Shown piece by piece: positions 1 to 6,778 of a stretch of DNA of 6,778 nt. A model generated the notes under the pieces. The model did no database searches. It was not told the origin of the DNA and worked only from the letters and a program-made list of their open reading frames with translations. The translations under genes and the position numbers were made by a program. Within the stretch, counting starts at the first letter, position 1, and each line of letters starts with the position of its first letter. The stretch lies in IMG/VR virus record IMGVR_UViG_2695420382_000017, one strand, 5' to 3'. This stretch comes from a virus (Duplodnaviria; Heunggongvirae; Uroviricota; Caudoviricetes).

Positions 1-84
1 GCCAAACTGCGATCGATTCAGATGCCATTTTGCAATCAGCGCCAGAACAGCAGCTGACAGGCCGTATTTGATTTTTGCGCTCAT
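1..84 (-). CDS. Probable endolysin (SAR-type phage lysozyme R), N-terminal 28 codons only; gene continues past the window start
   Basis: ATG at 84..82 on the minus strand gives MSAKIKYGLSAAVLALIAKWHLNRSQFG, a Gly/Ala/Leu-rich N-terminus resembling signal-arrest-release endolysins of 933W/Qin-type lysis cassettes (from memory). It sits directly downstream of holin and ydfR-like genes. No clear Shine-Dalgarno; an in-frame stop lies 2 codons upstream. Confidence 0.4.
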   Translation of the reverse strand, partial: MSAKIKYGLSAAVLALIAKWHLNRSQFG

Positions 85-139
85 GGATATTTATCAGGAT
101 GCTACCAATGAAAGATACTGGAAAGCCAACTGCAAAAAG

Positions 140-454
140 CTAACAACCCGTAATCGAGTTATCAGAACTGTTAATTTTTATGGTATACCGCGCCTCTGAA
201 CAGGGGCGCGTTTCTGGCAACAGCTCGTCCCCTTCACATAACCCGGCAGCAACATCCAGGAAGACCTGTCTGATGCTCCTTCTGGCTGCTGCCTCATAAA
301 ACTCCAGCGCGGCACCTTCAACACGGTCCAGCGAGATGTCCAGGTCAAAAATTTCACCGTCAAAGCGTTTTTTGTCCCGTAACGCTAAAGTTACCGTAAC
401 TTTATTCTCAAAATTGCGGATCCCTTTCACAATCAGTTCATAGTTTTGAGTCAT
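140..454 (-). CDS. Small acidic protein in the lysis cassette, YdfR-like (DUF1327-type), 104 aa, function unknown
   Basis: Intact 104-aa ORF with GGAG about 9 nt upstream of the ATG, starting 4 nt after the holin stop (likely translational coupling). The position between pinholin and endolysin and the ~103-aa size match ydfR of the E. coli K-12 Qin prophage (essQ-ydfR-rrrQ), recalled from memory, not sequence-verified. No hydrophobic segment. Confidence 0.6.
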   Translation of the reverse strand: MTQNYELIVKGIRNFENKVTVTLALRDKKRFDGEIFDLDISLDRVEGAALEFYEAAARRSIRQVFLDVAAGLCEGDELLPETRPCSEARYTIKINSSDNSITGC

Positions 455-458
455 TGAA

Positions 459-674
459 TTACTCTCCCCGTGCAGCCTTACGACGGTCCTCTCTGATTTT
501 GAAATACAGGTTAGTCAGATATGTCAGCAGCCCAAACAGCAGACTCCCCAGCACGCCTATTGCCGCCCACTGAGACGGGGAAACCCTGTCCAGCAACTGC
601 AGGAACCAGTAGCCCGTTCCCACCGCTGACGTGGTGTATGACACACCTGTTGTGATTTTTTCCATCTGGTACAT
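459..674 (-). CDS. S: Class II holin, S21-type pinholin (71 aa) with dual-start motif MYQM
   Basis: Translation [71 protein letters not shown] has the phage 21 S21 C-terminus (...[19 protein letters not shown]) and two TM segments. GGGAGA Shine-Dalgarno lies upstream of the ATG at 674. The ORF-track extension to 752 runs through an intrinsic terminator and is not credible. Confidence 0.8.
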
Positions 675-709
675 ACCCCGTCTCCCGTTATCCGGAAGCT
701 GACAACAAT

Positions 710-741
710 AAAAAAAGCCACCAGTTAAGTACTGATGGCTC
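710..741 (-). terminator. Rho-independent terminator between nanS-p and the holin gene (minus strand)
   Basis: Minus-strand sequence AGCCATCAGT-ACTTA-ACTGGTGGCT forms a 10-bp stem (one G-U pair) with a 5-nt loop, followed immediately by TTTTTTT (plus 710-716). Confidence 0.6.
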
Positions 742-824
742 TGATAACTCATGCAGGCATCTCAGACGACCCACTGACACTACCGGTGAGTTTAACGATA
801 CCTTCCATTTGGCTGGCTCACTTT

Positions 825-2678
825 TTATGATGATGCCGGTGCATTTATCTCCAGCACCAGACTTTCTATCTCAACGCCATACGCTGCATTTTTGGTAATA
901 TCCGTCAGCGTCAGCGCATTCAGCCCCAGTGTCAGACTGTCTTTTATGACCTGGAATGCCGGGCCAGCCACTCCATTCAGTTTCGGAGTAACCGTGGCAC
1001 TGCCGGCGGTGAACACCAGCTCCAGCGTCAGCCAGTCGTTACTGTAATTCCCGAACTCGCCCAACTTTGTGTTTCCTGCTTTCTTGTGATGCATCAGATT
1101 CAGTTTGCCGTCTGTGGTCTGGGTGAAGAACGACATCAGGAACGGGTTACCAGTCCCGGTCATCGCCACGACGTCAGGTAACGCTACATCGGTATACAGA
1201 TAAATTCCCAGACCGAACTGGTTGGTGGTCAGTGCGCCTGACAGTCGAAACTTACAGCTCAGTCTGCCACCCCGTGTCAGCAGGGAGACTGCGTCATCCA
1301 CCGGGCGCGTCAGGGACCAGGCTTTATTGCTCTGCTTGGTGATCTTAAATACACCATCTGACAACTGAACTCCGCCATTCTTAATGCTCCAGCCCTGCGC
1401 AGCAGCGTCTCCGGCTGTCGGCAACAGGGAGATTGTGCGTATGGATGCATCTTCAGACGGCCCCGATGGCGTGTCGCCGCCGGGCGAGGGTTTGATTTCC
1501 GGTGCCTTACCACTAATGAAGGCTAAGGTGCGACCGGCTACGTTCAGAATAGCAGTTGCCATACGATCGGGAATAATGCCACGACGCGCCCATGAGCTGA
1601 AATGCGTCGGGCGATTTGATGATACCCAGTTTTTGTTCGTTCGGGATGCCGAACCGTAATAACCAGACCCGGCAATATCAGGATCTTCTGACGGGTTGTT
1701 TGTCGGTGTATTAACTCCGCTACCATCGGTCATAAAGGGAACAAAATAAATCTGCTGGGATTCTTTACCTTTATATGCACCATATACCACTTCATATTGC
1801 GTACCGTGTTCTTGTTTCCACGCGTATGTCGTGTCGCCACAAATCCAGGGGACTGATGCCGGACTTCCACCGTGACACTGCGCCGCCAGCCCGGCAAGGT
1901 CAGCACGGAACTGCTGTACCATTGCAAGAAATGCTGCTGGCTGCTGGGCGTAACTGGCATTCGTCATATCGAATTCCCCCTGCATCCAGCATATCGCCAG
2001 CAAAACGTTTTTCGGGTTTTTCTGCAATGCTGCCTTCGTGCGGAAAAGCAGATCCTGATATAACGGCTTACCCACTCCCCAGCGAGCCGAATCCTGACTG
2101 GCCCCCGTGGACTCGCTGAATGTCCCCTCCGTGCCCTGGGTGAATGCCGAACCACCACGACAGCATGGTACCAGCAGGATCCCCGCATTATTAGGGATAT
2201 ACGGAAGCAGTTTTTTGGCAATATGTAAGCCCTGTCCGACACAGCCGTACTGCCCTTTGCTCAGGTCAGCCCGGGGATGGTTAATCGTACTCATATCCTG
2301 AACATCATGCAGACAATGGTCAGCAGGAATGATGTCGTTAAATACGCATACTTCACCACCGGGAGTCACTGTGTTACGACGGGCCAGTTGCTTAATGCGC
2401 GGATGGGGCGCATCGTATGAATCCGGAAGCGGAAGACCTTCACCGTAAGCCATGGCATTGGATTGCCCGGCCAGTACGATGACGTAGTACCACTCCGGCT
2501 CAGTTGCACCACTGACGACCACATCACCTTCTGCTGCAATCGCCTGCATCAGGGTATAAGGGGTTATGGCCACCGGACTACCAAACGGCTGCCAGCCCTC
2601 CTTCAGTTTTTGTGTCAGTCGTTTCGCAAGGTCTGACGGCGATGCCGCCCTGACCACGTCATAGTGTTTAAATGCCAT
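825..2678 (-). CDS. nanS-p: Prophage-encoded sialate 9-O-acetylesterase NanS-p (N-terminal DUF1737-like domain, SGNH/SASA esterase domain, C-terminal putative carbohydrate-binding domain), 617 aa
   Basis: 617-aa ORF starting MAFKHYDVVRAA... with GGAGG Shine-Dalgarno 5 nt upstream. It contains the SGNH-hydrolase motif VIVLAGQSNAMAYGEG. Domain order and position (downstream of the tRNA/stx locus, upstream of S) match nanS-p of Stx-phage-like prophages in EHEC (established knowledge, from memory). Confidence 0.9.
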   Translation of the reverse strand: MAFKHYDVVRAASPSDLAKRLTQKLKEGWQPFGSPVAITPYTLMQAIAAEGDVVVSGATEPEWYYVIVLAGQSNAMAYGEGLPLPDSYDAPHPRIKQLARRNTVTPGGEVCVFNDIIPADHCLHDVQDMSTINHPRADLSKGQYGCVGQGLHIAKKLLPYIPNNAGILLVPCCRGGSAFTQGTEGTFSESTGASQDSARWGVGKPLYQDLLFRTKAALQKNPKNVLLAICWMQGEFDMTNASYAQQPAAFLAMVQQFRADLAGLAAQCHGGSPASVPWICGDTTYAWKQEHGTQYEVVYGAYKGKESQQIYFVPFMTDGSGVNTPTNNPSEDPDIAGSGYYGSASRTNKNWVSSNRPTHFSSWARRGIIPDRMATAILNVAGRTLAFISGKAPEIKPSPGGDTPSGPSEDASIRTISLLPTAGDAAAQGWSIKNGGVQLSDGVFKITKQSNKAWSLTRPVDDAVSLLTRGGRLSCKFRLSGALTTNQFGLGIYLYTDVALPDVVAMTGTGNPFLMSFFTQTTDGKLNLMHHKKAGNTKLGEFGNYSNDWLTLELVFTAGSATVTPKLNGVAGPAFQVIKDSLTLGLNALTLTDITKNAAYGVEIESLVLEINAPASS

Positions 2679-2872
2679 GAATCCTCCCGGCCGGGATAAT
2701 ATTGTGAGTAAAATAAGGAGCGGGCTGAAGTCCGGAAGTTACAGGACAATGGCAGAAGAGAGACGACAGCCCGCAATTCGAAAAAGACCGCGCAGTTGCG
2801 CAGAGTGATTACTATGGGGTATTATTCGCCAGCTGAAATATTACTTCACGTTTTATTGTTTATTCCTTGCCG

Positions 2873-2900
2873 CCCGCGTCTCCCAGCGCGGGCTTTTTTT
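2873..2900 (+). terminator. Rho-independent terminator, plus strand
   Basis: GCCCGCG-TCTCCCAG-CGCGGGC stem-loop followed by TTTTTTT on the plus strand. Confidence 0.5.
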
Positions 2901-2908
2901 GCCCACAA

Positions 2909-2929
2909 GAAAACCCCTCCGGAGAGGGG
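2909..2929 (-). terminator. Rho-independent terminator, minus strand, formed by the hairpin at the edge of repeat copy A
   Basis: CCCCTC-CGGA-GAGGGG hairpin; on the minus strand it is followed by TTTTCTTGTG. It is convergent with the plus-strand terminator at 2873-2900. Confidence 0.45.
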
Positions 2930-3140
2930 CTAAAGCCGCGTATCTGTATCATCATGCACATGGTGCCGGGTGCCTCCCGGTGAGTTCAGCCCGGTGCCAC
3001 TAAACCCGCGTCATTCTCGTTTTGATAATCAGAGATTATACCGTCACCAGTCGCCCCTCCGCTCAGGGGGATTCACCATGCGAAATTTTTTTAACAAATG
3101 CCCAGTCTGACAGGCAACTGTCAACTTACTGAATTGTGAG
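2914..3140. repeat. ~210-bp noncoding repeat module, copy A (diverged, roughly 70-75 percent identical to copies B and C)
   Basis: Shares with B and C the blocks CCCCTCCGGAGAGGGGCT, CATGGTGCCGGGTGCCTCCCGGTGA-TTCAG, CGCCCCTCCGC-CAGGGGGATTCACCATGC, TTTAACAAA, CAACTGTCAAC and CTGAATTGTGA, separated by diverged spacers with indels. Confidence 0.7.
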
Positions 3141-3176
3141 CAACATAGCATTTAACGGGGAACCTGTTTTCTGCAG

Positions 3177-3204
3177 TAAAAAGGCCCACCGGAGCGGATG
3201 GGCC
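3177..3204 (-). terminator. Rho-independent terminator, minus strand
   Basis: Minus strand reads GGCCCATCCGCTCCGGTGGGCC (GC-rich stem-loop) followed by TTTTTA. Confidence 0.5.
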
Positions 3205-3330
3205 TGGAAGGATAGCGGTCATGTGATGCCGGTTTCCCGGTAACTCAGCACCGGTATCTGAGTCAACGTTTTCTCTACTGGGTCATTTCCGATACGCCCT
3301 GCCTGCTGACAGGCTTTCATCACATCTGAA

Positions 3331-3345
3331 AATATAGCACCCTGA
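3331..3345 (-). promoter_or_regulatory. Candidate sigma70 promoter with extended -10 (TGcTATATT) on the minus strand
   Basis: Minus strand reads GTGCTATATT (TG plus TATATT) at plus 3340..3331; the -35 is weak. Prediction by eye only. Confidence 0.25.
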
Positions 3346-3399
3346 CTGATACTGTAGTACCTAAGGTTCCAGAAACTGTGATGTATCCGGCACAGAAAA

Positions 3400-3608
3400 G
3401 CCCCTCCGGAGAGGGCTGGAGAGTGGCGCTATGTGCCATTGCATGATGCCGGGTGCCTCCCGGTGAATTCAGTACCAGCACCTGAATCCGCGATTATCCC
3501 ATATACCTACTCGCTGATTGCCCCTCCGCACAGGGGGATTCACCATGCCAGTTTCTTTTAACAAACTCCCCGCAAAACAGACAACTGTCAACCGTCTGAA
3601 TTGTGAAG
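3400..3608. repeat. ~210-bp noncoding repeat module, copy B (about 97 percent identical to copy C); distal end truncated by or abutting the IS1 remnant
   Basis: Near-identical to 5675-5884, differing by 1 indel and about 4 substitutions. Begins with hairpin GCCCCTCCGGAGAGGGC and ends CTGAATTGTGAAG, directly joined to internal IS1 sequence. Confidence 0.85.
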
Positions 3609-3946
3609 CCAGCGCTGGCGCGATTTAGCCCCGACATAGCCCCACTGTTCGTCCATTTCCGCGCAGACGATGACGTCACTGCCCGGCTGTATGCGCGAGG
3701 TTACCGACTGCGGCCTGAGTTTTTTAAGTGACGTAAAATCGTGTTGAGGCCAACGCCCATAATGCGTGCAGTTGCCATGTTTTACGGCAGTGAGAGCAGA
3801 GATAGCGCTGATGTCCGGCAGTGCTTTTGCCGTTACGCACCACCCCGTCAGTAGCTGAACAGGAGGGACAGCTGATAGAAACAGAAGCCACTGGAGCACC
3901 TCAAAAACACCATCATACACTAAATCAGTAAGTTGGCAGCATCACC
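3609..3946 (-). mobile_element. IS1 remnant: left inverted repeat plus insA-proximal ~340 bp, truncated internally
   Basis: Minus strand begins GGTGATGCTGCCAACTTACTGAT (IS1 terminal inverted repeat) at 3946 and continues with IS1 insA-region sequence. Relative to canonical IS1 as recalled from memory there appears to be an ~85-bp internal deletion. The element ends at an internal IS1 position at ~3609 with no right end. Confidence 0.8.
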
Positions 3947-4018
3947 CGCCTTGAGCGAGATATATTAAAAAAAGCAACAGCGTATTTTGCACAGGAGTCG
4001 CTGAAAAATACGCGTTAA
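3947..4018 (+). pseudogene. IS3-family orfA, C-terminal fragment (5' end removed by the IS1 insertion)
   Basis: Frame encodes the typical OrfA C-terminus DILKKATAYFA with a stop at 4016-4018; there is no start codon because the element is truncated at 3947. Confidence 0.6.
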
Positions 4019-4053
4019 TCGAACAATGGCGACAACAATTTCCCATTGAAGCG

Positions 4054-4872
4054 ATGTGTCAGGTATTTGGTGTATCCAGGAGCGGTTATTACAACTGGGT
4101 ACAGCATGAACCCTCAGACAGAAAACAAAGTGATGAGCGGCTAAAACTGGAGATTAAGGTGGCACATATCCGCACTCGCGAAACATATGGAACCCGGCGG
4201 CTCCAGACGGAGCTGGCAGAGAATGGCATCATCGTTGGTCGTGACCGACTGGCACGTCTTCGTAAGGAGCTAAGGCTACGCTGTAAGCAGAAACGCAAGT
4301 TCAGAGCGACTACGAACTCGAACCACAATCTGCCAGTTGCGCCAAATCTGCTGAACCAGACGTTCGCTCCTACAGCACCAAATCAGGTCTGGGTGGCGGA
4401 CCTGACGTATGTTGCCACACAGGAGGGATGGTTGTACCTCGCTGGCATCAAAGATGTTTATACGTGCGAAATTGTCGGCTACGCCATGGGAGAGCGCATG
4501 ACAAAAGAGCTGACAGGTAAAGCCCTGTTTATGGCGCTCAGGAGCCAGCGCCCACCTGCCGGGCTAATCCACCACTCTGATCGAGGTTCACAGTACTGCG
4601 CATACGATTACCGGGTCATACAGGAGCAGTCTGGTCTGAAAACATCAATGTCGCGTAAAGGTAACTGTTACGACAACGCTCCGATGGAAAGCTTCTGGGG
4701 AACGCTGAAAAATGAGAGCCTGAGCCACTATCGTTTTAATAACCGGGATGAAGCCATCTCAGTAATACGGGAATACATTGAGATTTTCTACAATCGTCAG
4801 CGTCGTCACTCTCGTCTGGGGAATATCTCCCCGGCAGCCTTCAGGGAAAAATATCATCAGATGGCTGCTTAA
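4054..4872 (+). CDS. IS3-family transposase OrfB (DDE integrase-type catalytic domain), 272 aa from the first ATG; normally expressed as an OrfAB fusion by -1 frameshifting
   Basis: Translation contains hallmark IS3-family OrfB segments (NQVWVADLTYV, HHSDRGSQY, NCYDNAPMESFW, YNRQRRHSRLG), consistent with the DDE catalytic triad region. Confidence 0.9.
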   Translation: MCQVFGVSRSGYYNWVQHEPSDRKQSDERLKLEIKVAHIRTRETYGTRRLQTELAENGIIVGRDRLARLRKELRLRCKQKRKFRATTNSNHNLPVAPNLLNQTFAPTAPNQVWVADLTYVATQEGWLYLAGIKDVYTCEIVGYAMGERMTKELTGKALFMALRSQRPPAGLIHHSDRGSQYCAYDYRVIQEQSGLKTSMSRKGNCYDNAPMESFWGTLKNESLSHYRFNNRDEAISVIREYIEIFYNRQRRHSRLGNISPAAFREKYHQMAA

Positions 4873-4913
4873 AAAAAGAACAAATGGTAGTGTCCGCTAT
4901 TGCCAGTACACCT

Positions 4914-5042
4914 CAGGGTATAAGGGGTTATGGCCACCGGACTACCAAACGGCTGCCAGCCCTCTTTCAGTTTATGTGTCAGCTTTTCCGCAAGATCTGA
5001 CGGCGGCGCCGCCCTGACAACATCATAGTGTTTAAATGCCAT
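4914..5042 (-). pseudogene. nanS-p paralog, N-terminal 43 codons only, disrupted by the IS3-family insertion
   Basis: Minus-strand translation MAFKHYDVVRAAPPSDLAEKLTHKLKEGWQPFGSPVAITPYTL matches the first 43 residues of the intact NanS-p with 4 differences (about 90 percent nucleotide identity by eye), then reads into the IS right end. The upstream leader differs from that of the intact copy. Confidence 0.85.
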
Positions 5043-5235
5043 GGTTCTTTCCACCATCTGAAAAATAATTCTTTAAAATACCTGACATGTAATACAGAAA
5101 AAACACAAAACCATACCTTAAATAAAAACCTGATTATCAAGCAGATATGCATGGATAAACTACAAGACGAGATATAAACCACCCTGCATTTAAATAAACA
5201 ATAAACAACATCAGAAAAATAATTCTGCTCTATGG

Positions 5236-5262
5236 TTTACATTCAAAAATATCATTTATACT
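5236..5262 (+). promoter_or_regulatory. Candidate sigma70 promoter (TTTACA, 15-nt spacer, TATACT) for the ORF at 5303
   Basis: Sequence read by eye in an AT-rich region; spacer is suboptimal at 15 nt. Confidence 0.3.
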
Positions 5263-5302
5263 TTTCAGAACATCACCAGCAAGGCATAAACAAGGAAACT
5301 AA

Positions 5303-5638
5303 ATGAAGTGGATTGTGATTGATACAGTTATCCAGCCATCATGCGGAATATCTTTTTCAGTCATATGGAGTAAAATAAAATTAATAATCTGGTATCAATC
5401 GGATGCTTTCTTACCTCCTGAAAGTATATTTACACTGACTCACACAGGCATCATGCTCAATAACAAAGTGCTACCTGTAACCATTTACAACGTAGTACCA
5501 TTCAATAAAACATTCTGGAATTTAATCAAAAACAGCCAGGAATGCCCTACAAATACAGATAACGTATTGAATGAATGCTTTAATAACCGTTGCACTCTGC
5601 AAATATGTCCTTATGGACTAAAACAACAAAGTCCATAA
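5303..5638 (+). CDS. Hypothetical protein, 111 aa, AT-rich orphan moron ORF, convergent with the phage late operon
   Basis: Strong Shine-Dalgarno (AAGGA, ~6-nt spacer) before the ATG and a candidate promoter upstream. The region is AT-rich by eye (not counted). Five Cys residues. No family recognised. The 3' end is covered by an 11-bp perfect inverted repeat. Confidence 0.5.
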
Positions 5639-5674
5639 GGAGTTTACTCACATCTGACAAAATCAATATAAACA

Positions 5675-5697
5675 GCCCCTCCGGAGAGGGGCTGGAG
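5675..5697 (-). terminator. Candidate rho-independent terminator (minus strand) at the end of repeat copy C
   Basis: GC-rich 7-8 bp stem with CGGA loop; the downstream minus-strand sequence is T-rich but interrupted. Confidence 0.4.
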
Positions 5698-5884
5698 AGT
5701 GGCGCTATGTGCCATTGCATGGTGCCGGGTGCCTCCCGGTGAATTCAGTACCAGCACCTGAATCCGCGATTATCCCATATACCTACTCGCTGATTGCCCC
5801 TCCGCACAGGGGGATTCACCATGCCAGTTTCTTTTAACAAACTCCCCGCAAACCAGACAACAGTCAACCGCCTGAATTGTGAAG
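5675..5884. repeat. ~210-bp noncoding repeat module, copy C (complete)
   Basis: Near-identical to copy B and clearly related to copy A. On the minus strand it ends in hairpin GCCCCTCTCCGGAGGGGC followed by the T-rich GTTTATATTGATTTTG. Confidence 0.85.
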
Positions 5885-5918
5885 TATTTAAAAATTTCTC
5901 CCGCTAACTGATACCCGG

Positions 5919-6005
5919 CTAACAGTCTGGCGTTTTCTTTTTCAGCAACGGGAAAGCAACAACCACCACACCCGCCACCAGCACACCGTCAGCCAGCACT
6001 GACAT
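5919..6005 (-). CDS. Candidate small hydrophobic peptide (28 aa: MSVLADGVLVAGVVVVAFPLLKKKTPDC); speculative
   Basis: ATG-initiated small ORF encoding one predicted TM-like segment followed by KKK; only a weak GGA Shine-Dalgarno-like element. The same DNA is a CA-rich tract on the plus strand, so the ORF may be coincidental. Confidence 0.15.
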   Translation of the reverse strand: MSVLADGVLVAGVVVVAFPLLKKKTPDC

Positions 6006-6085
6006 TATCCGGCTGCTGCAATGCCATTCACAAAAACAGTAAGCAATCACTTTTTACCGTAACAGGTGATAATCCAGATATGTAT

Positions 6086-6439
6086 CTACCCCAGATGAGT
6101 AATCCGAAGTTCATCCATACCACAGGTCCTGGCTATTCTGTTGTACTCCTGAACAAGAGCAAATAATTCTGAATTAGCAACCATGAACTCATCGCAAACC
6201 CTCTGTATAGCATCACTATTCAGAATAATAACGTCTCTTCCCGAAAGACGATCAGGAGTACAGAACAAAACTGTCAAACGGCTGAAGGCCTTTGCTCGTG
6301 CTGCATTGACTATATCAATACGCTGCCTAAGGATGAAACACCCCGACGCCTCATCAATATTCACTCTACCCACACCATATGAATGATAAATATTTAATGC
6401 TGAAAAAACCATTAGACCGTATAACAAACACTCAATCAA
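6086..6439 (-). CDS. Hypothetical ORF, 117 aa, at the position occupied by stxAB in Stx phages; doubtful
   Basis: Open frame in late-operon orientation just downstream of the tRNAs, but it starts with TTG and has no recognisable Shine-Dalgarno, and no family is recognised. May be a decayed or noncoding region. Confidence 0.2.
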   Translation of the reverse strand: MIECLLYGLMVFSALNIYHSYGVGRVNIDEASGCFILRQRIDIVNAARAKAFSRLTVLFCTPDRLSGRDVIILNSDAIQRVCDEFMVANSELFALVQEYNRIARTCGMDELRITHLG

Positions 6440-6549
6440 TACTTAACAGAACTTTTATTTTTGACAAACATAAAATATTTTCAACAATATCCTGAGCCAG
6501 GTATATTTCAGTATAAGGCTCTGCCGGAAGGAATCTGGAAGAATGAATA

Positions 6550-6626
6550 TGGCGCGCTGTACTGGATTCGAACCAGTGACCGATTGCTTAGAAGGCAATT
6601 GCTCTGTCCGGCTGAGCTAACAACGC
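6550..6626 (-). tRNA. argO: tRNA-Arg (anticodon UCU)
   Basis: Minus strand GCGTTGT-TA-GCTC-AGCCGGACA-GAGC-A-ATTGC-CTTCTAA-GCAAT-CGGTC-ACTGG-TTCGAAT-CCAGT-ACAGCGC-G-CCA: canonical cloverleaf with a 7-bp acceptor stem (one G-U), TTCGAAT T-loop, anticodon TCT and encoded CCA. Similar to E. coli argU. The symbol is assigned by position; it could equally be argN. Confidence 0.85.
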
Positions 6627-6639
6627 TGAATACCGATAA

Positions 6640-6719
6640 TGGACCGCCATCGGGGACCCGCCCCCGCACCAACAACCCTGTTATCGTGTCGTCTGCTCTT
6701 CCTGATAAGCTAATGGCGG
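6640..6719 (-). tRNA. tRNA-like element or pseudo-tRNA: perfect 7-bp acceptor stem, discriminator U and encoded CCA, plausible D-arm, but no canonical anticodon or T arm
   Basis: Minus strand CCGCCAT...ATGGCGG-T-CCA with D-stem GCTT/GAGC and a GG-containing D-loop. A manual search finds no 5-bp stem with a 7-nt loop at the anticodon position, and the T-arm has a 6-nt loop (CGGGG/CCCCG stem). It occupies the middle slot of the ileZ-argN-argO type cluster. Confidence 0.35.
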
Positions 6720-6726
6720 TTTGTGA

Positions 6727-6778
6727 TGGTGGCCCTTGCTGGATTTGAACCAGCGACCTGGCGATTATGAGTCGCTCG
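6727..6778 (-). tRNA. ileZ: tRNA-Ile (anticodon CAU, lysidine-type, ileX/ileZ-like), 3' 52 nt only; 5' part lies beyond the window end
   Basis: Minus strand ...GACTCATAATCGCC-AGGTC-GCTGG-TTCAAAT-CCAGC-AAGGGCC-A-CCA: CAT anticodon loop, canonical T-arm, acceptor 3' strand and CCA. Strongly resembles E. coli ileX. Confidence 0.75.

Follow-up and report, generated by a model that had tools for sequence, protein, structure and literature searches.

Four copies of the catalogued prophage small RNA STnc100 in the late region of a lambdoid phage sequence

We analyze a noncoding module that is repeated within a lambdoid prophage late region and show that its copies belong to STnc100, an already catalogued Hfq-binding small RNA (sRNA) of lambdoid prophages. 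The window, that is, the whole stretch of 6,778 nt analyzed here (IMG/VR record IMGVR_UViG_2695420382_000017, Caudoviricetes), contains three copies (A, B and C) and a diverged fourth one (D), all on the minus strand, which is here the strand of the late operon. A preliminary description of this DNA had reported three repeat copies and proposed a structured, noncoding, terminator-ended sRNA family of the prophage late region. The observation was genuine and the proposal is borne out, but the family is a known element and no new candidate, and copy D had been overlooked. We consider it very probable that each module is a gene for STnc100 as a prophage Hfq-binding sRNA, most likely one that acts in trans, with a constant scaffold and a hypervariable 3′ targeting segment. 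The copies and their neighbors are the following:

2901–3140, minus strand: STnc100 copy A (RF02076, 161 bits; terminator; MFE fold)
3176–3349, minus strand: diverged copy D (RF02076, 30.1 bits; family-like fold; own terminator)
3388–3608, minus strand: STnc100 copy B, EcOnc05 type (RF02076, 123.6 bits; northern-probe match)
5664–5884, minus strand: STnc100 copy C, EcOnc05 type (RF02076, 132.4 bits; northern-probe match)
2707–2900, plus strand: convergent partner RNA of copy A, homologue of EcOnc08/21/42 (terminator; probe match; 94% identity to the Sakai Sp4 locus)
825–2678, minus strand: intact nanS-p-type esterase gene (DUF1737, SASA and DUF6645 by Pfam; annotated as SASA family carbohydrate esterase)
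4916–5043, minus strand: 5′ remnant of a second nanS-p (SASA esterase) gene, cut by IS600 (repeat; translation starts MAFKHYDVV)
~3607–3946, minus strand: IS1A remnant with an internal deletion (annotation in matching genomes)
~3947–4915, plus strand: 5′-truncated IS600 (annotation in matching genomes; orfB at 4054–4872; rve and HTH_21 domains)
6550–6626, minus strand: tRNA-Arg(UCU), clustered with a partial tRNA at 6730–6778

The identification rests on the Rfam covariance model RF02076 (STnc100), which has a gathering score of 47 bits. The preliminary description had proposed an Rfam scan as a check, and in the scan copies A, B and C score far above this value, each covering model positions 1–206; copy D falls under it, with E = 0.0012. 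The reference copy in Sakai Sp5, which lies 75 nt past stx2B and converges on AsxR, scores 208 bits. STnc100 is also known as EcOnc05 (Sakai Sp4), EcOnc27 (Sakai Sp5) and sRNA103 (EDL933), and the likeness of the modules to these RNAs extends over full-length model matches, strand, position, terminator and fold. The northern probe for EcOnc05 (Tree 2014) matches exactly at 3485–3519 in copy B and at 5761–5795 in copy C, and the Sakai Sp4 EcOnc05 locus is 97.6% identical to copy B and 98.6% identical to copy C. The EcOnc27 probe has no match in the window, and the 3′ segment of copy A is unlike those of both EcOnc05 and EcOnc27. Compared with known STnc100 loci, the window is devoid of stx genes, the upstream morons being DUF3927 and iraM.

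The modules measure ~190–240 nt. A repeat finder aligns copies B (3413–3608) and C (5689–5884) with 98% identity over 196 nt, close to the ~97 percent first estimated, and detects two blocks common to copy A and B/C, one of 87 nt (3053–3139, 79–82%) and one of 31 nt (2959–2989, 94–97%), in keeping with the portrayal of copy A as diverged with the same blocks. The individual blocks that had been named are all in place: the CCCCTCCGGAGAGGGG hairpin, which on the minus strand is the intrinsic terminator, the CCGGG-TGCCT-CCCGG hairpin, the CCCC...GGGG hairpin followed by GATTCACCATGC, and TTTAACAAA, CAACTGTCAAC and CTGAATTGTGA. The repeat finder locates no inverted-repeat pair around any copy, which agrees with the statement that the module is not MITE-like. 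In copy A the Rfam match spans 3110–2901 and the conserved 5′ block CACAATTCAG..GTTGACAGTTG reaches 3140; a U-tract comes after the terminator stem (2931–2912), the 3′ cassette belongs to the GCAUGAUGAUACAGAUACGCGGCUUUAG type, and the copy is 100% identical to one in another locus (L027). The terminators of copies B, C and D lie at 3417–3399, 5694–5673 and 3205–3182, respectively, on the minus strand. Over 282 nt copy C is identical to the commonest variant in our homologue set, and it is found in 2860 of 5426 complete E. coli genomes. Copy D carries an extended -10-like motif, TGCTATATT, at 3339–3331, and identical D copies are present in five other arrays; an 86%-identical homologue retains the -10 motif, hairpin 1 and the terminator, with one C-A mismatch in the long-range helix.

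The PasD1 and PasD2 RNAs (EPEC E2348/69; EcOnc13 in Sakai) lie, like STnc100, upstream of esterase or holin genes and share with it a core (GCAUGGUGAAUCC, GGGAGGC) and the overall fold, and a common ancestor has been proposed for STnc100 and PasD (Zhu, Shabalina and Storz, 2026 preprint). PasD scores 38–41 bits against RF02076, its terminator differs from that of STnc100, it lacks the CACAATTCAG..TTGACAG 5′ block, and its alignment to STnc100 is limited to the core. Identity of the module with PasD was rejected, because only the core aligns and neither the UGUGAG seed segment nor the GGCUGCGC terminator of PasD has a match in the window at up to 3 mismatches. Because paralogues as diverged as D and PasD escape the Rfam threshold, copy numbers are undercounted.

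The order of elements in this setting (Q, tRNA, DUF3927, STnc100, iraM, esterase, holin) is the usual one for the family, with the tRNA cluster lying between Q and the moron/sRNA site, and Sakai Sp5 and Sp4 have the same late-region layout. The earlier claim that each copy sits upstream of nanS-p or its remnant holds in part. Copy A does adjoin nanS-p, the two being separated by the convergent plus-strand RNA; copy B does not, as it is followed by D and A; and copy C, downstream of the DUF3927 gene, precedes iraM and only then the 128-nt nanS-p 5′ remnant cut by IS600 (repeat D3 in the repeat finder: 4913–5052 versus 2549–2688, 89%). Copies B, D and A form a head-to-tail tandem array, whose 731 nt recur with ~99% identity in 12 other loci. 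The upstream flank of copy B is IS1 sequence, its 5′ flank having been removed by the IS1 remnant directly upstream of CACAAT. Given the recurrence of the array in these 12 loci and the presence of IS1A and IS600 between the two parts, the copy number has a two-source origin: the B-D-A array is inherited as a block, and copy C derives from a second prophage late region, joined via an IS600/IS1 rearrangement.

In EHEC, where it goes by the names EcOnc05, EcOnc27 and sRNA103, STnc100 has been detected with RNA-seq, northern blots and Hfq crosslinking. EcOnc05 (~222 nt) was recovered via Hfq crosslinking and ranks fifth by signal (AUC) among the tabulated orphan Hfq binding sites, and EcOnc27 is detected at ~235/247 nt, the 247-nt form being destabilised without Hfq. 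In EDL933, 11 of 11 STnc100 loci are transcribed without induction, one of them confirmed by northern blot. Overexpression of sRNA103 has reported effects on fimZ and espA, and STnc100 variants downstream of stx2 have been statistically linked to HUS (PMC12711010). Judging from the ~98%-identical Sakai copies and the EDL933 loci, the copies in the window are probably likewise expressed as a discrete Hfq-associated RNA.

In the mechanism we propose, the STnc100 gene occupies the moron site of the lambdoid prophage late region, on the late-operon strand, and in the lysogen each unit would yield a discrete RNA of ~160–250 nt ending at its own intrinsic terminator. This RNA has a constant core, in which three or four hairpins meet at a junction closed by an 8-bp long-range helix (GCAUGGUG/CACCAUGC), followed by a hypervariable single-stranded 3′ segment, the terminator hairpin and a U-tail, with Hfq binding to its 3′ part. 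The variable 3′ segment is most likely the seed, pairing with mRNAs in trans. Three observations point to it: the Hfq crosslinking peak of EcOnc27 lies over the 3′ ~80 nt; in PasD, it is the corresponding pre-terminator segment that holds the complement (UGUGAG) of the target motif from RIL-seq; and 19 types of this segment are distinguished in 56 representatives, whereas the core blocks are 0.80–0.89 identical. The different 3′ segments (A versus B/C, and D) would confer different targets, copies B and C being redundant. Copy C folds with its 3′ segment paired to the 5′ block, which could mask a seed. Upon prophage induction, Q-modified polymerase would read through the terminators and the modules would join the late transcript upstream of nanS-p; as a secondary reading, they may act as a conserved leader for this lytic read-through transcript.

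Northern sizes (222 and 235/247 nt) put the 5′ end of STnc100 at the start of the CACAAU block, at which we find no -35 element common to the different contexts. For PasD, by contrast, RNA-seq puts the 5′ ends at the G of GCAUGGUG, just past a promoter-like pair (TTGACT-18-TAAAAA) that aligns with a conserved STnc100 block and with TGCTATATT in copy D, and the STnc100 promoter may lie at the aligned position. These data bear on a reading of the module as a mainly cis-acting element, the 3′ UTR and terminator (insulator) of the upstream moron, from which the RNA would arise as a processed 3′ fragment. Such a role would suit a module that in every case lies behind moron or tRNA genes and is closed by a strong terminator, whose long forms start at the conserved block beside an AU-rich UUUAAAU, and which lacks a common -35 element. 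We nonetheless regard it as unlikely: a terminator alone fails to explain a ~150-nt covarying multi-hairpin core, array units D and A are preceded only by the terminator of another unit, all copies are expressed in uninduced EDL933, and both the position of the PasD 5′ ends just past the promoter-like pair and the RpoD binding reported by ChIP-exo at Salmonella STnc100 promoters speak against processing.

The case for an sRNA gene draws also on its conserved fold. When 56 representatives are aligned with MAFFT, 83.5% of cells pair, versus 41–47% with slid partners, none of 500 shuffles matches the observed pairing, and compensatory changes are clear. For the long-range helix, analyzed in a set of 158 variants anchored outside both of its arms, all 8 positions pair in 108 of the 158, versus 16 of 158 in the control, and double changes are numerous. 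The MFE folds of copies A and C give the family architecture, and through compensatory changes copy D attains a family-like fold at -58.7 kcal/mol, against a minimum of -58.8. Compensatory change among collected homologues was the check that the preliminary description had named for its claim of structure-level conservation, which is thereby upheld. Covariation of this kind also makes it improbable that the constant blocks are conserved as DNA, serving as homologous-recombination boundaries for moron exchange with the RNA as an incidental product. The modules are a mosaic of constant blocks around discrete variable segments, in which middle segments and 3′ cassettes occur in 36 combinations, reassortment quartets among them, and the type of downstream partner reassorts too, all of which suits recombination boundaries; yet double-sided compensatory changes maintain pairing in four helices, which recombination signals do not need, and the RNA is abundant, Hfq-dependent and discrete in size. 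The recombination-boundary and RNA roles are compatible with each other.

Within the interpretation of STnc100 as a trans-acting sRNA, we tentatively put forward a broader view, which we think possible but more doubtful than not: that the family is a "constant scaffold plus swappable seed" platform, in which an almost invariant core serves a sequence-specific partner beyond Hfq, short pre-terminator seeds are diversified by recombination and units combine into tandem multi-seed arrays. If true, the additional partner would be a protein, an RNase or another RNA, the tandem arrays would comprise up to five units, among them cryptic paralogues like D, and the usual pattern of Hfq sRNAs, with conservation strongest in the seed, would be inverted. 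In STnc100 conservation is highest in the scaffold and lowest in the putative seed, which is most unusual for an Hfq sRNA and counts against the mechanism proposed above. As STnc100 is a curated Rfam family and among the most often annotated bacterial sRNAs, the result adds little in terms of discovery, but mapping the arrays, the constant core and the variable 3′ segment may aid experiment design.

A small protein, whether it starts at the conserved AUG (MVNPP...) or is read from the opposite strand, is a highly improbable product of the module. In its favor, GCAUGGUGAAUCC is conserved, ribosome footprints have been seen on some EDL933 copies (ribosomal coverage value up to 3.2), PGAP annotates CDS fragments at the locus and RefSeq an opposite-strand "hypothetical protein" pseudogene. 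Against this, the remaining EDL933 copies show low ribosomal coverage, and translation from the conserved AUG gives peptides whose length varies among homologues between 5 and at least 50 aa and whose sequences diverge directly after the part encoded by hairpin 1. The AUG lacks a Shine-Dalgarno sequence, lies within the long-range helix with a pairing probability of at least 0.94 and, in copy D, is directly followed by a stop codon. The reading frame had been described as broken in copy A; we looked for a conserved one and find none conserved or open throughout on either strand, and the three ORFs searched against Pfam have no match there. "Hypothetical protein" fragment labels in RefSeq, present in thousands of E. 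coli genomes, will lead to repeated rediscovery of the element by sequence readers.

The convergent partner RNA of copy A ends at 2900, after a terminator (2872–2893) and U-tract, and carries a putative seed, CCUUGCC, at 2862–2868. Its 5′ end is uncertain, at 2707 if set by the promoter-like site at 2672–2700 and at ~2630 if the RNA is ~271 nt long as in Sakai. The EcOnc08/21/42 probe aligns to 2796–2826 with 3 mismatches, and the RNA is also homologous to the EPEC RNA "E2348C_1409.E2348C_1408.IGR" (EPEC RIL-seq data). AsxR/AgvB-type RNAs are convergent partners of STnc100 in other prophages (Tree 2014), and those of the AsxR/AgvB/EcOnc03 group (RF02703, RF02702) converge with STnc100-type RNAs in at least 8 Sakai prophages, whereas the partner in the window is of the EcOnc08/21/42 type instead. 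That the module itself belongs to the AsxR/AgvB anti-sRNA (sponge) family, as first suggested and as its prophage neighborhood and Hfq binding might imply, is scarcely credible and was rejected, since RF02702 and RF02703 do not match anywhere in the window, nor in the local region when E values up to 10 are admitted, but score 41 and 88 bits on the Sakai positive control, the conserved ~42-nt 3′ domain TTGCCCGAACCCAYTCGGGC, ending in GCCCGAACCCAYTCGGGC, is absent from the window, and AsxR/AgvB RNAs are 51–60 nt long, versus about 160–250 nt for the module, and lie in reference phages on the opposite strand, transcribed antisense to the late operon.

IsrK is a late-region RNA of Gifsy-1. Like STnc100, IsrK and the Salmonella (Gifsy/Fels) island sRNAs are prophage-encoded and Hfq-associated; the Rfam families of IsrK and other Salmonella prophage sRNAs have no match in the window. 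STnc100 was itself first described in Salmonella, where it was reported beside Fels-1 prophage genes, and in two viral contigs an isrI match adjoins STnc100 arrays.

A repeat search of the window recovers three clear copies of the module of about 210 nt put forward in the preliminary description, together with every sequence block listed there; a fourth, diverged unit (D) had been overlooked. Over 196 nt, copies B (3413-3608) and C (5689-5884) agree at 98%; in common with copy A they have an 87-nt block (3053-3139) at 79-82% identity and a 31-nt block (2959-2989) at 94-97%. Each copy is closed on the minus strand, as had been claimed, by a G+C-rich hairpin followed by a U-run. Since D is located between B and A, the units B, D and A make up a head-to-tail array. 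A scan of the window with Rfam 15 yields full-length minus-strand matches to RF02076 (Gammaproteobacterial sRNA STnc100; gathering score 47) for A, B and C:

3110-2901, minus strand, copy A, RF02076 at 161 bits
5853-5664, minus strand, copy C, RF02076 at 132 bits
3577-3388, minus strand, copy B, RF02076 at 124 bits
3349-3176, minus strand, unit D, RF02076 at 30 bits (E = 0.0012), under the Rfam gathering score

The modules are members of the STnc100 family, and the central idea of the preliminary description, a structured sRNA of the prophage late region, was right. The reference locus in prophage Sp5 of E. coli O157:H7 Sakai, located 75 nt after stx2B and convergent with AsxR, scores 208 bits with the same model and contains the position of the probe for EcOnc27, a Hfq-crosslinked RNA of this family. 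The EcOnc27 probe has no match in the window. The published northern probe for the Sp4 family member, EcOnc05, has exact matches in the window at 3485-3519 and 5761-5795, oriented so as to detect an RNA from the minus strand, and identity to the Sakai Sp4 locus is 97.6% for B and 98.6% for C. B and C are therefore of the EcOnc05 type, and A bears a different 3′ segment.

STnc100 RNAs are already catalogued and experimentally detected, and multi-copy arrays of them are common. Neuhaus et al. (2017; PMC5331693) reported 11 STnc100 loci in EDL933, all transcribed and one confirmed by northern blot. Hfq crosslinking by Tree et al. (2014; PMC4104026) yielded EcOnc27 (Sp5, ~235/247 nt), the 247-nt form of which is destabilised without Hfq, and EcOnc05 (Sp4, ~222 nt), and the same study described convergent sRNA pairs in eight Sakai prophages, between moron genes and a conserved phage ORF. 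The sRNA103 of Gruber and Sperandio is EcOnc27, and fimZ and espA transcripts increase when it is overexpressed.

To assess conservation of the fold, homologues were gathered with a two-anchor pattern, providing more than 120 viral contigs and 13 genuine genome loci from E. coli/Shigella, E. albertii, E. ruysiae, Escherichia sp., Klebsiella spallanzanii, Phytobacter and Enterobacter; two further matches in the genome collection (Actinomycetota, Bifidobacterium) were due to chance and were removed. Three of the 13 genome loci come from short contigs with the labels Veillonella, Xanthomonas and Proteobacteria MAG; the Veillonella and Xanthomonas loci are identical to E. coli copies, so that these two contigs are probably contaminants. 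We aligned 56 sequences with MAFFT (55 representatives less than 96% identical to each other, plus copy A of the window) and projected the Rfam structure onto the alignment from the Sakai row. Under this structure 83.5% of cells pair, as against 41-47% with slid partners, and the observed values were reached in none of 500 shuffles. Compensatory changes are clear in the GGGUUCAG/CUGAACUC hairpin (GC 26 against AU 21; AU 39, UA 6, GC 5) and in the terminator.

Because this first set fixed by construction the 5′ arm of the long-range helix (the 8-bp helix closing the hairpin junction of the core), a second set was compiled with its anchor outside both arms. All eight positions of the helix pair in 108 of its 158 unique variants, compared to 16 of 158 in an offset control, with many double-sided changes (e.g. 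ATGCAGTG/CACTGCAT, CTGCTGTG/CACAGCAG, CTACGGTG/CACCGTAG). Single-sequence folds of A and C adopt the family architecture, and in all three copies A-C the long-range helix pairs with a probability of 0.94 or more.

In unit D, each family helix is rebuilt from other bases (AUGUGAUG/CAUCACAU, GCCUG/CAGGC, GACUCAG/CUGAGUU, CCGG/CCGG), and the family-like fold, at -58.7 kcal/mol, lies within 0.1 kcal/mol of the minimum. D has its own terminator and an extended -10-like motif, TGCTATATT. Additional compensatory changes maintain TGCTATATT, hairpin 1 and the terminator in a homologue on contig L134 that is 86% identical to D; its long-range helix contains a single C-A mismatch. Given the rebuilt fold and the compensatory changes of its homologue, D looks like a paralogue that has diverged but is live, rather than like debris.

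Several other identities were considered for the modules. The PasD, PasA and Sp5 (EcOnc27) types were rejected, as probe and seed searches of the window came back empty; the modules are not PasD proper. Membership in the AsxR/AgvB class, suggested in the preliminary description, did not hold: neither a motif search nor Rfam scans, run on the whole window and with permissive E-values on 2680-2915, gave a match, despite a positive control in Sakai. A coding role was rejected, as no open frame is kept on either strand across homologues and a Pfam search of three ORFs gave no match; peptides read from the conserved AUG range from 5 to at least 50 aa (with translation limited to 150 nt) and diverge right after the part encoded by hairpin 1. 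A MITE was rejected on the absence, in all copies, of flanking inverted repeats.

The family is a mosaic, with median pairwise identities of 0.89 and 0.80 in the core blocks, 0.67 in the 5′ block and 0.33 in the middle segment. For the 3′ segment preceding the terminator, the 56 representatives show 19 discrete types, and there is evidence that it has been reassorted. This segment is likely the seed, on the basis of the Hfq crosslinking peak of EcOnc27, which spans the 3′ ~80 nt, and of the target-complementary site of PasD, an RNA that Zhu, Shabalina and Storz (2026 preprint) regard as structurally homologous to STnc100 and in which the complement of the RIL-seq target motif sits in the corresponding segment. 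The sole unusual feature is that the scaffold is conserved more than the presumed seed.

A consensus promoter scan of the minus strand near the modules returned nothing convincing. The conserved TTGACA was rejected as a -35 element, since at ~25 nt from the nearest -10-like hexamer it is too far to serve it. RNA-seq places the 5′ ends of PasD at the G of GCAUGGUG, with TTGACT-18-TAAAAA upstream, and the aligned position holds TTGYCT-18-(TG)TAAAAR in STnc100 and TGCTATATT in D. The TTGYCT-18-(TG)TAAAAR pair agrees with the PasD 5′ ends but disagrees with the EHEC northern sizes, according to which the RNA begins where the CACAAU block begins; the motif upstream of that block has no -35 element common to different contexts. 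The conflicting 5′-end data could reflect two promoters, or a promoter and processing.

Copy A faces a convergent RNA:

2707(?)-2900, plus strand, homologue of EcOnc08/21/42, converging on copy A

This partner is 94% identical to EcOnc08/21/42 of Sakai Sp4 (~271 nt), whose probe matches 2796-2826 with 3 mismatches, and is also homologous to the EPEC RIL-seq RNA E2348C_1409.E2348C_1408.IGR. It has a terminator at 2872-2893 and, at 2862-2868, a CCUUGCC complementary to the reported target motif GGCAAGG; in Rfam it belongs to no family, matching only OmrA-B weakly (25 bits). Across the STnc100 family the downstream partner is of either the EcOnc08/21/42 or the AsxR/AgvB type. If ~271 nt long as in Sakai, the RNA would start near 2630 and cover the nanS-p start codon (2678) in antisense, which would make a cis action on nanS-p possible.

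In close relatives among the complete E. coli genomes, the late strand carries, in this order, Q antiterminator, DNA methyltransferase, tRNA-Ile, tRNA-Arg, DUF3927 and STnc100, followed by iraM (opposite strand), a SASA esterase of the nanS-p type, a class II holin, DUF1327 and lysozyme. Pfam matches in the window comprise the esterase (DUF1737, SASA and DUF6645), holin, DUF1327, DUF3927 and an IS3-family transposase. In the region 3607-5057, an IS1A remnant that has lost an internal part of insA abuts a 5′-truncated IS600:

3607-4915, IS1A remnant and truncated IS600, as annotated in matching genomes

A second nanS-p gene is interrupted by IS600 after ~128 nt (4916-5043); the remaining fragment matches the beginning of the intact gene at 89% identity. 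Among complete E. coli genomes, none carries more than 75% of the window at one place; the presence of IS600 together with IS1 hints at an origin in Shigella or an IS-rich E. coli. Twelve other loci contain the 731-nt B-D-A array at ~99% identity, and in one homologue contig (L027) it comes directly after three tRNA genes. A spacing of 467/468 nt occurs nine times. Of 5426 complete E. coli genomes, 2860 carry a C-type copy, at up to 12 places each. Two prophage late regions are fused in the window, and the IS1A/IS600 joint and the block recurrence of B-D-A give the apparent triplication two origins: B-D-A was inherited as a tandem block, and C comes from a second late region joined via IS elements. 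Other viral contigs hold tandem arrays of three to five STnc100 units with a period of ~253 nt:

L173, 4349-5513 and 8357-8555
L148, 342-1038
L158, 1702-2340
L166

In two of these contigs an isrI (RF01392) match adjoins the array.

Between C and the nanS-p remnant, an iraM homologue (anti-adaptor for RssB; 5303-5638, plus strand) forms an opposite-strand moron, and ST131-type prophages (L001, L002) show this iraM arrangement too. A 117-aa ORF (6086-6439, minus strand) occupies the AT-rich stretch between tRNA-Arg and the DUF3927 gene, with no Pfam match and no annotation in the closest genomes. The minus strand has, at ~712-750, a hairpin resembling a terminator (GCCATCAGTACTTAACTGGTGGC and then a T-run) between the nanS-p stop codon and the holin start; PasA of EPEC, whose probe has no match in the window, takes the corresponding position but on the opposite strand. 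In RefSeq/PGAP, STnc100 and PasD loci are labelled as partial or pseudo "hypothetical protein" CDS, not as ncRNA, affecting thousands of E. coli genomes; such labels are found in matches H56-H65 and at the following homologue loci:

L001, 9609-9734
L002, 6920-7045
L004, 2198-2439

Follow-up and report, generated by a model that had tools for sequence, protein, structure and literature searches.

Among the closest known relatives of the locus analysed here are the late regions of lambdoid prophages in Escherichia coli 042 and ATCC 11775. They follow the order Q - (methyltransferase) - tRNA-Ile/Arg - STnc100 repeat(s) - (IraM) - nanS-p/DUF1737 - holin - YdfR and share this gene order, at 99.1-99.7% identity, with the two modules of our sequence, but they are free of IS, the two modules occupy separate prophages, and nanS-p has a 1491-bp internal deletion in both. 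Shigella sonnei genomes carry a median of 286 IS insertions, with IS1 as the commonest element (PMC7373316), and at such numbers short reads cannot place the 969 bp of IS600 found in our sequence. The public Sanger dataset includes 299 S. sonnei assemblies, which average 405 contigs each, and the underlying pipeline combines Velvet, SSPACE and 120 GapFiller iterations, the greedy steps of which can cause false joins (Page et al., PMC5320598). GapFiller extends unique contig edges using reads with mates anchored in the contig and by default closes a gap once the extensions overlap by at least 10 nt, which is checked after each nucleotide added (PMC3446322).

The window, i.e. the whole stretch of 6778 bases that we analysed, is very probably a complete contig of a short-read S. 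sonnei draft, because its left end matches sibling contig ends, its right end lies in a tRNA-Ile repeat and its nanS-p gene is confined to drafts. Position 1 falls within 2 nt of the contig ends in four sibling S. sonnei drafts, and at the right end the window breaks off after 57 nt of an 87-nt exact repeat, the tRNA-Ile gene common to both prophage tRNA clusters. Besides, the exact 617-aa NanS-p protein, which is on record as CSQ26417, CSQ48286, CSQ64542 and CSQ77387, was found in only six contigs, all of them from S. sonnei drafts and 2-20 kb long. No N is present in the window. Read on the minus strand, it has the layout of a lambdoid prophage late region, which starts with a partial tRNA (6730-6778, the counterpart of a tRNA-Ile gene annotated in E. 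coli 042), a tRNA-Arg gene (6550-6626), a 117-aa phage ORF and repeat copy C (5664-5884, minus strand). It continues with an IraM-like gene (5303-5638) on the opposite strand to the other prophage genes, a nanS-p fragment of 43 codons, IS600, IS1 and repeat copy B (3388-3606, minus strand), and ends with a degenerate repeat copy, repeat copy A, full-length nanS-p (825-2678, minus strand), a holin gene and a DUF1327 gene.

Sequence comparison supports the view that the two modules come from distinct lambdoid prophages. Module 1 (4913-6778), which occurs throughout S. sonnei, shares 99.7% identity with a prophage of E. coli 042. Module 2 (1-3606) is similar to a prophage of the E. coli ATCC 11775 type and shows 100% identity to sibling drafts. 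The name nanS-p denotes a prophage 9-O-acetyl sialate esterase gene, and the full-length copy belongs to module 2; its 617-aa product carries the Pfam domains DUF1737, SASA esterase and DUF6645 and is named YjhS or SASA family carbohydrate esterase in its S. sonnei source records. Repeat copy B is an STnc100-family sRNA module, composed of an Rfam RF02076 match (3388-3577) and 29 nt upstream, and belongs to this family with 123.6 bits at a gathering score of 47; copies A and C reach 161 and 132 bits, respectively. It is 100% identical to the sibling contigs as far as 3606. Copy C is the STnc100 module of prophage module 1, and copies B and C share 98% identity, including an exact common stretch of ~130 nt.

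The truncated nanS-p gene (nanS-p', 4916-5042, minus strand) comprises the first 43 codons of a DUF1737/nanS-p gene that belongs to module 1. Of a DUF1737 domain followed by SASA, just these 43 DUF1737 codons are present (PF08410 on a 57-aa ORF). As proposed in the earlier note, this paralog is cut after codon 43 by the right end of an IS3-family element, which we identify as IS600. A TCA at 4913-4915 is common to the IS600 terminus and the target and places the junction at 4913-4916, compared with ~4910-4913 in that proposal; all positions given there lie within 0-5 nt of those found here. The 57-aa chimeric nanS-p'/IS600 ORF occurs in 888 blocks of the protein-position collection, including complete S. 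sonnei chromosomes (53G), and hundreds of S. sonnei assemblies, complete genomes among them, contain the junction. The nanS-p'/IS600 junction is real, old and species-wide.

In the complete S. sonnei genomes, the IS600 copy next to nanS-p' is either full length or split by IS1 at other sites. Beyond this copy lies an unrelated gene, and the flanking triplets (TAG left, GGG right) differ, so that the 3-bp target-site duplication of IS600 is absent from these genomes; PHROGs assigned no function to the S. sonnei genes that lie past IS600. The unrelated left flank and the missing 3-bp duplication imply an earlier rearrangement mediated by IS600, in which the remaining part of nanS-p' was lost and the DNA beyond a full-length, nanS-p'-adjacent IS600 was replaced. 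Since a full-length IS600 occupies the same junction in complete genomes, the remainder of nanS-p' was gone before any IS1 event, and the order of loss assumed in the earlier note is not supported. The same account had attributed a loss of about 1.7 kb of the second nanS-p to the module fusion. This figure has no support either, as E. coli 042, the closest IS-free relative (99.7% over 4913-6778), has no 1.85-kb gene at this place and only a ~350-bp DUF1737 remnant, with window positions 968-2458 being deleted there.

As a reference for IS600 we used an intact 1264-bp copy from a complete S. sonnei genome (L001), which lies beside nanS-p'. The IS600 portion of the window (3947-4915, plus strand) corresponds to IS600 nt 296-1264 and agrees with this nanS-p'-adjacent copy in 969 of 969 bases. 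It retains the last 24 orfA codons, the A7G slippery run (3968-3975), all of orfB (4054-4872) and the right inverted repeat, which ends at 4915. As nt 1-295 are lacking, and with them the left inverted repeat and orfA codons 1-76, the IS600 portion has only one of the two terminal inverted repeats (5'-TG...CA-3') and an incomplete orfA, and is a remnant and no autonomous element. The orfB product matches NF033516 transpos_IS3 with 334 bits at a cut-off of 160, together with the Pfam domains rve, HTH_21 and rve_3, and the near-identical E. coli matches are annotated in RefSeq as 'IS3-like element IS600 family transposase'. At position 4233, the window and the nanS-p'-adjacent copy both have C, and most other sampled IS600 copies have T; this fits a correct local assembly at least to that base. 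The shared C at 4233 and the lack of N in the window both speak against an artefact.

The 5' part of IS600 is replaced at 3946/3947 (J2) by the inverted repeat of IS1, again in agreement with the earlier reading: the left inverted repeat terminus of IS1 ends exactly at 3946 and abuts IS600 nt 296. For the reciprocal half of such an insertion, a protein was predicted in which OrfA residues 1-79 run into the right end of IS1. This protein (P0030) was found with 106 aa and one substitution in an independent S. sonnei draft, the DNA of which (L017) shows IS600 nt 1-304 followed directly by the right inverted repeat of IS1. Together, the halves from the window and from L017, which come from different assemblies, share the 9-bp duplication CGCCTTGAG, corresponding to IS600 nt 296-304. 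On this sequence match, J2 is one half of a genuine IS1 transposition into an IS600 copy and represents an ordinary insertion with the left end at nt 296 and a 9-bp duplication. In L017, the left flank of IS600 is chromosomal (yehL side) and the element carries the SNP C126T relative to the nanS-p'-adjacent copy. With this flank and this SNP, the IS600 copy bearing IS1 may or may not be the one adjoining nanS-p'.

The IS1 remnant itself (3607-3946, minus strand) was compared with an intact 768-bp copy from a complete S. sonnei genome (L002 1864-2631). It consists of IS1 nt 1-180 and 266-425 and is identical to the intact copy in 340 of 340 bases, which, together with the 969 matching bases of IS600, bears out the two element identities that had been suggested for the locus. 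The terminal inverted repeat GGTGATGCTGCCAACTTACTGAT is present as the left copy (3924-3946, reverse strand). Its right counterpart and most of insB are absent, and with insA frameshifted and the element ending at nt 425, insA-insB' is not intact. An internal deletion of ~85 bp that frameshifts insA had also been reported; as a feature of the contig it is confirmed and spans exactly 85 bp between two GGCAACTGCA copies (IS1 nt 171-180 and 256-265), whereas as a genomic event it is disfavoured relative to an assembly artefact. A single copy of GGCAACTGCA is kept at 3767-3776 (minus strand; J3), and this sequence is the only direct repeat of at least 10 nt in the 768-bp IS1. The frameshifted insA' (3724-3891, minus strand) encodes 55 instead of 91 aa, with an intact zinc-binding N-terminus (NF050000 IS1/IS1595 zinc-binding domain, 42 bits) and an out-of-frame C-terminus. 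That the IS1 segment might be a full-length variant, which the earlier note had named as a possible refutation, can be dismissed, as intact IS1 copies of S. sonnei and E. coli contain the 85 bp. A circulating or recurrent IS1 allele is likewise rejected, since a deletion-specific 44-nt probe found 0 copies in 5,426 complete E. coli genomes, in which IS1 gave more than 57,000 matches.

At its inner end, the IS1 remnant is joined directly to repeat copy B. The earlier note had placed this contact at ~3609; we find it at 3606/3607 (J1) as a blunt join of IS1 nt 425 to repeat B, with no microhomology relative to the sibling copy B. At 3606, the sibling contigs and the E. coli relatives continue into GACATTTAAAAAAAAGG and a tRNA cluster. 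J1 was not found in the complete E. coli genomes, the compared loci, genome_contigs or metagenome_contigs. Probes of 100 nt for three junctions had no true match in the 5,426 complete E. coli genomes, a probe of 481 nt matched ordinary IS1 only when run against plasmids, and the exact junction patterns were absent from the compared loci, genome_contigs and metagenome_contigs. The ORFs that cross a junction or the deletion (insA' with 55 aa and ORFs of 110, 61 and 42 aa) gave no exact record in a search that is insensitive, as the contig's own record apparently lacks such calls. An IS1-promoted adjacent deletion or a one-ended transposition can be rejected as the origin of J1, because the break lies at the internal nt 425 and nothing there resembles an IS1 end. 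A site-specific event at a repeat-unit boundary was also discarded: copies B and C become homologous again within a few bases (ATTTAAAAA), and the boundary is therefore not a sharp one. If real, J1 cannot be a product of transposition, and to this extent the earlier argument that an IS1-internal junction does not arise by transposition holds. All four features are confirmed to be present, and with 100% identity to the reference IS copies over hundreds of bases they are no chance matches. That all four junctions would occur on one molecule in a living isolate goes beyond what sequence can confirm.

The sibling drafts belong to the accession batch GCA_0012.... In the two siblings that read past 3606 (L011 and L012), repeat B is followed by tRNA-Arg/Arg/Ile genes, an arrangement shared with E. 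coli ATCC 11775, where the same tRNAs are followed by the methyltransferase and Q; L011 also has the methyltransferase gene upstream of the tRNAs. Two others (L013 and L014) break inside copy B, at 3566 and 3458, within the stretch common to B and C. The sibling scaffolds contain N gaps and link modules 1 and 2 in three mutually incompatible ways, and one sibling has a C/B chimeric repeat and a duplicated tRNA-B flank. This shows that the sibling assemblies are unreliable in this region. Comparable irregularities are found in a different accession batch (GCA_9004...), in which two other S. sonnei drafts end in IS600 mosaics, composed of nt 1-286, 389-475, T7 and 4-101 in one case and of nt 1-292, 383-475, T7 and 4-107 in the other; two more proteins imply IS600 breakpoints at nt 279 and 283. 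These mosaics are isolate-specific and have blunt jumps, which indicates that blunt IS-internal junctions do arise as artefacts in such assemblies.

On balance, we lean towards the fusion and the 85-bp deletion being assembly artefacts laid over two real junctions, nanS-p'/IS600 and IS1/IS600; an artefact had been considered in the earlier note as well, and it is favoured for the former pair and not for the latter. The locus would then be routine IS debris in a defective lambdoid S. sonnei prophage, recorded in a short-read draft contig, where scaffolding and gap closure through multi-copy IS most likely produced the 85-bp deletion, J1 and the apparent fusion of two modules. Thus, of the fusion as first described, the origin of the modules from two different lambdoid prophages stands, whereas their physical union is probably wrong in view of the contradictory sibling scaffolds. 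We infer that J1, J3 and the linkage between the modules originated in the assembly pipeline, with the pipeline of this particular contig being presumed. The 85-bp 'deletion' could be a false gap closure at the sole 10-nt direct repeat of IS1, because its ends coincide with the only repeat of at least 10 nt and the default overlap of GapFiller is 10 nt. However, J1 has no overlap, so a 10-nt closure cannot have made it, and another step or real reads must account for it. It also counts against an artefact that within a primary contig, a de Bruijn assembler can cross a junction only on real k-mers, that the 10-nt repeat is the favoured site for natural deletion by replication slippage as well, that the scrambled IS600 mosaics belong to another accession batch than the siblings, and that truncated IS copies are common in real Shigella genomes.

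These objections lead to the alternative that the whole contig is real, which we hold to be unlikely. It would require an insertion of IS1 into the nanS-p'-adjacent IS600 at nt 296-304 and two further events, namely a later illegitimate deletion or rearrangement without microhomology, joining IS1 nt 425 to the edge of repeat B of a second, recently acquired prophage, and then replication slippage between the GGCAACTGCA repeats that removed 85 bp. As an outcome, module 2 with its three STnc100 copies, full nanS-p and lysis genes would lie directly downstream of module 1. Such a history draws support from a contig free of N, from the exact IS1 terminus at J2, whose partner half is known from L017, and from the IS600 segment, which agrees with the nanS-p'-adjacent copy at the single discriminating SNP. 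Within IS1, no sequence is a better slippage substrate than the 10-nt repeat, IS-driven decay with truncated IS copies is typical of S. sonnei, and three sibling scaffolds also set both modules adjacent in the same orientation; yet these scaffolds contradict one another. Moreover, three extra rare events would have to fall within 340 bp in one isolate, while the siblings are 100% identical over 1-3606 and then show the tRNA flank. No junction probe matched anywhere else searched, the 85-bp deletion occurs in 0 of 5,426 complete E. coli genomes, and the contig end in the tRNA-Ile repeat suggests that a second tRNA cluster persists in the genome, though the illegitimate deletion should have removed it. 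An intermediate possibility, in our judgement quite improbable, takes the join of repeat B to IS1 nt 425 as real, possibly with the linkage to IS600 and nanS-p', and only the 85-bp deletion as a false closure. The mate-anchored extension of GapFiller, by which the first bases past repeat B should be locus-specific, argues for it, and the deletion ends match the 10-nt closure rule exactly in a deletion that is absent elsewhere. Against this, L013 and L014 end at 3566 and 3458, so the last 30-150 nt before J1 may also be gap-fill, and blunt jumps occur as artefacts in comparable drafts.

It is unlikely that the contig is correct and that in one S. sonnei isolate a microhomology-free break inside the IS600-nested IS1 fused the late region of a newly acquired lambdoid prophage onto a resident defective prophage. 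If this were true, the acquired part would comprise three STnc100/PasD-type sRNA genes, an intact nanS-p sialate esterase and lysis genes, placed downstream of the resident Q antiterminator and tRNA module, and the locus would offer a small, datable example of IS-mediated prophage mosaic formation. Under the favoured reading of fusion and deletion as assembly artefacts, the lesson is one of caution: odd IS-internal junctions in gap-filled drafts need read-level or long-read support before they are read in evolutionary terms, and a deletion bounded by exactly the minimum overlap of a gap closer is a useful warning sign. On every reading, the locus shows ordinary Shigella IS decay of a known kind. 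Prophage remnants with nested and truncated copies of IS1 and IS600 are to be expected in S. sonnei and imply no new mechanism or function.

This picture can be set against the known elements and assemblies. Compared with the 768-bp IS1 of S. sonnei (annotated in E. coli RefSeq as 'IS1-like element IS1A family'), nt 1-180 and 266-425 of the remnant are 100% the same, and it shares the intact left inverted repeat and a 9-bp duplication that can be reconstructed with L017. It differs in the absence of nt 181-265 and 426-768 and, because insA is frameshifted and insB truncated, the remnant cannot transpose. Shigella drafts built with SSPACE/GapFiller are similar to our contig in joining at an overlap of exactly 10 nt inside multi-copy IS, and other S. 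sonnei drafts have blunt internal IS jumps at contig ends. The differences are that J1 has no overlap at all and that the pipeline is presumed rather than proven for this contig. The prophage remnant on the yecE side of S. sonnei (53G, Ss046) differs from our locus in that its IS600 is full length or split by IS1 elsewhere (L003) and is followed by unrelated genes instead of IS1 and repeat B. Apart from this, it has the same nanS-p'/IS600 junction, the same 57-aa ORF and 969 of 969 identical IS600 bases, and it shares the upstream order Q - tRNA - DUF3927 - STnc100 - IraM at 99.9% identity.

Two loci from S. sonnei complete genomes carry IS1 within IS600, one (L003, 10275-11043) at the equivalent of window 4768-4777 and the other (L002, 1864-2631) at the equivalent of window 4157-4165. 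Since these other IS1 copies occupy different IS600 sites, nesting of IS1 in IS600 is recurrent in S. sonnei. In two S. sonnei drafts, scrambled IS600 mosaics form the contig ends: L018 (GCA_900487845.1) reads IS600 nt 1-286, 389-475, TTTTTTT and 4-101 at positions 2937-3414, and L019 (GCA_900488945.1) reads 1-292, 383-475, TTTTTTT and 4-107 at 2937-3430. Additional IS600 breakpoints are implied by the proteins P0136 and P0142. These blunt jumps, which are isolate-specific at one shared locus, look like the product of assembly artefacts.

Both ends of the window look like repeat-bounded contig ends: position 1 falls where contigs of four sibling drafts also end, and the right end (6722-6778) breaks off 57 nt inside an 87-nt exact tRNA-Ile repeat that is common to two prophage tRNA clusters. 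The sibling S. sonnei scaffold L012 (at 3997-4220 and 6406-6630) contains a chimeric STnc100 gene, with a terminator side of the copy C type and a promoter side of the copy B type, together with a duplication of the tRNA-B flank within the same scaffold. This combination could stem from a genuine recombinant, but a repeat-induced misjoin is the more likely origin of both the chimera and the doubled flank.

Among IS-free relatives, the E. coli strains ATCC 11775 and 042 have in common a nanS-p allele that has lost 1491 bp from its interior (window 968-2458 missing; junctions at L015 5770-5785 and L016 4908-4923), so that the DUF1737 N-terminus is joined to the final ~143 nt via a 16-nt overlap. 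In RefSeq this allele is annotated as two features, a DUF1737 pseudogene and a small hypothetical ORF. The prophage in the window carries a homologue of IraM, an anti-adapter of RssB (window 5303-5638, plus strand; NF007393, 162 bits; Pfam PmrD). E. coli 042 has this gene as well, with 99.7% identity, and the segment from the nanS-p fragment to IraM (window 4916-5660) is present in ~1,385 E. coli complete genomes. The IraM gene is placed antisense, with the nanS-p fragment on one side and STnc100 copy C on the other.

The repeat copies A (window 2901-3110, 161 bits), B (3388-3577, 124 bits) and C (5664-5853, 132 bits) are STnc100-family sRNA genes (Rfam RF02076), all on the minus strand, as is a degenerate fourth copy (3176-3349) scoring 30 bits, under the RF02076 gathering score. 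Upstream of nanS-p, three to four copies form a dense cluster within 3 kb. Prophage PasD sRNAs are related to STnc100, according to a 2026 preprint (10.64898/2026.05.13.724894).

Follow-up and report, generated by a model that had tools for sequence, protein, structure and literature searches.

An AT-rich block opposing the late genes of a chimeric lambdoid region carries iraL, very probably encoding an RssB anti-adaptor of the IraM family

Introduction

IraL (c1429) of uropathogenic Escherichia coli CFT073 was described by Hryckowian et al. in 2014 (PMC4045071). [quoted passage not shown] The start of the iraL mRNA was mapped by 5'RACE on log-phase CFT073 cells, sigma-70 -35 and -10 elements were predicted upstream of the mapped start, and a fragment spanning positions -100 to +33 sufficed for complementation (PMC4045071). 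In addition, RNA sequencing showed iraL (c1429) to be up by 1.6 log2 at 37°C (PMC12890032), and a fur mutant shows higher iraL expression (PMC7157518).

K-12 IraM (YcgW/ElbA; structure 8TWD, with RssB) shares with IraL the family NF007393, a PmrD-like barrel, the RssB anti-adaptor function, and a tail motif of the form C-x10-C-x4-C-x4-C. The iraM gene lies just outside e14, adjoining ycgX, and is induced by Mg2+ starvation in a manner tied to PhoP/Q, whereas iraL is expressed in log phase. Moreover, IraM binds both RssB domains, in contrast to IraL, which bound only the N-terminal domain in two-hybrid assays, and IraL has four additional C-terminal residues (QQSP). RssC of Salmonella, an IraM-like anti-adaptor, is the third member of the iraL-iraM-rssC family; rssC was found only in Salmonella and is 49.3% identical to iraL (PMC4045071). 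A related fold, a small antiparallel beta-barrel plus helix, occurs in PmrD (4HN7, 2JSO, and 2RQX; TM score of 0.69 to 0.73 to IraL). Proteins of the PmrD and IraM/IraL types each bind a receiver domain and raise net phosphorylation, but the partner of PmrD is PmrA rather than RssB, and PmrD is not known to carry the four-cysteine tail.

In terms of position, the nearest likeness to iraL is the AsxR anti-sRNA locus of Stx2 phage 933W/Sp5 (Rfam RF02703), which sits where iraL does, with the STnc100 terminator on one side and the start of nanS-p on the other. Like iraL, AsxR is a lysogen-expressed regulator oriented against late transcription. However, AsxR is a 53-nt RNA of unrelated sequence, and its likeness to the protein gene iraL is positional only. 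The classical lambdoid morons bor, lom, and stx are, like iraL, separate cargo units of atypical composition that sit between conserved phage genes and bring their own expression signals. Among these, bor is counter-oriented and lysogen expressed, as is iraL, while stx is the opposite, being co-oriented with the late operon and largely dependent on it.

Results

Context and edges of the AT-rich block

The window, i.e., the whole 6,778-nt stretch of DNA that was analyzed, contains a 111-codon gene within a sharply bounded AT-rich block. The block, its gene, and its two flanks are as follows.

5044 to 5670, no strand assigned: AT-rich iraL moron block, taking up all the space that separates the nanS-p start codon from the STnc100 terminator (self-BLAST, GC content)
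5303 to 5638, + strand: iraL coding sequence, 111 amino acids, very probably an RssB anti-adaptor of the IraM family (CFT073 identity, NF007393, 8twd_A, AF2 model, dN/dS)
4913 to 5042, - strand: left flank, 5' stub of nanS-p (DUF1737) of approximately 43 codons, cut by an IS3-family element (Pfam DUF1737, E value of 1.5e-15)
5664 to 5853, - strand: right flank, STnc100 sRNA gene, co-oriented with late transcription (Rfam RF02076, 132.4 bits versus a gathering threshold of 47)

The GC content of the block is 32.2% (29.3% upstream of the gene, positions 5044 to 5302, and 34.8% in the coding sequence), whereas the window outside the block has 50.7% and nanS-p 53.6%. Likewise, GC3 is 34% in iraL versus 56% in nanS-p. 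Both edges are sharp. In a self-BLAST of the window, positions 2549 to 2679 match 4913 to 5043, and 3396 to 3608 match 5671 to 5884. Homology to the other nanS-p copy thus ends at 5043, 1 base beyond the start codon, and homology to the other STnc100 copy begins at 5671. The contrast in composition pointed out in the earlier note is therefore real and has abrupt limits.

The same flanks surround the iraL block in CFT073, strain 142, FDAARGOS_536, and phage vB_EcoS-640R1. In CFT073, the neighbors follow in the same order, namely, Q, tRNAs, DUF3927, STnc100, iraL, and then the DUF1737 stub. Beyond this stub the two loci differ: the window continues with a truncated IS3-family element, an IS1 fragment, and a second late-region segment, whereas CFT073 continues directly with a small ORF and the holin gene. 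The stub is 91.6% identical to the beginning of the full nanS-p (2549 to 2679), and a DUF1737 stub adjoining iraL, annotated as incomplete and without its C terminus, is also present in CFT073 and FDAARGOS_536. The truncated IS3-family element and IS1 fragment begin 130 bp from the nanS-p start codon. No complete E. coli genome holds at least 80% of the window in one place or shows its exact arrangement, and pieces 100% identical to the window are found in other arrangements on draft contigs GCA_001252175, GCA_001253895, GCA_001256715, and GCA_001252135. The late region of the window is chimeric.

The second STnc100-to-nanS-p gap of the window (2679 to 2900) and the corresponding gap of 933W are without iraL. 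An Rfam search across the window gave no RNA family within 5044 to 5663. Two small ORFs upstream of iraL, at 5028 to 5177 (+) and 4979 to 5182 (-), had no support and were set aside.

Identity of the gene

The ORF is intact, running from an ATG at 5303 to a TAA at 5636 to 5638, and its 111-amino-acid product contains five cysteines (positions 14, 81, 92, 97, and 102), just as first read. This product is 100% identical to WP_000871291.1, IraL (c1429) of CFT073, which is encoded at 1343465 to 1343800 within a prophage adjoining potC, and it equals the proteins annotated as WP_000871291.1 at two loci of our comparison (L001 and L004). At the nucleotide level, the coding sequence does not differ from that of CFT073 at any position. 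Orthologues of iraL have been defined by at least 95% identity to the CFT073 gene across the whole coding sequence (PMC4045071). The window gene falls within this definition, as opposed to K-12 iraM, with which it shares 70.6% nucleotide identity. We conclude that the feature is almost certainly iraL, a prophage-borne paralogue of iraM, and that its product very probably is an RssB anti-adaptor.

The gene lies on the + strand, and the tRNAs, STnc100, nanS-p, holin, and DUF1327 genes all lie on the - strand, placing iraL head-on to late transcription, as the earlier note had stated. Its description there as a moron with its own promoter also fits: the block is self-contained, counter-oriented cargo in the late region of a lambdoid prophage, with promoter hexamers equal to those of the RACE-mapped CFT073 promoter.

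Spread, selection, and position

Among 5,426 complete E. coli genomes, the 630-bp block is present at 90% identity or higher in 1,446, and iraM is present in 3,937. The dN/dS ratio of iraL versus K-12 iraM is 0.155, which shows purifying selection; together with its spread, this speaks against a reading frame that arose by chance. Homologues with a conserved frame are present in other genomes, and the frame is generally undisrupted in close relatives. Within the coding sequence, the 81 nt from 5440 to 5520, which span the sole IS1 insertion site seen, are unbroken in 1,445 of the 1,446 genomes. The one IS1-split copy, in ST131 strain AR_0058, shows that individual iraL copies can be lost.

In every context examined, iraL is located between STnc100 and nanS-p. 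The proposal that this is the cargo hotspot that carries stx in Stx phages is correct on a coarse scale, but the exact slot differs. In 933W, the tRNAs and STnc100 flank stx2AB, while iraL lies on the far side of STnc100, in the AsxR gap. The STnc100-to-nanS-p gaps contain AsxR in 933W, and an unnamed terminator-bearing element (approximately 2812 to 2900) and iraL (5044 to 5670) in the window.

The gene is also found in four phage records named vB_EcoS. Its presence on inducible siphophage genomes and full-length lambdoid prophages is in line with a mainly phage-side selected role, in which raised sigma-S damps spontaneous induction or affects superinfection and iraL would be an accessory for lysogeny maintenance or defense. 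The head-on orientation, by which iraL would be shut off at induction, and the presence of other lysogen-expressed regulators such as AsxR in the same slot point the same way. On the other hand, a PADLOC search gave no defense-system match for iraL, and none of the experiments retrieved ties IraL to how often prophages are induced or to resistance against phages. That this role is the main one is unlikely. It is compatible with the RssB mechanism, to which it adds only a beneficiary.

Promoter, transcription start, and ribosome binding

The following expression signals precede the almost certain iraL gene.

5236 to 5241, + strand: -35 hexamer TTTACA of the iraL promoter, identical to CFT073
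5257 to 5262, + strand: -10 hexamer TATACT, read from the sequence and the same in all four aligned loci
5270, + strand: transcription start site, as placed by alignment with the 5'RACE end of CFT073; ACATCACCAGCAAGGCATAAACAAGGAAACCA aligns to 5270 to 5301
5292 to 5297, + strand: Shine-Dalgarno sequence AAGGAA, read from the sequence, 6 nt before the ATG

The 5'RACE end of the CFT073 iraL mRNA (ACATCACCAGCAAGG...) corresponds to position 5270, 7 nt beyond the -10 hexamer, and ACATCACCAGCAAGGCATAAACAAGGAAACCA differs from the window at one position between 5270 and 5301 (T for C at 5300). The sigma-70 promoter suggested at 5236 to 5262 is therefore borne out by its counterpart in CFT073. A scan of the window for the sigma-70 consensus, with spacers of 16 to 18 nt, did not flag this promoter because its 15-nt spacer is below 16 nt. 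The three other sites flagged by the scan are at chance level (3.3 expected). The Shine-Dalgarno sequence, AAGGA(A), is present as described but is good rather than exceptional. Three of the four aligned loci keep it, and phage 640R1 carries a G instead of an A at position 5298, immediately 3' of it. The same phage has TTTATA in place of TTTACA at -35, consistent, we infer, with the -35 point mutation reported for iraL2 of JJ1886 (PMC4045071).

Over approximately 670 nt (5030 to 5700), the window differs from CFT073 at four positions: 5055, 5112, 5269 (-1; A for G), and 5300 (+31, between the Shine-Dalgarno sequence and the ATG; T for C). Only the latter two fall in the -100 to +33 region, and the promoter and upstream region match CFT073 under a criterion of at least 96% identity. 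Both A at -1 and T at +31 are also carried by strain 142 and phage 640R1 and are thus common alleles.

These data bear on whether the copy in the window is a silent remnant, intact in sequence and devoid of expression or effect, for instance through full H-NS silencing or the changes at -1 and +31. Such a reading could draw on the truncated IS3-family element and IS1 fragment abutting the nanS-p stub in a chimeric late region, on the 29% GC content upstream, on the two changes near the start site and Shine-Dalgarno sequence, and on the IS1-split copy of AR_0058. Nevertheless, the coding sequence, the promoter hexamers, and the complementing -100 to +33 region are intact, with two differences from CFT073 that are both common alleles. 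The S. sonnei genome is similarly IS-rich. Deletion of iraL in Shigella sonnei lowers log-phase sigma-S (PMC4045071). Transcription is documented in the CFT073 lysogen by 5'RACE and phenotypes (PMC4045071) and by RNA sequencing (PMC12890032). A silent remnant is consequently unlikely.

Upstream of the start site, one further regulatory element was considered.

5191 to 5207, - strand: PhoP-box-like sequence TGTTTA-TTGTT-TATTTA, one mismatch, -79 to -63 from the start (pattern search)

This pattern gives 24 matches across the whole window versus 16.3 ± 4.1 expected, which is not above chance, and the PhoP-box-like sequence is a lead only. A Fur box was considered because iraL is up in the fur mutant; by eye there is only a weak resemblance, around GAAAAATAATTCT.

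The 3' end of iraL

Two hairpins lie at the end of the gene.

5608 to 5641, + strand: perfect 12-bp hairpin with a 10-nt loop across the last codons and stop codon (inverted repeat I1)
5673 to 5694, no strand assigned: GC-rich hairpin that serves STnc100 as its intrinsic - strand terminator, located 34 nt beyond the stop codon of iraL (terminator scan, -)

The first hairpin appears in both the minimum free energy and centroid folds of 5596 to 5705 (z = -5.4), and in strain 142 an A-to-G change at 5617 keeps the pairing as G-U. It is possibly a 3' stabilizer of the mRNA or a terminator stem. At the second hairpin, the + strand folds into the same stem as the - strand terminator, and this likely also serves as the end point of iraL transcripts. 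The terminator scan scored on the - strand only, with no U-tract on the + strand at either 5608 to 5641 or 5673 to 5694.

Family and fold of the product

The IraL product matches the NCBIfam model NF007393, "anti-adapter protein IraM" (162 bits, where the cutoff is 121; E value of 4.7e-48), residues 1 to 110 aligning to profile positions 1 to 113 of 114. IraM (8twd_A) was matched in a search of the PDB (E value of 9e-32). An AF2 model, confident over residues 1 to 78 (block pLDDT of 76 to 94 across residues 1 to 80), superimposes on 8twd_A with a TM score of 0.90 and an rmsd of 1.3 Å over 78 columns (Foldseek). K-12 IraM is 59.5% identical to IraL, compared to a published figure of 58.9% (PMC4045071). 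The DNA homology between the two genes is confined to 5301 to 5622 (70.6% nucleotide identity) and ends at the edges of the coding sequence, implying that their promoters are unrelated; indeed, the iraL upstream region is unrelated to that of iraM. Near K-12 iraM, no homology to STnc100, nanS, or DUF3927 was found, and no flanks are shared with iraL. A protein search for relatives yielded 20 clusters, with all species-named ones being Escherichia; RssC was not retrieved.

The residues of IraM that contact RssB in the crystal structure form three clusters (I4, I6, W22, K26, and I42; T13, C14, F18, W30, and L75; I61, Y62, H63, and I64). Ten of these 14 residues are identical in IraL, and the others are changed as T13S, L75I, H63N, and I64V. 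The near-complete match at the residues that touch the C-terminal domain of RssB does not sit easily with the two-hybrid result, in which only the N-terminal domain was bound. Toward the C terminus, C81, P82, C92, C97, I101, C102, P103, and G105 are invariant in all 16 aligned family members. The resulting motif, C81-P-x9-C92-x4-C97-x3-I-C102-P-x-G, is derived from our own alignment and not from a published criterion. This four-cysteine tail is missing from the crystal construct and has been described as less conserved and flexible.

The fold also brings PmrD into consideration. IraL could be a connector of the PmrD type that shields PmrA or another phosphorylated response regulator in place of RssB, given that PmrD structures resemble the model (TM scores of 0.73 for 4hn7, 0.70 for 2jso, and 0.69 for 2rqx), that precomputed protein-collection labels place PF11183 (PmrD) on all relatives but one, and that net phosphorylation rises for RssB with IraM just as it does for PmrA with PmrD. 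This is very improbable, since sequence identity is 14 to 21% to the PmrD structures versus 65% to IraM over aligned residues, the RssB-contact residues of IraM are conserved, and the identical CFT073 protein copurifies with RssB and alters sigma-S stability, with a published phenotype that depends on rssB.

The sequence-only claim of an orphan without a recognized family does not hold. In a hmmscan against Pfam-A, neither IraL nor K-12 IraM nor two further relatives gave a match, even at E values of up to 10. Since K-12 IraM was missed as well, this silence is uninformative on IraL, and we judge it to be a gap in the library copy used, because precomputed PF11183 labels exist. A Pfam copy without a model that detects K-12 IraM may also explain the impression of no recognized family. 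The idea of a genuine orphan, a lysogenic-conversion gene with neither family nor function known, could point to the empty Pfam-A and PADLOC searches and to phrog_4407 (matching IraL across its full length and listed in PHROGs as unknown function). It is refuted for all practical purposes by NF007393 above its cutoff, by IraM in the PDB, by the RefSeq label of anti-adapter protein in 30 of the 30 matches listed, and by complete identity to the characterized IraL, WP_000871291.1.

Discussion

An RssB anti-adaptor of the IraM family is thus the reading that best describes the window gene, and a mechanism can be proposed from its signals and its CFT073 counterpart. With a sigma-70 promoter of its own, iraL would be transcribed separately from the Q-dependent late operon and directly against it, so that the protein would be made in the lysogen during ordinary growth. 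The 111-amino-acid product is predicted to consist of a PmrD-like beta-barrel (residues 1 to 78) and a cysteine-rich tail. It would bind RssB, the response-regulator-like adaptor, which could then no longer pass sigma-S (RpoS) to the ClpXP protease. With RssB blocked, sigma-S would be stable, and the general stress regulon would be partly on in log phase. The copy in the present IS-scarred prophage is presumably expressed, and the upstream region of 29% GC probably makes iraL subject to modulation by H-NS or temperature. After induction, late transcription would collide with that of iraL and silence it.

Two further readings can be put forward. The gap between STnc100 and nanS-p may be a dedicated slot in lambdoid late regions for counter-oriented, lysogen-expressed regulators. 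If so, late transcription that is antiterminated by Q and runs head-on into the cargo would serve as an inbuilt off switch for it at induction. The invariant four-cysteine tail may work as a sensor module for metals or redox state, controlling how stable or how active IraL and IraM are. Taken together, the two are tentative and would have to be called doubtful.

A 2014 publication already covered the gene and its promoter, how it affects sigma-S by way of RssB, and how it is distributed in E. coli and Shigella; the observation is real but ordinary, because iraL was already characterized. This analysis corrects the orphan label, fixes the edges of the moron to the base, and updates its prevalence. 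It also shows that the context described as the CFT073 "potB island" is a complete lambdoid prophage, that the genomes of induced phages carry iraL, and that iraL fills the AsxR gap of Stx2 phages and not the stx slot. As already noted in the literature, a gene that phages deliver and that raises the general stress response during growth is relevant to how well uropathogenic E. coli and Shigella fare in their niches.

The AT-rich block of the late region carries iraL

The window consists of lambdoid prophage late-region DNA, to be read on the minus strand except for one block transcribed in the opposite direction.

Features of the window (coordinates, strand, identity)
6778-6730, minus: tRNA, partial
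6626-6550, minus: tRNA-Arg(tct)
6439-6086, minus: ORF of 117 codons
6050-5919, minus: DUF3927 mini-protein
5853-5664, minus: STnc100 sRNA gene
5043-5672, plus (opposite strand): AT-rich block with iraL, the finding
5042-4913, minus: 5' stub of nanS-p, DUF1737
~3948-4912: truncated IS3-family element, orfB at 4054-4872
~3609-3947: presumed IS1 fragment
3577-3388 and 3110-2901, minus: two further STnc100 copies; 3349-3176, minus: one weak copy
2678-825, minus: nanS-p, full length
752-459, minus: holin
454-140, minus: DUF1327

The GC content of 5044-5670 is 32.2%, versus 50.7% in the rest of the window. Self-BLAST places the edges of this block to the base: the match to the second nanS-p copy stops at 5043 and that to the second STnc100 copy begins at 5671. 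The block contains an intact ORF at 5303-5638 (+) encoding 111 amino acids with five cysteines, preceded by a Shine-Dalgarno sequence, AAGGA(A), 6 nt 5' of the ATG. The earlier note had described these features as an orphan moron; the feature is real, its delineation is correct, and the moron interpretation is sound. The gene is no orphan, however. [quoted passage not shown]

The product matches the NCBIfam model NF007393 ("anti-adapter protein IraM") end to end with 162 bits (cutoff, 121 bits), and IraM 8twd_A in the PDB with an E value of 9e-32. The CFT073 homologue, c1429 (PMC12890032), was named IraL and is 58.9% identical to K-12 IraM (Hryckowian et al., mBio 2014, PMC4045071). Between CFT073 and the window, the coding sequence shows zero nucleotide differences and the region 5030-5700 only four, none of which affects the promoter hexamers. 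The 630-bp iraL block is present in 1,446 of 5,426 complete Escherichia coli genomes (RefSeq), annotated as IraM throughout among the matches listed, and four phage records carry the gene under the label "anti-adapter protein." An hmmscan of IraL and K-12 IraM against Pfam-A gave no match, even at E values up to 10, whereas precomputed protein-collection labels assign PF11183 (PmrD) to nearly all family members, a mismatch attributable to the library or its version.

Promoter and flanking elements of iraL

The sigma-70 promoter proposed at 5236-5262 is present (TTTACA, 15 nt, TATACT) but less canonical than "plausible" implied, and a consensus scan allowing spacers of 16 to 18 nt missed it. 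Since the published 5'RACE end (ACATCACCAGCAAGGCATAAACAAGGAAACCA) aligns at 5270-5301, it corresponds to the published iraL promoter. Upstream of it lies a 21-nt direct repeat, identical at 19 of 21 positions (CAnCATCnGAAAAATAATTCT), at 5052-5072 and 5206-5226 (+). The latter copy stops 9 nt short of the -35 hexamer and is invariant in the four aligned loci, while the distal copy varies. Adjoining the repeat is a pattern resembling a PhoP box, TGTTTA-N5-TATTTA, at 5191-5207 (-).

At the other end of the gene, an inverted repeat (5608-5641, +) of 12 perfectly paired bp around a 10-nt loop covers the stop and the codons just before it. Within the right arm lies the Ser-Pro-stop part of QQSP, the residues that IraL has in addition to IraM, and an A-to-G change in strain 142 retains the pair as G-U. 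Transcripts of iraL probably end at this hairpin and at a second one at 5673-5694, although neither has a U-tract on the plus strand.

IraL is a conserved IraM family member

A family search of 5.8 billion proteins returned only 20 clusters, and every species-named one was Escherichia and named IraM. An AlphaFold2 (AF2) model built with 16 family sequences is confident for residues 1 to 78 and poor for the tail. In a Foldseek search, the predicted structure was closest to IraM 8twd_A (TM score, 0.90; RMSD, 1.3 Å), followed by PmrD (TM score, about 0.7; 14 to 21% identity), in agreement with published work that assigned IraM a PmrD-like fold (PMC10844676). Of the 14 RssB-contacting residues in the IraM structure, IraL shares ten, and the remaining positions are T13S, L75I, H63N, and I64V. 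The Nei-Gojobori dN/dS between iraL and K-12 iraM is 0.155, with dS near saturation, a ratio indicating that the iraL frame is under purifying selection.

The IraM protein that was crystallized lacks the tail, which was regarded as flexible and less conserved (PMC10844676). The IraL tail has an AF2 pLDDT below 50. Across 16 aligned family members, residues 81 to 105 (5543-5620) include eight invariant positions (C81, P82, C92, C97, I101, C102, P103, and G105), and C14, unlike the tail cysteines, is variable. The tail may serve in metal or redox binding.

The frame is split in one locus: in the ST131 strain AR_0058 (NZ_CP021689.1, L005 4237-5349), IS1A follows codon 59. An 81-nt probe over this site is uninterrupted in 1,445 of the 1,446 iraL-positive genomes, which implies that AR_0058 also holds an uninterrupted copy of the probed stretch. 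Another ST131 strain, JJ1886, has two iraL copies (PMC4045071).

Homology between iraL and iraM is limited to the coding sequence (5301-5622, 70.6% at the nucleotide level). Their upstream regions are unrelated, which fits the different regulation reported for each gene. K-12-type iraM occurs in 3,937 of 5,426 complete E. coli genomes. In K-12 itself (L003 4414-6108), iraM lies just outside the annotated e14 end, after icdC, and is followed by ymgK, ymgL, and ycgX, the last encoding a DUF1398 protein like the lambdoid prophage genes ybcV and ydfO. Given this position and neighbor, the location of iraM may be not "on e14" but within what is left of a different prophage.

Position of iraL relative to the stx slot

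The "potB genomic island" of CFT073 is a complete lambdoid prophage with its integrase beside potC, in the order integrase, Q, tRNA Ile-Arg-Arg, DUF3927, iraL, DUF1737 stub, lysis genes, and head and tail genes. FDAARGOS_536 and phage vB_EcoS-640R1 likewise have iraL followed by the DUF1737 stub, and in strain 142 iraL lies immediately upstream of a full-length nanS-p.

It had been suggested that iraL occupies the hotspot that carries stx in Stx phages. The late region is indeed the same, but the slot differs. The Stx2 phage 933W has the order tRNAs, stx2AB, STnc100, AsxR (an sRNA on the opposite strand), nanS-p, which puts stx on the tRNA side of STnc100, whereas iraL lies in the STnc100-to-nanS-p gap. 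The position of stx2AB corresponds in the window to the 117-codon ORF and DUF3927, and that of iraL to AsxR, both counter-oriented. The gap may serve as a slot for counter-oriented cargo. The entire gap, native nanS-p leader included, is replaced by iraL.

In the second such gap of the window (2679-2900), the nanS-proximal 125 nt are near-identical to 933W. The distal part (~2812-2900, +) holds a different counter-oriented sRNA-like element, in AsxR-like place and orientation, with a strong intrinsic terminator (stem at 2872-2893, then TTTTTTT). The AsxR and AgvB models did not match this element, the sole match being a sub-threshold one to OmrA-B (25 bits; E = 0.17). It may belong with the prophage sRNAs reported close to esterase genes, of which the Pas sRNAs are an example.

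The AT-rich ORF at 6086-6439 (-) has 117 codons, 108 of them from ATG, with Met10 at 6412 as the likely start. Its PHROGs match is phrog_2873, a family of unknown function (E = 3.8e-70), and it gave no NCBIfam or PADLOC match and no significant Pfam match. CFT073, FDAARGOS_536, strain 142, and AR_0058 all carry it intact, yet RefSeq annotates it in none of the four. The neighboring DUF3927 membrane mini-protein (5919-6050, -; 43 amino acids) matches phrog_1470 (E = 7.8e-13).

Duplication and insertion sequence junction

Three full STnc100 genes (5664-5853, 3388-3577, and 2901-3110, -) score 132, 124, and 161 bits (gathering score, 47), and a degenerate fourth (3176-3349, -) scores 30 bits; all are packed in 3 kb and co-oriented with late transcription. 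Self-BLAST shows 5671-5884 duplicated at 3396-3608 (97%). Between them, 3609-5042 is a chimeric junction that joins the 130-bp nanS-p 5' stub (4913-5042), a truncated, presumably IS600-like IS3-family element (~3948-4912; orfB at 4054-4872, 272 amino acids), and a fragment of ~340 bp (~3609-3947) that we take to be the left end of IS1, with an insA-like ORF at 3724-3891. Beyond it lies a second late-region segment with its own STnc100 copies and full nanS-p. Among the complete E. coli genomes, none has at least 80% of the window at one site and none has this junction arrangement; 100%-identical pieces, differently joined, occur in draft contigs of four assemblies. The truncated IS3-family element and the IS1 fragment suggest an IS-rich background like that of Shigella.

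In several genomes, RefSeq annotates a partial "hypothetical protein" opposite STnc100 (window 5709-5837 and 3433-3561, +; 7667-7792 and 4813-4938 in the iraL loci L001 and L004, respectively). It coincides with 42-amino-acid ORFs inside the STnc100 copies and is probably a spurious call over the RNA gene.

Function and regulation of iraL

For the protein identical to that of the window, RssB copurifies with IraL, and two-hybrid analysis shows interaction with the RssB N-terminal domain (PMC4045071). Deletion of iraL in CFT073 halves the log-phase sigma-S half-life, from ~5 to ~2.5 min, and is complemented by the gene plus a -100 to +33 fragment; in Shigella sonnei, deletion lowers log-phase sigma-S (PMC4045071). 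The iraL mRNA is raised without Fur (PMC7157518) and increases by 1.6 log2 upon a shift to 37°C (PMC12890032). The upstream region, with 29% GC, is likely an H-NS target, which would fit this temperature response. K-12 iraM is repressed by H-NS.

Q-dependent late transcription must cross iraL in antisense on its way to nanS-p and the lysis genes. After induction, this antisense transcription would interfere with iraL expression.

Follow-up and report, generated by a model that had tools for sequence, protein, structure and literature searches.

We found that the interval between the tRNA genes and an STnc100 sRNA gene in a 6,778-nucleotide stretch of viral DNA (the window, by which we mean the whole stretch analysed) holds a cargo cassette (5883..6541, minus strand) in the position taken by stx2AB in Stx2 phages. 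We conclude from sequence comparison that this cassette carries a real and conserved protein-coding gene, here called orf92, beside the eroded remains of the gene pair tciA-tciB. This anatomy, in which the slot is that of stx2AB, orf92 is a coding gene of the length given below and tciAB has been eroded, we consider highly probable. The orf92 family is already catalogued (PHROG, WP accessions) and the architecture is that of a familiar stx-negative lambdoid late region; the general understanding of lambdoid phages is unchanged.

The cargo slot and its flanks

The minus strand is the reading direction of the late region in the window. In pairwise blastn, the Stx2a phage Stx2_EH2201 (LC567829) aligns to window positions 6778-6542, which contain the tRNAs, at 88% identity, and then again from 5882; the unaligned gap measures 1,368 bp in LC567829, where it contains stx2A and stx2B, versus 659 bp in the window. 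Stx2 phages align to the region as two separate blocks, between which they carry the toxin genes. Because Stx2a-phage homology stops at 6542 and resumes at 5882, with stx2AB between, positions 5883-6541 are exactly the stx slot, as the original prediction of an stx-equivalent position had it. The stx2AB cassette (Stx2_EH2201, 933W type) and the window cassette share this insertion slot to within a few bases: both follow ileZ-argN-argO, lie ~30 nt before STnc100 and stand upstream of iraM, nanS-p (yjhS) and the S-R-Rz lysis genes, in like orientation in what we take to be a Q-dependent late operon. STnc100 immediately follows stx2B on the 3' side in the Stx2a phage (L010, 5134-5345), as it does the slot in the window. 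The two cassettes differ in content as well as in length, as that of the window is unrelated to stx in sequence and would encode a 92-aa protein of the cytoplasm and what remains of a small membrane peptide, whereas stx2AB encodes an AB5 toxin. G+C content is 38-46% across the flagged interval (5885-6549), which is lower than in the neighbouring window sequence and agrees with its earlier description as moderately AT-rich.

The left flank of the slot is an argO-like tRNA-Arg (UCU) gene (6550..6626, minus strand; ARAGORN, and Rfam at 68 bits). Upstream of it lies a degenerate argN-like remnant (6627..6729, minus strand), recognised by alignment to argN of the Stx2a phage; its acceptor-stem ends match Stx2-phage argN, its interior has diverged and contains a 4-nt insertion, and neither ARAGORN nor Rfam at E ≤ 1 called a tRNA there. 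The window end cuts a third gene (6730..6778, minus strand; Rfam tRNA, 33 bits, 5'-truncated), the 3' part of an ileZ-like tRNA that has a CAU-type anticodon in near-identical loci; L002, L012 and L010 have a tRNA-Ile/Met at the matching position. The ileZ-argN-argO block, at its 88% identity to the Stx2a phage, thus has two recognisable tRNAs and one degenerate position. The interval is directly 3' of tRNA-Arg, as had been stated, and the 'cluster' named in the original prediction comprises one intact, one cut and one degenerate gene. E. coli strain 64 (L002) is identical in sequence to the window at 6627-6729, and the argN position is likewise without tRNA annotation in the remaining window-type RefSeq loci inspected.

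The right flank is an STnc100 copy (5664..5853, minus strand; Rfam RF02076, 132 bits). The window has two further copies on the same strand, at 3388-3577 (124 bits) and 2901-3110 (161 bits), the last of which is the closest of the three to the copy found 3' of stx2B in the Stx2a phage (86% identity). PasD sRNAs are related to STnc100 in a 2026 preprint (doi 10.64898/2026.05.13.724894). The stretch of backbone that links the slot to nanS-p contains an iraM-like anti-adaptor gene (5303..5638, plus strand; NCBIfam PRK09919, E = 4.7e-48), and iraM is annotated at the equivalent position in Stx2 phages. Lying antisense to the late genes next to the toxin slot, this prophage-borne gene for an RpoS-stabilising factor may merit a separate look.

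Downstream of the slot, STnc100, iraM, nanS-p and an S-type holin follow in Stx-phage order, with an IS600/IS1A interruption and a partial duplication. The initial ~62 codons of a first nanS-p copy (4869-5057, minus strand) are cut by IS600 (orfB, 4054-4872, plus strand), which is itself truncated by an IS1A fragment (insA, 3724-3891, minus strand). Past this fragment begins a second late-region segment with the two other STnc100 copies, a complete nanS-p encoding SASA, DUF1737 and DUF6645 domains (825-2678, minus strand), a P21-type holin gene (459-752, minus strand) and a DUF1327 gene (140-454, minus strand), so that the nanS-p and S21-type lysis genes named earlier are indeed there. As no complete E. 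coli genome has 80% or more of the window at a single location, the arrangement at 3580-5057 suggests that two prophage late regions were joined through IS elements, possibly in Shigella, to which IS600 and IS1A point. Typical E. coli loci at 99% identity to the window have the Stx2-phage order of DNA methylase, tRNAs, slot, iraM, nanS-p, holin and lysozyme; upstream of the tRNAs, near-identical E. coli loci have either an antitermination protein or a DNA methylase gene.

A conserved 92-codon frame in the slot

The original prediction described a 117-aa frame (6086-6439) that opens with TTG and lacks a Shine-Dalgarno sequence. This frame is present on the minus strand, and is the mechanical maximum of the frame of orf92 (6086..6364, minus strand; 92 aa, GTG start, intact). 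The phrog_2873 profile (108 positions) matches residues 10-117 of the 117-aa frame end to end (E = 3.8e-70), and a word index and a library-wide HMM gave 23 and 19 homologue matches, respectively. Identity is 54-63% in other E. coli prophages and 33-41% in Citrobacter, on IncF plasmids and elsewhere, the distant homologues having been found by the library-wide HMM search. The full-length distant relatives are all 91-95 aa long, and window orf92 has both the conserved length and the FSRLTV-x2-TPDR motif region of the phrog_2873 family.

In three pairwise clade comparisons, orf92 has a dN/dS of 0.25-0.26, and third-position differences are about twice those at each other position. Of the six frames, only the sense frame is stop-free in all four clades examined. 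An antisense ORF (6183-6386, plus strand) was set aside as a shadow frame, as its low omega is expected for its phase and it has stops in three of four clades. Window orf92 and its counterparts in five window-type loci are uninterrupted; polymorphism among these five loci amounts to four nonsynonymous changes versus one synonymous, numbers which are too few to test and are compatible with relaxed constraint. From the homologues and the codon-level evidence, we conclude that orf92 is a real conserved protein-coding gene (6364-6086) and not the decayed or dubious frame that had been suspected.

The start of orf92 is most likely GTG 6364 and not the TTG, as the conserved coding core begins at this GTG. 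In L007, in-frame stops occur within 25 codons upstream of the GTG-equivalent position; its 92-aa product is the commonest form of an AraC-linked clade (P0079; at least 1000 contigs). The upstream extension is absent from distant relatives, and the full-length ones among them start at an aligned Met or Val in the position of GTG 6364. Full-length homologues with canonical starts, which the original prediction had named as the mark of a real gene, exist for the 92-aa core: Citrobacter (L014) and IncF plasmid (L019) members start with ATG, and L013 (P0024 clade) has AGGAG 5 nt before its GTG. PGAP calls exactly the 92-aa form in L018. The Shine-Dalgarno sequence before the window GTG is weak (GGGTAGA), and before TTG 6439 or ATG 6412 the sequence contains none. 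The in-frame extension (6365..6439, minus strand) is probably a 5' leader rather than coding; the leader RNA (6340-6470) has no structure beyond that of shuffles (z = 0.89).

Two other readings of the frame need to be weighed against this one. If it were a chance or decayed ORF without product, its conservation merely reflecting the recent common ancestry of a widespread defective prophage, we would expect what is seen in the lack of PGAP annotation in the window-type loci inspected, the weak Shine-Dalgarno sequence, the lack of Pfam or NCBIfam matches and the 4:1 ratio of nonsynonymous to synonymous changes within the clade, tiny as these numbers are. However, homologues down to 33% identity keep length and frame in prophages, Citrobacter and IncF plasmids, every other frame has stops in at least one clade, dN/dS is well below one and the predicted fold is confident; this reading is strongly disfavoured by the cross-clade codon evidence, and we regard it as very improbable. 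Alternatively, the gene may be real and longer, with 108 aa from ATG 6412 or 117 aa from TTG 6439. The 108 positions of phrog_2873 and many GenBank calls correspond to the 108-aa form, and the window-type loci examined and a rare L009 variant have no stop in the extension, but the stops in P0079, the lack of the extension in all distant relatives with their aligned starts, the position of the L013 AGGAG and the PGAP call in L018 make a longer product distinctly unlikely.

The segment (at least 80% of its 665 bp) is present in 1,183 of 5,426 complete E. coli genomes, in most at 95% identity or higher, and in one of 50,697 phage records, that of mEp460_ev081. A tblastn search of the same records with three family members also returned only mEp460_ev081, and the idea that orf92 is a phage P1 gene beside tciA is unsupported. 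Members of the P0029 clade stand alone between IS5 copies on IncF plasmids; this locus led us to reject a P1-like assignment of that clade. A divergent allele (58-61% identity) is found directly after the gene for a 241-aa AraC-type (HTH_18) regulator (L003-L009; L007, 3969-5062), in another prophage late region and without tciAB, and in some genomes this AraC-linked form has a foreign N-terminus from an IS3-family insertion (P0017). One contig, L013 (JAEWMQ010000075.1), is labelled 'MAG: Bacillota bacterium'; because its positions 1000-2080 (1,081 bp) are 99.9% identical to E. coli chromosomes and it carries enterobacterial prophage genes, it is almost certainly mis-binned.

Remains of tciA-tciB and the ancestral cassette

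The original prediction recognised only one frame in the interval, which overlooks a 43-aa DUF3927/TciB-like ORF (tciB', 5919..6050, minus strand; Pfam DUF3927, PF13064, E = 1.7e-27; phrog_1470 'TciB-like', E = 7.8e-13). Its DNA is 91% identical over 134 bp to that of JLK-2012, an stx-negative phage of E. coli O55:H7 which has tRNAs, tciA, tciB, nanS-p and S-R-Rz, and is without orf92. The C-terminal 28 aa of tciB' are identical to JLK-2012 TciB and the rest is not TciB. Relative to JLK-2012, 20 nt are missing from the part of tciB that encodes the first helix, and the native start codon (6061-6063) is changed from GTG to GTT, so that the 43-aa ORF starts at a new GTG and its N-terminus is scrambled. 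At the C-terminal end, the transmembrane (TM) helix and tail are intact, leaving one TM segment instead of two. A tail of ~18 nt (6060..6077, minus strand) is the sole remainder of the TerB-like gene tciA, as recognised by alignment to the tciA-tciB of JLK-2012, L013 and C. braakii, and is joined to the sequence at a point ~10 nt past the orf92 stop; tblastn with TciA gave no match in the window. As read from these alignments, tciB' is a truncated tciB without its native start and first membrane helix, and tciA is deleted, these being the elements by which the window falls short of JLK-2012. In the literature on DUF3927 and TciB we found nothing functional. The gene names tciA-tciB are also in use for phage P1 and P1-like phage-plasmids. 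A universal pairing of orf92 with DUF3927 was considered and rejected, as the 45-aa ORF that follows AraC-linked orf92 is unrelated to TciB.

Intact relatives of the cassette are found upstream of holin genes in E. coli 357900, in L013 (99.9% identical to 357900) and in Citrobacter braakii, in the order orf92, intrinsic terminator, tciA, tciB. In these cassettes tciA is a TerB-like gene of 141 aa, and tciB (50 aa, two hydrophobic helices) has a start that overlaps the tciA stop; the E. coli 357900 proteins are WP_001017777.1 (orf92), WP_000900603.1 (tciA) and WP_000833498.1 (tciB). The cassettes of E. coli 357900 and C. braakii ATCC 51113 carry the gene family of the window at 62% and 39-43% identity, respectively, and have an equivalent location, upstream of the holin genes and bounded on the other side by the Q/methylase region in E. 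coli and by tRNA genes in Citrobacter. Unlike the window, they keep the terminator, tciA and a full-length two-TM tciB, and their lysis genes are of other types. The terminator after orf92 (L018, L014) has compensatory stem changes between E. coli and Citrobacter; in Citrobacter, terminator-like hairpins flank orf92 on both sides, and in E. coli L018 a promoter-like site with 10 of 12 matches lies upstream of it. In the window, promoter-like sites are consensus matches only, near chance expectation, and the terminator after orf92 is deleted.

These comparisons point to an ancestral orf92-terminator-tciA-tciB cassette, carried in a lambdoid late operon as exchangeable cargo (a 'moron'). In the window, one deletion has taken out the terminator together with tciA, of which ~18 nt are left, and tciB, without its start codon and first TM helix, is reduced to a 43-aa ORF. 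Morons, in the sense of Hendrix and Juhala, are autonomous cargo units between conserved late genes, with lambda bor and lom as examples. The window cassette resembles them in its conserved flanks and lower G+C, as do its relatives in having orf92 with a terminator and a promoter-like site, and differs from them in that its own terminator is deleted and its promoter only putative. From the terminator, the flanking hairpins and the promoter-like site, we infer that the anatomy of orf92 in the relatives is that of an autonomous moron.

Whether the slot content is a leftover and whether orf92 still functions are the remaining points on which other explanations bear. A deletion scar, in which a Stx phage lost stxAB and kept leftover flank, would fit the identical backbone on both sides of the slot. 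No match to stx2A, stx2B or their immediate flanks was found anywhere in the window by blastn (word 7, E ≤ 1), however, and tblastn (E ≤ 10) gave no meaningful match to stx in the window (best E = 0.37, outside the slot); furthermore, what fills the slot has its homologue in a separate cassette, orf92-tciA-tciB, that is intact elsewhere. A scar is therefore extremely unlikely, and the stx remnants which the original prediction had proposed to look for were not found at this sensitivity. Because the window contains neither a nucleotide nor a protein trace of stx, its slot content is, on this evidence, a cassette replacement of the kind seen in ordinary cassette swapping, rather than a decayed toxin locus or a deletion scar; with flanks that align to the Stx2a phage, the earlier view of an stx-negative late region on a Stx-phage backbone holds. 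More weight is due to the possibility that orf92 is structurally intact and functionally dead in the window lineage, drifting in a degraded, IS-ridden prophage. The adjoining tciAB is eroded and the terminator gone, argN is degenerate, nanS-p is disrupted by IS600/IS1A, changes within the clade stand at 4:1 nonsynonymous to synonymous and the Shine-Dalgarno sequence is weaker than that of L013; nevertheless, the ORF is uninterrupted in the window and five window-type loci, ~1,180 complete genomes retain this form of the cassette and other clades carry orf92 without tciAB. We consider a dead gene unlikely, though a contender to be taken seriously. As tciAB is deleted and degraded and orf92 intact, the earlier suggestion of lost or eroded cargo applies to the neighbouring tciA-tciB and not to the flagged ORF.

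The orf92 product and the meaning of the slot

An AlphaFold2 model of the orf92 product is confident (pLDDT 84.8, pTM 0.71) and has a helix / beta-hairpin / helix arrangement; the protein is acidic (pI 5.7), lacks a TM segment and is predicted to be soluble. Searches with orf92 found no family in Pfam and NCBIfam, no meaningful match in a PDB sequence-profile search and, by Foldseek of the model against PDB and BFVD, only generic helical hairpins, none at E ≤ 0.001; prefoldin-beta (TM 0.70) was rejected as a relative, being judged a generic topology match. PADLOC defence models (E ≤ 0.1) matched none of orf92, tciB', TciA, TciB or IraM. Going by the model, the product is most plausibly a small acidic cytoplasmic helical hairpin that acts by binding another protein.

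When stx2 occupies this slot, it is expressed by late-promoter read-through. Transcription of orf92 would occur in the same way, by Q-antiterminated read-through on induction, and orf92 may also use a promoter of its own, since an intrinsic terminator follows it in relatives and hairpins lie on both sides of it in Citrobacter. The product may originally have worked in concert with a membrane-associated TciA/TciB pair. In two clades orf92 accompanies TerB-like TciA and membrane TciB, which suggests that its role is linked to the envelope or to stress. It is able to stand alone, however, being found without tciAB behind an AraC-type regulator and, flanked by IS5 copies, by itself on IncF plasmids. 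Taken jointly, the mode of expression and the action proposed here for orf92 are tentative, and we give them limited credence. More doubtful still is that orf92, alone or with TciA/TciB, is a payload that competes with Shiga toxin for the Q-controlled slot, is switched on at prophage induction and affects phage-host conflict or host physiology; were this so, it might, for example, exclude superinfecting phages, modulate the envelope or stress, or alter when lysis occurs.

The results bear more directly on annotation. In the three window-type RefSeq loci inspected (L002, L016, L017; 99% identical to the slot), PGAP leaves orf92 unannotated and annotates beside it the truncated 43-aa 'DUF3927 family protein', whereas in strain 357900 it annotates the 92-aa P0024-type orthologue. 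Because PGAP skips the allele in these loci, orf92 may be missing from RefSeq annotation for many complete E. coli genomes among the ~1,180 with this segment. The gene model is corrected from the 117-aa TTG frame to 92 aa from GTG, and the annotated 'DUF3927 family protein' at the slot is exposed as a truncated tciB. For lambdoid prophages, the finding means that the stx position serves generally as a slot for exchange, sharply bordered by the 3' end of tRNA-Arg and the 5' flank of STnc100, and that the orf92 cassette is one recurrent alternative cargo of this slot.

Follow-up and report, generated by a model that had tools for sequence, protein, structure and literature searches.

Some bacterial RNAs have the shape of a tRNA and do not decode, among them tRNA-Other of Bacillus cereus and the tRNA-like domain of YrlA. 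A tRNA-like sequence is also reported from E. coli K-12, in xtpA, where it is contained in a leaderless mRNA that codes for a 60-aa peptide. Among phages, the closest counterpart of the locus analyzed here is argN, the tRNA-Arg(UCG) gene of Stx2 phages (e.g., Stx2a_WGPS8 and Stx2_EH2201), which lies between a CAU tRNA gene and a tRNA-Arg(UCU) gene. For stx2i prophages, a 2026 paper reports a 'tRNA-pseudo-tRNA-Arg' in most strains (PMC13641118), and a RegulonDB paper (PMC10767902) cites Muto et al. 2022 (J Biochem 171:459) for xtpA.

Here we analyze a 6,778-nt stretch of DNA (hereafter, the window) from a virus of the class Caudoviricetes (IMG/VR record IMGVR_UViG_2695420382_000017), in which the slot of argN is occupied by an 80-nt tRNA-like element. 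An argN-homologous pseudo-tRNA, labeled 'pseudo' or 'OTHER' in annotation, and the published xtpA tRNA-like sequence are already known. What is possibly new lies at the family level, namely, a single tRNA body that carries interchangeable non-decoding hairpins and displays tRNA-like conservation in both phages and chromosomes. No account of such a combination was found in the searchable literature, which leaves older subscription papers outside, and searches on ileZ/argN/argO, on yahM as 'tRNA-like' and on 6-nt anticodon loops also returned nothing. Neither tRNA-Other nor YrlA, which are non-decoding like the element, shows any sequence relationship to it.

Layout of the tRNA cluster and the element

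This DNA corresponds to the late region of a lambdoid prophage, with genes for a P21-type holin, a DUF1327 protein and a DUF1737/SASA esterase. Its tRNA cluster (Table 1) runs into the window end, which cuts the CAU tRNA gene, a tRNA that is Met in ARAGORN and Ile in RefSeq; the complete gene, of the ileZ type, is found in mEp460 and in E. coli strain 120899. The latter strain matches the element and its two spacers at 100%, phage mEp460_ev081 matches window positions 6400-6778 at 98.9%, and in both the antiterminator Q gene precedes the tRNA cluster, which is matched by 289 phage records. The element follows tRNA-Ile after 7 nt, as had been stated in a preliminary description of this DNA; the gap to tRNA-Arg, given there as 17 nt, is a spacer of 13 nt (6627-6639).

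No promoter-like or terminator-like sites were found inside the ileZ-element-argO cluster, so the three genes are presumably co-transcribed, and the only ORFs over the element are short ones that cross the tRNA genes. The GC-rich T hairpin of the element was considered as a terminator and ruled out, given that it has no U tract and corresponds to no terminator-like site.

Table 1. Features of the tRNA cluster, parts of the tRNA-like element and insertion sequence remnants, in window coordinates
Feature	Position	Strand	Remarks
tRNA-Ile2/Met, anticodon CAU, ileZ type, 3' part with CCA	6727..6778	minus	cut by window end; Rfam tRNA 33 bits
tRNA-like element, 80 nt	6640..6719	minus	argN slot; read 5' to 3' from 6719 down to 6640
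Element, acceptor 5' strand	6713-6719	minus	
Element, U8 A9	6711-6712	minus	
Element, D arm	6695-6710	minus	4-bp stem (one G.U pair), 8-nt loop with GG and A20
Element, non-decoding middle arm AGACGACACGAUAACAGGGUUGUUGGUG, 28 nt	6667-6694	minus	in place of the anticodon arm
Element, T stem-loop CGGGG-GCGGGU-CCCCG	6651-6666	minus	5-bp perfect stem, 6-nt loop
Element, acceptor 3' strand	6644-6650	minus	
Element, discriminator U	6643	minus	
Element, encoded CCA	6640-6642	minus	
tRNA-Arg, anticodon UCU, argO type	6550..6626	minus	ARAGORN; Rfam tRNA 68 bits; 13 nt downstream of element
IS3-family transposase	4054-4872	plus	
IS1 fragment	near 3588-3920	minus	

On the minus strand, the element reads CCGCCAU UA GCUU AUCAGGAA GAGC AGACGACACGAUAACAGGGUUGUUGGUG CGGGG GCGGGU CCCCG AUGGCGG U CCA. 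What had been noticed by hand folding holds on closer analysis: the acceptor stem CCGCCAU/AUGGCGG is paired along all 7 bp, its discriminator (U) and CCA are both present in the DNA, the D arm is good, a canonical anticodon stem-loop is missing, and the T loop has 6 nt. The sequence of this loop, GCGGGU, lacks U54, U55, C56 and A58. A 5-bp stem with a 7-nt loop cannot be drawn in the 28-nt middle segment, which folds as other hairpins. At minimum free energy, RNAfold pairs CGAUAAC with GUUGUUG (CGAUAAC/GUUGUUG, 7 bp) around an AGG triloop, both in the whole element and in the segment alone; in another register, a 6-bp GACGAC/GUUGUU stem encloses an 11-nt loop.

With default settings, the sole ARAGORN call in the window is tRNA-Arg(tct) at 6550-6626 on the minus strand, and the element stays uncalled when thresholds are lowered to 70% and in the intron and tmRNA modes; the 70% thresholds add only spurious opposite-strand calls. 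The Rfam tRNA model (RF00005) gave no match to the element at E<=10 in a 161-nt search. Across Rfam, at the gathering threshold and at E<=10, the element attracted only sub-threshold noise (YrlA, MIR169, mascRNA), with the YrlA model scoring 13 bits against a gathering score of 69. The relaxed ARAGORN, Rfam tRNA and tmRNA checks that the preliminary description had proposed thus returned no canonical cloverleaf. Since no detector calls the element, it is not an ordinary tRNA that hand folding had missed.

Relationship to argN and to a phiP27-type sibling

The element and argN have identical acceptor stems, discriminators (U) and CCA ends, and their D arms and T stems are nearly identical. They part ways in the anticodon arm and the T loop: argN has a canonical 5-bp anticodon stem with the loop CUUCGAA and a UUCGAGU T loop, and is called by ARAGORN, whereas in the element the anticodon arm is swapped for an unrelated 28-nt segment without the UCG anticodon, and the T loop is GCGGGU. 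C35 is an identity element for ArgRS. The T stem is all Watson-Crick in the element and includes one G.U pair in argN.

Judged by position and sequence, the element is an orthologue of argN, and the annotations together with the alignment bear out its earlier placement in the middle-tRNA slot of an ileZ-argN-argO type cluster. On the comparisons made here, the resemblance is not due to chance, because the two align base for base outside the anticodon arm, the T loop being the other point of difference, and because the element scores 67.3 bits (E ~1e-13) on a covariance model of its relatives that was built without it.

In phage phiP27 (stx2e), the middle element of the same cluster has an identical middle arm, AGACGACACGAUAACAGGGUUGUUGGUG, and a canonical UUCGAGU T loop; the phiP27 annotation around this copy includes ileZ and argO only, and PGAP calls an equivalent copy with the same middle arm 'tRNA-OTHER' in strain OkiPb01690. 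All copies of this type retain UUCGAGU in the T loop, and on the covariance model the T-loop-intact sibling (L006) scores 87.6 bits, ~20 bits above the window element. Judged by its distribution, the non-canonical middle arm is older than the window allele, because it is common to the family, including the xtpA tRNA-like sequence of K-12.

Two database records deserve a separate mention. A 367-nt contig assigned to Bacillus hominis (L174) carries an E. coli-type argN of Stx phages, which is probably contamination of that assembly, and a metagenome-assembled genome labeled 'Proteobacteria bacterium' (L185) carries a whole ileZ-argN-argO cluster.

A family with one tRNA body and many middle hairpins

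To collect relatives, sequence patterns were run against IMG/VR and against a set of genomes with a single one for each species. In the genome scan, the pattern CCGCCATNAGCTNATCNGGA was permissive, such that most of the at least 120 rows were unrelated coding sequence, e.g., from Streptomyces, and the species distribution given below is that among the matches listed in the scan. The family body comprises the acceptor stem CCGCCAU/AUGGCGG (CCGCCAY/RUGGCGG), a GCUC-loop-GAGC (GCUN) D arm, N73, CCA, and the T arm CGGGG-UUCGAGN-CCUCG. At the place of the anticodon arm, all members have a hairpin, with stems of 4-9 bp and loops of 3-9 nt in the predicted folds, and its sequence differs between groups: a canonical UCG arm in Stx2 phages (argN) and a canonical UCU arm in Serratia and Yersinia; arms with 7-nt loops that read AUU, UUG or GAC in Lelliottia, Yersinia phage YeP1 and other phage contigs; an ACGAC-loop-GUUGU hairpin with loops of 4-10 nt in the Klebsiella oxytoca complex, Citrobacter, Salmonella and the Escherichia chromosome; and the same hairpin with the 6-nt loop CAUUAA in about 30 phage contigs. 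The motif UUC[G/A]A in the T loop is invariant in 19 of 19 aligned relatives and missing from the window element, which retains the body and the variable hairpin and lacks both the canonical T loop and the tRNA-low variation of the family.

The covariance model of the family body (R1), from whose training set the window element was excluded, gave 79-91 bits for most members with non-canonical arms, which were mostly training sequences, and 65-67 bits for two others (L300, L307). Canonical Arg members reached 74-77 bits, copies of the window allele that have decayed further only 52-65 bits, and unrelated tRNAs 29-43 bits.

Several phages carry members annotated as 'tRNA-???' with the 6-nt loop (IMG/VR L250 and others), which have the same tRNA body as the element and a non-canonical hairpin. 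In these phages and in YeP1-3, the member lies in the same type of cluster, downstream of the antiterminator Q gene; the hairpin sequences and loop lengths, however, are unlike those of the window, and the T loops are intact. The YeP1 member (L310 1201-1278), annotated 'tRNA-OTHER / tRNA-Pseudo-TTG', opens its cluster, with the CAU tRNA following after 73 nt, and YeP1-3 have a compensated acceptor pair, U7-A66 -> C7-G66. The YeP1 middle stem, AUAAC/GUUGU, resembles the CGAUAAC/GUUGUUG stem of the window, which suggests that the window arm arose when the 5' stem strand was partly duplicated. We also looked for an amino-acid identity in acceptor features (a Pro-like C1-G72, NGG loops in some members) and discarded this idea, as there was no family-wide pattern.

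Conservation of relatives with an intact T loop

Across 16 phage clusters with the 6-nt-loop type, the element had a pi per site of 0.009, compared with 0.015 and 0.028 for the tRNAs on either side and 0.19-0.48 for the flanks, and its five variable columns were all in loops. In a separately retrieved sample of the same type, the changes in the 3' third consisted of loop changes, one G.U->G-C and one G-C->G.U, with no indels. As the search patterns fixed the 5' strands, covariation in the tRNA body showed only in incidental cases, namely, G.U->G-C in L272, G-C->G.U in L273 and the double change in YeP1.

Chromosomal members behave similarly. In the Klebsiella oxytoca complex (L207, L233, L214, L220), a member with a 4-nt loop (GUAC or AUAC) is intact in four species, while the adjoining tRNA-Thr(UGU) has degenerated in two of these four and is preserved intact in the remaining ones; both there and in Escherichia, the family element remains intact as a neighboring tRNA decays. 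On these patterns of variation, purifying selection acts on members with an intact T loop much as it does on tRNAs.

The chromosomal copy in xtpA

In E. coli K-12 (NC_000913.3), annotated xtpA (L309 2253-2435) covers the chromosomal tRNA-like copy. This sequence is 80.6% identical to the element over 88 nt and agrees with it in the body and in how the middle arm starts and ends (AGACGAC...GUUGU); unlike the element, it is chromosomal and solitary, with its own near-consensus promoter, an annotated leaderless ORF and a canonical T loop. The copy overlaps the start of yahM. Of 5426 E. coli genomes, 5169 contain it, and identity is at least 99% in 4822 of the 5171 matching records. In K-12, a divergent E. 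coli, Shigella, E. albertii, E. whittamii and Escherichia sp. E1V33, 80 of its 81 positions are invariant, compared with 63 of 100 just upstream and 4 of 100 just downstream in the same six genomes.

The peptide does not share this conservation. Codon 4 of the XtpA frame is a stop codon in three of these genomes (E. albertii, E. whittamii and E. coli SCPM-O-B-8794), and E. whittamii has a frameshift in addition, while the 81-nt RNA is identical. The frame being broken where the RNA is unchanged, the constraint on the chromosomal copy looks to be at the RNA level.

As to the surroundings of this copy, a near-consensus sigma-70 promoter (TTGACA, 16-17 nt, CATAAT) lies ~100 nt upstream (L005 ~2370-2430), flanked by the inverted repeat GAATGT/ACATTC and conserved with it across Escherichia; a Reg-Seq preprint describes a 'yahM promoter' repressed by IHF. 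The yahM gene downstream of xtpA is not conserved and is deleted in E. whittamii.

Variation and probable decay of the window allele

The window allele is the commonest, accounting for 45 of 118 IMG/VR copies, with copies at least 99% identical to it in 1267 E. coli records and, among GenBank phage records, in mEp460_ev081 and several vB_EcoS phages. Its variation was assessed in 91 intact prophage clusters, a sample that was retrieved with a 19-nt probe, is phylogenetically non-independent and is biased by pattern retrieval; in these clusters, pi per site was 0.063 in the element (in the 3' 48 nt outside the probe), 0.005 in ileZ, 0.010 in argO and 0.15-0.19 in the outer flanks, and haplotypes per nt amounted to 0.35 for the element versus 0.09-0.10 for the tRNAs. 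The allele therefore varies ~6-12x more than its tRNA neighbors across prophage copies. Many of the sampled prophages are defective, and argO itself occasionally decays there, so the apparent relaxation of the element is inflated.

The kinds of change found also speak of decay. Copies of the allele contain the uncompensated acceptor-stem changes C4G, G68A, G69A and G72A, as well as U8G, small deletions and three kinds of truncation or fusion (L028, L117, L015), and the G run of the T arm is very variable in length between prophages, with ~16 G at most. One argO lineage from these clusters, by contrast, carries a double change in the T stem that is compensated (CACTG..CAGTA -> CAGTG..CACTA). 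By these measures of variation, the window allele is not constrained. A decayed tRNA, one of the readings offered in the preliminary description, is thereby supported, the element being an argN orthologue without a decoding anticodon arm and canonical T loop; the added proposal that it is kept as a processing or spacer element finds no support, given that mutations strike the acceptor stem without compensation and that the variation of the element resembles that of spacer DNA. Nevertheless, some structural role may exist, because the allele in the window keeps a perfect acceptor stem, CCA, a D arm and an all-Watson-Crick T stem. Its being the commonest allele, and its presence in GenBank phage records, likewise count against decay.

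As a separate observation on this sample, the 3' end of argO is CTA rather than CCA in 17 of the 91 clusters (IMG/VR, e.g., within L009-L128).

Origin and possible function of the element

We judge it fairly probable that the element is a degenerating, non-decoding pseudo-tRNA allele in the argN slot that is drifting. The comparisons suggest a two-step history, in which the decoding anticodon arm of an ancestor would already have been exchanged for a short non-decoding hairpin, with the normal tRNA body kept, before the lineage of the window lost the T loop by one deletion and substitutions (UUCGAGU -> GCGGGU); from then on, changes appear to have accumulated at the rate of the surrounding spacers. 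The RNA would be passively transcribed with the two functional tRNAs, would be unable to pair with a codon, and probably would not form the D-loop/T-loop elbow. A minihelix of acceptor and T stem with CCA suffices as a substrate for bacterial RNase P. The corresponding part of the element could, in principle, still be cleaved by this enzyme, although no selection for cleavage is visible.

The main competing possibility, which we consider doubtful, is that the element is a working, non-decoding tRNA-like RNA that is excised by RNase P, trimmed at the 3' end and active via its acceptor/T minihelix and CCA, for instance, by 'punctuating' the processing of ileZ and argO or by engaging a tRNA-binding factor as a ligand or decoy. 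Such an RNA would fit its T-loop-intact relatives, which are as conserved as tRNAs both in the 16 phage clusters and in Escherichia (80 of 81 positions) and outlast decaying neighboring tRNAs in the latter and in the Klebsiella oxytoca complex, as well as the compensated acceptor pair of YeP1 and the 12-bp acceptor/T-stem stack with CCA that the window allele keeps. That allele, however, has lost a T loop that does not vary among the other members, and carries, among its copies, 5-6 independent and mostly disruptive acceptor-stem mutations in 14 nt, as against ~0.1 variable column per nt in the flanking tRNAs, while deletions of the 3' half or of CCA are tolerated. Moreover, the position of the slot in clusters varies, with the member being first in YeP1 and alone in K-12, and a general punctuating role for the neighbors is therefore disfavored. 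A tRNA-like regulatory RNA, as had also been proposed, thus stays open for the family, whose T-loop-intact members are under purifying selection, and is unlikely for the window allele, which lacks the invariant loop.

Two further readings fare much worse than that of a drifting pseudo-tRNA. That the element is a decoding tRNA of odd architecture (e.g., with an intron or an anticodon loop of 11 nt) that suppresses frameshift or nonsense mutations is very improbable: the GACGAC/GUUGUU stem with its 11-nt loop can be drawn, and the 7-nt loops of some relatives do read as anticodons (AUU in Lelliottia, UUG in YeP1), but ARAGORN finds nothing at the element even with introns and lowered thresholds, the hairpin of lowest energy has a 7-bp stem and only 3 nt in its loop, the loops of close relatives span 3-11 nt and are unrelated in sequence, which is incompatible with conserved codon reading, and the T loop required for the tRNA elbow is missing. 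Membership in a small coding gene like xtpA, suggested by the location of the ~80% identical K-12 homologue inside the annotated xtpA coding sequence, is so improbable as to be nearly negligible. The element is squeezed between two tRNA genes, at distances of 7 and 13 nt, and has no promoter, the equivalent frame in the window has no start codon, the ORFs over the element run through tRNA genes, and even the chromosomal XtpA frame is stopped at codon 4 in half of the six genomes with the RNA identical.

At the level of the family, the same comparisons allow a broader proposal, which we offer tentatively and consider less likely than not. The argN slot might house a distinct class of selected, non-decoding tRNA-like RNAs that combine one body and CCA with a fast-changing middle hairpin and act as RNAs, for instance, as RNase P-processed decoys, ligands or amino-acid carriers; the xtpA sequence would then be a domesticated member kept for its RNA and not its peptide, and the window element would be a recently or partly inactivated one. 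If T-loop-intact RNAs indeed act without decoding, they would form an unrecognized class of phage-derived tRNA mimics, and the window allele and its T-loop-intact sibling would provide a natural inactive/active pair for testing. For the window itself, the result is mainly one of clean-up, in that the odd element is a pseudo-tRNA rather than a new kind of tRNA, and annotation pipelines are correct to skip it or to label it 'tRNA-OTHER'.

Other features of the window

Downstream of the tRNA cluster and on the same (minus) strand, the window contains three full-length matches to Rfam STnc100 within 3 kb, at 2901-3110, 3388-3577 and 5664-5853 (161, 124 and 132 bits, respectively). A copy of STnc100 also directly follows the tRNA cluster in Lelliottia (L248). 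Our guess is that these copies are late-promoter leader modules of lambdoid phages. Two direct repeats, one of 196 nt with 98% identity (3413-3608 and 5689-5884) and the other of 140 nt with 89% identity (2549-2688 and 4913-5052), bracket the insertion sequence remnants listed in Table 1, and the late region of the window looks partly duplicated or rearranged around these IS elements.
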